62,749 nt of DNA, filler included, from an uncultured virus (IMG/VR IMGVR_UViG_2061766007_002204) (9 parts of one record of this genome joined end to end with filler, not necessarily neighbours in it); one strand, 5' to 3'; numbered from the whole stretch's first letter, positions 1-62,749 are shown. The notes: a model not told the origin generated them from the sequence alone. Program-made: numbers and translations.

Positions 1-824
1 CCGCCGCAGCTCGCACCTGGCCGTATGCCAGGATGAGTCTGTTCATGTCAACGCCCAGACCGGCGGAAACGTCGGCCAGTTTCATGGTCGTGTCGAAGAG
101 CTTCTCCGTCTCGATCTGATATGCGGACAGCTGTTTCGTGTACGTCACCAACTGCTTGATCTGGAACGGAGACTCGATGGCCGCTGCCTTGATCTCTCGA
201 AACAGAGAGTNNNNNNNNNNNNNNNNNNNNNNNNNNNNNNNACCGAGGGCAACGCGCTGCATTTCGAATTCAGCCGTCGTCTCACGGATGTTTCGAATGA
301 ATCGAATACCGGCGAAGATGGCCATGTATACGGACATGTAGCTTGTGAGCATGCGGAGAATACCGCTCTGCGCGTTCAGCTTCTGGGAGAGCGTCTCAAC
401 GGACGGAATTGCCTTCTGCGCCGTCGCCTGGAGAGAGCGTCCGTACTGTTCTGACTCCGCCGTGAGCTCTCTATACTGCTGTACCAATTCCTTCGCCTTG
501 GCAGAGAGCCTGCCGTCCGGGTCGAACTTCACGCTTTTGCTCATCGAGTTCCATTTCGTGATGAGCTTCTGCATCTCCTTGCTAATGCGGTCGATGCTAC
601 CGGCGCTTGTCCTCGACGACTTGCTACCGTTCAAGATCGCGTCCAGCTTCTCTTTATATTTCTCTAACTGCGCAGTAGCAGTTTTGATCTCTTTCGCAGT
701 AGCTTTCCACTCTGCCGCGTCCTTTTCCGGATTGAGGTTCATAAGCTTTCCACGAAGAGCGGAGATCTTTGCGGTCATCTCCGACATAGTAGAGGCTTCC
801 TTGGTCAATGCAGTGTTCCCTTCT
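1..824 (-). CDS. Tape measure protein, fragment 2 (contains tape-measure domain), partial
   Basis: Open minus frame ...FREIKAAAIESPFQIKQLVTYTKQLSAYQIETEKLFDTTMKLADVSAGLGVDMNRLILAYGQVRAAA, typical tape-measure domain. Confidence 0.85.
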
Positions 825-834
825 NNNNNNNNNN

Positions 835-3001
835 GATATGTCGATGTCAGTCTTCGCGTCGAACAGCGACTGGATGAGCTTCTGGAACTCCTTCAAGGCC
901 TTGCCACGGTTCGACGTGTCGGTGATGGGCTTGCTCAAGAAATCCTGGACCGTTCCGGAGGCGCCGTATTTCTTCGCCGCCTTGAACGCCTCGTCCATCG
1001 CCTCACCGTACCACTGCGACAGTTCCTTCGCCGCCTTCCGCTGTTGATCGGCATCCAAGCCGAGAGCAAGGCCACGGGCAACTAGGTTCTCGGAGACTTT
1101 CGACATCGCGGAGTCCGAGGAGATGTACTTGCTCAAGTCGTCGTAACCCTTCTTGAAGTCCTGCATGAACTTCATGCGCTCCTGCATCTGGCTGATGAAC
1201 GGGTCCTGCTTGTACGCGTCGGACTTCTGGTGTTTCTTGAACTCACCGAAGAAATCGATCAGCGTCTGGAGGAAATTCGCCATGTTATTCTCGGCGGCTA
1301 CCTCTGCATCGGAGAACGCCTCGAGGACCTTCGTACCGGCCGCGATCTCGGCGTTGTTCAGAGCCATTTGCGCCGCAATTGAGGCGTGTTCCTTCTGCGC
1401 TTCCTCCAGGTTCTTCACCCAGTCTTCCATAGAGGTCTCAGAGTTCTTGAAATAGATCTGGGCCTTATCCATCGGAACGCCGAACTGGTCGGCTATCTGG
1501 CGGACCTTCTCCCGGACTAGGTTCACGACGCGGTCGGACGGGACCAGCTTATCATACCCCTGCTGGATGGTGCTGATGAAGGTGTTGAGCCGAGTGTTCT
1601 TTCCGCCCTCCATCGCATCCTTGACGGCCTGGTCGATAAACGAGAAATCGATCTTACCATCACCGAGTAGGGCCTTACTGATGTCGATCTCATTCTTGCT
1701 CGTCTTGCTTGCCTCTTCAAACGCCTTCTGGATGTAGTCCCAGTACACAGCAACGGTCTGCTTGACCTTCTGCTGTTTGGCCGCATAGGAAGACGGATCG
1801 CCGAATTCCGGTCCCACAAAGACGTTCGCGACGTCCTTCTCCATATCCTTTGCCATCTTTGCGAACTTGCCAAAGGTGCCGATCTGGGTCTCCATCGAGT
1901 TGTCGACGTCTCTGATGGCGCCTTCCATCTTGATGTACGAATTCGTTAGCTTATTAAGTGCCTCCTCGGCCTCGCCGAGATCGGACACGTTCTGCCAACG
2001 GCCGTTCAAGTCGCGAAAGCCACTACCGAAATCAACAACAAATCCGGTGAGGTCCTTTATAATTGACTGAAATGCCTGCCGTCTTTCGAAAGCAGTGCTT
2101 TCCATAGAGATCATGCCGGTCCGGACAGCTTCCTGGATTTCGGACATAATCGCATTGATTTGGTCNNNNNNNNNNNNNNNNNGGAGGTCCTTCGTCTTCT
2201 TCTGCTTTCTCTGAAGAGTCTTGCTGTATTCGTCCGTGATGGCGTTAACCTTTTGCTCCCGGATCTGCTCGCTGATCTTCTGCCGGATGGCGGCTGTCAA
2301 AGCATCATAGTCGCCCTTCAGCTCTTTCAATTTGTCAGACTCAAGCTCCTGCGTAGGGATTATATCGCCATATGTCCGCTTCAGCTCCGCGACGGCATCA
2401 GCCTGCTCCTTACTACCGTCTGCGGCATTAGCCGCGACGTCGGCAAGGCGCTGAAAGTTTGCGACGGACCGATTAATGCTAGTCTGCCCTTCAACTCCGA
2501 TCTTCCGGAGTTCCTTATTCAGTTTCCCGGACTCGAGAGCGATAGAAGCGAACACCGTTGCTACTACAGACAGGGCAGTGACAACGAGAGATATCCAGTT
2601 TGTCGTTGCCATGACGGCCTTCAGCTGGAGCCAAGACCTCTTGAAGAAATTCGTCTGCAGAGCAGCCCGCTCCATCAATGCCGAATAGGCTAGCAGTCGA
2701 TTGGAAGCGGCAAGTGCCGCCTTCGACCCGGTCTGCTGGGCGAACGTAGCGAGCTCAACAGAGCGCGTAAATGCGTCCTGCGCCTTCTTGGAGAGAATTA
2801 GCTCTCTCTTGAGGTTCGGAAGGAATAGCGACGCAGCCTTGAAAACCAGGAAAGATCCAGCAGAAATCTTGATCGCGTTCGCGACGTACCGCCAGTTCTG
2901 GAACAAGAACTTCGCGTCGTTGATGAGGCCGGACATAGCGCCGTGAACAGCGCTGGTGTTTCCGATCTCGTCATACATAATACTCAAGGAGTCCTTCAAG
3001 T
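835..3001 (-). CDS. Tape measure protein, fragment 3, partial
   Basis: Long helical ORF starting LKDSLSIMYDEIG, which normally follows the tape-measure domain; contains hydrophobic segments. Confidence 0.85.
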
Positions 3002-3045
3002 NNNNNNNNNNNNNNNNNNNNNNNNNNNNNNNNNNNNNNNNNNNN

Positions 3046-3057
3046 TTAATTAATTAA
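3046..3057. other. Artificial contig-join linker TTAATTAATTAA (also 21530, 22824, 25019, 40084, 43432, 44815, 61705)
   Basis: Identical 12-mer with stops in all six frames embedded in N runs, 8 copies. Confidence 0.97.
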
Positions 3058-3101
3058 NNNNNNNNNNNNNNNNNNNNNNNNNNNNNNNNNNNNNNNNNNN
3101 N

Positions 3102-3165
3102 AGATGACCAGGTCACCCTGTCCGGCGAACAGCTTTCCAGCTGCTTCAAATTTTGCGATAGGCAT
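3102..3165 (-). CDS. Probable major tail protein, N-terminus only
   Basis: ATG at 3165, MPIAKFEAAGKLFAGQGDLVI; follows tail terminator-like gene; cut by contig end. Confidence 0.5.
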
Positions 3166-3168
3166 AGG

Positions 3169-3621
3169 TTATGATCCGTTTAAATTGTTCTTTGTGTGCC
3201 AAATCAAGTTCAGCGTAGTAATAGAATACCCAGAAGTAATATTCGGTGTAGTAGGGGTTATGAATTGCGGGTGTGCGTATCTGAAGAAATAGGACTCAGT
3301 CTGGCATCTCTCTACGAGTTCGTCAAACTGGTTAAGGATCTTGGTGATGCGGTTCTTCTTCACGGTTCCGTCGTCGTTCAGCTTGCAGTAGAGGCTCACT
3401 GCGACGTATCCCTGCGCGAAGTCGACCTGCATACCGACGCCCCCGATGTCGCCATTATTCATCACAAGAAGAAAGTCGTTAGGCACCTCGTTGGTAGGCT
3501 TCTCCCAGTCGCCAAAAACGGTTACGTTCGCAGAGGTCCCGCCAGGAAGACCGACTTGGATCTTTCCGGTCAAGAACTCTTTCAGCTCGACGTCCGGGTG
3601 TATGTCTGAAGGTTTAATCAC
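3169..3621 (-). CDS. Tail terminator/completion-like protein
   Basis: Intact 150-aa ORF; position in head-tail cluster. Confidence 0.6.
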   Translation of the reverse strand: MIKPSDIHPDVELKEFLTGKIQVGLPGGTSANVTVFGDWEKPTNEVPNDFLLVMNNGDIGGVGMQVDFAQGYVAVSLYCKLNDDGTVKKNRITKILNQFDELVERCQTESYFFRYAHPQFITPTTPNITSGYSITTLNLIWHTKNNLNGS

Positions 3622-4258
3622 TTCTTCTTGGGTCTAAATATTCTGGTTCGATTTGTGGGGCTGTCTCCGATAACGTCTTGGACGCATTCTTCGATGTATG
3701 AGAAGAAATCGGCGTTCAGCACATTAAGGAATCCGGCGTGCCNNNNNNNNNNNNNNNNNNNNNNNNNNNNNNNATCTGGATCCCACGGAGGAAATAGTAT
3801 TCCGCATTGTGGGCCTCCCTCACGGCAAACTCGGCGCCGACGATATTGTCGTAACGCATCCCGGCGTCCTCGGCAGTAGCATGCTGCGGCTTCGTAGCGC
3901 TCGCTGGCATGTAGTGGATCGCAACGGTCCGGTTCTTTTCCGCTATTCTCACTGCGATACTGTCGTGCAACTNNNNNNNNNNNNNNNNNNNNNNNNNNNN
4001 NNNNNNNNNNNNNNNNNNNNNNNNNNNNNNNNNACTCTGCTGGACCACGTTGCTGAATTTTCCGGGCCTCGTGATGAGGGTGCTGTGCGGCCACTCGCTA
4101 TCCGTCTTTCGGATCCAGTCTTTGCAGCTGTCGGAGAGNNNNNNNNNNNNNNNNNNNNNNNNNNNNNNNNCGTCTCCCAGGGCCTCGCTGAACGAAGCAG
4201 CGAACTTCTTCCAGTCGGCCCGGACGGATACTCTAGGATGTGAACCGTACCTCGGCAT
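3618..4258 (-). CDS. Neck/tail completion protein (HK97 gp10-like position)
   Basis: ORF across gaps with LHDSIA motif; synteny. Confidence 0.5.
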
Positions 4259-4260
4259 GC

Positions 4261-4596
4261 CTAGTCTCCTTGTGCTTGTTTAAGCTCGATCCTCGTGATC
4301 TTCACGTTCGTCCGCCAGGGCATGTTGATGTCTCTGACAATCTTCGCAATCGACTTGATCTCGCGGCCGAACTCGGTCGTAACCACGATGGAGTCGTTGA
4401 TGCGGACCTGGACGCTCACTCCGGGAAGGAAGACCGTGGGATTTCTCGTCGTGAAGACTCTCGTGTAACTGGTACCGCCTTCCTCATAGAGGCACGGGCC
4501 TTCGTACACAGTCTCCGCGTCGACCGGGTTGTCCCACTCGTCCTTCGTCCCTCCTCTGGAGATGACGCAACTGTCACGGAAATCGATGAACTGCAT
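4261..4596 (-). CDS. Head closure/stopper-like protein
   Basis: 111 aa, DEWDNP...VYEGPC; synteny. Confidence 0.6.
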   Translation of the reverse strand: MQFIDFRDSCVISRGGTKDEWDNPVDAETVYEGPCLYEEGGTSYTRVFTTRNPTVFLPGVSVQVRINDSIVVTTEFGREIKSIAKIVRDINMPWRTNVKITRIELKQAQGD

Positions 4597-4994
4597 TATC
4601 TTCTCAAGCTACTCGCGTCATACATTTCGCTGGTGGAGTCATCCTCGTCAACGTCGAAGCCCCATTTAAGGCGGAGGGCGTCACCCATAGCCTTGAAACG
4701 GGCGCGGTCGGCCATCGTGATGGTGTATCCTCCACGGGAGGCGCGCACGTCTCCGACCTGCTCGGAATAACCACCACCAGCAAAAACCCCTAACACCGAA
4801 TAGTAGATTGTCGAAGACGCATAGTCCAGCCGCATGTGGAAATCGGTGTCCGCAAGCGTGGCCGAGTCCACAGTATCGGTGAGTTGCAGGGCCTGGAGTC
4901 CGACCTCGGTCGGGCTCAAAGCGCAACGTGCAACCACGTTGTCCTGGAGATCAAGGCCAGGAACCAAACTACGCAGGTAATCTTCGACAGTCAT
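4596..4994 (-). CDS. Head-tail adaptor-like protein
   Basis: 132 aa, immediately after capsid gene. Confidence 0.55.
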   Translation of the reverse strand: MTVEDYLRSLVPGLDLQDNVVARCALSPTEVGLQALQLTDTVDSATLADTDFHMRLDYASSTIYYSVLGVFAGGGYSEQVGDVRASRGGYTITMADRARFKAMGDALRLKWGFDVDEDDSTSEMYDASSLRR

Positions 4995-4997
4995 AAC

Positions 4998-6271
4998 TTA
5001 CTTGGTATGAAGGATAACCATGTCGCTCGGACGGGTAGGAACGGCCAGCACGGTCAGTTCGGACACCCAGTCCTGGTACTTGGTGCGAGGATCGTAGCGA
5101 TACTCGATGAGGCCGTGGCCTTCGAAGATGAGGGCGCTGATGGCGCTCGGATCCGGACGCAGCGGAACGACGTTCATACGGGTACCGACCTTTCCGGAAG
5201 GGCGGATGAGGTAGGTATTCGCGTTGAACGCGGGCATGGTGCTGATCACGAGCTTCTTCTCGCTCTTGTCCCACTTCTCGACGCCGCAGACGGTCTTGTT
5301 GAAGATCACCTCGTCAGCGTTGATCGCCTTCTTGAATGCGGCCTTGATGACGTCGTCACCAGAGGCGGCGGCAACAGCGGCGGCNNNNNNNNNNNNNNNN
5401 NNNNNNNNNNNNNNNNNNNNNNNNNNNNNNNNNNNNNNNNNNNNNNNNNNNNNNNNNNNNNNNNNNNNNNNNNNNNNNNNNNNNNNNNNNNNNNNNNNNN
5501 NNNNNNNNNNNNNNNNNNNNNNNNNNNNNNNNNNNNNNNNNNNNNNNNNNNNNNNNNNNNNNNNNNNNNNNNNNNNNNNNNNNNNNNNNNNNNNNNNNNN
5601 NNNNNNNNNNNNNNNNNNNNNNNNNNNNNNNNNNNNNNNNNNNNNNNNNNNNNNNNNNNNNNNNNNNNNNNNNNNNNNNNNNNNNNNNNNNNNNNNNNNN
5701 NNNNNNNNNNNNNNNNNNNNNNNNNNNNNNTGTTCTGGATACCGCGAGGGTTGTTCGCGTCGGTGAGGGTCACGGAGCCGGTGGACTTCATCTGGCCAAC
5801 CTGGTAGGACATCGAGCCGATGTGGGCGTCCTGGATCTCGGAGAGACCGCCGAAGAGCAGTTCAGCGAGATAGTTCTTGATGCTTTCCGCAGGGGACTGG
5901 TTGGTGAAGGTCGCGGCGACCTGGAGGTTCTGGAGGACGATCAGCTGCTTACGATAGTCGTTTTCGCCGAGCTCCCAGCGGGCCTTCTGACGAGGGATGG
6001 AACCCTCGAGGGTGTTGAAACCCTTGGTCCCGATAGGAATCGGATCAGAGTTGAGGTCCACGTAGGTGGCCATCACAGAGATCTTCTGCTCGGCCTCGAG
6101 CATCTTGTAAGTAAAGTCGATCTGGGGGATACCCCATTCCTCGAAACCGATGATGTTGAGGTTCTGATCTTCGCGGAACGAGAGAACCTGCTTGTAATAT
6201 GCCATAAAGGCATCGGCACTCTTGATGCCGTTCGACGCCATGAGGGTGTCAAGTCCAAGATACTGATTCAT
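4998..6271 (-). CDS. Major capsid protein
   Basis: ~420 codons across a gap; C-terminus ...SELTVLAVPTRPSDMVILHTK resembles capsid-E-like ends; synteny. Confidence 0.75.
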
Positions 6272-6275
6272 AGCT

Positions 6276-6850
6276 CTACTCGTTTACGAAGGTGATGTTG
6301 GTGAGGTAAGGCTTGTACACGGCCGGAACTTCGGCAATGCGGTCCGCGAGGACCTGGCCCTTGGTGACGACGGTGCCGGTGGCGCCGACATTGNNNNNNN
6401 NNNNNNNNNNNNNNCCGGTCGGCATGAGAGCAGCCTTGTTGGAGCCGTTTTCAGCGACCATCACGAGGATGTCTCCGTCGGACAGAACGCCGAGAGCGTT
6501 GGCGGTGATGGCGAAGGTGTATTCACCCTCGTGATCGCCAGAACCCACGGAGGTGGGGGCGGGAAGCTTCACGGCCTTAGCNNNNNNNNNNNNNNNNNNN
6601 NNNNNNNNNNNNNNNNNNNNNNNNNNNNNNNNNNNNNNNNNNNNNNNNNNNNNNNNNNNNNNNNNNNNNNNNNNNNNNNNNNNNNNNNNNNNNNNNNNNN
6701 TCTCGAGGACAACAGCTTCAGCACCGACCTTCGGGACGTACACCGGCGTGCCGACGGGCACGACGGAACCGACCGGATACGTGTTCAGAGTGCACCCGGC
6801 GGTGTAGAACTCGTCCACGTGAAGCCAGATCGGAATCTTCCCTGCAGGAA
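6276..6850 (-). CDS. Capsid decoration/auxiliary head protein (start in gap)
   Basis: Beta-rich ORF between scaffold and capsid, ends ...YLTNITFVNE. Confidence 0.55.
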
Positions 6851-6905
6851 NNNNNNNNNNNNNNNNNNNNNNNNNNNNNNNNNNNNNNNNNNNNNNNNNN
6901 NNNNN

Positions 6906-7620
6906 NTACTTGTTCTCTTCGGGAAGGAGACCCTTCTCACGGAGGTGCTGTGCCTGCGCGGAGAAATCGAACTCGCCCTCCTGCTGCTCCGAGGCCTCGA
7001 AAGGTTTCGTGGCGTCGGTGCCCTTGCGCTGGACGGCTTTGTTGAAATACTCCGTGGCCTTTGCGGTCAGCTCCTCTGCGGTCATGGTCCCACCCTTCGC
7101 ATCATTCAGCTCGGAAGCGCGCTCCCAGGCATCGTTGGCCTCGTCCGTGAACTTCGTTGTCCACTTGTTCCCGTAGAAGGTCTCCTTTGCGTGGGCCTTG
7201 GCCTCCTTGGCTGCATTCTGCGCCTTGTAGGCATCGAACTCGTCCTTCACAGTCTTCACGGCGGCTTCGGTCGCGTCCTTGATGAGCTTCGGAAGATCCT
7301 TGAGAGAAATCTTTCCGTCGTCACCACCTTCGTCTCCGTCGCCGTCGCCATCCTTGTCGGACTTGCTAGGATGCTTTGCCTTGTAATCCGCGAGGTCATC
7401 TTCGGCCTTCTTCTTGGCCTTCTGAATGCCGTCGATTTCTCCCTGGATTGACTTGGCGATGAGTTTGACATCGTCACCCTGTACAGCGGCGGCAATCTCA
7501 TCCTCATTGGTGACAGTCCCCTTCGAAACGATGTAGTCAGCGAGCCTGNNNNNNNNNNNNNNNNNNNNNNNNNNNNNNNNNNNNNNNNNNNNTCAGTGCT
7601 TCTTCGATTTTTTTCTTCAT
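6906..7620 (-). CDS. Capsid scaffolding-like protein
   Basis: ATG 7620 (MKKKIEEAL); charged helical protein between portal and capsid genes. Confidence 0.6.
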
Positions 7621-7652
7621 ATAATTATAAGGTTAGAATGAAATCCTTGGCG

Positions 7653-7660
7653 CAAATATA
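7653..7660 (-). promoter_or_regulatory. Bacteroidota -7 promoter element TATATTTG (head genes)
   Basis: TAnnTTTG match in an AT-rich intergenic region ~33 bp upstream of ATG 7620. Confidence 0.65.
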
Positions 7661-7712
7661 ACAAAAAAGAAAAACAGCCACAAATTTTGAAAGAAAATTT
7701 GAAACAGAACTG

Positions 7713-9212
7713 TTACTCTTGAATTGACTTGCCTGGATCGTTGTTGTCCACGTTCGGTGCGTCCGGGTTATTCTCCTCGGCCGCGCCGCTGTACTTGTGC
7801 TTCATGGCGAGCTCTTCCTCCCATTCCTTGTTGATCTGGTCGTAGTCGCCCTTATACTGCGAGCCGAGCTCGTTCAAAGCGGCCTTCCTAGACAGGACGC
7901 GGGCATAGACCTTCCGGCAGACGATCTCGGTGAGTTCCTTCTCGTTCTGCGGGATCCAGATCTCCTGCCAGACGGACGTGCGGAGCTTGTCGAACTTGTC
8001 GAGGTTGCCCTCGATCTTTCCGACGAGGCGCTTGAAGACCTTCACCAGGTGACGGATCGGCTTGTTGTAGACGATCCAGCGCTGCTGCGCCCATTCGATC
8101 TCCGGGCGGAAGAGGATCTTGATGCTCGTGGAGCTGTCGGCGCCCTGCTTGAGGATCGACGGCTCGATGATAGCCGTCTGGCTACCTCTGATGATGTTGT
8201 CGTTGAGCTGCTTGAAATGCACCTCGGCGATATTGCTGGCGTCCGGCGGCGCCGCGAATTTCACGTCGCTGTGCGCCAGGGAATCGGCCGTGCCCTTGAT
8301 GGCGATCGTCTTCGCGTTCATCTCCGTCGGCGGGAGGCTGGTCACCTTCNNNNNNNNNNNNNNNATACGCCGTGTCCTTCACTTCGTTGGCCACGTACGA
8401 GGCGGCATTCTCGTGGGCCTCGATAGAAAGCTGTACCGGGCCCCAGCTGACGTCCGGGACGCGGAAATACGTGAACTGGTTCAGATCGGAACCGACCTGG
8501 GCGTCCCTCTTCCGGATACGGACCCAGCCGTCATCGCTGACCTCACCCTTCACGGCGGCGNNNNNNNNNNNNNNNNNNNNNNNNNNNNNNNNNNNNNNNN
8601 NNCCCAGGTTTCGATGCTCTTCGTGGAGATGATGTCGCACATCTCCTTGTTGTCCTTCCAATACTGGATATAGTAGACAGGCTTCCCGTTTTCGTCCTCC
8701 TGCGGGTAGATCGTGTGGCCCTTCTCGAAAGAGTAGACCTCCCAGTCGATCTCGTCGTCGTCCGTCTGGTAGACGAGGATACCGGCGTCACCGCNNNNNN
8801 NNNNNNNNNNNNNNNNNNNNNNNNNNNNNNNNNNNNNNNNNNNNNNNNNNNNNNNNNNNNNNNNNNNNNNNNNNNNNNNNNNNNNNNNNNNNNNNCAAGG
8901 TCGAAAACGCCAGATCCGGTGAGGTGGGCAATCTTATTCCCGCAGATGAACAGCTGCCATCCGAGGGCCACGGACTCGAGGTCGTCGTAGCCGGTGATGA
9001 CGAGCTTTTCCTTCCCGTTCTCGTCCTTTTCTCCGGACGGGCCCCAGATGGGCCGCGTCGACATGTACCTAGAATTAATGGNNNNNNNNNNNNNNNNNNN
9101 NNNNNNNNNNNNNNNNNNNNNNNNNNNNNNNNNNNNNNNNNNNNNNNNNNNNNNNNNNNNNNNNNNNNNNNNNNNNNNNNNNNNNNNNNNNNNNNNNNNN
9201 NNNNNNGTTCAT
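7713..9212 (-). CDS. Portal protein
   Basis: ~500 codons across gaps between terminase and scaffold; C-terminal WIPQNEKEL...LSRKAAL like SPP1-type portals. Confidence 0.75.
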
Positions 9213-9233
9213 GACTAGAATCGCGATTATAGA

Positions 9234-10962
9234 TTATACGTATACAGCCGTGCGTCCACGGCGGTAGCTGTTGAAAAAGCCATCATAGGCGTCGTCCGGG
9301 ATCTCCTTCGGGGCCTCCTTCTTCGGCCGGGCGTCAAGCTCCCAGAACGAGCGAAGACACAGCGAGTCCATAAGGTCCGGCGAGTTCTTCTGGTGCCGGG
9401 CCTTGTATTCGTCCTTCGAGAGATAGTAGATGCGCTTGTTCTTCGTTGTGGACACGAAGAGGTCGATCTCGTCGAATAAAATGTCGCGCAGGGACCGCAT
9501 CACGCCCTTGCGCCCGTACAGGTACATGCCGTCCAGGNNNNNNNNNNNNNNNNNNNNNNNNNNNNTCTTTCCGAGGAGCTGGCTTCTGATGTTGAAATAC
9601 TGCTCGAACGTGACCTGGTTCCCGTGCTCGTCGTATTCCTGCAGGGCGGTCTTGTTGCTCGTGATAGGGTTGGCGTTGATATAGCTCTTGAGGAAGAAGC
9701 CCATGCCGGTGGCGTCGAACGCAAAGTTCTTCATCGGAACGCCATACTTGGCTAGGCACCCTTCGATCCAGGGGACGATCTGCTTCATGTCGCCCTTGTA
9801 GTGCTCGATGGCGATAAACCGGAGGCCCTTCCAGATGACCATCTGGCAGACGTCGGAGTTCGACTGGGCGCCGGAGATATCGAGCGTGGCGTACATCTCC
9901 TCGTCGTCCGTGAGAGGGTTCGACGGGAGGTTCAGTATCATCTGCTTCGTGACGGAAGACCGCTCGTTGTTGACCGGACCAAAGTAAGCGCCCTTCAGAA
10001 TGTTGCGCTGCGTTGCACCGGTTGCGTGGAGGTNNNNNNNNNNNNNNNNNNNNNNNACACGAGCTTGAGGTTGTCAGAGGCCTCGCCGGTGAACATCGTG
10101 AAGGACTTCACCATATCCTCCTCGGTCAGTCCGGCCTTCTTGTCGGCCTCGGACAGCACTATACCGGCCGCGATGGCCACCTCCTTCGCAGTGTCGCCCC
10201 AGATCATATCGTTCACGTCGTCTCCCTTGAAATACACCCACCTGGTCCTGCCGTTCATCTCCGGCTTGATGTAGTAGGTGNNNNNNNNNNNNNNNNNNNN
10301 NNNNNNNNNNNNNNNNNNNNNNNNNNNNNNNNGTGCGTGTACTCCGGGTTGAAGGACATCGTGATCTGCGGCTTCATGCCGGACGAGTCTCTGTTACGGG
10401 ACATCCAGTAGGTGAACATGCGGAACGGCATGTCGGAGCCCTCGTCGATCTGTATAATGCTGGCCTGGTTCTTCTTCGCTAGCTCCTTGAAATCGTCCCA
10501 CTCCGTCGGGTTCTCGATGTTGAAATTGCTATGGATCAGCTGGACGGCGGAGTTCCACTTCGACCAGGCGAAAGTCGGGGAGTCGCTCGAGGACACCTCG
10601 CAACCGGAGAAATTGCCGAGAAGTTCGACGGCATCCCTGTAGATTGAGGTACCCTTCTTCGAGTCGGCCAGCCTCATGGAGATGAATCGGCCGGAGAATC
10701 CGGGCTTCTCAATACCGGCCAGGAACTTCATCAGCATGCTATATGTCTTCCCCATAGTCGCGGCTCCGCACAGGAAGATAATGTTGCTTTCGCACTTGAT
10801 AAAATTCTCCTGCAGTCCCGGCTGTGGCATAAAGTCGCGCTTTTCCCGCAGGACAAAGTCGCCGACCTTATCCCAGCCCTTCTCCTTCACGGTAGGCAGT
10901 TTTCGCTCGACATGTTCGTAGAGCGGGGGCAATTTGGCGTCTTTGTTCTTTATCCGAAACAC
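9234..10962 (-). CDS. terL: Terminase large subunit
   Basis: PQPGLQ Q-motif, GAATMGKT Walker A, IQIDE Walker B, nuclease domain with TLDISG, FDATG and SPDLMD. Confidence 0.85.
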
Positions 10963-10979
10963 GATGGCGGTAGTTTTTG

Positions 10980-10987
10980 CAAAGATA
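10980..10987 (-). promoter_or_regulatory. Bacteroidota -7 promoter TATCTTTG (terminase/late operon)
   Basis: TATCTTTGC just upstream of terL start. Confidence 0.65.
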
Positions 10988-11048
10988 ATAAAAAAATGTA
11001 TCTTTGTATATCCCTTTCACTTAAATAAAACGGTTGTCAGTCTGGCAT

Positions 11049-11078
11049 AAAAAAAGAGCACCCAAATCTCGGGTGCTC
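11049..11078 (-). terminator. Intrinsic terminator after DUF3127 gene
   Basis: 8-bp stem GAGCACCC/GGGTGCTC, 7-nt loop, T7 tract on minus strand. Confidence 0.8.
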
Positions 11079-11085
11079 CCGTTTT

Positions 11086-11390
11086 CTAAATGGGTCCTTC
11101 CTGCGGACCGCCGGACTGTGGCGCCTGGTCGAGCGTGAAATCCCAGCACTCGAGGTCGCAATACCACTTCCCGTTCTGGGCCTGCCGGGTCTTGGCGTCA
11201 AACTTGAAGGTGCCGGACTGGCCGANNNNNNNNNNNNNNNNNNNNNNNNNNNNNNNNTTGCCAGGAGGATGTCCTTCGGGTACTGGCCGCTATCATAGCG
11301 GATAACGAGATAAGCCTTTTTCCAGAAGCCTCTGGAGGACGTGCCGGACTCGGAGTTCGGCTTCGCGTAAACTGTTCCTTTGATTTCCAT
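11086..11390 (-). CDS. DUF3127 family OB-fold (SSB-like) protein
   Basis: MEIKGTV...SGTSSRGFWKK...QYPKDI...NGKWYCDLECW. Confidence 0.75.
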
Positions 11391-11481
11391 ATGATAAAAA
11401 GANNNNNNNNNNNNNNNNNNNNNNNNNNNNNNNNNNNNNNNNNNNNNNCACCGCCCAACCAATTAAAGCAAAAACAATGTA

Positions 11482-12029
11482 CTATGATTGAGCTTCAAAA
11501 TCCGTGCCCTCGTCAACCCTTTCGCACTCCTCCTCGACGAATTTTCTGTATGCGCAGTCGCTACACGTCACCGGCAGGTACCGNNNNNNNNNNNNNNNNN
11601 NNNNNNNNNNNNNNNNNNNNNNTTGTTGGCGTAGTCCAGGATCGCCTTCGGGTCGTCCGCATCTTCGATGTTCTCCGACTCGGAAAGGACGTACTCGACG
11701 AGCTTCGCCAGGGCCCGTGACTTCTTCTCCTCGATCGTCGAGGAATCGACGTTCACGATCTTCTTCGGTGCCGGATGCAGCAGGTCCCCGAGAGTCGCCT
11801 CGTACGCCGCGATGTAGTCCTTAACCTCCTTCCGGGCATAGAACTGCTTCACGTAGTCGTCGATCGCGGCCTTCGCCTTCGAGTTCAGCATGTCTGGCCT
11901 GGCGAACGTGATGAAGGCCTCCTTCTTCGGGCACCCGGACAAGACGTACCACGTCAGACACATCTGCTCCGGCGCGGTCAGCGGGCTCGTAAAGTCCTTC
12001 GGTTTTATCGGTATGATGGCCTTTGCCAT
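11482..12029 (-). CDS. Hypothetical protein, candidate terminase small subunit
   Basis: Helical ORF with C-terminal CSDC; lies upstream of terL. Confidence 0.4.
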
Positions 12030-12030
12030 A

Positions 12031-12432
12031 TTATCGTTGTTTAAGGTATTCCTCTATGATTTCCTTGAATTGTGCCAAACTACGGCACAAGCAATACTTG
12101 TATCCCTGGGCCTCCACCTGGGCCTGCCAGGCGACCTGGAACTGCGACTGACGGCCGTGCTCGTCCTTGTACTCGATGCAGAGGCCGTGGTACCGGCCAC
12201 GGGGGATCAGCATGATCGTGTCGGACACTCCGTGGTATACGCCCATCGCCTTCCGCTGTGCGCCGGTGATGAAATTCGAGTCGGATCTGGTGTTCTCGTT
12301 CGGGACGGCGAAATACAGACCACGATACTGCGGGTACGTGTTCCAGAAATACTGGTAGCACTCCGCCTGGATTCGTCCTTCCGGCATCGAGTGCCCCCTC
12401 TTCTTCGGCTGGGCCGGTGTCTCTACGATCAT
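12031..12432 (-). CDS. VRR-NUC domain nuclease
   Basis: EGRIQ...FAVPNE...GVSD...IEYK...QS..Q motifs. Confidence 0.85.
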   Translation of the reverse strand: MIVETPAQPKKRGHSMPEGRIQAECYQYFWNTYPQYRGLYFAVPNENTRSDSNFITGAQRKAMGVYHGVSDTIMLIPRGRYHGLCIEYKDEHGRQSQFQVAWQAQVEAQGYKYCLCRSLAQFKEIIEEYLKQR

Positions 12433-12872
12433 TCGTGCCAGCCGATCATCTCCTGGCCGGNNNNNNNNNNNNNNNNNNNNNNNNNNNNNNNNNNNNNNNN
12501 NNNNNNNNNNNNNNNNNNNNNNNNNNNNNNNNNNNNNNNNNNNNNNNNNNNNNNNNNNNNNNNNNNNNNNNNNNNNNNNNNNNNNNNNNNNNNNNNNNNN
12601 NNNNNNNNNNNNNNNNNNNNNNNNNNNNNNNNNNNNNNNNNNNNNNNNNNNNNNNNNNNNNNNNNNNNNNNNNNNNNNNNNNNNNNNNNNNNNNNNNNNN
12701 NNNNNNNNNNNNNNNNNNNNNNNNNNNNATACCAAACGGCCTTTTCAATGTCCTGTACCTCGGAATTACCGGCCTTTTCGCCAGCGCGCCAGATGTACTT
12801 AAACGCATTTATTTTGCAGAAATCCGCAACGGCGCTTGCGCCAAATGCAGATTCCATTGCGTCAATGCACTC
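12429..12872 (-). CDS. DUF3310 (SaV-like) protein, partial
   Basis: ECIDAM...FCKINAFKYIWRAGEK...QDIEKAVWY. Confidence 0.75.
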   Translation of the reverse strand, partial: ECIDAMESAFGASAVADFCKINAFKYIWRAGEKAGNSEVQDIEKAVWYXXXXXXXXXXXXXXXXXXXXXXXXXXXXXXXXXXXXXXXXXXXXXXXXXXXXXXXXXXXXXXXXXXXXXXXXXXXXXXXXXXXXXXXXXXGQEMIGWHE

Positions 12873-12975
12873 NNNNNNNNNNNNNNNNNNNNNNNNNNNN
12901 NNNNNNNNNNNNNNNNNNNNNNNNNNNNNNNNNNNNNNNNNNNNNNNNNNNNNNNNNNNNNNNNNNNNNNNNNNN

Positions 12976-14326
12976 GTGCGTAGTTCTCAGTATTTCAATC
13001 GCTTTCATAAACGACTCCTTCATGTTAGATGGATTTTTTTGACAAACATCACGGAGTATCCAGTCGTTCTTCCAACCGGCCAGCTTCTTCTCGGCAACAT
13101 ACTGCTCCAGGGTCTGCTCGTCCTGCTCCTTGTTGACGATCTCCTGCAGCTCGGCCCGGTACACCTCCTGCTCCGTCGGGAAATGGTACCCACAGAACTG
13201 GCAGTCCTTCCACGAGACCGGCACCAGACGGCCACATCCCTTACATTCCTTTGTCGGCGCCACGCCACCACCGGATCCTGTGTTGNNNNNNNNNNNNNNN
13301 NNNNNNNNNNNNNNNNNNNNNNNNAGGCGCTCGTAGTTCCGGCCAAAGTCCAGGCAGATGAACTCGCCGTTCTTGCCGTCGGCGATCCGGCTGGCCCGCC
13401 CGAGGCACTGAAGGTACTTCACCAGGGACGTCGTCGAGAACATCAGCATAACGACCTTGATGTCTGGGATGTCGATGCCGGTCGTGAAGAGGCCGAAATT
13501 CACGAGGACCGGGAACTCGCCACGGGCAAAGGCCTTCACGACGTCCTCACGCTCGCCGCTGTACTCCTCGTCCTCGTCGAAATCGCCGGACAGGCAGTAC
13601 CTGGCGNNNNNNNNNNNNNNNNNNNCTGGTCGGAGCTACAGCAGAACACGAGGCACTTTTCCCCAGGGCAGATCCTCTGATAGTTCTCCACGGCGCCCAC
13701 ATACCTCGCCCGGGACTTGAATTTCGACGCCATCTGGCCGAGGTTGTAGTCGCCACGGCCGGAGGACCACTCCACGTCGGCCAGGGACGGCGCGTCGAGG
13801 GAGNNNNNNNNNNNNNNNNNNNNNNNNNNNNNNNNNNNNNNNNNNNNNNACGGCACCGTAGTCGAGGCCCAGCTGGCGCATCTGACCGTAGCGGGCCGGT
13901 GAAGCGGATAGTCCCACGACGAATGCGCGGTCAACGCCTGGCTGTTCGAAGATGAAATCGAACTCGGCCCGGTGGCACTCGTCGAGGATGATGANNNNNN
14001 NNNNNNNNNNNNNNNNNNNNNNNNNNNNNNNNCCGAAGCGTCTGCGCCATCATGACACAGCACGGCTCCGACGGGATCTTCCTGGTCCTGGCATACACCT
14101 CTGCCGCGTCGGCGCCCCATTTCCTGGCATGGCCAGCGTCCTGCTTCAAGATCTCCTCGCCGTGCGCAAGGATGAGGACCTTGTACTTGGACATCTTCGC
14201 CATCGACCCGATAAGGACGCCCTTCCCGCTTCCGGTAGGGCTCTGGAGGATGATATGCCGGTGCTTCAGAAGCGCCTGGCGGGCCTCCGAGATGATGTCC
14301 GACTGGTATTTCCGTAGCTCGATCAT
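12976..14326 (-). CDS. SF2 (RadD-like) DNA helicase with Zn ribbon
   Basis: LRKYQ, SPTGSGKG, IILDECH, SAS, TTGIDIPD, QCLGRASR, CKGC...CQFC. Confidence 0.9.
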
Positions 14327-14572
14327 ACCTCTAGCTTGACCATCTTGACCAGGTGCCAGTAGGTACTCACGGAACCGAGCCTCGAAATCCAGATCGACTT
14401 GATCGTCTGGAACGGACACCCGTACTGCTCATTGCAGATGTCGTCCAGGCGCTCGTCGAAGGCTCCGTCGTCGTTGTTGTAGGTGGACTGGTACTCCAGG
14501 CGGCNNNNNNNNNNNNNNNNNNNNNNNNNNNNNNNNNNNCAGCTCCGCATACTTGCAGTTAATCCTGTACAT
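14323..14572 (-). CDS. Hypothetical protein
   Basis: ATG 14572, overlaps both neighbours. Confidence 0.5.
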
Positions 14573-14923
14573 CGTTATATATGACTAACAGACATTTTTC
14601 CTTGCTCAAAATCTCCTTGTCATGTCCCTCCAGGCGGGCATACCGAGAGTGGATCGCAAATGCGCGCTCCCACGTTATACCGTACCGCATCCGGCACAGA
14701 AAATCGCACACGGCGTCGCAGTCGATCAGCATCACCTTCTCGATCTCGACGTCCGGGCCGTTGAAAAATCGCAGGATGTCGCCCTTCTCCGCCGTAAGAA
14801 AAGACTTCGTCTTCTCGTAGTACTCACCGTACGGCAGGNNNNNNNNNNNNNNNNNNNNNNNNNNNNNNNNNNNTCCTCGTGCGAGGGCTTAAATATCCTC
14901 TTCTTCCTCTGTTCCTGTGACAT
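14559..14923 (-). CDS. Hypothetical protein
   Basis: MSQEQRKK...LPYGEYYEK...VIYNDVQD. Confidence 0.55.
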
Positions 14924-15638
14924 ATCTTCGGCTCAAATCAAACAGTGCGTGGATGAAACTTGACATGGAGGCCTCCGACACCTCTACGGTGCCTGGCTCC
15001 AGGCGCCGGAACTCATACTCGAACGTGTGCAGGTATGAGATGATGTCGGTCCTGGTCATCGTCTTTATCGGCGCGTTGGGGTCCCAGTGCCCCTTACCGG
15101 CCTGCTTGAACATGGCGATCCGGCCGGGATTNNNNNNNNNNNNNNNNNNNNNNNNNNNNNNNNNNNNNNNNNNNNNNNNNNNNNNNNNNNNNNNNNNNNN
15201 NNNNNNNNNNNNNNNNNNNNNNNNNNNNNNNNNNNNNNNNNNNNNNNNNNNNNNNNNNNNNNNNNNNNNNNNNNNNNGCGAGTGTACCGAACGTCCAGTC
15301 GGCGGACTTGCGGTCGTAGAAATCCCGCGCATCCATGTCGTTGCCGAACTCCGCCGCCTCAATGACACCGCGCTGGAAGCACATGTACATGAAGCGGATC
15401 GCCCTCGGGGCCGTGGATCTTGTCAAAAGGCTGTTCATTTCNNNNNNNNNNNNNNNNNNNNNNNNNNNNNNNNNNNNNNNNNNNNNNNNNNNNNNNNNNN
15501 NNNNNTAGAGATAGGTGCCCAGAGAGCAGGCCGTCATCTTCTTGACGACGAGCTCCCCGGACACCTCGTGCAATACGGCGAGTGCGTTACCGTGCTCGTC
15601 GCGGACAACGCACCCNNNNNNNNNNNNNNNGTGGCCAT
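14889..15638 (-). CDS. Hypothetical protein (gapped)
   Basis: Open frames across gaps within the operon. Confidence 0.45.
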
Positions 15639-16308
15639 CACTCCTTCACGAGCTTGCCGTCCTTCACGCTCCACTCTCCCTTCTTGAAATCGGACGGATT
15701 GACGTGCGAGTCGATCATCGCGTCGAAGATGACGATGCGGTTGCGCATGTCGGCGATCGACGCCTCAAAGTCCTTCCGGGCGAACTTGAACACCAGGCCG
15801 CGCCAGGGGGCCAGCGGGGAGTCCGTGTCCCTCATGATGTCGTCGTCCTGGTAGATGTACTTCACCAGCCAGATCTCCTGCACCTTCTGGTTCGAGATGA
15901 ACTGACCGAGGATCTGGTCGCCGTGGTCTCCCCAAACAGCGAGCTTCTTCTCCTCGTAGGACGTGTCCTCGTCACCGAAGAACTCGATCGCCGTGTTGCC
16001 CACGAGCGTCTTGAACTCGAGCACGATGGACTCGTCCGGGACNNNNNNNNNNNNNNNNNNNNNNNNNNNNNNNNNNNNNNNNNNNNNNNNNNNNNNNNNN
16101 NNNNNNNNNNNNNNNNNNNNNNNNNNNNNNNNNNNNNNNNNNNNNNNNNNNNNNNNNNNNNNNNNNNNNNNNNNNNNNNNNNNNGCTTCGAGCGGATGTA
16201 CGACAAATTGCCGTCGATGATCTTGCCGCTCTTGCTCGTGATCTGGCCAAGCTCGCTGGCCGTGATCAGCCCCAGACGCTTCTGGAGCCATCTTTCTTCT
16301 CTGTCCAT
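15638..16308 (-). CDS. YqaJ/lambda-exonuclease family protein
   Basis: WLQKRLGLITASE and downstream LEFK motif. Confidence 0.75.
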
Positions 16309-16319
16309 ATGTTGATAGG

Positions 16320-16838
16320 TTAAGGTAAATCTTCGATTCCGTCCATGATGGCCAGCTTCACGGCGTCAGATGCGAAATCGTACGTCTCCGCCACCTTCTC
16401 GATGGTGTACCCGTTCTTGATGGCCCAGTCCACGATGACCTTCACCTGGTCCTCCTGGATCACCTTCTTCTGCTTCTTCGGCGCGGGCGACGGAGCNNNN
16501 NNNNNNNNNNNNNNNNNNNNNNNNNNNNNNNNNNNNNNNNNNNNNNNNNNNNNNNNNNNNTCGAGACGGGCCAGGTAGCCGTCGCACTCCGGGTACATCT
16601 TGTACAGACGCTTCCGGTTCGTCGCGTTGAGGATGAGAGGAAGGTTGGTGTACGGATTCGGCGCGAAATGCGCGACCCAGACACCCTCTTCCTTCCTGCC
16701 ATTGATCATTTCGCTCTCCTTGTACTCAATACGAGCAATGATAATTCTCTCGACGTCCTTCCCACCAGGAAGAACCTCGACACCACAGTGGGTCAAGCGA
16801 CCGCCCACGCGGTAGTGAATGTTCCTTTGATCTTCCAT
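16320..16838 (-). CDS. Putative ssDNA-binding/annealing protein
   Basis: PLILNATNRKRL motif; adjacent to exonuclease. Confidence 0.45.
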   Translation of the reverse strand: MEDQRNIHYRVGGRLTHCGVEVLPGGKDVERIIIARIEYKESEMINGRKEEGVWVAHFAPNPYTNLPLILNATNRKRLYKMYPECDGYLARLXXXXXXXXXXXXXXXXXXXXXXAPSPAPKKQKKVIQEDQVKVIVDWAIKNGYTIEKVAETYDFASDAVKLAIMDGIEDLP

Positions 16839-16859
16839 GACATTAAAAATAGGTAATAA

Positions 16860-17713
16860 TTACGCTTCAAATTTTATACCAAAATACGCCTCCATGTAGG
16901 CTTTCGGATCGACTCTGTTCTCGGGGAAAAGCTGTCCTTCTCCGGTCAGCATCTGGTACTCCCAGTCAGACTTGCAGAACAGATAGTAGAAGAACGCGTT
17001 GTAGGCGCTCCCGTCGATTCGACGGGCCCAGCCGGACTTCGGATGCTTGTCCAGGAACTTNNNNNNNNNNNNNNNNNNNNNNNNNNNNNNNNNNNNNNNN
17101 NNNNNNNNNNNNNNNNNNNNNCGCGAGCCCGTTGTCGGACTTCAGCGGGCATCCGACGCATCCCAGGCGCCTCTCGACGTGGAAAGCGCCCTCGGAATCG
17201 TAGTAGCAAGGTGCGCATTTCAGTCCGCGCTCTTTTATGAACCTGTCTACATCTTCATCGGTCCACTCCAGGATCGGGAAATACTGCCTCACCTTGCCAC
17301 CGTTCCGTGGAAACACCCTGCAGTTCTCCGGCTCCTTNNNNNNNNNNNNNNNNNNNNNNNNNNNNNNNNNNNNNNNNNNNNNNNNNNNNNNNNNNNNNNN
17401 NNNNNNNNNNNNNNNTCGCAGCAGAACCTCTTGAACCGCGACGGGTTGCCTTTCCGCTCGATCAGCTGGAAAAACGTCTCCTTCGGCCTCCGGATCTCGA
17501 CGCCCATCTCCTTCACGTGGGCCGTAGTCCCCGGCGGATCGATGCTCGTCTGCTTGTAGATCGGCACCACCGGCACACCGGNNNNNNNNNNNNNNNNNNN
17601 NNNNNNNNNNNNNNNNNNNNNNNNNNNNNNNNNNNNNNNNNNNNNNNNCCGTCCTGCGGTATGCTCTGGATCAGCTTAATCGCTGATTCCAGCTTTTTCT
17701 CGTAAGTCAGCAT
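16860..17713 (-). CDS. Phosphoadenosine phosphosulfate reductase-like protein
   Basis: TSIDPPGT, RFCC, PILEWT, RLGCVGCP motifs (PP-loop presumably in gap). Confidence 0.85.
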
Positions 17714-17917
17714 TTTCCTTCATCAGTTTGATGACACGCGTCCAGATTTCGTTAGCAAAATCGTGGTGCAACGGCAGGNNNNNNNNNNNNNNNNNNNNNN
17801 NNNNNNNNNNNNNNNNNNNNNNNNNNNNNNNNNNNNNNNNNNNAAAAGCGGTCATATTCATCGATATCTCTCTGTAGCTCGCACACCTTCTCCACCAGGG
17901 ACATGCGCACGGCCTTC

Positions 17918-18433
17918 TTAACGACCCTCTTTTTCATCTTCTTCCCTCTTCAGAGCGTTCTTGAACCTCTTCTCGGTCTCACGGTCGGCCTTCCGGCGGT
18001 ACCGGCGGGGCATCGTGGCCCTCTCGTGGACCGCAATCTCCTCCTCGATGGCCATTTTCTCCTCGGTCTCGTTCTCCACGACCGGATTCTGCTTCTCGAT
18101 TCGCTTCGAATACTTCCGGACGGCCTTCTGGACGTCGTCGGCGAAGCCCTGGTCGGTCGTCAGAAGCATCCCGACCATGTACATCGTCTGGCAGAACCCC
18201 TCGATGTTCACGTCGTCCTTCCCGGCGATCAGATACCCGTACGGATGCTCCGCCGCCGTGAATCTGGCCTTGAAATTTCCGCTCAACGTCGAAATTTCGA
18301 GCCAAAAGCGCCTAAAAACCCACTTGAAACCGCCTTTTTCGCCGACCCGGACCTTCCGGTTGCGGACGTGGAAAAGCCACCACATAACAAATTTGTTACT
18401 CATATCGCTATCGATCTTTGAAATTTTTGCCAA
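17918..18433 (-). CDS. Hypothetical protein
   Basis: Intact 171-aa ORF in operon. Confidence 0.6.
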   Translation of the reverse strand: MAKISKIDSDMSNKFVMWWLFHVRNRKVRVGEKGGFKWVFRRFWLEISTLSGNFKARFTAAEHPYGYLIAGKDDVNIEGFCQTMYMVGMLLTTDQGFADDVQKAVRKYSKRIEKQNPVVENETEEKMAIEEEIAVHERATMPRRYRRKADRETEKRFKNALKREEDEKEGR

Positions 18434-19013
18434 ATTACCGTCTCTTCCTTATACATTGAAGGGCTCTTGAGCATCTGCTCGANNNNNNNNNNNNNNNNNN
18501 NNNNNNNNNNNNNNNNNNNNNNNNNNNNNNNNNNNNNNNNNNNNNNNNNNNNNNNNNNNNNNNNNNNNNNNNNNNNNNNNNNNNNNNNNNNNNNNNNNNN
18601 NNNNNNNNNNNNNNNNNNNNNNNNNNNNNNNNNNNNNNNNNNNNNNNNNNNNNNNNNNNNNNNNNNNNNNNNNNNNNNNNNNNNNNNNNNNNNNNNNNNN
18701 NNNNNNNNNNNNNNNNNNNNNNNNNNNNNNNNNNNNNNNNNNNNNNNNNNNNNNNNNNNNNNNNNNNNNNNNNNNNNNNNNNNNNNNNNNNNNNNNNNNN
18801 NNNNNNNNNNNNNNNNNNNNNNNNNNNNNNNNNNNNNNNNNNNNNNNNNNNNNNNNNNNNNNNNNNNNNNNNNNNNNNNNNNNNNNNNNNNNNNNNNNNN
18901 NNNNNNNNNNNNNNNNNNNNNNNNNNNNNNNNNNNNNNNNNNNNNNNNNNNCGCACATTTCGCAGTGCCGCTCGCCTTCGTTTACGTTCCAGATGCACAT
19001 ACCTTATTTAGAA

Positions 19014-19905
19014 TTATTCAATTTTAGCCTCTTCTCCACCACCATGTCGCCGATGTCCGCGTGGTCCGGGATCTGGTCCGCCGGAACGCCCCACTTCTCC
19101 CACCAACGGAAGACCTCGCCCTTCTCCTCCCACTCCATCCTGGCGNNNNNNNNNNNNNNNNNNNNNCCCGGAGATTCCCCTTACCTCCCGTCGCCAGGAA
19201 CCTTCTCCCGTAGTAGAGATACCCAAGGAGAGCCGTCTTTTCGGACTCGACAATGAAGGACTTTCTTCCGTCCCCGGCCACATTGGCGCCAAAAAAGCAT
19301 CGGCCGGAGTACCCATCGGCAACCCTGTACTGTCTGCCAGGGAAGAAAGACTTGTCACGGTGCCCGTCTTCCTTGTACAGAATCCTCTTGTCATACAGCA
19401 CCCTTCCGTCCTGGTCCACGTACCAGAACACCGCATTTCCGTGCGAATCGGTTGTCACATTGTACCGGTCCCAGGCCTCACGGACCTTCTCCTCCGGGAA
19501 CAGCGTGCACATCCATCTGAACAGCGAGCACTTCTCCAGGTCGTACTGCCTCGCGCCCTGCAGAGCAGCCGGATCGACGTACCTCATCTTCGGCACGGCC
19601 TTCTCGCGGACTTCCCGGTTCCACACGATCGCCTGGCTCTCGCCGTTGATCATCTTCAGCGCTTCCCTGTAGTCAGCCGCGCCNNNNNNNNNNNNNNNNN
19701 NNNNNNNNNNNNNNNNNNNNNCGCTCCCCTTGCCGATGAACACCTTCAGCTTGTCCTTCCGGAACGCATGCCGGTCGCCGTTCAAGTAATATCCGCCCTG
19801 CAGGCCGGAGCCGTGCTTCTCGAGCTCCATGCCCATCAGCTTCGGCGCGTTCCGCAGCGCCGCCACCGGGTCATACTGACCTCTGAACCTGTCTTCCTTT
19901 CCCAT
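19014..19905 (-). CDS. DUF6371/Toprim-like primase-related protein
   Basis: VFWYVDQDG, CFFG, IVESEKTAL, LATGG motifs. Confidence 0.75.
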
Positions 19906-19908
19906 ATC

Positions 19909-21360
19909 CTAGAACGGCAAATCGCTGTCGGCCACCGGAGTGTACCCCGCGTCCGGATCCTCCTCCTTCTTCTCCACCTCGGTCGCCCTTACTTCCATAT
20001 AATACCATACGCCGTCGCCACGGCGCTTGCAGACGCAGCCCATCTTCTTGAAGGCCTCCGTCACGGCGCTCCGCGACCTCGGGGTCTCGCCCCAGTCCTG
20101 GCAGTACTTGATGTACTCCTGCACCCACTCCTTGAGGCTCTTCCATCCGGGGGCCCTCNNNNNNNNNNNNNNNNNNAGATCCACCGCCGGAGCGAATTCG
20201 AATTCTCCTTCATCTCCTCCACGATGTCCTTCACGCTCGACGACACCTCGATCTTGCCGCCGTTCTTCACGAAGCTCCGGTAGCCGTCGAACATCCAGTT
20301 GAAGATCGCCGCCCGGACGTCGTCCGCCATCAGCTTCTTCTCGAGGGTCACGTCCTTNNNNNNNNNNNNNNNNNNNNNNNNNNNNNNNNNNNNNNNNNNN
20401 NNNNNNNNNNNNNNNNNNNNNNNNNNNNNNNNNNNNNNNNNNNNNNNNNNNNNNNNNNNNNNNNNNNNNNNNNNNNNNNNNNNNNNGTGAACTCACCTCC
20501 GGACACGAACGCCTTGAAATCGCCGCCGGAGAAATCCTTCTTCGACACGTCGTCGCAGTAGTTCACCACCTTCCCGTTCACGTCGGCCAGGTGGTACTCC
20601 GCCTGGTTCCCGCCGCGGAACAGCTGCTCCGGGCTGTAGCTGCTCGCCACCGACCGNNNNNNNNNNNNNNNCGAGCATGTTGATCACCGCCTTGCAGATG
20701 ATGCTCTTTCCGTTCTGGCCCTCACCCACAACAAAGCAGATGTACTCGATCTTGTATTCCGAGCGTTTAGCGAGGAAGCAGCCGCAAAACTGGTGGAACG
20801 TCTCCCGCATGCCCTCGTCCGGGACCGTCTGCGCCAGAACCTTGTCCCACAGCGCTGACCGAAGGCCCGGGGCGTAGTCGAAATCCAGGACCACGTCCGT
20901 CTTGTACTTCACGTCGAAATCGTTCAGCCTGCCGGTCTCGCAGTCGAACACCCCGTTGCGGAAGCACACGTACCTCCGGTCCGGCTCGAAATGGCACCTC
21001 TCGTCGGCCTTCAGCTTGTTCATGCAGAAATCCTTGATGCGCTCCGCAGAGTTGGCCTGGTACACGAGGCCCACGTGCATCNNNNNNNNNNNNNNNNNNN
21101 NNNNNNNNTCCGTCAGCATCTCGTCCTTCACCACCTCGTAGTACCTCCCGTTGAACACGAACAGCTGATCGTCGGCGTCCATCTTGAAGAAATCGCATCC
21201 CTCGTCGCCATCCACCCCGCAGATGTACCGCCGGAAAGCCATCGACATCGACGCCTCCGACAACTTGTTGATGCTCTGGTCCGACGACCCGGTCCCGTCT
21301 ATCGNNNNNNNNNNNNNNNNNNNNNNNNNNNNNNNNNNNNNNNNNNNNNNNNNNNNNNAT
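19909..21360 (-). CDS. P4/D5-like SF3 helicase (primase-helicase C-terminal domains)
   Basis: FRNGVFD, GEGQNGKS Walker A, NYCDD Walker B, wHTH-like C-terminus; start inferred at gap edge. Confidence 0.85.
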
Positions 21361-21406
21361 AGTCTACTATGTAATCAAATCTCACTGAATAAAGCGGTTT
21401 TTCAGT

Positions 21407-21469
21407 AAAAAGCCAGGACGGGCGGGGCCTCTCCGAAGAGAGGTGGGTACCCCCCGCTCACATCCTGGC
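21407..21469 (-). ncRNA. Structured leader/terminator RNA upstream of helicase
   Basis: GCCAGGAUG/CGUCCUGGC, GCGGGG/CCCCGC, CCUCUC-UUCG-GAGAGG, followed by U5. Confidence 0.6.
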
Positions 21470-21632
21470 GTCACATTCCTTTCGANNNNNNNNNNNNNNN
21501 NNNNNNNNNNNNNNNNNNNNNNNNNNNNNTTAATTAATTAANNNNNNNNNNNNNNNNNNNNNNNNNNNNNNNNNNNNNNNNNNNNCGAACCGCTCGACCA
21601 GGTATTCTTGAAGTTCACCGTGCTCCATACCG

Positions 21633-21870
21633 CTATGACATGTTAAGATCCTGCAAATACCATCCGACGGTCAGGTCCCGGACCTCGTCGTACTCCGCGG
21701 CCGAGATCCTCCTGGCCGGGTTGCCGAATTCGACGAATCCGCCCTTGCTGTTGACGTTGGCCAGGACCCACTCGTCCTTCCTCTTTATATGCAGCGCGTA
21801 CACGCGCTCGACCCTCCGGACCACCCATCCGCACGTCTCCCGCACGTCTATCGTCGCCGCCGAGAGGCTC
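21633..21870 (-). CDS. Hypothetical protein (start in gap)
   Basis: Open frame ending ...GWYLQDLNMS. Confidence 0.5.
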
Positions 21871-21976
21871 NNNNNNNNNNNNNNNNNNNNNNNNNNNNNN
21901 NNNNNNNNNNNNNNNNNNNNNNNNNNNNNNNNNNNNNNNNNNNNNNNNNTGTTAGAAATTTCTTAAATACCGACGG

Positions 21977-21984
21977 CAAATATA
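21977..21984 (-). promoter_or_regulatory. Bacteroidota -7 promoter TATATTTG (replication operon)
   Basis: TATATTTGC at head of minus-strand operon. Confidence 0.65.
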
Positions 21985-22023
21985 AAGTCAATTTTTCCAA
22001 AAAACAAGCGATTTTCGAAAAAA

Positions 22024-22333
22024 TGTAGCTCCAGTGTAGAAACTACATCGACAACTACATCGCGAAACGCACTGTCGGTCAGCAAGTTAGACCTTTCAGT
22101 GTAGATCAGTGTAGTTGAAATCCCTTCCTTTTTCTGTACGATACTCTATCAAAATTTATTCATACAAGAGCATCTCCTTTATTACATACCTAACTACACA
22201 ACTACACAAGAACACATAAACATACTTATATAGAATAAGTTACGCAGTGTAGATNNNNNNNNNNNNNNNNNNNNNNNNATGTAACAACATTGTTATACAC
22301 TGACGACCAAATTCGGCCTCCCAGCGCACTACA
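22024..22333. repeat. Iteron-like CAGTGTAG/AACTACA repeats, probable replication origin
   Basis: About 10 copies in both orientations in a non-coding AT-rich region. Confidence 0.65.
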
Positions 22334-22973
22334 GGGCACATTTGGCACACGTTTCGATTCTGCAAGCTCAAAAAAAATTTCAAAAAAAATTTCAGAATCG
22401 CACTCCGGCGTGCACCATCGGCCGTCGGCTGATACCTCGGTACCCTTTGGAGCCCGACTAGCACCTGGAGGCCGCCAGGGGCCTTTACGCACAATATAGC
22501 TACGCTATATTGGTGAGTATCAATGACTTACAAAATCGATACGTCGGACTCCCTTACGCAATTTAGAATTTTTCCAAATTAGAATTTTTCGGCTTGTGCC
22601 AAAAGGTGGCACAAGGTCGGCCACCAGCCCACGCGTGTATGTATATGCGCCCCTGCGAACGACGCGCGCCTGTTCCTGGAGTCTTTCGCGGGTGCGTGCG
22701 CGTTGGCTACTATAAGATCGTATGCGCGGAAATTAGAAGACGCCGGTGTGCACACACGAAACTGACGGGGACGCGCAGGNNNNNNNNNNNNNNNNNNNNN
22801 NNNNNNNNNNNNNNNNNNNNNNNTTAATTAATTAANNNNNNNNNNNNNNNNNNNNNNNNNNNNNNNNNNNNNNNNNNNNATGGACGAGTTGGCCCTGGTG
22901 AATTTCCCCGGGCTCCTCGTGAGATTCGGAAGCGTTTTAGTAAGGGAGTATAACGAGTAAAACGGAACGACTT

Positions 22974-23393
22974 ATGAGCGATGATCTTTTAGGGGACGGC
23001 ACGCATTTCTTCAGCGGTGTCGCCATGGTGGACGTTCCGGTCGGATGGCCGGAGGACAACGAGTTCGCCGAGGGTGTTGTGATGACGATTGACGGCAACG
23101 ACTGGCTGGCCTACACAGATCCNNNNNNNNNNNNNNNNNNNNNCGGCTGTTTGGTTATGTGCAACGGCAAGTACAGGGTTCCGCAGTTCCCGGCCCAGGT
23201 GGTCCATATCAAGAACTACAGCGAGGACGGGATGGACGACAGCGGGTGGCCGAGGGTGTACGACAAGATGGTCATGACCGGACGGAACGGACGTTTGATT
23301 CTTGAGATCGGGACCGACCACAGCGACTCGTGGTATCCGTGTTCGCTGTTCTACTACAATCCGGCGAACCTGCCGATTAACGAAGGGAGGTAG
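22974..23393 (+). CDS. Hypothetical protein
   Basis: 139-aa ORF, ends EIGTDHSDSWYPC. Confidence 0.65.
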   Translation: MSDDLLGDGTHFFSGVAMVDVPVGWPEDNEFAEGVVMTIDGNDWLAYTDXXXXXXXXGCLVMCNGKYRVPQFPAQVVHIKNYSEDGMDDSGWPRVYDKMVMTGRNGRLILEIGTDHSDSWYPCSLFYYNPANLPINEGR

Positions 23394-23394
23394 C

Positions 23395-23661
23395 ATGAGA
23401 CACTGCGTATTCGGAGCGTCGGTCACGTATGGAAAGCTGATCGACGAGGTTTTCGACCTGGCCAGGATGTTGGAGGGCCGGTGGGACGTCGAGCACGACG
23501 TCGTACTGTGTGCCTTCCACAGCAATATCGTATACACGAAGGACGACTTAAATGCCGAAGTGTATCTTGAGAACGACGACGTCCACCAGCTGATAACGGA
23601 CTGCATGGAGTTCGCCGTGGAATATTCGCAACTCAAAAACAAGATTGGAAAATGCATCTAG
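23395..23661 (+). CDS. Hypothetical protein
   Basis: ATG 23395, coupled to neighbours. Confidence 0.55.
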   Translation: MRHCVFGASVTYGKLIDEVFDLARMLEGRWDVEHDVVLCAFHSNIVYTKDDLNAEVYLENDDVHQLITDCMEFAVEYSQLKNKIGKCI

Positions 23662-23870
23662 ACAAAGACAAGCGTCTCGTGCTTGAGAAGGACGAGGCCG
23701 TCCGCCTCATCACGATGGCACACAACATGATGAAAGCGGCCGACTTGAACGGGCTGAAGTCGCAGGGGTTCATTTCCATCTGCGACACGTTCATCGTGGA
23801 CGAGGTCGCCCTGCTGTTGAACATCGCAGAGATGGACCAGGAGATCGACGTGTTCGAGGTTATCGGATAG
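23652..23870 (+). CDS. Hypothetical protein (paralog of 24128 gene)
   Basis: 72 aa; similar to downstream ORF. Confidence 0.65.
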   Translation: MHLDKDKRLVLEKDEAVRLITMAHNMMKAADLNGLKSQGFISICDTFIVDEVALLLNIAEMDQEIDVFEVIG

Positions 23871-24127
23871 CGANNNNNNNNNNNNNNNNNNNNNNNNNNN
23901 NNNNNNNNNNNNNNNNNNNNNNNNNNNNNAAGATATTGCCCCGAGTGCGGGGCCGAGCTCGAATTCAACTACGAACGAGAGGACGGAACGAAGGTCTACT
24001 ACTGCCCGGAGGGCGACGAGGACTACTACTTTGAGGAGGAGGACGGCTACGAGTATGCCGTCTGCCTTTACGACGGAAAAAGAACTTGCGTCGGCGTGGC
24101 CGGCTCTAATTGCTAATATAGACTGCT

Positions 24128-24336
24128 ATGGTATTCGACAAGAACGGAGGCCTCACCCTTGAGAAGNNNNNNNNNNNNNNNNNNNNNNNNNNNNNNNNNN
24201 NNNNNNNNNNACAACATGCTCAATGTGGCGGACTTGAATGAGTTGAGGAGCAAGGGGTTCGTCACTATCTGCGACACCTTCATCATCAGCGAGATCGAGT
24301 TGCTCCTCGCCATCGCAAGACCAAAGAGAGGCGTAT
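24128..24336 (+). CDS. Hypothetical protein (paralog of 23652 gene), partial
   Basis: MVFDKNGGLTLEK...NMLNVADLNELRSKGFVTICDTFII. Confidence 0.6.
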
Positions 24337-24502
24337 NNNNNNNNNNTCGTGAAGGAGTTCGGTCTTGAAGAGTGGCGCCCGGGGCGTTACTTGGAACCTC
24401 GTTGGGGATGGCCGATTGAGTACGATCCCGAGGTTGGATATTACCTGTGCTACTAATGAAATAGGCTTGTGGCGAATGGATAACCATAAAAAAGCAGAAG
24501 CA

Positions 24503-24974
24503 ATGAAAAAGTATGTTGTTGTCCGGAACAGTTGTCTGGTGCCGGACGTGCGTTTCCAGAGCGACGTGCGTGAAGACGCGAAGGCCTGGGCCGAGATCAT
24601 GAGCCGCAACGAGGGCGGCGAGTATGTGGTTTTTGAAATGGTGGAGGACTGAGTGATGTACAAGGTGTATCGGATGTATCGTGGCGTGAAGGTTTACGTC
24701 CAGAGCGGTTGCACGACCGAGTTCAACGAGAAGCGTGCCCGTGAGATTGCAGCGCGCAAGCTGAACGGCCGGAGGGTGTATCTGATTGAACGAGTGGAGG
24801 GCTGAGTCATGAGTGCAAGTATGCAGAAGGTGCGCGACCACTTGGTGAGCAAGTTGGGCGAGAGCTACGGCCGTATGAAGTGGGCGTGGTTCATGCAGCG
24901 TTATGATATCCTGCCTTGGGACGAGGTGCCCGAGCAGATGATGGCGGATGCGATGGCGGTGACCGAGGGAGGGG
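24503..24974 (+). CDS. Three small early ORFs (24503-24652, 24656-24805, 24809->gap)
   Basis: Tightly spaced ATG ORFs with A-rich starts. Confidence 0.55.
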
Positions 24975-25217
24975 NNNNNNNNNNNNNNNNNNNNNNNNNN
25001 NNNNNNNNNNNNNNNNNNTTAATTAATTAANNNNNNNNNNNNNNNNNNNNNNNNNNNNNNNNNNNNNNNNNNNNGGGCACGGTGTGGGAGAACTACGTGA
25101 GCAACCTTGAAGCGTTCCTTGAACGGAACAAAGAGGCGCTTTCCGACATTACTACGATGACGATCATCGGAAAAAGCAGGTATGTGGCGTAAGGACAACC
25201 AATAAAAACGAGTAACA

Positions 25218-26022
25218 ATGGCTTACAGCAATTCAGAGGTCGCTCATCGGTTTGCGACCGGCCGTGGCNNNNNNNNNNNNNNNNNNNNNNNNNNNNNNNN
25301 NNNNNNNNNNNNNNNNNNNNNNNNNTACGGCTATCACTTCCCGATAGCCATCAAGTGGAACGGCAAGGTGCTGTACAACGATCAGCGCTACAGCAACAGC
25401 ACGTCAAAGCATCAGAACTACGTCCTGGGCGCCTGCAGTCACATGGACATTGTTTACTGCGCGACGCTCGAGCACTGGGATACGTGGGCGAGCAAGCCGA
25501 CGAACGGGTTCATCGGTCGCAACTTAAAGTTGTGGCAGGACGAGGTGGACGATNNNNNNNNNNNNNNNNNNNNNNNNNNNNNNNNNNNNNNNNNNNNNNN
25601 NNNNNNNNNNNNNNNNNGCGGTTCTGCAAGGTGTTTGAGCAGGAGGTGCCGGAGGGAATCTACAAGTTCCGGAACAGCGAGGACGTGGAGAAGGCGAAGG
25701 CCTATGCGAAGGAGCGGATGAAGGAGGAGCGCGAACGCGAGAAGAAGCGCCAGGCCGAGGAGATTCAGAAGTTCCACGAGTTCAAGAAGAACTGGGTTNN
25801 NNNNNNNNNNNNNNNNNNNNNNNNNNNNCGAGCAAGGGTGTGGAGGTTCCGTTTGAGAAGGGCCTGGAGTTCTACCGCAAGCTCCGAGACGGACAGCTGA
25901 AGGTGGGCGACAAGGTCTTGTACTACACCGTGAACCGAGTGGCCGAGACGATCAGCATCGGTTGCCACACCTTCAAAAAGAGTTACTTGCTGGAGTACGG
26001 CAAGCAGATGTTCAACGAATAA
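25218..26022 (+). CDS. Conserved phage hypothetical protein (gapped)
   Basis: YGYHFPIA...YSNSTSKHQ...IGCHTF. Confidence 0.65.
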
Positions 26023-26033
26023 ACTGAGAAGAA

Positions 26034-29000
26034 ATGAAAATCGCTGAAATGAAAGCGAAGGATCGCGGGCTGGAGGTCCGCATCTTCGTGAGTGAGCGGA
26101 TGAAGAATGAGTCCGGCAACTGGGGAGACGACAAGCCCGTCCGTGGGTATTGGTATGCGGTGAAGGGCGGCTCGGTCGGTNNNNNNNNNNNNNNNNNNNN
26201 NNNNNNNNNNNNNNNNNNNNNNNNNNNNNNNNNNNNNNNNNNNNNNNNNNNNNNNNNNNNNNNNNNNNNNNNNATGCTGACGCTTGAGCATTTCTTGACG
26301 AGGGAGGGTCTGGTGGACCTTCTTTCGGTGGCGACGTACGGCAACTACTGGCCGGACGTGAAGTTGTACAAGTCTGACCGCGAGAAAGGTCTGTTTGACG
26401 ACTGCGACTGCTTGGAGGACAAGTGGGCCGTGGCGCTCCTGCAGGGCCGTGGTCTCGTGGTGTACGACCGGTACGAGGAAGAGAGCGAGCTGAATGACGG
26501 CGAAGAACAGAAGAAGTANNNNNNNNNNNNGGGTTGGAGAAGATGCGCGACGAGTATCCGCGCCATTGGGCCGACCTCGTGGAGGAGAACGACGACGCCA
26601 TCACGGGCGACGTGTGGCTCCAGCTGACTGTGTTCAACGAATTAATCTACGGATAGCATGAAAGATGAGCTTGTAAAGATCCTTCGGGACCTCATTGAGC
26701 GCTACGGTGAGCCGTGGCGACTTGAGTTCTGCGACGACTTCGACCTTGAGGAGGCCGAGAAGGTCGTGGACTTCTTCAACAACGGCGGTCTTGAGCTGCA
26801 CAACGAGTACGGCGAGAACACTGCGGTGGTGTACGCTGCTATTGTGGACGGCANNNNNNNNNNNNNNNNNNNNNNNNNNNNNNNNNNNNNNNNNNNNNNN
26901 NNNNNNNNGAGCTGACCGACATCTGCGGACGAATTGAGGAGATATATAAAATCTAGAGAGATGAAAAATGATTCATGGGATGCCCGCACCTTCAAAGTGG
27001 GCGACATTCTGGACGCATCGTTCCAGTACACGATGAAGATTCCGGAGTTCTTCCTAGTGACGAGGAACACCGGGAAGACTGTCTACGCTCGCAAGCTCGG
27101 CAAGGTCGTGGTGAGTCACGACGGATACGGCCAGAGCGGAACGATGGTTCCGGACCTCGCCGACCGGAGCGAGAAGGAGTACGTGGCCCGAATCCGCAAG
27201 GACGGGTCGATTAAGCTGGAGGGTTGCTTCGCCTNNNNNNNNNNGCTTGAGGAGGCGAGAAACTACCTGCAGGAGAATCCGTACGGAAAGCTCCGCGCCA
27301 TCTACGACGACCCGCTGTTCGGGAAGCGGACGGCGACCATCTGCAACGGGACCGGAGGGACGATGGTGCTTGCACCNNNNNNNNNNNNNNNNNNNNNNNN
27401 NNNNNNNNNNNNNNNNNNNNNNNNNNNNNNNNNNNNNNNNNNNNNNNNNNNNNNNNNNNNNNNNNNAGCTGGCCACGTTCAAGAGCGACTTCGTTCAGAC
27501 GTGCCTTAAGGCGGACCCGAGCAAGAGTCCGTACGAGAACGGACTGAGCACCGGCGTACCGATTGAGGGCAAGATCATCACGCTGAAGAGCTTCGGCAAG
27601 CAGTATCCTTGGATTGAGCAGCAGTTCCGAGAGGCGTTGAAGGAACGCAGGCCGTATCATTCCGCACGGGTTCCGTTCCGTGGGTACGATGCGACACTTG
27701 AACTGTGGTTCACGGACGAGGCAAAGACACTCATGAACGGGTCGCTTTCCTTGGAGTACAAGGACTGCGGCAACGGCTACTACTACATGCTCGTCAATGA
27801 CGACGAGTTCATCGGATACGATATCGACTAACCAAACGAAAGCAAAGCAATCATGAAAGTCTATTTAGTTATCGAAGAGTCCTGCGTCGAGGATATGCAG
27901 GACACCTATGTCAAGGTGTACAGTAAGAAGGAGGACGCGATCAAAGAGTGGAACGAACGGAGGAAGCAGTGGCTTGAGGGAAGTGAATGGGAGATGACCG
28001 AGAACGAATACCACTTCGAGATGTGGGAGGACGGATACTACTGCCATAATCATGTTAACCTGGATGTGGAAGAAAGCGAGGTACAATAACCATGGCAAAC
28101 AACAGTTAAAATAGGAGGACGAAATGAAGACAATGACAGTGAAGGAGCTCAAGGAGATCTTGGAGCACGCAGATGACAGGGAGTGCGTCGTGATTGACGA
28201 CGTCAACGACATGTGCATCGCCATCGTCGGAGGCGGTGAGTACAGCGAGGAAGGGATCNNNNNNNNNNNNNNNNNNNNNNNNNNCGGCCGAGTGGTTTGA
28301 CTCCGACTTCAACGAGATTGACTGGGCGCTCAAGGGAATCAAGAAGGTTACAACGCCGGACGTTGACGAGATGTACATCAACTACGCAGACGAGACCGGA
28401 GGGCGCGAGGTGTACGTCCAGGCCACGTTCTACGACGGGTTCGCCGAGGGCGTCGGGTTCAAGCTGACGTACCCGAAGATGTCCGAGCTGACGTCCGACC
28501 TTTTCCACCGGATAGACGAGTGCTGCGGTGGCCGCTGCACCGACTCCGGGTGCATCACTCCGCAGGACATCTGCGTGTACTGTGGAAAGCTGGAGCGGTT
28601 CGGCATCATGGATGCCACGAACGGACACGACAAGGACCTCGTCCGCGACATCAACGTCCGGTGGGTGGAAGACCACGACATGTTCCGACCGATCCTGCAG
28701 GCTCTGTACGAGAGGGACGCGCAGGAGATATTCAACTGCAAAGAGTTCGGATGGGACGACGACTTTGAGTCCGTCAAGGAGTGCATGCAGACCTACTGGG
28801 ACCTGCACGCTGAGACGTATCTCAAGTATGTCGCAGACGACCAGGACCTCGAAGCAATCATCAAGTTTGTCAGATACGATAGAAGCGAAAACGCATGAAG
28901 TACGAAGTGACTCTGTACTTCCACACCTACGTCAGTGTAGTTGTGGAGGCCGACAATGACAAGGACGCGATAGAAAACGCGTACCTTGAATCCGGAAACA

Positions 29001-29920
29001 AGAAATATGACGAGCCTCTGCTCAACAACCTTACGGAAGATGCAGACCCGGACGTTGAAGAGATTTAGGAGGACTAGCAATGGCAACGTTCATCATCAGC
29101 GCGAACATCATCGTGGAAGGCGATGCGATTGAGACTGAGGAGGATGCGCTCAGCGAGATCCAAATCATGCTCAACGACTACGAGGACATGAATCCTTACT
29201 GCAACAGTATCATCATTAGCTTCAACAAACAATGACAATCATCGTATTCTATCCTGTCAGCAACCCCTTTGATTGGGGGAGAGACGAGTTCCCCTGCTTT
29301 GACGACGACATCGCCTTCAAGAAGTTCTGGGAGGAACGTGAAGACCTCGGTGCAGTGTTCTACAACATGAGCACCCGATCCTACAGNNNNNNNNNNNNNN
29401 NNNNNNNNNNNNNNNNNNNNNNNNNNNNNNNNNNNNNNNNNNNNNNNNNNNNNNNNNNNNNNNNNNNNNGCGAAGACTGGGTATGGGAGGTAGTCAACTA
29501 TGGACGGTAACATGGTACATATCCTGCTCCGGCAGGATCTGAAGAAGGGAGGCGTGGCAATCCTTTCCCTTCACGCATCCTTTGAGTCGGCCATCGACAA
29601 GATAAAGCTCGAAGGAGACTACTACGAAGATCGTGGTTACGTCGTTGAGCGGAACTACGACCACTCATTCTTTGTCAAGGCGGTCGACCGGCCGCTCTGG
29701 TACTACTTCATCAGTTCAAGAACAATAGACAAGTAACGACATGGAAAAGTATTATCAACCGCAGCGCAGGGACTTCACAATCCCGCGAGAGATGTACTCT
29801 TGGCAGGNNNNNNNNNNNNNNNNNNNNNNNNNNNNNNNNNNNNNNNNNNNNNNNNNNNNNNNNNNNNNNNNNCGACATCGAAGACTACGTAATCATCGAC
29901 GCATATGGCAACACAATTTA
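26034..29920 (+). other. Run of about 12 small, often acidic early ORFs (e.g. 26274-26656, 26658-26915, 26961-27234, 27853-28089, 28124-28898, 29232-29510, 29500-29736)
   Basis: Co-oriented, closely spaced ORFs with phage-like C-ending codons. Confidence 0.65.
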
Positions 29921-30627
29921 AGCACTCCTACAAGGAGTTCGGTGCGGACGCTGTCCGCAAGCGCATCCTGTCCATGCTCGCCTTCCGCGACGAAGTGAAC
30001 GTGGAAGAGGCTCACGTGAAGTTCAGCACGGGCAACCGCAAGACCGGCGCCCAGGTGCCGAGCGTATCTCTCATCCCGGTCGCGGACTGTGGCAACTGTG
30101 CGATCTGCGCAAGGGGTTGCTACGACGTCCGGAACGTCTGCTTCCAGACGACTGTTCAGAAGGCACGCGCTAACAACAGCGCGATCTTCAAGAGCGACCC
30201 GCTGAAGTACTTCACCGAGATCAAGGAGTACATCATCAAGAAGCGCGTGAAGTTCTTCCGGTGGCACGTCGGCGGGGACCTCAAGGACACTGACTACCTT
30301 CGGAATGTTGTTGACATCGCGCTTGCGACTCCGGAATGTCAGCACCTCGCCTTCACGAAGATGTATGATCTCGTGAATTCGTTCCTCATGATGGGATACA
30401 AGATCCCGGACAACCTGCACATCATCTTCAGCGACTGGCGCGGAACCGATTTCGACAATCCGTACGAGATGCCGGTGAGCAGTCCTCTTTGGCCGGACGG
30501 CATGCATGGTCCGCACTGCACGGACAAGACGTTCCTGTGCCCTGGGTCCTGCGAGGAGTGCGCGGCCAACGGCGTCGGCTGTTGGGTGGCCGGTAAGGGT
30601 GACACGATCCTTTTCATCGCACACTGA
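29905..30627 (+). CDS. GP88 family (radical-SAM-like) protein
   Basis: GNRKTG, CGNCAICARGCY, FRWHVGGD, FTK, CPGSCEEC. Confidence 0.8.
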   Translation: MATQFKHSYKEFGADAVRKRILSMLAFRDEVNVEEAHVKFSTGNRKTGAQVPSVSLIPVADCGNCAICARGCYDVRNVCFQTTVQKARANNSAIFKSDPLKYFTEIKEYIIKKRVKFFRWHVGGDLKDTDYLRNVVDIALATPECQHLAFTKMYDLVNSFLMMGYKIPDNLHIIFSDWRGTDFDNPYEMPVSSPLWPDGMHGPHCTDKTFLCPGSCEECAANGVGCWVAGKGDTILFIAH

Positions 30628-30648
30628 TCAATTAGAGCAAAAGTCAAA

Positions 30649-31117
30649 ATGAGCAATTTTAAGTACACCCATGAGGTCTGCAATCACTGCGGTGAGGAGG
30701 TCAAGCTGAACGCACAGCTGGCCGTTCAGACCTGCCCGCACTGCGGGATGCGCATCGTCGCCTGCTCCATGTGCTTGGCCAATGACGATGCTGAGGAGAA
30801 CTACTGCGCCACCTGCTGTCTCTGCTACCAGGCGGAGCAGGAGAACAAGGGCCGTAAGCCGNNNNNNNNNNNNNNNNNNNNNNNNNNNNNNNNNNNNNNN
30901 NNNNNNNNNNNNNNNNNNNNNNNNNNNNNNNNNNNNNNNNNNNNNNTTGTACGAGATCTTTGCCGTCTATGCGGATGATGACGGAGCCGTGCGTCTCGAC
31001 GTGGCCGCAATCGATCCGTGGTCCGGTCCGAAGCTCCTTGAATTGGACGACAAGTGGCGCTGTGACACGCTCAAGCGGATCAGTTCGTTCGTCGAGGATG
31101 AAATTAATTCGCGTTAA
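30649..31117 (+). CDS. Cys-rich zinc-finger protein (may be two ORFs across gap)
   Basis: CNHC, CPHC, CSMC, CATC. Confidence 0.55.
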
Positions 31118-31154
31118 CTGCCAGTTAGGCACGAATTTTGATACAGTAAAAAGC

Positions 31155-31370
31155 ATGGAACAGACCAGAAAACTCTACGAGATCGCCCGTGAGATCCGGG
31201 CCGATTGGAAGAACATTTACTTCGGCGCAAAGCCGTATCTGGATGCGATGGGTTCGCTTGAGTCCATCGACGACCGCTACGGACTCGACTCCGCAGAGAC
31301 CATCGTGAGGTACTTCATCGCAAACGCCGGGACATGGAAGGGAGAGACCGCCCGGCGCGTCAAGGCGGAA
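31155..31370 (+). CDS. Conserved phage hypothetical protein (end in gap)
   Basis: LYEIAREIRADWKNIYFGAKPYLDAM...WKGETARRVKAE. Confidence 0.7.
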
Positions 31371-32219
31371 NNNNNNNNNNNNNNNNNNNNNNNNNNNNNN
31401 NNNNNNNNNNNNNNNNNNNNNNNNNNNNNNNNNNNNNNGACTCCGCCCTTGCGGAGACGTCCGACACCTGGGACTACGGCCAGGACGAGCGTCCGGTCGA
31501 ACAGTGGATCACCGACATCTTCGGGGACTTTACGCTCAAGTCCGGGAAGATCGAGAACGGCACNNNNNNNNNNNNNNNNNNNNNNNNNNNNNNNNNNNNN
31601 NNNNNNNNNNNNNNNNNNNNNNNNNNNNNNNNNNNNNNNNNNNNNNNNNNNNNNNNNNNNNNNNNNNNNNNNNNNNNNNNNNNNNNNNNNATGGCTCTCG
31701 GCCTAGTGGCCCTGCACGGCGCCTGGAGGAGTGTCGAGCTGCCCCTGCTGATCGGCGTGGCGACGCTCGTATGTATAATCATCAAAAACAACAGCAAAAG
31801 CAATGAACAAAAAGAAGAGAACTGAACTGTCGAAGGCGTGTGAGATGCTCACTAGCGCCAAGGAATCAATCGAGAAGGCAAAGGAGGTCGTGGACGGGGT
31901 GAAGGNNNNNNNNNNNNNNNNNNNNNNNGCCTTCCGGAAGGCCTGCAGGAAAGCGACCGTGGTTATGACATGCAGGATAACGTAGACGATCTGGAGGACG
32001 TTTCGTCCGAACTGGAGTATATGACCGAGACCCTCGGAGACCAGATCGAAAACATCTCGGCCGTGATCGGGAGGTAGCCATGGCACTGCTTACATACGAG
32101 GGGTTCGTCCTCTACGACAAACCGGACGGCGGGTACCGGTCCGAGATCAACGGACATGTGATTCTGTTCGACACTGTTTCGCAGTGGAAACAATACATCG
32201 ACTACTTGAAGACAAGACC

Positions 32220-32467
32220 ATGAAAAGAGAGTACAAGAAGAAAGAGATTATTCTCATCAACGAACTGACCGGCGAGCGNNNNNNNNNNNNNNNNNNNNNN
32301 NNNNCGCCGCCTCGTGCCACATCGGCACCAACTTTGCCAACGTACAGCGGGCCGCTATGTACAACGGCGTCGTCAAGGGATGGCGCGTGTACGAGTCCCC
32401 GGACACCATTAGGTTACACATCCGCGACCTGGAGGAGCAACTGCGGATACTCAACACAACAAAATAA
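32220..32467 (+). CDS. Small NUMOD1/HTH-like protein
   Basis: IILINELTGE...ASCHIGTNFANVQRA. Confidence 0.4.
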
Positions 32468-32780
32468 CACAGCCATGACTGGAACGAACAGGAAGGAGAT
32501 GCGCAAGCTCCTCAACGCGTACATTGCGCTCATGAAAGTCGCTTTTGACGGCGGAGTCAACATGGAGTTGGACATCCGNNNNNNNNNNNNNNGCCCGTGG
32601 TTCTCCGGACGTGTCAACGAAGAAAAGTGCGATTTCACCGACGATTCGCAGGACGGCGTTCGCTACCTTTTCTTCTCCGCCTACGAATGGCGGAGCGCAG
32701 AAGAGAACTGGGAGCAGGTGAAGCTCGTCGAGAAATTCATCGAAGACCATAAGAAGTAACCCATAAACAAAGCAAAGACA

Positions 32781-33094
32781 ATGAAAACGAAAGATCAACT
32801 CATCGAGCTCGGCATTGAGGGATTCAAGGCCGACGAAATCATGCTTCTCCAGAGCAAGATGCAGGAGCAGGCAGTCAAGTTCCAGTTCAAGAAGAAGGAC
32901 GGCACGATCCGCGACGCCATTGGTACGCTCAAGCNNNNNNNNNNNNNNNNNNNNNNNNNNNNNATGGCACGCTCTGGGAGCCGAAGGGCGAGGAGAAGCC
33001 GGAGCCGATCAGTATCGTCCGGTTCTTCGATCTGGAGAAGGGAGCATGGCGGTGCTTCACATGCACGGACTTCATCGGACTTGCGGAGGCGTAG
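32781..33094 (+). CDS. DUF2693 (WYL_2, SH3-like) protein
   Basis: VKFQFKKKDGTIRDAIGTL...FFDLEKGAWRCF. Confidence 0.8.
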
Positions 33095-33118
33095 CAACTT
33101 CGAATTCTATCTAAACTA

Positions 33119-35080
33119 ATGAAACTGATTGTCTATGCCGTCATCGTCAGCTACGTCGATGACATCCTGTCCAGCGATCTGGACAACATCTTCCCGACCC
33201 AAGAAAGCGCGATCGCAGCTGCGAAGAAGATCGCGAAGTCACCGAGCGTCTATCGTGTCAACGTCGACAAGGACGAGGTCACCGAGGAGTTCGGACGTGG
33301 CTGGTTGGCCACGGTCTATACCGAGAAACACGAAGAGAGACACTAAATCAAGAGAGTCATGCTTACTTACAACGGCACCACCATCGGCACTATCACCATC
33401 AAGCAGCGCCATGGAGAAAAGAACTACAAGTACACGCTCCAGATCCGGCAGGGCAACTGCCTCGCCGTCATCATCTACGTCCGCAAGGCCACGGAAGAGG
33501 AACTCAAGGAGAACCCGGAAGGGAAGTGGCGCCACCAGCTGTACACCTTCTACGGAGACGCACAGCACATGAAGAACATCATCAAGAATGAGGGCGACAT
33601 CTTCTTCCACGAGAAGGTCGTCAGCGTCAAGCTCAATCTGTACTACAAGGAGTGCAAGACGCTCCTCAAGTACTACACGCTGTCCGGTCACAAGGTGACC
33701 TGCTATTACGAGGAACCGAAGAAAAACAAGAAGTAATCATGGCGTCCTATTTCAGAATCAGTGATCTTCGTAACGGTAGGAGCATACGATGGGACGTGGT
33801 TAATGCTCCGGTCGGTAGCCAGATTCTCTATTGCGAGATCGAACACCGGGTCGGAATGAAGCAATGCCCGTCCAACTGCATACCATACGCCCTCGAGGTG
33901 GACGGATGGGGAGAGCTCGCCTGCGTTGGCGAAACGTACGAGACCGATGATTTTTCGGTCGAGGCAATCTCTTATGAGGAATATTTTGAAGCAATCAAAG
34001 ACTAAAAACCATGACTACAGAAATGCATCTTTTAGGCGAAGCGATCCAAGAGGTTACCCTCGCCGCGTGGCCCATCGTCTGGGCTGACAACAAATATGAC
34101 CAGGACAGCCGTGAGGTCCTCGAAATGCTCCGCGACTGGGGCGAAGAGTTCGAGAACTGGTGGCTCGGACACGACGAAGACTGNNNNNNNNNNNNNNNNN
34201 NNNNNNNNNNNNNNNNNNNNNNNNNNNNNNNNNNNNNNNNNNNNNNNNNNNNNTCCGGCCCGGACCAACAACCTCAAGGATTTCACTGCGTTCGCCGTCT
34301 GTCGCAAGAACTACGACCACGTTTTCGGCTACATGATGGAGAAGCTCCGCATGACACGTGAGCAGGCGCTCGACAAGATCCGGGAATGGGCCGACGATTT
34401 CTGGTTCGAGTACGTCGACCGCGACGTGTTCGAGGACTACAAGAACGGCGTGTCGTACTACGACCTGGNNNNNNNNNNNNNNNNNNNNNCAAGCTGGAGG
34501 AGGAGGCCAAGAAATGAGACCAGAGATCTACGAGGCCTTGAAGGCAAGAATTTCCGTGGCCGACGAGAAGGCCCGGGAAGCGTACTGCGAGAAGTATCCC
34601 AGCGCCGCCGACGCGATCGTGTACCGGTTCGACCTCGGCTGGATCGACGACGNNNNNNNNNNNNNNNNNNNNNNNNNNNNNNNNNNNNNNNNNNNNNNNN
34701 NNNNNNNNNNNNTACATGTTCCTTGGAATTTATGACGATGTCGACAGCAAATTATTGGCTGGCAGGCACGTTTCTTGCAAGTAATACATTAACGCCAAAA
34801 AAGCAAAAACATGACACACCTTTCTGACACTTTCATGCTGGACATGCTCGCGAAGGTCCAGCCGATCCAGGCCGAGATCCTCACGTCCGGCCGTTCCGCC
34901 CATGTGGACGCCCACGTTCACGAAGACTTCGACGATTACGGCAAGCATCACATTGACATCGACGTGACCATCTTCGACGGGAACACTCTCGTCAAGTCAT
35001 TCGATTTCAGCTCCCTATACTCCGAGGAGCAGTGCGAGGCCGAACTCTCTGCGCTTGTCGCTTACGTCCATACCATTTAG
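33119..35080 (+). other. Small early ORFs (33119-33346, 33359-33736, 33739-34005, 34011-34517, 34514-34791, 34811-35080)
   Basis: Co-oriented ATG ORFs with A-rich starts. Confidence 0.6.
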
Positions 35081-35093
35081 AAAAGGAGGAGTG

Positions 35094-35162
35094 ATGTTCG
35101 TTCTCATCTACATCCTGTGCGCCCTGGCGTTCCTGCCGGAGGTGCTGAAGGAAAAGCGATAG
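35094..35162 (+). CDS. 22-aa hydrophobic peptide
   Basis: MFVLIYILCALAFLPEVLKEKR preceded by AAGGAGG. Confidence 0.45.
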   Translation: MFVLIYILCALAFLPEVLKEKR

Positions 35163-35171
35163 CCCATAGCA

Positions 35172-35900
35172 ATGGACAAGCAAAAATACGTAATCTACCT
35201 TCGTGTGTCCACTCGCAGGCAGGGGTCTAGCGGCCTCGGCCTGGACGCGCAGAGGAAAATGTGCACCGATCTCATCGAGAGAGAGAACGGAGTCGTGGCG
35301 AAGGAGTTCCAGGACGTGGAGTCGGGTAAGTCCCGCACGCGTCCTGGCCTCTGGAACGCCATCGATTTCTGCAAGGCTTACGGATGTANNNNNNNNNNGT
35401 CTGGCCCGCGACGTGGAATTCACGTTCAAGGTGATCGGCACCGGCATCCAGATCCGATTCGTGGACATGCCGGTCATGAACACGATGATCCTGGGCGTGT
35501 TCGCGTCCGTTGCGCAGTACGAGAGAGAGCTTATCGTTCAGCGTACGAAGGGAGCGCTCGAGGCGATCAAGGACGACATAGCCAAGAACGGCGGGCACGT
35601 CTCCCGNNNNNNNNNNNNNNNNNNNNNNNNNNNNNNNNNNNNNNNNNNNNNNNNNNNNNNNNNNNNNNNNNNNNNNNNNNNNNNNNNNNNNNNNNNNNNN
35701 NNNNNNNNNNNNNNNNNNNNNNCTCCGCGCTCTATCTCTGGGTCACCAATCAGCTTCTGAAGGGAAAGCCGCGCAGGGCCATCCTGGCGGAAGCGATCGA
35801 ACTCTACGAAAAGAATCCGGCGCTCTACGGCACACGGAACGGCAAGCCCCTCTGCGAGGGAACGCTGTCAAGGTGGGCCAAGGAGATCAGCGCCGACTAA
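35172..35900 (+). CDS. Small serine recombinase (resolvase/invertase family)
   Basis: YLRVST..Q..SGLGLDAQR, DVESGK, RPGL, LARDV, AQYERELI..RTK. Confidence 0.9.
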   Translation: MDKQKYVIYLRVSTRRQGSSGLGLDAQRKMCTDLIERENGVVAKEFQDVESGKSRTRPGLWNAIDFCKAYGCXXXXSGPRRGIHVQGDRHRHPDPIRGHAGHEHDDPGRVRVRCAVRERAYRSAYEGSARGDQGRHSQERRARLPXXXXXXXXXXXXXXXXXXXXXXXXXXXXXXXXXXXXXXXSALYLWVTNQLLKGKPRRAILAEAIELYEKNPALYGTRNGKPLCEGTLSRWAKEISAD

Positions 35901-36036
35901 CCNNNNNNNNNNNNNNNNNNNNNNNNNNNNNNNNNNNNNNNNNNNNNNNNNNNGTACGCAAAGGAGCATTGGGACGAGTTATACAACGAGGCGGAGGATG
36001 CCGCGATGGAGAGGTATTACGAAAAGAAATACGGCC

Positions 36037-36427
36037 ATGAAAGCAACTGATTTAATGGTCGGCGACCTTGTGTTGCTGTTCGGCGAAACCCCGGCGAGGG
36101 TTGACGCTATCGGAGATTTCGAGGTGTATGTCTATGAGGAGAAACGGGGCGAAGACTGGCAAGTAGGCTACGAGCACATCAAGCCCATTCCCCTCACCGC
36201 NNNNNNNNNNNNNNNNNNNNNNNNNNNNNNNNNNNNNNNGAAGCAAGAAATCCCTCCAGCTCATCGGAGACGGACTCTATGTCAGCTGGTGGAATGACCG
36301 CATAGTCATCCGCTACAAGCGGGTTCTCGGTCATCCGTCTGCCTACCTCAACTGCGATTGCAGATATGTCCACGAACTCCAGCACGCCCTCCGGCTCGCT
36401 GGCGTTGAAAAGGAGATTGAGTTATGA
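36037..36427 (+). CDS. Hypothetical protein
   Basis: MKATDLMVGD...IKPIPLT...YVHELQHALRL. Confidence 0.6.
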
Positions 36428-36958
36428 AGAAGATAATGTTCAACGACAAGTTCGGCCTCACGNNNNNNNNNNNNNNNNNNNNNNNNNNTGACGCGGAGGA
36501 TTGTTCCAGAGAAACAGTTGTACTATATCCGTAGGCACTTTCGTGGCCTTGCGGTTATGGAAGCACCGTTCAAGTACGACGAGGTCGTGGCCGTGGCGCA
36601 GAACTACGAGGATGCTGGTATTGACGCCGCAACATTATTGTCTGTAAACAGGAAATGGGTTACTGCTTGTGGTACTCCAGGTTGGAGAAACAAGATGTTT
36701 GTGTCGGCTGATTATATGAATAATTTCATCCGCATCACGAATGTCCGTGTCGAGCGGTTGCAGGACATCAGCGACGAGGATTGCTTAAAGGAGGGCATCA
36801 CGAAACCCACCTTCGATACCTTCACTTTCGATGGATGGAAATACTTTGCATACAATCCCCGTGAGGCATTCGCCGCCCTCATCGCCAAGGTGTCCGGCAA
36901 GGGTGTATGGGATAGCAATCCATTCGTGTTTGTTTATGAATTTGAACTTGTGAAATAG
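36424..36958 (+). CDS. ASCH/PUA-like domain protein
   Basis: MKKIMFND...TRR...ITNVRVERLQDISDEDCLKEG...NPFVFVYEF. Confidence 0.75.
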
Positions 36959-36959
36959 T

Positions 36960-37538
36960 ATGGAAACCAACATCGACTACAAAGCATTGTACGAAGAAGC
37001 CCGTGAGAGGGCGAAGCAGGTCAAGTTGACCGACACGAAGGAAAATGTTGCGGCGGCGGAGTACNNNNNNNNNNNNNNNNNNNNNNNNNNNNNNNNNNNN
37101 NNNNNNNNNNNNAGAAGGTCGTTGGGAAGACTTTTGCATGACGGAAAAAGCCATTTTCTACCTCGAAAAGCAGAAAGAGCAGAATGAAATTACAATAGAA
37201 CAAGTTTACGAAGAGTTTATAAATCCTGAAAAACTAAAAGATGCAAAAACAAACAAGTATATAAGGGCACAACTTCTTTGGGAACTTATGCATAATGGCA
37301 TAATCACTGAGGTTGATTATCAGTATTTAATAGATGATAAACGTAAACCTTGGACAGCAGAAGAGTATCGTATTGCATACCAAAAAGGCTTTGATGTGTC
37401 TGAGCAGCTAAAGCAGAAGCCCGCTTGGAGCGAGGAGGATGAAAAGATGATTGATACAATCGTCTCTGTTCTTGGTCAGTATATAGACTATAAAGCAGTA
37501 TCTGGTACTGGTTCTGGATATGGAACACCAAGGTATAG
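36960..37538 (+). CDS. Mosaic hypothetical protein (end in gap)
   Basis: DYKALYEEARERA...YLEKQKEQ...KPAWSEEDEKM. Confidence 0.6.
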
Positions 37539-37704
37539 NNNNNNNNNNNNNNNNNNNNNNNNNNNNNNNNNNNNNNNNNNNNNNNNATACGACAGTTAGT
37601 TGCACTTCTCAAGTCCTCAAGGGAAAAATGCATGGCTGCATTCTACAAGGACATAGATGAATGTATTAATAACCTATCTACTTTCGGCCCTAAATGAATG
37701 AAAT

Positions 37705-37857
37705 ATGAAAGAGAATGTTGCGACATTTAAAACTGAATACCTAACCGTTAATTTAGGTATTGATGCCAACGAAATACTTGAATTCGTGCGGGAGTTAATA
37801 AGACAACTTTCGGCCCAAATAAAAAGAGAGGCACAGGCCGAAACCTGTGCGTCATAA
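37705..37857 (+). CDS. 50-aa hypothetical protein
   Basis: ATG supplied by the repeat; MKENVATFKTEYLTV...AETCAS. Confidence 0.5.
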   Translation: MKENVATFKTEYLTVNLGIDANEILEFVRELIRQLSAQIKREAQAETCAS

Positions 37858-37900
37858 AAACAAACTCTTGGATTGCAGTCCCGTAGGGAATTGTTTTCAA
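37818..37900 (-). ncRNA. Putative ~80-nt antisense small RNA
   Basis: TATCTTTG promoter at 37904-37911, 5' hairpin CTCTTG..CAAGAG, terminator GCACAGGT-TTCG-GCCTGTGC plus T-rich tail. Confidence 0.55.
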
Positions 37901-37902
37901 GA

Positions 37903-37922
37903 GCAAAGATACAAAAAATATT
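37903..37922 (-). promoter_or_regulatory. Reverse-facing promoter AATATTTTTTGTATCTTTGC (copy 1)
   Basis: TAnnTTTG consensus; identical 20-mer at 39833-39852. Confidence 0.7.
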
Positions 37923-37948
37923 AGAATAACCCATCAATTTTCAGCTCT

Positions 37949-38149
37949 ATGAAACTCTTTAAAGAGATACCAAAAGACAACGGCGTTGGAACGATTCTTC
38001 AAGATGTAAGCGAAGATGAACTCCGCGCGGAAAGTCAAAAGCATATTGATGGCAAACCACATACGCACATCTTCGGGCCGGACAAATATGCCGCCAGCGG
38101 ATGGTACGAAAGGAAGTGCGTCATTTGCGGATATATTGATTACATCTAA
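37949..38149 (+). CDS. 66-aa hypothetical, possible Zn-binding
   Basis: HTH...CVICG; flanked by boundary repeats. Confidence 0.6.
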   Translation: MKLFKEIPKDNGVGTILQDVSEDELRAESQKHIDGKPHTHIFGPDKYAASGWYERKCVICGYIDYI

Positions 38150-38353
38150 CTAATCTACTTTCGGCCCTAAATCACTGACTTATGAAAGAGATTGAATTCT
38201 AACAAGCGAATGATGAAATCCGGGAGGGTTGTAGCCNNNNNNNNNNNNNNNNNNNNNNNNNNNNNNNNNNNNNNNNNNNNNNNNNNNNNNNNNNNNNNNN
38301 NNNNNNNNNNNNNNNNNNNNNNNNNTCGTAACTTGTAAGAAAAAGAAGTACTT

Positions 38354-39121
38354 ATGGAAATGATTAAAAAGATTAAAGCAGAGATTGGAAAACGGATAGA
38401 ACTCCACGATTCGTTGGCATCTAATACCGAAAGCGAGATGATTGCGAATCTTGAAATAGGAGCCGCACAAGCACTCGATGACCTCCTTTCCTTCATCTCC
38501 ACCCTTGAATCTGAAAAGCCGATGATGCAAGATGGATTGGAGGAAGAAATCAAGCGGTACTACAACGATATGGACGGGGATTGTCGCTATGCACAAACCG
38601 CCCGCCACTTCGCCAAATGGGGAGCAGAACACGCAAAAAATGATTGAGATATGAAATGTATTCGTAAAGAAACCGATGATGGAAGTTGGCACGACATTAC
38701 GACCGAGTTGCCAAATATGACTGCCGATGTAGAAGTGAAGAAAGCAGACGGCACTATTGAGTATGCGGAAATTGTGGTTGAAATGGCGGGCTGNNNNNNN
38801 NNNNNNNNNNNNNNNNNNNNNNNNNNNNTTGGAGATACAGGTGACAAAAGTGAAAATCATCATCGTAAAGGAGGACTGATTATGGAACACAAGCACGGAA
38901 TTAACATTCAGTACATTGACACGAAACACGCAAGCGAATGTTGCACGATAACTATCGCAAGCGGTATTCGGACACGGAATCTTCGGGACATCACGAAAGC
39001 GGTGGCAAGAACGATTGACACGATGGGCTATTACCGAGAGCATCAAGGGGAGAAGGATTGTAGGTGGAAGGAAAGAAACGGCAATAGAACAATTATCGTA
39101 ACCACCTACCGAGAGGAATAA
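38354..39121 (+). CDS. Three small ORFs (38354-38647, 38651-~38880, 38882-39121)
   Basis: Closely spaced ATG ORFs. Confidence 0.55.
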
Positions 39122-39141
39122 CCCATCTACTATTGACTGAT

Positions 39142-39426
39142 ATGGGAAAGAAAAGAACAATCGCCGTAACTCCCGTGGGAGATATGATTTTGGCGAAACT
39201 GAAAGAGAAAGGAATCACGCAACAAGAACTCTCCGAATTGACGGGAGTTCAACCGCCAACGATTTCGGATATACTTGGAGGACGGCGGGCAATAACCCCG
39301 GAGGCGTGTGTGTCTATCGCAATCGTCCTCGGTATGGATGCAATAGAACTTGGTCGGGCGCAATCCGACTATGAGATTATGCAAGTATTGAATCCGATTC
39401 TCAAAAAGATACAGAATCGGCCCTAA
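39142..39426 (+). CDS. XRE/HigA-like HTH regulator
   Basis: PVGDMILAKLKEKGITQQELSELTGVQPPTISDILGGRRAITPE...AQSDYE. Confidence 0.85.
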   Translation: MGKKRTIAVTPVGDMILAKLKEKGITQQELSELTGVQPPTISDILGGRRAITPEACVSIAIVLGMDAIELGRAQSDYEIMQVLNPILKKIQNRP

Positions 39427-39437
39427 TTAAATGACTT

Positions 39438-39737
39438 ATGGATTCAACTGAAATGATTGCCTTATGGCACGAAAAGAAGGAAATTCTCAAAGAAAAGGAT
39501 TTCCGTGGTGACCCGTGGCGACTTGCAAGAGAGGCGTTCTATATGGGTATGTCTTGTGGTTTCGGATATTGCAAGGAGCAGTATGTTGATATTGGCCGTG
39601 CATCCGTAATCGAAGGCGAGTATGGAAACGAGGTTTTCTTTGATGATTTCAAGAAAATCCTCGGCAACACCTTCACCGTTGGGGATAGGTTAGAGATTAA
39701 AGCAATTAAACATATTCCCTTCAAGGTTGAAGAATAA
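39438..39737 (+). CDS. Hypothetical protein
   Basis: 99 aa, start and stop both within boundary repeats. Confidence 0.65.
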   Translation: MDSTEMIALWHEKKEILKEKDFRGDPWRLAREAFYMGMSCGFGYCKEQYVDIGRASVIEGEYGNEVFFDDFKKILGNTFTVGDRLEIKAIKHIPFKVEE

Positions 39738-39832
39738 CTCATAGACTTTCGGCCCTAATTGATTGACANNNNNNNNNNNNNNNNNNNNNNNNNNNNNNNN
39801 NNNNNNNNNGGACCCTAAGTGAGTTAGTCAAT

Positions 39833-39852
39833 GCAAAGATACAAAAAATATT
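39833..39852 (-). promoter_or_regulatory. Reverse-facing promoter (copy 2)
   Basis: Identical to 37903-37922. Confidence 0.7.
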
Positions 39853-39857
39853 GAGAT

Positions 39858-39980
39858 ATGAACATTAACACTATTCTCGGATTAGTCGCCTGCGCTTTTG
39901 CGATTGCTTGCGTCACCTTCTTTGTGGGATTCCTATCTGGATTATCCGTCAAGGACGAGTTAGACAAACGCAACAAATGA
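39858..39980 (+). CDS. 40-aa single-TM peptide
   Basis: MNINTILGLVACAFAIACVTFFVGFLSGLSVKDELDKRNK. Confidence 0.55.
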   Translation: MNINTILGLVACAFAIACVTFFVGFLSGLSVKDELDKRNK

Positions 39981-40275
39981 CAAACGGGTGCGGAAAAGCC
40001 CACCGTGAGGCTGGCAGGGTTCATGGTCAATATTCATCANNNNNNNNNNNNNNNNNNNNNNNNNNNNNNNNNNNNNNNNNNNNTTAATTAATTAANNNNN
40101 NNNNNNNNNNNNNNNNNNNNNNNNNNNNNNNNNNNNNNNCGGATGGATCGCGAGTGTGCTTTCTACATCGACCAGATGAATCACGCAAAGAACGGGATCC
40201 TCCGCAAGGCATTCGCCAATATGGTATGGATCTACCACCGCAGATGTGTATACTACCTCAAAAAATGTACTGAAT

Positions 40276-40555
40276 ATGGATTACGGTAATGTGTTCAAGA
40301 AACAGCGGGAGAAGCTGAAGCTCTCGCAGAGAGAAATGGCCAAGAAGCTCGGCTTGACACCGGCGGNNNNNNNNNNNNNNNNNNGTGCCAAAAGAAAGCA
40401 CAATCGTCAAATTGTGCTCTGTCGCATTCATTCCGTTGGCGTACTTCTACAAGGAGGCTACGACGCTGAGGGACTATGCGTACCCCGTATCCCTTGTTGG
40501 AAACGGATCAACGGCTATGTGCATCGATCCCGCGCTTCCAGGATCGGAAGAATAA
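40276..40555 (+). CDS. XRE family HTH regulator
   Basis: FKKQREKLKLSQREMAKKLGLT...PKESTIVKL. Confidence 0.8.
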
Positions 40556-40619
40556 TAGAGAAAGCCCGCCTGGAACCGCAAAACCAGACGGGCTTTTAAG
40601 CACCGACGCATCACTGCGG

Positions 40620-41024
40620 TCACTGGTGCCTGCAATGCGGACACGACATCTCGCATACGATGTCGGACACGCACCTTGAGATGTCACCGGCCAGGTAGGC
40701 GAAATCTTCGCCCCACGGCTCGATGCCGTCCGTATGAGCGATATCCTGCGTCACATGCACGATCTCGTGAATAGTCGTATCGAGGAACTCCGACGCGGTC
40801 GATGTCTTACCGACCCCGACGACAGTCCTCCGTATCCGAGGGTTGCTGAAGCAGAACCCCTCGTCAAGCCTTCCGGCACTCACATTCTCCGACACTTTGC
40901 GGACGATCGACTCCGGAGCGTCAGCCCAGAGCAGAGCGTCGAACACACGCTCTATGTCGTCCGTGCCGAACGAGAATAGGAAAAGGGTCTTCCATCGCCG
41001 GATATTGATCTCTCGGTCAAGCAT
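40620..41024 (-). CDS. HExxH metallopeptidase-like protein
   Basis: TTIHEIVHV...GEDFAYLAG. Confidence 0.65.
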   Translation of the reverse strand: MLDREINIRRWKTLFLFSFGTDDIERVFDALLWADAPESIVRKVSENVSAGRLDEGFCFSNPRIRRTVVGVGKTSTASEFLDTTIHEIVHVTQDIAHTDGIEPWGEDFAYLAGDISRCVSDIVCEMSCPHCRHQ

Positions 41025-41025
41025 A

Positions 41026-41381
41026 TCACATGACCTCTTCCCACAGCACTGGTATGCCCAGTGCCATTGTCTTCGCATAGAACTCGTCGAACGCCCTCGT
41101 GCTGCTCCCATCCGGATCGTCAAGGTAGTCCTTGACGAACTTTGCCAGATGGGCCTCGTCCGTGATCGACGATCCAAGATAGTCAGCCGTAGCCATACAC
41201 CAGACATACGGCCCNNNNNNNNNNNNNNNNNNNNNGCCGTTTGCCTTGATCTTCTCGTCGAAGATTTCCTTCCCGACGACCTTGATCTTCTCGTTGTTCC
41301 GTCCGGTCATCATACCGACGGCCCACTCGTACAACGGCTTGCTGAAATGCCTTCCGTGGTAACTCAAATACTCTCGCATCC
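41026..41381 (-). CDS. Conserved Bacteroidales phage protein
   Basis: YLSYHGRHFSKPLYEWAV...ADYLGSSITDEAHLAKFVKDYLDDPDG. Confidence 0.7.
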
Positions 41382-41746
41382 NNNNNNNNNNNNNNNNNNN
41401 NNNNNNNNNNNNNNNNNNNNNNNNNNNNNNNNNNNNNNNNNNNNNNNNNNNNNNNNNNNNNNNNNNNNNNNNNNNNNNNNNNNNNNNNNNNNNNNNNNNN
41501 NNNNNNNGACGACCGTACCGCTCGCCGAAATACCTCTCGCCGTAGCGGTCTTCCATCTCGCAGGCGAGGTCGTGCATCCGCTCGATGCTCTCGCGGGCCT
41601 TCTCCGCCGCANNNNNNNNNNATAGCATATAGTTCATCCCACCGCACCCTTTCCATAGGGCGTGACAACCAAATTCAAAGAACACACTTTCCTTCTAACC
41701 ATGAACGAGGACACGCCCTTTTTACTGAAACCAAACACGAATAGAT

Positions 41747-42016
41747 ATGATTAAGAATCCACACCTATCCCGCAGGTCGATCCGCTGGAAAAGCGTCACC
41801 AACAACGGAGACCCCTGCAAGTATTATGTCCACGAGATCATCGGCAAGCCTAAACAAGTCGGAGGACGAAGGGCCTTCGTCGTCATCTGCCGAATCCTCA
41901 CCGACTTGCCGCAAGGCTATGCCAATNNNNNNNNNNNNNNNNNNNNNNNNNNNNNNNNNNNNNNNNNNNNNNNNNNNNNACCGTGGAGTCGCACACCGCC
42001 GAATCGTGGCTCTTGA
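41747..42016 (+). CDS. Hypothetical protein
   Basis: A-rich start, C-ending codon usage. Confidence 0.5.
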   Translation: MIKNPHLSRRSIRWKSVTNNGDPCKYYVHEIIGKPKQVGGRRAFVVICRILTDLPQGYANXXXXXXXXXXXXXXXXXXPWSRTPPNRGS

Positions 42017-42068
42017 TAGGTAATGCCGTCGGAGCGCTGATGGGAAACAAAAACAACGACAAATAGGT

Positions 42069-42776
42069 ATGGCAAAGATAGCATTCGACATCAAGTACCG
42101 CCCGGAGATTGATGCGGGAAAATACAAAGTAAAAGTTGAAGAACACGAAGCAAGAATCGTGTGCTGGGACTACAATGGAGATAACCTCATTGTCTGTGTC
42201 AAAATTGACGGAGTTGAGCAAGGGCTTCTCTACGATACGGCTGGAAGGCACATGTCGAAACTCCCAGAACATGAGCCTGACCTTGAACTCTACACCGATG
42301 AGCCGGAGGAACTGACCGAGTTCGAGAAACGCCTCGCCGAAATACTCGACTATGCGATGGCGAATCCGGTCGACACTTCACCGCAGATAGCCGAGCAAGC
42401 AAAGAAACTCTCGCCGGAACTCCTTGGCATCGCTTACTACCAATTCGAGGAAAAGAGGGAAAAGGACGGCATCATTACAATCTCGGAAGATGTTCTCCAA
42501 AAGATGCTCGACGACAAGTACAAGGAAGGCTACGAGTGTTGCCAAGAACGCGACAAGGAACGAATCATCAAGGCTCATCTCGAAGGATTTGCCGAAGGAC
42601 AAGAACACGCCGACAAGAGGAACCGGGAGGCAAACTCGTTCCATTTCCCGATGTACGGCTCCTTCGTTCCCCCTTGCCATCTCGGAGCCCCATGCACCAA
42701 CCCGCATCACGACTGCATAAACTGCCCCCGCCAAGGAGCGACGGGACTTTATACCATCGACACTAATATCAAATAG
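42069..42776 (+). CDS. Hypothetical protein with Cys-rich tail
   Basis: 235 aa intact; PCH..PCTNPHHDCINCP. Confidence 0.7.
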   Translation: MAKIAFDIKYRPEIDAGKYKVKVEEHEARIVCWDYNGDNLIVCVKIDGVEQGLLYDTAGRHMSKLPEHEPDLELYTDEPEELTEFEKRLAEILDYAMANPVDTSPQIAEQAKKLSPELLGIAYYQFEEKREKDGIITISEDVLQKMLDDKYKEGYECCQERDKERIIKAHLEGFAEGQEHADKRNREANSFHFPMYGSFVPPCHLGAPCTNPHHDCINCPRQGATGLYTIDTNIK

Positions 42777-42778
42777 CC

Positions 42779-43387
42779 ATGAGCAAGAGAGCAGAAGAAG
42801 CCGCATTGGAGGCATACCCCCATTACACGGCAGAGAATATCACCGAAGTTACAAATGCGAGACACTTCTTTGAGAAAGGCTACGAAACCGCCGAGAAAGA
42901 AACGATAGAGAGGGCGGTTGCGTGGCTCGAAGAAAATGTTTGGGAACACACGGGCCTTGATCATACGGAGTTATCCGATGCGTTCCGTCAAGCGATGGGG
43001 CAAGAGCCGAAGAACTACCGTGTCCGCTTTGTGGACATGCAGGTCGGATTCTATCCGGCCATCACATGGCAAGACATCAAGAAGATCGTCGAGATCGCCG
43101 ACGACCTCGACCCGCTCTACAACCCCGACGCGCTGGACGCGGAACTCCAGACGGAGGAGGCCTTCTACAAAGAGGTTCTCAAGCGATTCGAGGAGGGCCG
43201 GAAATGAAAGCGATCAGAAGATATGACGGAAAGGTCATCGATGTCATCGAATTCAGTCCACGGGAATTCATCGAGACCGTAGACCAGACCGGCGATGGTC
43301 GGAAGATCTATCCGGAGGGTCAGGTCGTTCTCCTGGAGGATGTCGATTGGGATGCTTTCCGAAGGGAGGCGGCGAAGGACATCCTCG
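42779..43387 (+). CDS. Two hypothetical ORFs (42779-43207, 43204->gap)
   Basis: Coupled ORFs; second has DWDAFRREAAKDIL. Confidence 0.6.
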
Positions 43388-43487
43388 NNNNNNNNNNNNN
43401 NNNNNNNNNNNNNNNNNNNNNNNNNNNNNNNTTAATTAATTAANNNNNNNNNNNNNNNNNNNNNNNNNNNNNNNNNNNNNNNNNNNN

Positions 43488-43549
43488 CGAATCCGCCAAA
43501 GGACGGATAGGCGTTGCCCTCGGGGAGAATGATGGTTTTATCTTCTGCC
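43488..43549 (-). CDS. N-terminus of accessory-module protein
   Basis: MAEDKTIILPEGNAYPSFGGF; GATCTTTG promoter-like site upstream. Confidence 0.45.
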
Positions 43550-43663
43550 ATAGTTGAATAGATTTAAGTTGAACATCTGTAACCGGTACCGTTATATGGC
43601 AAAGATCGAGAAAAAACCCACCGCGATGAAGCGATGGGCGAAATAAAGTCAAGTGGCTGTCCA

Positions 43664-43925
43664 TCAGCGNNNNNNNNNNNNNNNNNNNATACAGCGTAAT
43701 GTTCCGGCGTGGCTTCTCGATCATCCGTCGCTTTATCACGCCGTGTACGGCATCGAGGCTCTTTCCGTAGTGGTCGGCTATTTCCTCTGCGGAAGCGAAG
43801 ACATCGAGGTTCTCGGATACGACCCGGTAGACGGAATCGATCTGCTCCTTCGTGCAGGTGTCGTTCTTCAACTTGGACCGGAGCAGATCCAGGATCTCCA
43901 GTATGAACTCCTTCTCGCCGGTCAT
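43664..43925 (-). CDS. Small HTH DNA-binding protein
   Basis: SAEEIADHYGKSLDAVHGVIKRR. Confidence 0.6.
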
Positions 43926-44320
43926 CTGAAGAACACTTTGTAGACGGACGCGAGGAAAAGGGCACACATCCCGGCGACCATATAGTTGAACGCATTCGCG
44001 AAGGTCTCGGAGAACGAGACCACATAGTAGTCCACCAGATTCACGGCCAGCGGGATCGCCGGAATCGCACACGCCGTCCTGTGCCATACGCACAGCCGGA
44101 GAAGCCTGGAGAGGACGAGAAACGCCACGATGCAGACCGGAGACACATAGATGAGCGAATCGACGGCCATCTGGAGGTCGTCTGACATATGCCCGTACAG
44201 AGCGAGTGCGACTATGTAGATCGGTGTGTACACGAACGGGAGGATCTGGACTGCCGTGGTCACATTACGCAAGGTCGAGACAAGCCTCCTAATGTCCGAC
44301 CGATACTCTTGCCCTTCCAC
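43922..44320 (-). CDS. Four-TM membrane protein
   Basis: 132 aa with four hydrophobic segments. Confidence 0.7.
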   Translation of the reverse strand: MEGQEYRSDIRRLVSTLRNVTTAVQILPFVYTPIYIVALALYGHMSDDLQMAVDSLIYVSPVCIVAFLVLSRLLRLCVWHRTACAIPAIPLAVNLVDYYVVSFSETFANAFNYMVAGMCALFLASVYKVFFR

Positions 44321-44587
44321 TCTTCGCCTTCTTCGGTCTAATCGTTACTTGTGCCTTGGTCTGGTACATCTTCTCTCCGCTCGGCTTTGCGTTCTTCTCG
44401 ATGGACAGCGGGACGCGGGCGAGGAGATTCCCTCCCTGCCCGGTCTTCTGCTTCACGGAGACTTTGACCTTCGCCTTCGACATCACTTACTCCTCACGGC
44501 ATAGATCCGTGGCATCTCGAGTTCCTCCGGCTTGATGTAAGCCTTGTTCGTGAACAGCATCATCGCTGTTATAATGATTTCCGCCAT
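44289..44587 (-). CDS. Two small ORFs (44289-44486 basic; 44483-44587)
   Basis: Coupled small ORFs. Confidence 0.4.
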
Positions 44588-44589
44588 AG

Positions 44590-44769
44590 TTAGAATGAAT
44601 ATCCGAATGTGACACCGGCACCGGCGTAGGGTTGCCAGCCCTTCGGAGTGATCCCCACTCCCAACTGCGGGCCAACGGTTATCGTCCAACGCTTCTGGTA
44701 CGGTATCGTGATGTATTTCTCGCTCTGCTTGATCCAGATGTCCACGAGCTCCGGCTGGAAGCCTCTGAT
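44590..44769 (-). CDS. DUF6808-like lysis-cassette protein, C-terminus
   Basis: IRGFQPELVDIW...KRWTITVGPQLGVGITPKGWQPYAGAGVTFGYSF*. Confidence 0.6.
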   Translation of the reverse strand: MRGFQPELVDIWIKQSEKYITIPYQKRWTITVGPQLGVGITPKGWQPYAGAGVTFGYSF

Positions 44770-44870
44770 CNNNNNNNNNNNNNNNNNNNNNNNNNNNNNN
44801 NNNNNNNNNNNNNNTTAATTAATTAANNNNNNNNNNNNNNNNNNNNNNNNNNNNNNNNNNNNNNNNNNNN

Positions 44871-47800
44871 TGGTCGTCGAGCGTCCACCCGGAATGGAGG
44901 TAGTTGTACCAAGTGTCGAGTTTGCTCACTCCTGCGCTCGCACTCCATTCCGAATCCGCCTGATAGAGGGCGAGAATCGCGTCGTCGTGTGCGGCGGAAG
45001 TGCCGTCGCCGACATATACCTTGGAAAGCGCAACCGATGTCGCCACAAGGAAACTCGGCGAGGCCATGACGCTATCGGCTCCGAGGTGGTACATGAAACC
45101 AANNNNNNNNNNNNNAATAAGGTTAGCCGAACTGTTATTATATTTGGACAACTGTCCAAAAAACTCCAATAAGATAAGCCTTGAGAATAAATTACTATTG
45201 TATCTAAACCCAGCATTTGAGGCACGACGAAGATAGTTTCCGGCTATGGAAATGTGCATCATGTTGTTCCCGTATTGGGCGTAACCATTTGTCTCGGTAT
45301 AACTCGAACCGAAATATTGTCTATTGAACACAATGTTGCCGTAGCCGTTTCCGTTGAGGTTGAAGGGACAATTCACGATTAAAATGCTCCTGCTTGCATC
45401 AAGGACGGAAGCACTTGCCCCGTGTACCGCATTAGATGCCAAAGCCGAAACAGAACTTGGCACGACGAGTTTAATGAGTTTCGAGCATCCGTTAAATGCA
45501 CTATCTCCAACACTCGTCACATTACTCGATAGCGTGATTTCTTGGCTCAAATTCGAGCATCCATTAAATGCACTGTCGCCAATTGATNNNNNNNNNNNNN
45601 NNNNNNNNNNNNNNNNNCTTGTAAAAAGCACGGACTCCTATCGAAAAATTTCCCGAAGCCATTGTCGGCGAATTAAGTGCGACCGTCTTGATGCTATTTA
45701 TGTTCGAGAACGCCGCCGCTCGGATAGCCTCAACAGAGTCATATCCCGTGAAATCCGCATTCTCTAACAATGTCCCGTTCAAGTACATGGCGACACCGGA
45801 AGCAACCGTAGAACTATCGTTGGGATGGTTCGTCGTATTGTTACGGCCGTAGTTGTACGCCCAGTTCCGAAGGTCTTGGATGTTTATCCTTGCGATGTTC
45901 CTTGTTCCGTCGAATACATAATTTTGGAATGTATAGACATTCGATGCGTTGTTGAATGTCATTTCCACTAACGCCGAGCAATTCAAGAAAGCCTTCGCTC
46001 CGATTGTGGTGACATTCATGGGAATCGTAATCTTCGTGAGGGCGGTACAACCAGCGAAAGCACCGCCTGCGGTTCCTGTACTCCCGTAGATTGTCGTAAC
46101 CCCGATGAAGTACCTAAACTCATCGAATTGCGTGAAGGTGCCCTTGTTAGAGGCATCACGGAACACCGTTCCGATTTCAGTCGGTGCGGCGGCTTCCATC
46201 TCGCTCAACACGCCGTTTCCATCCGTATCCCAATTGGCGAGGCAAATAGCCTCCACATTCGCATCGGCGAAACGGATACCGACGGCGTTCGGGTTGTAGA
46301 TGATATAGAGGTTAGTCCCGAACAAGCCGGAGAGGGCCTTGCGGTAGTTACCCTCGTAAGGCTCCCACGATTGGATGTCGAGTTCGTCGAGTTGGTCGGC
46401 GTACATACCGGGGATGCTCAACATACCCTCGACGATGGGCTTGCCCGCAGTCTTGGTTATCGTCCCGTCGTACAAGACACGCCCGTTCTTTTGAGAGAGG
46501 GCGATGACCGTATCAATGTCGCCGACAACGATTCCGTGCCAAATCAAGGTCGCATATTGGAGCGTTTCGTTCTGCTCGTCGAGGATGTCGGCCACGAGGT
46601 CGAACGGATTGATATGGGCGCAGTTGTTCAAGTACAGCGTCGTGATTCCGGCGAGGGCCGGGAGCGTCAATCCCGATTCTTGGAGGAACGGGAGCGAGTG
46701 CATGAACACCGTGGATGCATTGTCCGGGAACGACACCTCGGTAAGTTTCGCACCGACCGGGAGGTACAGACCAGTTGCTCCAGAACCAGCGAACAAACAA
46801 GTGCGTAGGCGAGGGCATCTGGTAAGGTCTACGATATTGTTCACCGTCGCCGTGTTCCGTGCGTCGATAGTGGTAACGGTCGGAGAAGCCACCTCAAGGA
46901 TGGCGGCGTTGAACCGGACATTTCCGGCCACCGCATCGCCGACCTTTAAGGTCTGCAACCGTTCGGACTGGACGGAGAAGGATATGTTCTCGCCCGTCGA
47001 ACGGTCGGTGAGCAACATTCCGGAAAGGTCGCCGAGGGATGAGAGCCAATCGCCTCCGTGCAAGTAGTTCGTGGACGCACCGCCCGCCGGGATGGTGAGT
47101 TGCTTCTCCACGCCCGCAGGGGTACGCATCGAATCCGGAGAGTATGTGCNNNNNNNNNNNNNNNNNNNNNNNNNNNNNNCGGATATAGTTCGATGGCAGG
47201 CGTGAGATGGAATGTAAACGCCTCCGCAAGCGTGAAGGCGATACCGCCGTAGTTCGTGTCCGCCCCAGTAAAAGCACCGATGCGGTACTTGGAGAACATG
47301 TAGGCGATTCTACGCTCTACCCAAAGCCGCTCCGCTTGGTACTCATCGCCGAGGGCTTGGTCGAGAGGAAGGACATTGTTGTATTGCTTGGTCGGATTGA
47401 TGAGCCACGGCTCGATATAAGANNNNNNNNNNNNNNNNNNNNNNNNNNNNNNNNNNNNNNNNNNNNNNNNNNNNNNNNNNNNNAACACCGTCTTGTGGAG
47501 AGCGTCGCCCGTGATGTTGTTCCGGGCCGCGATCGCCTGCACAGCGGTCATCATATCCGACATCATCTGCCTAATTGCCTCGCCGTAGTTGTCACGGATA
47601 AGCACCCAGAGTGCGGAGTCGCCACCCTGGAAGAGCTCGACCCCGGCGTTGCTCAAGTCGCCGTGTTCAACATAGTACGGCTTGGNNNNNNNNNNNNNNN
47701 NNNNNNNNNNNNNNNNNNNNNNNNNNNNNNNNNNNNNNNCAATAGACGCTCTCTCCCGTGCCGAGGGTTTCATTGTACCCACGGAACTTGAACGGGTAGG

Positions 47801-50800
47801 AGTTTTTGGCGAAGTTATCCGTCACGCCGAAGAACACGCAGAAGCAGTAGTGGTAAATCGTCTGGTCGATGTCCCAATAGTTCGGTGCGTCGGCGATGAA
47901 CTTTGCGGCTCGTGCGGCCTTGATCTGTTCGGTCGTCGGGCTACCCGTCAGTCCGAGGTAGGTCTTGACATTGTGGGCGTTGCTTCCCTCAACGGTTGTC
48001 AGATTCTCGTATTGTCCGGTCTTCGTGCGATAGAACCACAAGTCATAGTTGGAATCGTAGAACGATAGGAGGGAGTTCTTGACTCCTCCGGTAGTGCCCA
48101 GCCGGAAATTGTCAATGTCGGCGTTCACGGCGGNNNNNNNNNNNNNNNNNNNNNNNNNNNNNNNNNNNNNNNNNNNNNNNNNNNNNNNNNNNNNNNNNNN
48201 NNNNNNNNNNNNNNNNNNNNNNNNNNNNNNNNNNNNNNNNNNNNNNNNNNNNNNNNNNNNNNNNNNNNNNNNNNNNNNNNNNNNNNNNNNNNNNNNNNNN
48301 NNNNNNNNNNNNNNNNNNNNNNNNNNNNNNNNNNNNNNNNNNNNNNNNNNNNNNNNNNNNNNNNNNNNNNNNNNNNNNNNNNNNNNNNNNNNNNNNNNNN
48401 NNNNNNNNNNNNNNNNNNNNNNNNNNNNNNNNNNNNNNNNNNNNNNNNNNNNNNNNNNNNNNNNNNNNNNNNNNNNNNNNNNNNNNNNNNNNNNNNNNNN
48501 NNNNNNNNNNNNNNNNNNNNNNNNNNNNNNNNNNNNNNNNNNNNNNNNNNNNNNNNNNNNNNNNNNNNNNNNNNNNNNNNNNNNNNNNNNNNNNNNNNNN
48601 NNNNNNNNNNNNNNNNNNNNNNGTCTTGGAGTTTTTGTCCGGGCCAGCCGTGTAGAGGCCGATATACTCGTAGGAATTGTTGCCCTCGTAGTACCGGAAG
48701 CCTACGAACGGGAACTGGAACACGGCCACGCGATAGCTCTCGTTCGGCAGGTGCGACCCGAGGCCGACACCCTTGAAGAGGTCATTGTACAGGCCCGTCA
48801 TTCCCATCTTGTGGCCCTGCATCGAGGACGCATAGTTCTTCTTGGCCGTGATCCGGTCGATGTCAATGTATCCAGGTGCGTTGATGAACTTGCCGACCTT
48901 ACCGACGGCGGTAGTGCCGTCGCCGTAAAGCCATGTGGTGCTCCCGTTTGTCTTGCCACGCTGATTCCNNNNNNNNNNNNNNNNNNNNNNGCCATCGATG
49001 TTCAGACCGCCGATCGTGGAGTTCCATGTCGGATGCCCGGCGTACTCGAATTTCATAACGCAGTCGGGCCATCCGTCCTCCGGAGGCTCGTGGTCAACGG
49101 ACGGGAGCGGGGTGCTGTCGCTCGTAAGCTGGATGACCATCGTGTTATATCCGGCGTTCTTGACCATCGTGTAGTCCACAGCCGTTCCGTCGAGGATCTG
49201 GTTCTTGTTATACAGCTCTCTTCGGTTGAACTCAAGCCCGTCGACGAGGCAGTTGAAGAAGTTGCTGGCAACGGCAAGCGAGTCCAGGGCCGTGCCGTAC
49301 ACCCTCATCTTGTAGAGGTACGCATCAGTATCGCTCTGGCCGATGACGAACTCGCCGTCTCCGAATGTAGACGCTCCGTCGAACGCGAAGTTCACATTGG
49401 ATGTTCCGTTCACATATATCGAGCAGAGATTTCTCGTCGGAGTGTTCTCATAGTTCTTGACGAAGGTGATGCAGAGGTGGGTCATCTTGTTCTCCGAGAG
49501 CATGACGCTCTGCTTGATTTCGTTCCTCTCGTTCGAGCCCCACACGACGATCTTCGTCGGGTAGACGATGATGCCGACCGGAGTCGCTCCGCCGGAGAAC
49601 ATCGAGAACACGGGGAGGTCGTAGTTCGACGGATTGCCACTCTTGATCATCATTTCGATGGTCATACCGCTGTTGGCGTATTCCTGGCTCGTGAAGAACG
49701 ACAGCGGGGCGAAGTCCTCAAAGGTTACGGAAGTTCCGGCGGGGATTACCAACGCACGAACGCCGTCCNNNNNNNNNNNNNNNNNNNNNNNNNNNNNNNN
49801 NNNNNNNNNNNNNNNNNNNNNNNNNNNNNNNNNNNNNNNNNNNNNNCAGGCCGCTTGGTAGGATGCGGCGAAATGCCCGTCGGCGGACGCTCCCATCTCG
49901 TTAACAATGGTCTGGTAGTTCGACGCATCGTTGCTTCTGGTGGCGGCGTTGAGATAGAACAACGCTCCTGGAGNNNNNNNNNNNNNNNNNNNNNNNNNNN
50001 NNNNNNNNNNNNNNNNNNNNNNNNNNNNNNNNNNNNNNNNNNNNNNNNNNNTGGTATGCGGTCGCAGAAACGGCCAGCGTTCCGTTCGGGAATTCGTTCG
50101 CACCGGTATCGACCTCCAAGGAATAGGCAAATTGGTACTGGATGCCCTCTTCCAAACCCGTGGCAACGACTGGGGATGCCGTGACGGGGTAGATAACGGA
50201 GTTCAAGGTGGCGGACATGGAGATGGCCACCTTGTTTGCGAGGTACACCGCGTACGAGAAAATCGTTCCGGAGGTGTAGTTGACTGCGGACGGAACGATG
50301 GCNNNNNNNNNNNNNNNNNNNNNNNNNNNNNNNNNNNNNNNNNNNNNNNNNNNNNNNNNNNNNNNNNNNNNNNNNNNNNNNNNNNNNNNNNNNNNNNNNN
50401 NNNNNNNNNNNNNNNNNNNNNNNNNNNNNNNNNNNNNNNNNNNNNNNNGGGATGGTGTAGGTCGTCGATGTGGTCGTGTAGGACTGGTTGGCCCGGTAGT
50501 CAACATAATCCAACTCCACGCCGTCCAAAGACACATGAAGTCTCTTTTCGAGGTTTCCGGCGAATCGGATACCGTTGAGGACATAGTCCGACCCCTCGTG
50601 CCACACATTCTGCCAAGTGTGGCTGCAGGACATGGTTAGTGTAGTCAGCGTGCTCGNNNNNNNNNNNNNNNNNNNNNNNNNNNNNNNNNNNNNNNNNNNN
50701 NNNNNNNNNNNNNNNNNNNNNNNNNNNNNNNNNNNNNNNNNNNNNNNNNNNNNNNNNNNNNNNNNNNNNNNNNNNNNNNNNNNNNNNNNNNNNNNNNNNN

Positions 50801-51236
50801 NNNNNNNNNNNNNNNNNNNNNNNNNNNNNNNNNNNNNNNNNNNNNNNNNNNNNNNNNNNNNNNNNNNNNNNNNNNNNNNNNNNNNNNNNNNNNNNNNNNN
50901 NNNNNNNNNNNNNNNNNNNNNNNNNNNNNNNNNNNNNNNNNNNNNNNNNNNNNNNNNNNNNNNNNNNNNNNNNNNNNNNNNNNNNTAGAACACCTGCGGT
51001 AGGTTGCTCTGGATGTCGACGGTATACACCTCGCCTCCGAGGGTGACGGATCCCAGTTCCGTGCCGCCCTCGTAGTCGTAGAATACCATACGCATATTTG
51101 CCTGGTCGAAACTCACGAACCCAAACTTTCCAGCAAGGGCCGATGACAATAGTCCAACCTGGGCCTTAATGGCGTTCTCTACCTCAAGTCCGGAATGTCC
51201 GGCCCACGCCTCGTTGAAATCTTCAATGCTTGCCAT
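44871..51236 (-). CDS. Giant tail-associated/receptor-binding protein (LamG-like, CotH-like, BspA-type LRR)
   Basis: ATG 51236, open frames across gaps; FTQFDEFRYF, IGAKAFLNC, IGDSAFNGCS repeats; DNFAKN motif. Confidence 0.75.
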
Positions 51237-51239
51237 GTC

Positions 51240-52588
51240 CTACTTGTTATTTTTCCACACATCGTTATCTAGCCAAGGCTTGTCGGGAAGCCACACGCCG
51301 GTGCCGTAGCAAGAACGGGCTTGTGCCCACTTGAGCCTCGTGCCCCAGTAGACGGCCACCTTGTCCTTGAGCCTCGTTACNNNNNNNNNNNNNNNNNNNN
51401 NNNNNNNNNNNNNNNNNNNNNNNNNNNNNNNATCGTTTCGCATTTCATAAATCTCTTTCATACCCTATTCCTCATCAACAAAGTATCTCTTGTCCGGGTC
51501 AACCTGCCCGGCATTGACAAGGGCCTCGTACTCGGGGATCGTAAGATCGACATCCCGGGCGTTGACCCAATCCTCCGTTGCATATCCTTGAAGATCGACG
51601 GAGNNNNNNNNNNNNNNNNNNNNNNNNNNNNNNNNNNNNNNNNNNTAGTTTCCGCCGCTGACGGCGGTAATGTACACATCCTTGACGGACGGATCGTCGG
51701 AGTGGGCCACGAGGAACATCTTTCCCGTCGTCGACGAACTGGCCGGGAGCGTTCCGGTGTATGATGTGCCGTTATAGGTTACGACCACTCCGGCGGGTAT
51801 GCCGGACNNNNNNNNNNNNNNNNNNNNNNNNNNNNNNNNNNNNNNNNNNNNNNNNNNNNNNNNNNNNNNNNNNNNNNNNNNNNNNNNNNNNNNNNNNNNN
51901 NNNNNNNNNNNNNNNNNNNNNNNNNNNNNNNNNNNNNNNNNNNNNNNNNNNNNNNNNNNNNNNNNNNNNNNNNNNNNNNNNNNNNNNNNNNNNNNNNNNN
52001 NNNNNNNNNNNNNNNNNNNNNNNNNNNNNNNNNNNNNNNNNNNNNNNNNNNNNNNNNNNNNNNNNNNNNCTTCACGGCCTTGGGAGCAACCTCCACCTCG
52101 TTGTTGAAGAGTTCCTGGACTTGCTTGTTCGCGTCAGCCTCGGCGGCGAGATACGCCTCGTGACCGACGACTNNNNNNNNNNNNNNNNNNNNNNNNNNNN
52201 NNNNNNNNNNNNNNNNNNNNNNNNNNNNNNNNNNNNNNNNNNNNNNNNNNNNNNCTTCCTTCACGAACTTGCGGAGGTGCAGATAGTCGTTGATGAGAGT
52301 GGTCTTGACCTCCCGGTCGGAGATCTTGTTCAGTTTAACGCCGGAAAGAATCCCGACGAGTGCGTTCACTACGGAAAGTTTCATTACTTGCCCTCCTTGA
52401 TCTTTTTGGCCTCCTTGTAGATCACATAGCCGTTCGCGGCCATCGTAGCGANNNNNNNNNNNNNNNNNNNNNNNNNNNNNNNNNNNNNNNNNNNNNNNNN
52501 NNNNNNNNNNNNNNNNNNNNNCGTAGATGACGAGAGGCAGAACCTTTCCGCCTGGCGTCGGATTCGGATTGTTGTTTTCCTGTTGCAT
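51240..52588 (-). CDS. Four small tail-region ORFs (51240-51461, 51465->gap, gap-52384, 52384-52588)
   Basis: Coupled ORFs between tail genes. Confidence 0.55.
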
Positions 52589-52601
52589 AACTATTTGGGT
52601 G

Positions 52602-53942
52602 TTACTGTTCAAGTTCATAATATCTTCTGACCGGGTTCGTACCTTCGACCGCGTAATAGAGGCAGATGTAGAACTCGGAGTCGCTGTTGTACGGCTTGTT
52701 GTATCCGTNNNNNNNNNNNNNNNNNNNNNNNNNNNNNNNNNNNNNNNNNNNGAGAAGGTCACCGTCGCATTGGCCGGAATGACATTGGAGTTGTTATTCG
52801 CAGACCGGAACGCCGCGTAGAGATCGACATATCGACCGACGAGGACGCTGTTCTCGTTCTCAACACCGCTCGAGTAGACGGTTCCGGGGTCGACCCAGTC
52901 ATCGCAGGCTTCTTCTACATTCTCGACGTCGGAATATCTCCCGGCCACATAGTCCGTGACGAGGTAGCCGAACATCTGGCTCCCGTTCATCGTGATCGGG
53001 ACGCGGATGTTGTTCTTTATGGAGATCGTCACATTCCCGTTGGAAACGCTGAATGTGAAGCCGAGCTCTCCGCCAGCGGCCGTGAGCTGAACCGGCAGAT
53101 TCCAGCCGTCGACCAGCACAAGCTTTCCAGGGCCACCGCCCTCTCCGCTCCAAGTGTCCTTGTAGTTGACGAAATGAGGATACCCCTGGCCGTTCCAAGT
53201 GTTCCGGCTACATAAGATCGGGAACAGNNNNNNNNNNAGGGATTCTCCCTTCGTAAAGAGGATGTCCGACAGCATATCATCTCCCGGATCGTAGTTCTTC
53301 AGTTGCGTGTCCGTCGTCACGATCCATAAGTCCGTATTCCCGCTAACCGGGACATTGGCCGGTGTGCATAGAACGCCGAAATACCAATCCGGGAACGGGA
53401 TNNNNNNNNNNNNGAGCAGTCCAGTCGGGTGCAGTTCCGGGTCTGACGGCTCAAGAGTCGCCCGAGTGATAAGGCTGTATGGCCGGATCACATCGTCACT
53501 TGTCAAGAGCCGTCCTGCGAACGGAAAATTGAGAGCCCGTGCGGTCTGTACACCCAGAGCCCCCCACTCCTCCGTGTTGTGGTTGTTGTGCAGATACCCG
53601 TCGAAATCGAGGAATCTGAACCACGATGTTGGGACGGCCAGAGGCCAGTGCGAACCAGCCGTGATTCCGGAGCGGAGGGCGGCGGTANNNNNNNNNNNNN
53701 NNNNNNNNNNNNNNNNNNNNNNNNNNNNNNNCCGCCTTCCTCAATGCGTCGGTCGTCAGATCCGGGGAGTTGTGCTCGGTCGGCTTGTATTTCGCCCACT
53801 TGTTGATGTTGACATGGGTAATAAGCCCCTTGATGTCTGAGTACATCGAGTTGCCGAACACGGCCTGGATATCATCGATCTCCACGCCGATCGGCGGATT
53901 ACTGGAGGGGATGCTGTATATTTTTCCGTTCAAGTGTGCCAT
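52602..53942 (-). CDS. Tail-associated protein
   Basis: INKWAKYKP and FRFLDFDGY motifs seen in Bacteroidales phage tail modules. Confidence 0.65.
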
Positions 53943-53953
53943 TTCAAGTCCTC

Positions 53954-54241
53954 CTATTTTTCGGCAGAGACATACCCCTTTGCCTTTATGTTCGCGTTGA
54001 CGGTTAGGGTGTTCGTTTTCTTGTCGTATGACAAGTACTCGAAGGTCTGCTCGGAGATAGGCTTGTGGGCATCCAGGTTGCCGTCAAAAGGCTTTGCCAC
54101 CATAATAGCGGCCACCTTCTTCTCTTCCTCTTCCATCTCACGCTTGAGTGAAGAGACCTGCCTCGAGAGAACGATTGCAACGACAAGGTTGATGAACGCC
54201 AAGACGATAGCGAAAATCCATAATGCAATTTCTATATCCAT
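53954..54241 (-). CDS. Single-TM protein with coiled coil and beta-rich tail
   Basis: 95 aa, IALWIFAIVLAFINLVVAIVL. Confidence 0.7.
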   Translation of the reverse strand: MDIEIALWIFAIVLAFINLVVAIVLSRQVSSLKREMEEEEKKVAAIMVAKPFDGNLDAHKPISEQTFEYLSYDKKTNTLTVNANIKAKGYVSAEK

Positions 54242-54244
54242 ATC

Positions 54245-56363
54245 CTATGATGTTTGTNNNNNNNNNNNNNNNNNNNNNNNNNNNNNNNNNNNNNNNNNNN
54301 NNNNNNNNNNNNNNNNNNNNNNNNNNNNNNNNNNNNNNNNNNNNNNNNNNNNNNNNNNNNNNNNNNNNNNNNNNNNNNNNNNNNNNTTCTCCCAGCGATA
54401 GTTCGCTCCGTTGTAACCGAGGTTAACCCCGGATGTCTCCGGATAGAACCCATAGGTTTCGTGGAAAGTAACCTGCTTATATGAAACCGCGAGATTCGTT
54501 CCGGTGCGAAGGAACACATATCCCGCAGTTGCGGAAACCATTCCAGAGATATTGTTCGTGGTGGAATTCTTCAAGTTAATGATGTTCACCGCCACATTCT
54601 GTATGTTAGCGTTCAAAAACCGATGGTCGCTATATCCGAGGCTTGCTCCGNNNNNNNNNNNNNNNNNNNNNNNNNNNNNNNNNNNNNNNNNNNNNNNNNN
54701 NNNNNNNNNNNNNNNNNNNNNNNNNNNNNNNNNNNNNNNNNNNNNNNNNNNNNNNNNNNNNNNGTGTAGCTCCCGAAGGTCAGCGCGTGAGGGTTCTTCA
54801 GAGTCGTCGGTATCTCGTCGTAATAGGCAAGGTATTTCGACTCGGTCACCGTAGGGCTTCCCACCTGCGAGACATCCTCGTAGGAATATGTCCACTTGGG
54901 CCTGGGCTTCGAGAACCCGCTGATCGAATAGTTCTGGGCAGACAGCGTGCCTACCGAAAATTTCAAGGTGTTGACCAGAAAATTGTACGAACTGCCTCCC
55001 GTCTTGAGGGCGTAGTCGTCGCCCATCAAGGCGGTCACATGGGCGGAGTCGAGCGAATAGGCCGGTGATGCCGTNNNNNNNNNNNNNNNNNNNNNNNNNN
55101 NNNNNNNNNNNNNNNNNNNNNNNNNNNNNNNNNNNNNNNNNNNNNNNNNNNNNNAGCTCGATCGTGTGAGACGACGACGAGTATGTACCCCAGCTCGCAG
55201 AACCGCTTCCTCCAGTCCACGGCACGTTCACGAAGGCGAGGCCGGATGAATCGCACTGAAGGTAGTAGTAGCGGTCTGATACCGAGGTCACGCTCTGGAT
55301 TGTCGGGGTAGTCGAGAGAACAGANNNNNNNNNNNNNNNNNNNNNNNNNNNNNGGCGTTGGTCGTAGCAGGATTGGCCGTCACGGACAGCGGGCCGTTCT
55401 CCCAGTTTCCGCTCGTCGCGTTCCAGCGGAGGATGTCGCCGTTATTCAAGTTCGTCGNNNNNNNNNNNNNNNNNNNNNNNNNNNNNNNNNNNNNNNNNNN
55501 NNNNNNNNNNNNNNNNNNNNNNNNNNNNNNNNNNNNNNNNNNNNNNNNNNNNNNNNNNNNNNNNNNNNNNNNNNNNNNNNNGCCAGTGCCTCCGGCGTTG
55601 GGGTCGTAGTAGATCCTTGTGGAATCGTTCTCCGCCGCAACGGATGAAGTATTGTTCGAGATCCCGCTGACCTGGTACAGCACGCCAGGGCCGGGAGATC
55701 CCGAGATCGGTGTGCCGAGCGTGTAGAAATTTCTGTTCTGCGACAAGTCAACGCCGTTGATCGTAGTCGTGACCGCCACATAGTTCGAGTGCTGGTGGTT
55801 CAAGTCCACGTTCACGATGTCGCCGTTCGACCAGATGAACTTGACGACACCGGGTGCGTTCTGCTCCGTCGTAATGTCCTCAAGGACATTCACATCAAGA
55901 CTCCCGACGAGCGAGTCTACCTGGCTCTTCGTGTAGAAATCGGCGGAGACCGAGTTTACGGTCAAGGAAGAGTATCCGGAACCGTTCGTCAGCGAAACAT
56001 TCGGTGTTGACTGTTGGAGGGCCTGGACGGCCTCGTAGATGCTCTCGATCGCCTTCGAAGAGAAGGTCTCCGTCAGAGTCTCGCTAGCGATCGGCGTGCC
56101 GAGGTCGGCAACTCCTTTCACGGAGGTAATAAGNNNNNNNNNNNNNNNNNNNNNNNNNNNNNNNNNNNNNNNNNNNNNNNNNNNNNNNCAAGAGGATGGC
56201 CGTCTATGGAGTCCTTCAGTTTGACGGAATAGGTGTGCGGTGTGGTCGTTGTATCTTCGACAAGCTCGAAGAACGAGAAATCCTTCAAGCNNNNNNNNNN
56301 NNNNNNNNNNNNNNNNNNNNNNNNNNNCTCGTCAAGTATGTCTCGTATCTCAATCTTTGCCAT
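54245..56363 (-). CDS. Tail fibre protein
   Basis: S/T/G-rich; GDILRWNATSGNWEN, AFVNVPWT, LKNPHALTF fibre-like motifs. Confidence 0.7.
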
Positions 56364-58764
56364 TATATCTCCACCGTACCGATTACGGGCCCAAGATAGT
56401 TAATTTTTCCGTCAATTGCAACTGTCGTGTTCGTCACAGACCGCGACATCTTCTTCACGGACGATTTCGTCGCAAAGTTCTGCGATATGTAGTTCACCTC
56501 GTGCTTCACGCCTTCGTACGAGATCGTCCGCACGATCTTGTCGGTGAGCACGACCTCAATGTCCGGGATGATATACGGGCTCTTGTTGGAGGGTTCGTTC
56601 CATGTGAACGTAATCGACCGTACTCCAAGCTGGAGCGCCGTGTTCGGAGCGACGAACCGAGGGTCAGTGATGGCGATGATCACACCCGCATCCAACCGGT
56701 CGGCCAGCACGCCAGCATAGTCGTTCCCTCCATTTTCGTGTGCCTTGATCTTGTCGAGCGTTATGACCCATGTCGGATTAGTCCAGGCGTTCTCGTCCAG
56801 GGAGTCCTCCTTGCTCTCGGTAAGTCTCTTCTCTGCCCAAATCACGNNNNNNNNNNNNNNNNNNNNNNNNNNNNNNNNNNNNNNNNNNNNNNNNNNNNNN
56901 NNNNNNNNNNNNNNNNNNNNNNNNNNNNNNNNNCCGCAGAAGCGTAAGCTTCCACTCGGACGGAACTCCGTTCAAGGATTTCGTCCGGTCAACCTCCGGG
57001 CGCTTCTGGATGATGAACTCGTAGTCCTCCGAAACGGACATGAAGCCATCGGAGAAATGAATCGCGGCGGNNNNNNNNNNNNNNNNNNNNNNNNNNNNNN
57101 NNNNNNNNNNNNNNNNNNTTGCGTAATCCTCATCGCTCTCTCCGGCCTGCTGTGTGGACTGCCATAGGTTCTTGATCCAGACAGTGAAAACCTGCCGGTA
57201 GGAGACCTGGTCCGTCGGAGTGCAGTGAAGGACGATGTCCCAGATGCCGTACTTGCCGACGATATAGGTGCCTTCCGCTCCCGTCATCTTGTCCACGATT
57301 AGGTCGACGCAGTAGTGGTATGTCCCAGGAGGAATCGCGTTGAAGCCGTACCGGTTGTTATTTGTGTCCTTCACATAGAGCTCGGAGTTTACGGTGTCGA
57401 TCTTCCCGTTAGGTGCGTCACCTCCGTCGGAGTCATCCTCCATCCAAGCGTATTCGATCCGGCCTACGCGACCGGCAGGGATCGTAAACGTACTGGCGGA
57501 TTCTACTGNNNNNNNNNNNNNNNNNNNNNNNNNNNNNNNNNNNNNNNNNNNNNNNNNNNNNNNNNNNNNNNNNNNNNNNNNNTCCTGGCTCTCCTCGTCA
57601 GTGATGTAGACGCCGACCACCTCGTCGACCCGGCCGATGTCCGGATTGTCGTCCGGAAAATCGACGCCCTGGATCGTTGGGAAGATGTCGTCGTTGTCGT
57701 CCAGCTTGCCCTGCCGGACGCCNNNNNNNNNNNNNNNNNNNNNNNNNNNNNNNNNNNNNNNNNNNNNNNNNNNNCCACCGGATCGAATTTCGTGTCCGTA
57801 TGGCCCTTTGCGTAGGCCCAGTCGGTGGCGCCACGGGATGCGTCGTAGGTCTCTACCGACTCTCCCTGGTTCAGCTGCCGGAGCGGGTTCGTCTTCCACC
57901 CCTGCACGTAGTTTCTGAAATTGCTGTCGAGCAGGCGGGAGAAGAAGACATTCTCGAGTTCCTTGATCGCGTCCGGGTCTGCGGCCCAGCCCGTGTTGAA
58001 CGGGTCCGTGTACTTGAAATAACGGTACGGAAGGTTCTTCTCTCCTCCACGGCCAAGAAGGACGTTGCAGATCTCCGGGTCCTCCNNNNNNNNNNNNNNN
58101 NNNNNNNNNNNNNNNNNNNNNNNNNNNNNNNNNNNNNNNNNNNNCGTACTGGAAGACGTGGTCGTCGATGCTCTCCGGCTCGTATCCGACCTTGATGTGG
58201 GTCACGGCGCCAACTCGCTGGAAACGCCAGGACACCTGGTATATCTCGAAGAANNNNNNNNNNNNNNNNNNNNNNNNNNNNNNNNNNNNNNNNNNNNNNN
58301 NNNNNNNNNNNNNNNNNNNNNNNNNNNNNNNNNNNNNNNNNNNNNNNNNNNNNNNNNNNNNNNNNNNNGAAGGCGGCGACGAAATTCGTGAGGTTGAGAC
58401 GGAGCGTGGCCACGTACTTATCGATGATAATCGTACCAACCTCGATCTCCGACATCTCCGCGAAGAAATACCGCTTCAGCTCGTTGACCGGNNNNNNNNN
58501 NNNNNNNNNNNNNNNNNNNNNNNNNNNNNNNNNNNNNNNNNNNNNNNNNNNNNNNNNNNNNNNNNNNNNNNNNNNNNNNNNNNNNNNNNNNNNNNNNNNN
58601 NNNNNNNNNNNNNNNNNNTGGGTCGTTATGGTCCGTTCGCCCATTTCCTCGAACTGGACGGTCGCCTGGTGGAGCGTTGCCTTCTTCGTGCGGGCCTGGT
58701 CGAGCCAAAGCCCGCTGTACCGCGTTCCACCGACCCTTGTGTATTCTGATATTGCCGGAATCAT
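56363..58764 (-). CDS. Tail tip/hub protein
   Basis: ~800 codons across gaps; LGRGGEKNLPYRYF, DDIFPTIQG. Confidence 0.65.
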
Positions 58765-58766
58765 AG

Positions 58767-59129
58767 CTAGCTAGGATCTGCCAGGTTGAAATCGCATTCG
58801 CTCGGCTTCACGACACGGATGGTCCACTCGACCACGACAACGTCGTTGACNNNNNNNNNNNNNNNNNNNNNNNNNNNNNNNNNNNNNNNNNNNNNNNNNN
58901 NNNNNNNNNNNNNNNNNNNNNNNNNNNNNNNNNNNNNNNNNNNNNNNNNNNNNNNNNNNNNNNNNNCGATCTTCGAGTTCGCGTTTACAAGCGAGTCGGC
59001 CTGGACGAAGAACTTGACCTTGTAGTCGAACGCCGCGTCGACCGTCTTCGGAAGGATGTGCTCTCCCTCCTCCTCCGGATATGACGTGGACTCGAAGCCC
59101 TTCGACGGGGCGCCGGTCCGCTTGTCGGA
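58767..59129 (-). CDS. Distal-tail-like protein (start in gap)
   Basis: YPEEEGEHILPKTVDAAFDYKVKF; synteny after tape measure. Confidence 0.55.
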   Translation of the reverse strand, partial: SDKRTGAPSKGFESTSYPEEEGEHILPKTVDAAFDYKVKFFVQADSLVNANSKIXXXXXXXXXXXXXXXXXXXXXXXXXXXXXXXXXXXXXXXVNDVVVVEWTIRVVKPSECDFNLADPS

Positions 59130-59193
59130 NNNNNNNNNNNNNNNNNNNNNNNNNNNNNNNNNNNNNNNNNNNNNNNNNNNNNNNNNNNNNNNN

Positions 59194-59663
59194 CGTGTCG
59201 CAATAATAGACCTTACATTCGATGTCATCCGAGGACTCGCCGGCCACGCGGTTGTCGCCGAACACGTACAAGGGAACCCTGGACCGGGTCGCCGACCCAG
59301 GGATCCCCTTGATGTCCATGTTGCACCCGTTGGCGAAATAGAGCATCGGGATGATCTTTCTCTTGACGTTCAGACCGGTACGGATAGTGCCGGTGCAGTT
59401 GTGGAAGACGTAGACCTCATGCTGGTCCAAGATCTCGCCGGTGAAATGCTTCCCGACAAAGATGCCGTAGGCCTCGCAGTCGGCAAAGTCTCGACGGAGA
59501 GTGGCCAGATTAGGGTATCCCTCCTCAAGCGCCCAGTCGATCGTNNNNNNNNNNNNNNNNNCTCGCCCTTCGACGTGATCGACTCCAGAGCGTCCCTGTT
59601 CTCCGCACACATGTGGTGCGCGGAGGCCTCACGGCGTAGCTGTCTTTTCCATTGGGTTTCCAT
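59194..59663 (-). CDS. Conserved hypothetical protein after tape measure
   Basis: METQWKRQLRREA...IDWALEEGYP; TATCTTTG at 59670-59677. Confidence 0.6.
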
Positions 59664-59686
59664 ACGGAACAAAGATAAGCATTTTT

Positions 59687-61660
59687 TTATTTCACGGCAA
59701 CATAGTTGGTGTTCGTGCTTCCGTTCTTTGTCGTCACGACGCTCTTGAACAGACGGAGCATTTCGCCGATGTTCTGGTCCATATTCGGAAGGTGGNNNNN
59801 NNNNNNNNNNNNNNNNNNNNNNNNNNNNNNNNNNNNNNNNNNNNNNNNNNNNNNNNNNNNNNNNNNNNNNNNNNNNNNNNNNNNNNNNNNNNNNNNNNNN
59901 NNNNNNNNNNNNNNNNNNNNNNNNNNNNNNNNNNNNNNNNNNNNNNNNNNNNNNNNNNNNNNNNNNNNNNNNNNNNNNNNNNNNNNNNNNNNNNNNNNNN
60001 NNNNNNNNNNNNNNNNNNNNNNNNNNNNNNNNNNNNNNNNNNNNNNNNNNNNNNNNNNNNNNNNNNNNNNNNNNNNNNNNNNNNNNNNNNNNNNNNNNNN
60101 NNNNNNNNNNNNNNNNNNNNNNNNNNNNNNNNNNNNNNNNNNNNNNNNNNNNNNNNNNNNNNNNNNNNNNNNNNNNNNNNNNNNNNNNNNNNNNNNNNNN
60201 NNNNNNNNNNNNNNNNNNNNNNNNNNNNNNNNNNNNNNNNNNNNNNNNNNNNNNNNNNNNNNNNNNNNNNNNNNNNNNNNNNNNNNNNNNNNNNNNNNNN
60301 NNNNNNNNNNNNNNNNNNNNNNNNNNNNNNNNNNNNNNNNNNNNNNNGCGGCCAGGGACCGGTTAATCATGCTCTCGATCATCTCGTTGAACTTCTCGCT
60401 CATCGCGTCAGTCGTGGAACCAAATTCCTTATAGGCGTCGATCCAGGCCGTGGCGAACTCCTCCGCCGCGCTCGTAATGTCGGTACCGGCGAAGAACTCG
60501 GTGAGCTGGGTCTTCATGTCCTCCATCTGGTCTTGAATCTCCCGAGCCTTCTTCTTGTATTCTTCAATCTTGTCGTCGTCTGCCTTCTTGCCCTTGCTCT
60601 CTTCCAGCTCCGCCTGCTTCTGGTAAGCTTCAGCTTTGGCCTGGAGTACCTCTAGCTGCTTGCCGTAGTTGTAGATGTACTCGGAGCCGAAGGCCTTCTC
60701 CATCGCGACGTCGAGGCGGTTGTACGAATATTCGAGCTCGTCGACCAACTGGTCCTGTTTCTTGATCTCCCGATCGATCGCCTTGACGGACGGGCCGAAC
60801 ATGGCGCCCCAGGACCGGATCGTATCAGCGAAGGCGCCGATGAAATTGCCGGACTTGAATTTNNNNNNNNNNNNNNNNNNNNNNNNNNNNNNNNNNNNNN
60901 NNNNNNNNNNNNNNNNNNNNNNNNNNNNNNNNNNNNTTGTCCCACCACAAGCTCGTCTCCTTTCCCTGGTTGCCGAGCTTATCGACCTCTATAATGAGGT
61001 TGCCGATATTCTTGACCCAAAGGTCCGCGATGCCGACACCGGCGGAAAAATTGGCGCCGATCTCACCGATTGAGTCAGCGGCTCCCTCCAGGGCCTTCTT
61101 GAATTCCTCTGCGTCGTTCCCATGCAGCTGGAACAGCTTCGAGAAGACATCCTTTCGGCCGGATACGCCAAAGATCTTTCCGCCAAAAATCGAACCGAGC
61201 TTGTCTATATAGGCCTTGTCGTCATCGTTCATCAGCCAAGAGCCGTCCTTCTTATTGAACGACGCGTCAGCGATGGCGAGCAAGCTGTCGGAATATTCCT
61301 TCAGCTTCGATGAGAGCCCATCAACACCACCGGACAGGTAAGAAGCGAACATGCTCTTGTTGGTCGTGTACTTGTTGAGCTGTTCGTCGATCTCCCGGAG
61401 CTCTCGCTTATACTGGGCAAGGGTCTTCTGACCCGCATTGAACTGCTCCGTGAGCATCTCCTTCTGGTTCCTAGCGACCTTTCTGGCCGCTTCGTCGGAA
61501 ATAACACCGACGGAGCTGAAGAAAAGACGGTAGTCTCTGGTAAGACGGGAGAGCTGGAACTTTTTCTCACGTTCGATTCCACGCTCTACCGCGTCAGCAC
61601 GATCCTCTGCGGCCTTAACAGCCGCCTCCTTATCTTGTATGGAGGAATCCTCGTTGATGC
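59687..61660 (-). CDS. Tape measure protein, C-terminal fragment 4
   Basis: IDREIKKQDQLVDELEYSY, FATAWIDAYKEFG; stop at 59687. Confidence 0.8.
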
Positions 61661-61760
61661 NNNNNNNNNNNNNNNNNNNNNNNNNNNNNNNNNNNNNNNN
61701 NNNNTTAATTAATTAANNNNNNNNNNNNNNNNNNNNNNNNNNNNNNNNNNNNNNNNNNNN

Positions 61761-62035
61761 GCTCGCTCAACCGTGTCTTCGCATTACCGAGAGCGGTCGT
61801 TAGATGCTCAAACGCAAAATTCGTGTCGCCAATGTACTCCTTGACGTTTTTGAGGATGGACTCCAGGGTCCTAAACTCCGGCTCCGCCCCCTTCGGCTGT
61901 ATATTGAGNNNNNNNNNNNNNNNNNNNNNNNNNNNNNNNNNNNNNNNNNNNNNNNNNNNNNNNNNNNNNAATCCTTGCGGAAGCGTCCTCGAACGCCTTT
62001 TCTATGTCGACAACAACAGGAATCTCTACTGCCAT
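61761..62035 (-). CDS. Tape measure protein, N-terminal fragment 1
   Basis: ATG 62035 (MAVEIPVVVDIEKAFEDA) directly after the chaperone genes. Confidence 0.65.
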
Positions 62036-62036
62036 A

Positions 62037-62500
62037 TTACTGTTCCTCCATCTGTTTTATAATGTGTTTCTGGATCTCGTCGAGGGACTTCGGCTTCTTC
62101 GTTCTCTTACCGAACCCGAATCCGCGCATGATCGAATCGATCTCCTCGTCCGACCTCACGGTCTCGGCCCAGTCTCGGCCTTCGTCCAGGACCCCGAACT
62201 GTTCGTAGTCATAATCAAAGAATCCCTTGTCCACGAGCATCATCGTTACAAGGTTGCACGAATCGATGTACCAATACCGGAACCATGCCCAGAAGCAGTA
62301 GTTTCCGTAGACGTACTTGATTCTTTCGTTGTGGTCGGATGCCTGGAATGCGGAACCTACTTGTTTTCCGCCTTTATCCCCAAAGCGTCCGCGTCCAACA
62401 TATTCATTACGCTTTCCAGCNNNNNNNNNNNNNNNNNNNNNNNNNNNNNNNNNNNNNNNNNNNNNNNTTTGAGATATCCCAGTTGGCCTTGGAAAAACCC
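62037..62500 (-). CDS. Tail assembly chaperone, frameshift extension (gpT-like)
   Basis: Open -1 frame with no good start, abuts tape-measure ATG. Confidence 0.55.
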
Positions 62501-62749
62501 AAGTCGGCGCTGACGACTCCTGCTTCGTTGATTCTGAACGTGGTCTCGTTTCCACGGAGCTGGAGGATGTGCCATTTCAGCCACCAGAGGCNNNNNNNNN
62601 NNNNNNNNNNNNNNNTCCGAGAAGGAAATATGCGGCCTTCTTTGAATGAAGCGAGTACAGCTTCTTCGTTATCCTGCGGGCCTCCTTCTGCGGTACGCCC
62701 TGCTTGCCCTTCGCCTCAAGAATCTGGGCCTCCTGCTCGAGCAATACGA
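62357..62749 (-). CDS. Tail assembly chaperone (gpG-like), partial
   Basis: ...LYSLHSKKAAYFLLG...WWLKWH...DLGFSKANW...DALGIKAENK*. Confidence 0.55.

Follow-up and report, generated by a model that had tools for sequence, protein, structure and literature searches.

Under the modular theory of phage evolution, exchangeable modules should be separated by conserved linkers; to our knowledge, clear examples of such linkers are few, and the PeSLs of phage T4 are the best studied. Linker or boundary sequences of lambdoid phages were reportedly discussed within the modular theory by Susskind and Botstein, by Juhala et al. in 2000 and by Clark et al. in 2001, and are said to be weakly conserved and few. 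Integron gene cassettes involve an IntI-type integrase and attC sites, imperfect inverted repeats that fold as a hairpin and in which the structure is conserved, not the sequence.

In T4-type phages, the PeSLs (promoter-early stem-loop cassettes) are repeated, conserved intergenic motifs that extend from an upstream stop to a downstream ATG (PMC2839356; also PMC4122927). According to PMC2839356, a PeSL is about 100 bp long and combines a stem-loop with a sigma-70 early promoter and a Shine-Dalgarno site; activity as promoter and as terminator was demonstrated, as were mini-circles, the PeSLs were proposed to supply linker homology for general recombination in hyperplastic regions of small orphan genes, and a comparison with integrons was drawn. 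The start-associated sequences (SAS and ESAS) of Cluster K mycobacteriophages include a 13 bp asymmetric SAS with a Shine-Dalgarno core at the ribosome-binding-site position; always oriented the same way, it precedes the start codon of some non-structural genes, from different families, by a constant distance of a few nt. It is described as being of unknown function and is not linked there to mosaic joints (PMC3203893). In Cluster A mycobacteriophages, each phage's own immunity repressor binds the stoperators, which differ between immunity groups (PMC9283540; PMC3203893).

The window analysed here, the whole stretch of 62,749 nucleotides from an uncultured virus (IMG/VR IMGVR_UViG_2061766007_002204), contains a repeat that a preliminary description had placed at junctions of small genes, with coordinates and sequences that were confirmed on re-reading. 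This motif recurs well beyond the window and is not a local oddity. Like the PeSLs, it spans the interval from upstream stop to downstream ATG among small orphan genes of hyperplastic regions, and insertions, deletions and replacements between relatives fall at it; unlike them, it is 26-45 nt long, has no recognisable promoter, Shine-Dalgarno site or fold of its own, carries a three-frame stop, is common to unrelated temperate lineages and also bounds tail-fibre genes. Moreover, PeSL activity was shown experimentally, whereas the present motif is described here from its sequence. With the lambdoid boundary sequences it shares a short conserved sequence at gene boundaries with mosaic joints in temperate phages, as well as an early-operon position resembling the lambda nin region, but it differs from them in being one well-defined, oriented consensus with tens of recurrences across lineages. 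Similarly to SAS, it keeps one strand per cluster and a fixed short distance to the ATG and sometimes contains the upstream stop, but it has no Shine-Dalgarno core and about 40-60% of its copies have no ATG. As in integrons, small unrelated genes are each followed by a recombination-prone site and units are common to different replicons; unlike in integrons, no IntI-type integrase adjoins the arrays in 10 relatives, there is no attC structure and it is the sequence that is conserved. Finally, the motif resembles stoperators in being asymmetric, in lying in short intergenic spaces in one orientation to transcription and in being present many times per genome; it differs in that the same motif is found in phage groups whose CI-like repressors are only 26-33% identical, so that, judging from these sequences, a role as a repressor operator is unlikely.

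Three full copies are present in the window, all on the + strand, with the C of CGG at 37685, 38162 and 39750. A search of the whole window for the exact 14-mer ACTTTCGGCCCTAA returned three occurrences (37680, 38157 and 39745, all on the + strand), together with a copy with one mismatch at 37806, within a 50-aa ORF (37705-37857), and one with three mismatches at 39413. The number of copies with up to three mismatches is not significant alone (5 found vs. 3.43 expected, 25 of 100 shuffles reaching 5), unlike the three exact copies and the PWM scores, which are significant against shuffles: the block contains matches of 47.8, 47.3, 48.0 and 21.3 bits, and 30 shuffles gave a mean of 0.3 matches of at least 8 bits, with a maximum of 2. 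In agreement with the preliminary description, the core was not found in the readable sequence outside the block, where the sole match of at least 5 bits had 6.6 bits (43178, − strand; 16.2% of the window is masked as N); the block was AT-richer than the backbone (GC 38-47% in 36.5-40 kb vs. 51-60% in the flanks); and three different frames read through the core, namely the end of g3 (...STFGPK*, TGA 37695-37697), LSAQ inside g4 and the end of g9 (...NRP*, TAA 39424-39426). No terminal inverted repeats, target duplications or inverted repeats were seen at the copies in the window, and a search of the GenBank phage collection gave 5 weak matches (coverage at most 3%), none of them to a close relative of the block.

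The block at 37.6-40.0 kb is one motif-bounded array in an early-operon position, behind a phrog_874 gene. It comprises eight ORFs, seven small genes (an XRE regulator among them) and a 6-codon remnant, and all or part of the motif is still present at seven of the eight ORF starts. Masking conceals parts of the array at 37539-37586, 38238-38326, 38795-38829 and 39769-39809. The features are as follows.

37587..37697, + strand: 3' end of g3, 93.8% identical to genome G001 up to 37667
37667..37707, + strand: full motif copy A, 47.8 bits; holds the TGA (37695-37697) of truncated g3, then the g4 ATG (37705)
37705..37857, + strand: g4, a 50-aa ORF (ORF reading)
37794-37827, + strand: weak look-alike inside g4, 7.5 bits, probably incidental
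37923..37951, + strand: decayed copy C, 5' half GAATAACCCATC kept; family D5; ends in the g5 ATG
37949..38149, + strand: g5, a 66-aa ORF, no family assigned by profile searches
38145..38184, + strand: full motif copy D, 47.3 bits; after the g5 stop TAA (38147-38149); ATG at 38182
38182..38202, + strand: 6-codon remnant MKEIEF*; kin are a 21-aa ORF, MKEIEEIRND... (G007 6589-6654), and MKEIEE* (L068)
38326..38647, + strand: g7 (97 aa) with leader TCGTAACTTGTAAGAAAAAGAAG, which directly follows a motif copy in G010 and in one X5 contig
38636..38653, + strand: junction with the 3' half only, ATGATTGAGATATG, between the g7 stop and g8 start; family D4
38651..39121, + strand: g8, 156 aa as read; masked at 38795-38829; may be two genes
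39116..39144, + strand: copy E, core missing, halves GAATAACCCATCTAC and TATTGACTGATATG abutting; g8 stop TAA at 39119-39121, g9 ATG at 39142
39142..39426, + strand: g9, XRE-type helix-turn-helix protein (HTH_3, 7.9e-11), terminating at the TAA of copy F
39401..39440, + strand: copy F, core and 3' half, 21.3 bits; TAA, TAA and TGA in three frames; g10 ATG at 39438
39438..39737, + strand: g10, a 99-aa ORF (ORF reading); motif-to-motif unit 39417-39762 in contigs of other studies
39732..39768, + strand: full copy G, 48.0 bits; behind the g10 stop; 39769-39809 masked next
39810..39860, + strand: decayed core GGACCCTAAGTGAGTTAGTCA (39810-39833), 20-nt repeat and 3' half ATTGAGATATG, ahead of g11; D4, D9
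39858..39980, + strand: g11, a 40-aa membrane-type ORF, 92.5% aa identity to L134, where a full motif precedes it
39981..40020, + strand: array-end element ACGGGTGCGGAAAAGCCC.CCGTGAGG.TGGCAGGG, found in G002 and L134 after a motif copy or the same gene

This reading refines the earlier list of partial copies. The degenerate copy at 37924 stands as a decayed copy, and the match at 37806 exists, with one mismatch, but lies inside g4 and is probably incidental, not a boundary copy. Both half copies are present; the one at 39116 has both halves, 5' and 3', without the core, and the one at 39417 is part of a copy (39401-39440) with core and 3' half and a different 5' half. Further copies consisting of the 3' half only precede g8 (38636-38653) and g11 (39843-39860).

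The core consensus, (T)TYCGGCCCTAATTGAYTGAnnTATG, is present in numerous viral and metagenome contigs. In viral contigs, the 14-mer matched at 106 loci, of which 21 have the extended motif and unrelated flanks, and the 17-mer at 47 loci, with 75 distinct instances of CGGCCCTAA; a 20-mer scan of metagenome contigs gave at least 123 loci. From 5' to 3', the anatomy is an upstream stop, usually as TAAC..ATC.AC, then TTY-CGGCCC, TAA-T-TGA-Y-TGA and 3 nt, followed either by ATG at the fixed position +20 or by a terminator-type hairpin at an array end or behind a tail-fibre gene; the motif starts at or just 3' of the upstream stop codon. Among the 90 distinct copies of the nhmmer set (514,750 nt), which are phylogenetically non-independent, TAA was present in 89, a stop at motif positions 10-12 in 78 (TGA 70, TAA 7, TAG 1) and a stop at positions 14-16 in 75; all three frames were closed in 75. 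The three motif stops terminated the upstream ORF in 14, 11 and 11 cases, respectively, and in a further 51 its end lay 3-18 nt upstream. Stop-preserving substitutions were evident at positions 10-12, where TAA makes up 7 of 10 single-step variants, and weak at 14-16 (5 of 18). Counted from the C of CGG, 56 of the 90 copies had an ATG between +15 and +22, which in 40 of them stood at +20.

Motif copies are confined to gene boundaries of variable regions, with 2-9 copies per complete genome that are clustered, co-oriented with the local genes and on one strand per cluster. The motif is not equally common at all gene starts, being found at about 6% of the predicted ones (29 anchors among 446 ORF calls in 7 genomes). 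The phages that carry it are a guild of temperate phages of the ruminant gut, with Bacteroidales as their probable hosts. A search of 596 Gb of cellular genomes with the 17-mer gave 21 matches, compared with about 139 expected by chance; since it is at or below chance there, the motif is not a host-type signal. The family context was seen among these cellular matches in a single ruminal Cryptobacteroides MAG (2 contigs), a weak lead to the host. An inverted pair of the same 17-20 nt was also observed within a non-coding iteron region of other phages. A full-text literature search for the motif strings gave one match, an unrelated primer.

No ATG follows the motif in 34 of the 90 copies of the nhmmer set and in 59 of 96 non-iteron copies in metagenome contigs (among the matches listed). 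Upstream, terminal copies adjoin genes of tail-fibre type; of eight such genes scanned, five had a tail or tail-fibre signature. Stable hairpins lie 3' of terminal copies (median z −1.96 vs. −0.29 for ATG-type copies, Mann-Whitney p = 0.006) and, as terminator-like structures, are found only behind copies of this type. Promoter boxes of the Bacteroidota type were found separately from the motif, behind terminal copies and inside a cassette.

The preliminary description had proposed that the units of the array are exchangeable at the repeat, and comparison with relatives bears this out: gene order is not fixed, homology breakpoints are enriched at the motif and gene replacement breaks there. 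Among 88 motif copies, pairs with one similar flank numbered 17 and pairs with both flanks similar 0, compared with 29 and 19, respectively, among 627 control gene starts (Fisher p = 0.0014). A database enriched for motif-centred loci biases the breakpoint test, so the flank-pair test and a test on whole genomes only were used instead; in the latter, a homology breakpoint lay within 25 nt of 12 of 29 motif anchors vs. 62 of 432 other gene starts (p = 7 × 10−4), with small numbers and gene calls that are crude ORF picks. Breakpoint enrichment is also to be expected at any gene boundary in a variable region, a concern that is reduced, not removed, by a local control with gene starts within 3 kb (14 of 95 vs. 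12 of 29, p = 0.004).

Individual cases point in the same direction. Positions 20290-20474 of G005 correspond to 6821-6637 of G006 from motif core to motif core (185 nt, 98.9% identity), and this segment is the only HSP of at least 60 nt between these two phages of 60 kb and 32 kb. The G005 array lies behind a homologue of the window's phrog_874 gene, and its genes are unrelated to those of the window; a homologue search with the phrog_874 protein gave 547 loci at about 50% identity, a family too broad for choosing relatives. The g10 unit, from motif to motif (39417-39762), has different neighbours in contigs from two further studies and keeps the window order in a contig from a third (X5 record 24, X11 record 8 and X9 record 30), and a joint in an X5 contig (38183>38326) places the g7 leader straight behind a motif copy. 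This evidence on g10 and the junctions comes from assembled contigs of metagenome runs, with the RNA-labelled runs X17-X20 (small shares) left out; parts of the window without contig cover, e.g. 37925-38049, 38675-38799 and 39800-39924, are uninformative. Joints 37697>38154, 38169>39735 and 38186>39735 were set aside, as they join near-identical copies and may be one copy fitting twice. In g3, homology with G001 stops at the 5' edge of the motif and the G001 gene continues beyond it; the G001 side has no motif, and therefore at least one junction needs illegitimate recombination. Homology edges fall at varied motif positions (about −15, −7 to −1, +3 and +12), a scatter that fits general recombination but is no proof of it because the true crossover is hidden within identical sequence. 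As read from these alignments, homology between phages switches at the motif, and whole motif-to-motif units occur in unrelated phages.

These observations are best explained, with a probability of roughly 0.58 and by analogy with the PeSLs of T4, by a family of oriented module-boundary linkers of about 26-45 nt that would serve the shuffling of modules through short homology. The copies would act as portable homology patches for general recombination by the phage or the host, which may insert, delete or replace cassettes and leave the neighbouring genes intact, as proposed for T4 PeSLs. Candidate enzymes would be Erf/Gam in the 32-35 kb phages (Erf-like and Gam-like genes are present in G006, G007, G009 and G010) and, in G005, the product of an exonuclease VIII-like gene found along with RusA. 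The triple stop and the fixed ATG would render any unit translatable in any context, presumably in a host whose ribosomes do without Shine-Dalgarno sites. However, 26-45 nt is short for RecA-type recombination, and the very strong conservation of CGGCCC goes beyond a linker role alone. A bolder version of cassette exchange, which we regard as doubtful, takes the motif as a purpose-built universal gene junction of Bacteroidales phages, with a portable all-frame stop and restart by which a cassette placed between any two genes would be translated without Shine-Dalgarno sites, and with the invariant CGGCCC as the site of a putative host or phage factor that would drive cassette exchange across lineages, that is, a cassette system without an integron integrase. 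No protein family common to all motif-bearing phages was seen as a possible motif binder; G007 proteins had 8 weak matches in the large phages (endolysin, tail-region protein, integrase, CI-like repressor, SSB-like, radical-SAM and two unannotated ORFs).

Alternatively, the motif could be kept mainly as an expression signal (a termination-reinitiation or non-Shine-Dalgarno initiation context comparable to the SAS of Cluster K, a site for an RNA- or DNA-binding factor, or a promoter), with exchange as a by-product of its conservation, a possibility that we entertain tentatively. Such a role would account for the fixed spacing of the ATG (+20 in 40 of the 56 copies with ATG at +15 to +22), for the single orientation with the genes and for a CGGCCC conserved more than a linker needs, and the inverted pair in the iteron region could mean a protein site. 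It is also consistent with gene starts that show no Shine-Dalgarno enrichment (50/342 vs. 45/342 inside genes) and are enriched in A at −14 to −12, the place of the motif's TAA; the motif consensus contains none of GGAG, GAGG and AGGA. However, the ATG-less copies with their hairpins are unexplained by a promoter or start signal, the motif has no Bacteroidota-type −33/−7 boxes (and TAnnTTTG is absent from the + strand at 34-41 kb), one cassette has its gene on the opposite strand, and the divergent repressors and the scarcity of the 17-mer in cellular genomes argue against a common operator and a host-type signal, respectively. The sigma-70 promoter scan gave 9 matches vs. 6.7 in shuffles, and the terminator scan was likewise near shuffles. 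Folding of six copies yielded no shared or significant RNA structure (z −1.55 to +0.34), and an Rfam 15 scan of 36-41 kb gave 3 matches at E 5-10, none of them on a motif copy. In copies A and D, ACUUUC can pair with GAAAGA of their own start region, which the other copies cannot do.

An integron-like mechanism, in which a dedicated recombinase (the serine recombinase of the window, a phage integrase or a host enzyme) would act on the motif to insert and excise cassettes, had been suggested in the preliminary description and appears improbable, even though the arrays consist of small unrelated genes with a site behind each and are closed by an "empty" copy, unrelated phages share motif-to-motif units, one insertion cuts a gene off precisely at the 5' edge of the motif, the opposite side being motif-free, and TTTnGGnCCnAAA has a palindromic pattern. 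The serine recombinase upstream of the block (35172-35900) is real (Pfam Resolvase N-terminal, 3.6e-8), but a link to the array finds no support in relatives: PF00239 (Resolvase) was found in none of 10 motif-bearing genomes (at least 93% complete), with a positive control matched in 12 of 14 reference genomes. Tyrosine integrases (PF00589) are present in 8 of the 10 relatives, G001 and G010 having none, and lie at least 2.6 kb from the motif clusters; they are of the ordinary phage type (410-466 aa), adjoin CI-like repressors and are 26-31% identical between the two phage groups. A link to the serine recombinase and adjacency of an integrase were both rejected. The copies show no attC-type inverted repeat or fold, their predicted folds differ among the six examined, and homology edges are not fixed to one nucleotide; the conserved feature of the motif is its sequence, not a structure. 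Least probable of all is a selfish, MITE-like miniature element, or a leftover of common descent or local duplication, with no role in exchange. Such an origin would fit the decay of copies, with half copies and a core-deleted copy in the window, and the very short ORF remnant that follows copy D, which in combination with the shared ATGAAAGAG suggests duplication of a unit; yet terminal inverted repeats and target duplications were not found at the copies in the window, every copy is placed precisely in the interval from a stop to a start or a terminator, in gene orientation, and most copies, also across lineages, have unrelated flanks.

The oriented module-boundary linker favoured here would be a compact, sharply defined candidate found across unrelated temperate lineages from a single habitat. 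It forms the borders of small accessory genes as well as of tail-fibre genes, the latter being determinants of host range, and its joints can be read straight from public contigs. If confirmed, the motif would give a handle on accessory genes of the moron or anti-defence type and on recent gene flow in rumen viromes, and would offer a natural "insulated junction" design for engineering of Bacteroidota, where translation start signals are poorly understood. It would also make the distinction between targeted and random-then-selected mosaic joints testable in a new group of phages.

The window, 62,749 nt long, represents the genome of a tailed phage, in which PHROGs recognises pieces of portal, large terminase, helicase, primase and tape measure; 16.2% of it is masked by N in 147 runs. 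The exact 14-mer ACTTTCGGCCCTAA starts at 37680, 38157 and 39745, with inexact copies at 37806 (1 mismatch) and 39413 (3 mismatches). In a position-weight scan, the four block copies score 47.8, 47.3, 48.0 and 21.3 bits, all on the + strand, and no score in the window outside the block exceeds 6.6 bits (16.2% of the window being N); shuffled windows yield a mean of 0.3 matches of at least 8 bits. The preliminary description of a repeat at 37.6-39.8 kb was reproduced in copies, positions and junctions when read base by base, the core was not found elsewhere in the readable window, and the block is AT-richer than the backbone, as described (38-47% vs. 51-60% G+C). The copies and the ORFs of the block (g3 to g11) are arranged as follows.

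Motif copies in the block, by base-by-base reading
Copy A, + strand: contains the TGA of the truncated g3 (37695-97) and the ATG of g4 (37705)
Copy D, + strand: after the g5 stop; opens a 6-codon remnant (38182-38202)
Copy E, 39116: two outer halves kept, core lost; contains the g8 stop and the g9 start
Copy F, + strand: contains the TAA of g9 (39424-26) and the g10 start (39438)
Copy G, + strand: after the g10 stop; continues into a masked stretch
g7/g8 and g11 starts: the 3' half alone retained, ATTGAGATATG

Thus, on this reading of the junctions, a whole or partial motif stands at 7/8 ORF starts of the block. The g9 product is an XRE-type HTH protein (HTH_3, 7.9e-11); no other block gene has a Pfam or PHROGs family above curated cut-offs, the sub-cut-off Pfam matches being MS_N for g4 (E 0.0049) and RsfS for g8 (E 0.0032). 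The remnant behind copy D belongs to a tiny-ORF family, MKEIEEIRNDAGGCRMHEVDE, found behind motif copies in the window (38182-38202), in the relatives G007 (6589-6654, 21 aa) and G006 (near 7720), and at contig locus L068; it is reduced to 6 codons in the window and L068, and g4 shares its start, ATGAAAGAG.

Several other features of this region were recorded. The exact 20-nt repeat GCAAAGATACAAAAAATATT occurs at 37903 and 39833 (window 37831-37922 and 39833-39852); its minus strand contains TATCTTTG, matching the Bacteroidota -7 box, and beyond 37903 that strand has two hairpins with T-runs (37899-37866 and 37850-37831), signals that could produce a short antisense RNA over the g4 3' end or express a 35-codon ORF from 37853. 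The array ends in a GC-rich conserved element, ACGGGTGCGGAAAAGCCC(A/G)CCGTGAGG(C/T)TGGCAGGG, at 39981-40020 in the window, 64364-64322 in G002, where it lies directly 3' of a terminal motif copy, and 290-330 in L134; it may be a terminator or structured RNA. Between two N runs, TTAATTAATTAA at 40084-40095 (window 40040-40139) resembles a six-frame-stop contig-joining spacer, and to its right the orientation of the genes (HTH, 40246-40599, +; phrog_38431/DUF7841 gene, 41026-41685, -) is unlike the order in the relative G005, so that the window may represent a scaffold with a join just 3' of the array. Across the whole window, many core genes, such as portal, terminase and helicase, lie as fragments in differing frames across N runs; the masks may not be of original length, and frames read across them, e.g. 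g3 at 37539-37586, are therefore untrustworthy.

In public viral contigs, the 14-mer was found at 106 loci, of which approximately 45 represent one conserved coding sequence unrelated to the motif family and 21 have in common the longer motif, amid flanks that are unrelated. When CGGCCCTAATTGAYTGA was scanned for, 75 distinct instances at 47 loci were obtained, and a 20-nt version was present at no fewer than 123 loci in metagenome contigs. By these scans, the motif is a family rather than a local repeat. Ten viral records of 93% or higher completeness, in two size classes (32-35 kb and 60-65 kb), carry one to nine copies each (2-9 in seven whole genomes), grouped in one to three clusters per genome with a single strand per cluster; a reversed control pattern was nearly silent in these records. 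The related string (TC)ACTTTGGCCTCTAATTGACTGA occurs once per genome (G006 9959(+), G007 3938(-), G010 31997(-), G002 54847(-), G009 28114(+), L079 2974(+), L108 5162(+)), with a conserved stretch after it; where motif clusters are present in the sequence, the string lies on the other strand. It may represent the 3' end of a conserved gene, and may be related to the motif or its source.

An nhmmer model, run over 514,750 nt of motif-bearing sequences, detected 90 distinct copies, with the consensus (TAAC..ATC.AC)TTY CGGCCC TAA T TGA Y TGA nnT ATG, in which CGGCCC is invariant. Counting from the C of CGG, TAA is present in 89/90 copies, a stop at positions 10-12 in 78/90 (TGA 70, TAA 7, TAG 1) and a stop at positions 14-16 in 75/90, such that all three frames are closed within the motif in 75/90. 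Upstream ORFs end on the three motif stops 14, 11 and 11 times, and in 51 copies 3-18 nt 5' of the core. An ATG is located at +20 in 40/90 copies and at +15 to +22 in 56/90, and is absent from 34/90.

Among the 111 distinct exact 20-mers in the metagenome matches listed, ATG comes next in 37, there is no ATG in 59, and 15 are in a separate 'iteron' context. Compared with shuffles, the 60 nt 3' of ATG-less copies form more stable folds (median z -1.96, with half of them under -2), whereas the median z for ATG-type copies is -0.29 (p = 0.006); several of the former have the canonical form of a hairpin-plus-T-run terminator. Large genes are frequent 5' of such terminal copies. Among eight of these genes scanned, tail or tail-fibre signatures (collagen and fibre repeats, phrog_5240 with GDSL esterase ends) were present in five and an esterase/peptidase domain in one, and two had no match. 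Given the two kinds of copies, the motif marks gene ends as much as gene starts, its place being from a stop to the next start or terminator. In the iteron context, TTCCGGCCCTAATTGATTGA (the same 17-20 nt) forms an inverted pair around GGAACAATG direct repeats (L303:380-680, L114, L116, L125, L128, L132) in a non-coding, iteron-rich region, often near the ends of contigs of ~35-39 kb, several labelled human gut; this could be an origin or switch region using the same protein site, or, equally, a chance match multiplied through an abundant phage.

In G007 (34.7 kb), the cluster is flanked by the late genes, at their lysis/tail end, and by the integrase with a CI-like repressor, which is the classical moron position. 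G005 (59.8 kb) has two clusters, one in the same place, right behind a tail-fibre-repeat gene, and one in the early operon, directly 3' of a phrog_874 gene. The window array is 3' of a homologous phrog_874 gene (36518-36958). In the G005 stretch behind this gene, g4, g5, g8, g9 and g10 have no relative, and g7 matches at 43% identity over 42 residues only; the two arrays share position and motif and differ in genes.

When the 60 nt on each side of all pairs of 88 copies were compared, motif excluded (at least 75% identity for a shared flank, less than 50% for an unrelated one), 17 pairs had one flank alike and the other unrelated, and none had two flanks alike, vs. 29 one-sided and 19 two-sided pairs for 627 control gene starts of the same sequences and geometry (Fisher p = 0.0014). 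One-sided pairs include 30/88 motif copies vs. 49/627 controls. Among the seven whole genomes only, a BLASTN segment end falls within 25 nt of 12/29 motif anchors, compared with 62/432 other gene starts (p = 7 × 10−4) and 14/95 gene starts located no more than 3 kb from an anchor (p = 0.004); near anchors, 2.8 of the 506 segment ends would be expected, vs. 15 observed. An earlier breakpoint test including motif-centred loci was biased and was set aside. Homology breakpoints are thus enriched at the repeat, in line with the gene-exchange part of the original proposal.

Judged by sequence, the clearest single case of exchange is a 185-nt segment of 98.9% identity (G005 20290-20474, G006 6821-6637), which extends from one motif core to that of the following copy and is the sole shared DNA of at least 60 nt between the two genomes. 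Proteins matching across the two size classes show 26-55% identity, with one exception, the G007 radical-SAM protein (72% identity to G003). The shared unit encodes, on the opposite strand, a 35-codon hydrophobic ORF preceded by a textbook Bacteroidota promoter, TTTG-N19-TATCTTTG. The window's g3 and a G001 gene share 93.8% identity as far as 37667, the motif start, beyond which the G001 gene continues for ~50 codons; g11 is 92.5% identical (aa) to an L134 gene that has the full motif 5', vs. ATTGAGATATG alone in the window. A 1,035-nt contig of another study (X5) matches the window at 39417-39762 only, a stretch running from copy F's core to that of copy G, and its other 154 + 535 letters do not fit the neighbouring window sequence. 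The match of an X11 contig ends at 39411, an X3 contig has g8-g9-g10 in window order, and an X5 contig joins copy D straight to the g7 leader, as does G010. By sequence comparison, exchange at the motif is well supported.

The integron-like mechanism suggested initially is not supported, nor is a link to the serine recombinase upstream, and the array is not an integron. No Resolvase family was found in 10 relatives; the tyrosine integrases in 8/10 are of the ordinary phage type, beside the repressor, at least 2.6 kb from motif clusters and, between the two phage groups, 26-31% identical; no inverted repeat or fold was found at motif copies; and homology edges are scattered in motif coordinates (about -15, -7 to -1, +3 and +12). 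A dedicated recombinase is thus not supported, so that the most economical mechanism would be general recombination using the short homology of motif copies. The small phages have Erf-like and Gam-like genes, and G005 has an exonuclease VIII-like gene and RusA.

As for a molecular role besides exchange, a promoter is unlikely, given that the motif contains no -33/-7 boxes, that terminators follow many copies immediately and that promoter-like boxes are found separately. A host-type signal is also unlikely because cellular genomes (596 Gb) show no enrichment of the 17-mer (21 matches), with the family context in one ruminal Cryptobacteroides MAG only; so is a repressor operator. A translational junction is plausible: the spacing of ATG after the motif is fixed, and three frames are closed 4-14 nt 5' of it. 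Shine-Dalgarno sequences are not enriched at the gene starts of these phages (50/342 vs. 45/342). Single-step variants at positions 10-12 retain a stop (TAA in 7/10), whereas retention at positions 14-16 is weak (5/18).

The repeat itself is a solid observation. The motif strings were absent from the full-text literature searched, a word search of which for rumen prophage repeats yielded nothing relevant, and the motif is real and apparently undescribed. The start-associated sequences of Cluster K mycobacteriophages (PMC3203893) have a similar geometry but a Shine-Dalgarno core, which the motif lacks. Among known systems, the PeSL of T4-type phages comes closest: it is an intergenic cassette, conserved from stop to ATG, of hyperplastic regions that mediates orphan-gene shuffling and for which promoter and terminator activity and mini-circles were demonstrated (PMC2839356). 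Compared with the PeSL as defined there, the motif is far shorter, has neither promoter nor stem-loop, contains a three-frame stop, is common to unrelated temperate lineages and bounds tail-fibre genes too; although it falls outside the PeSL definition, the two are alike in evolutionary role.
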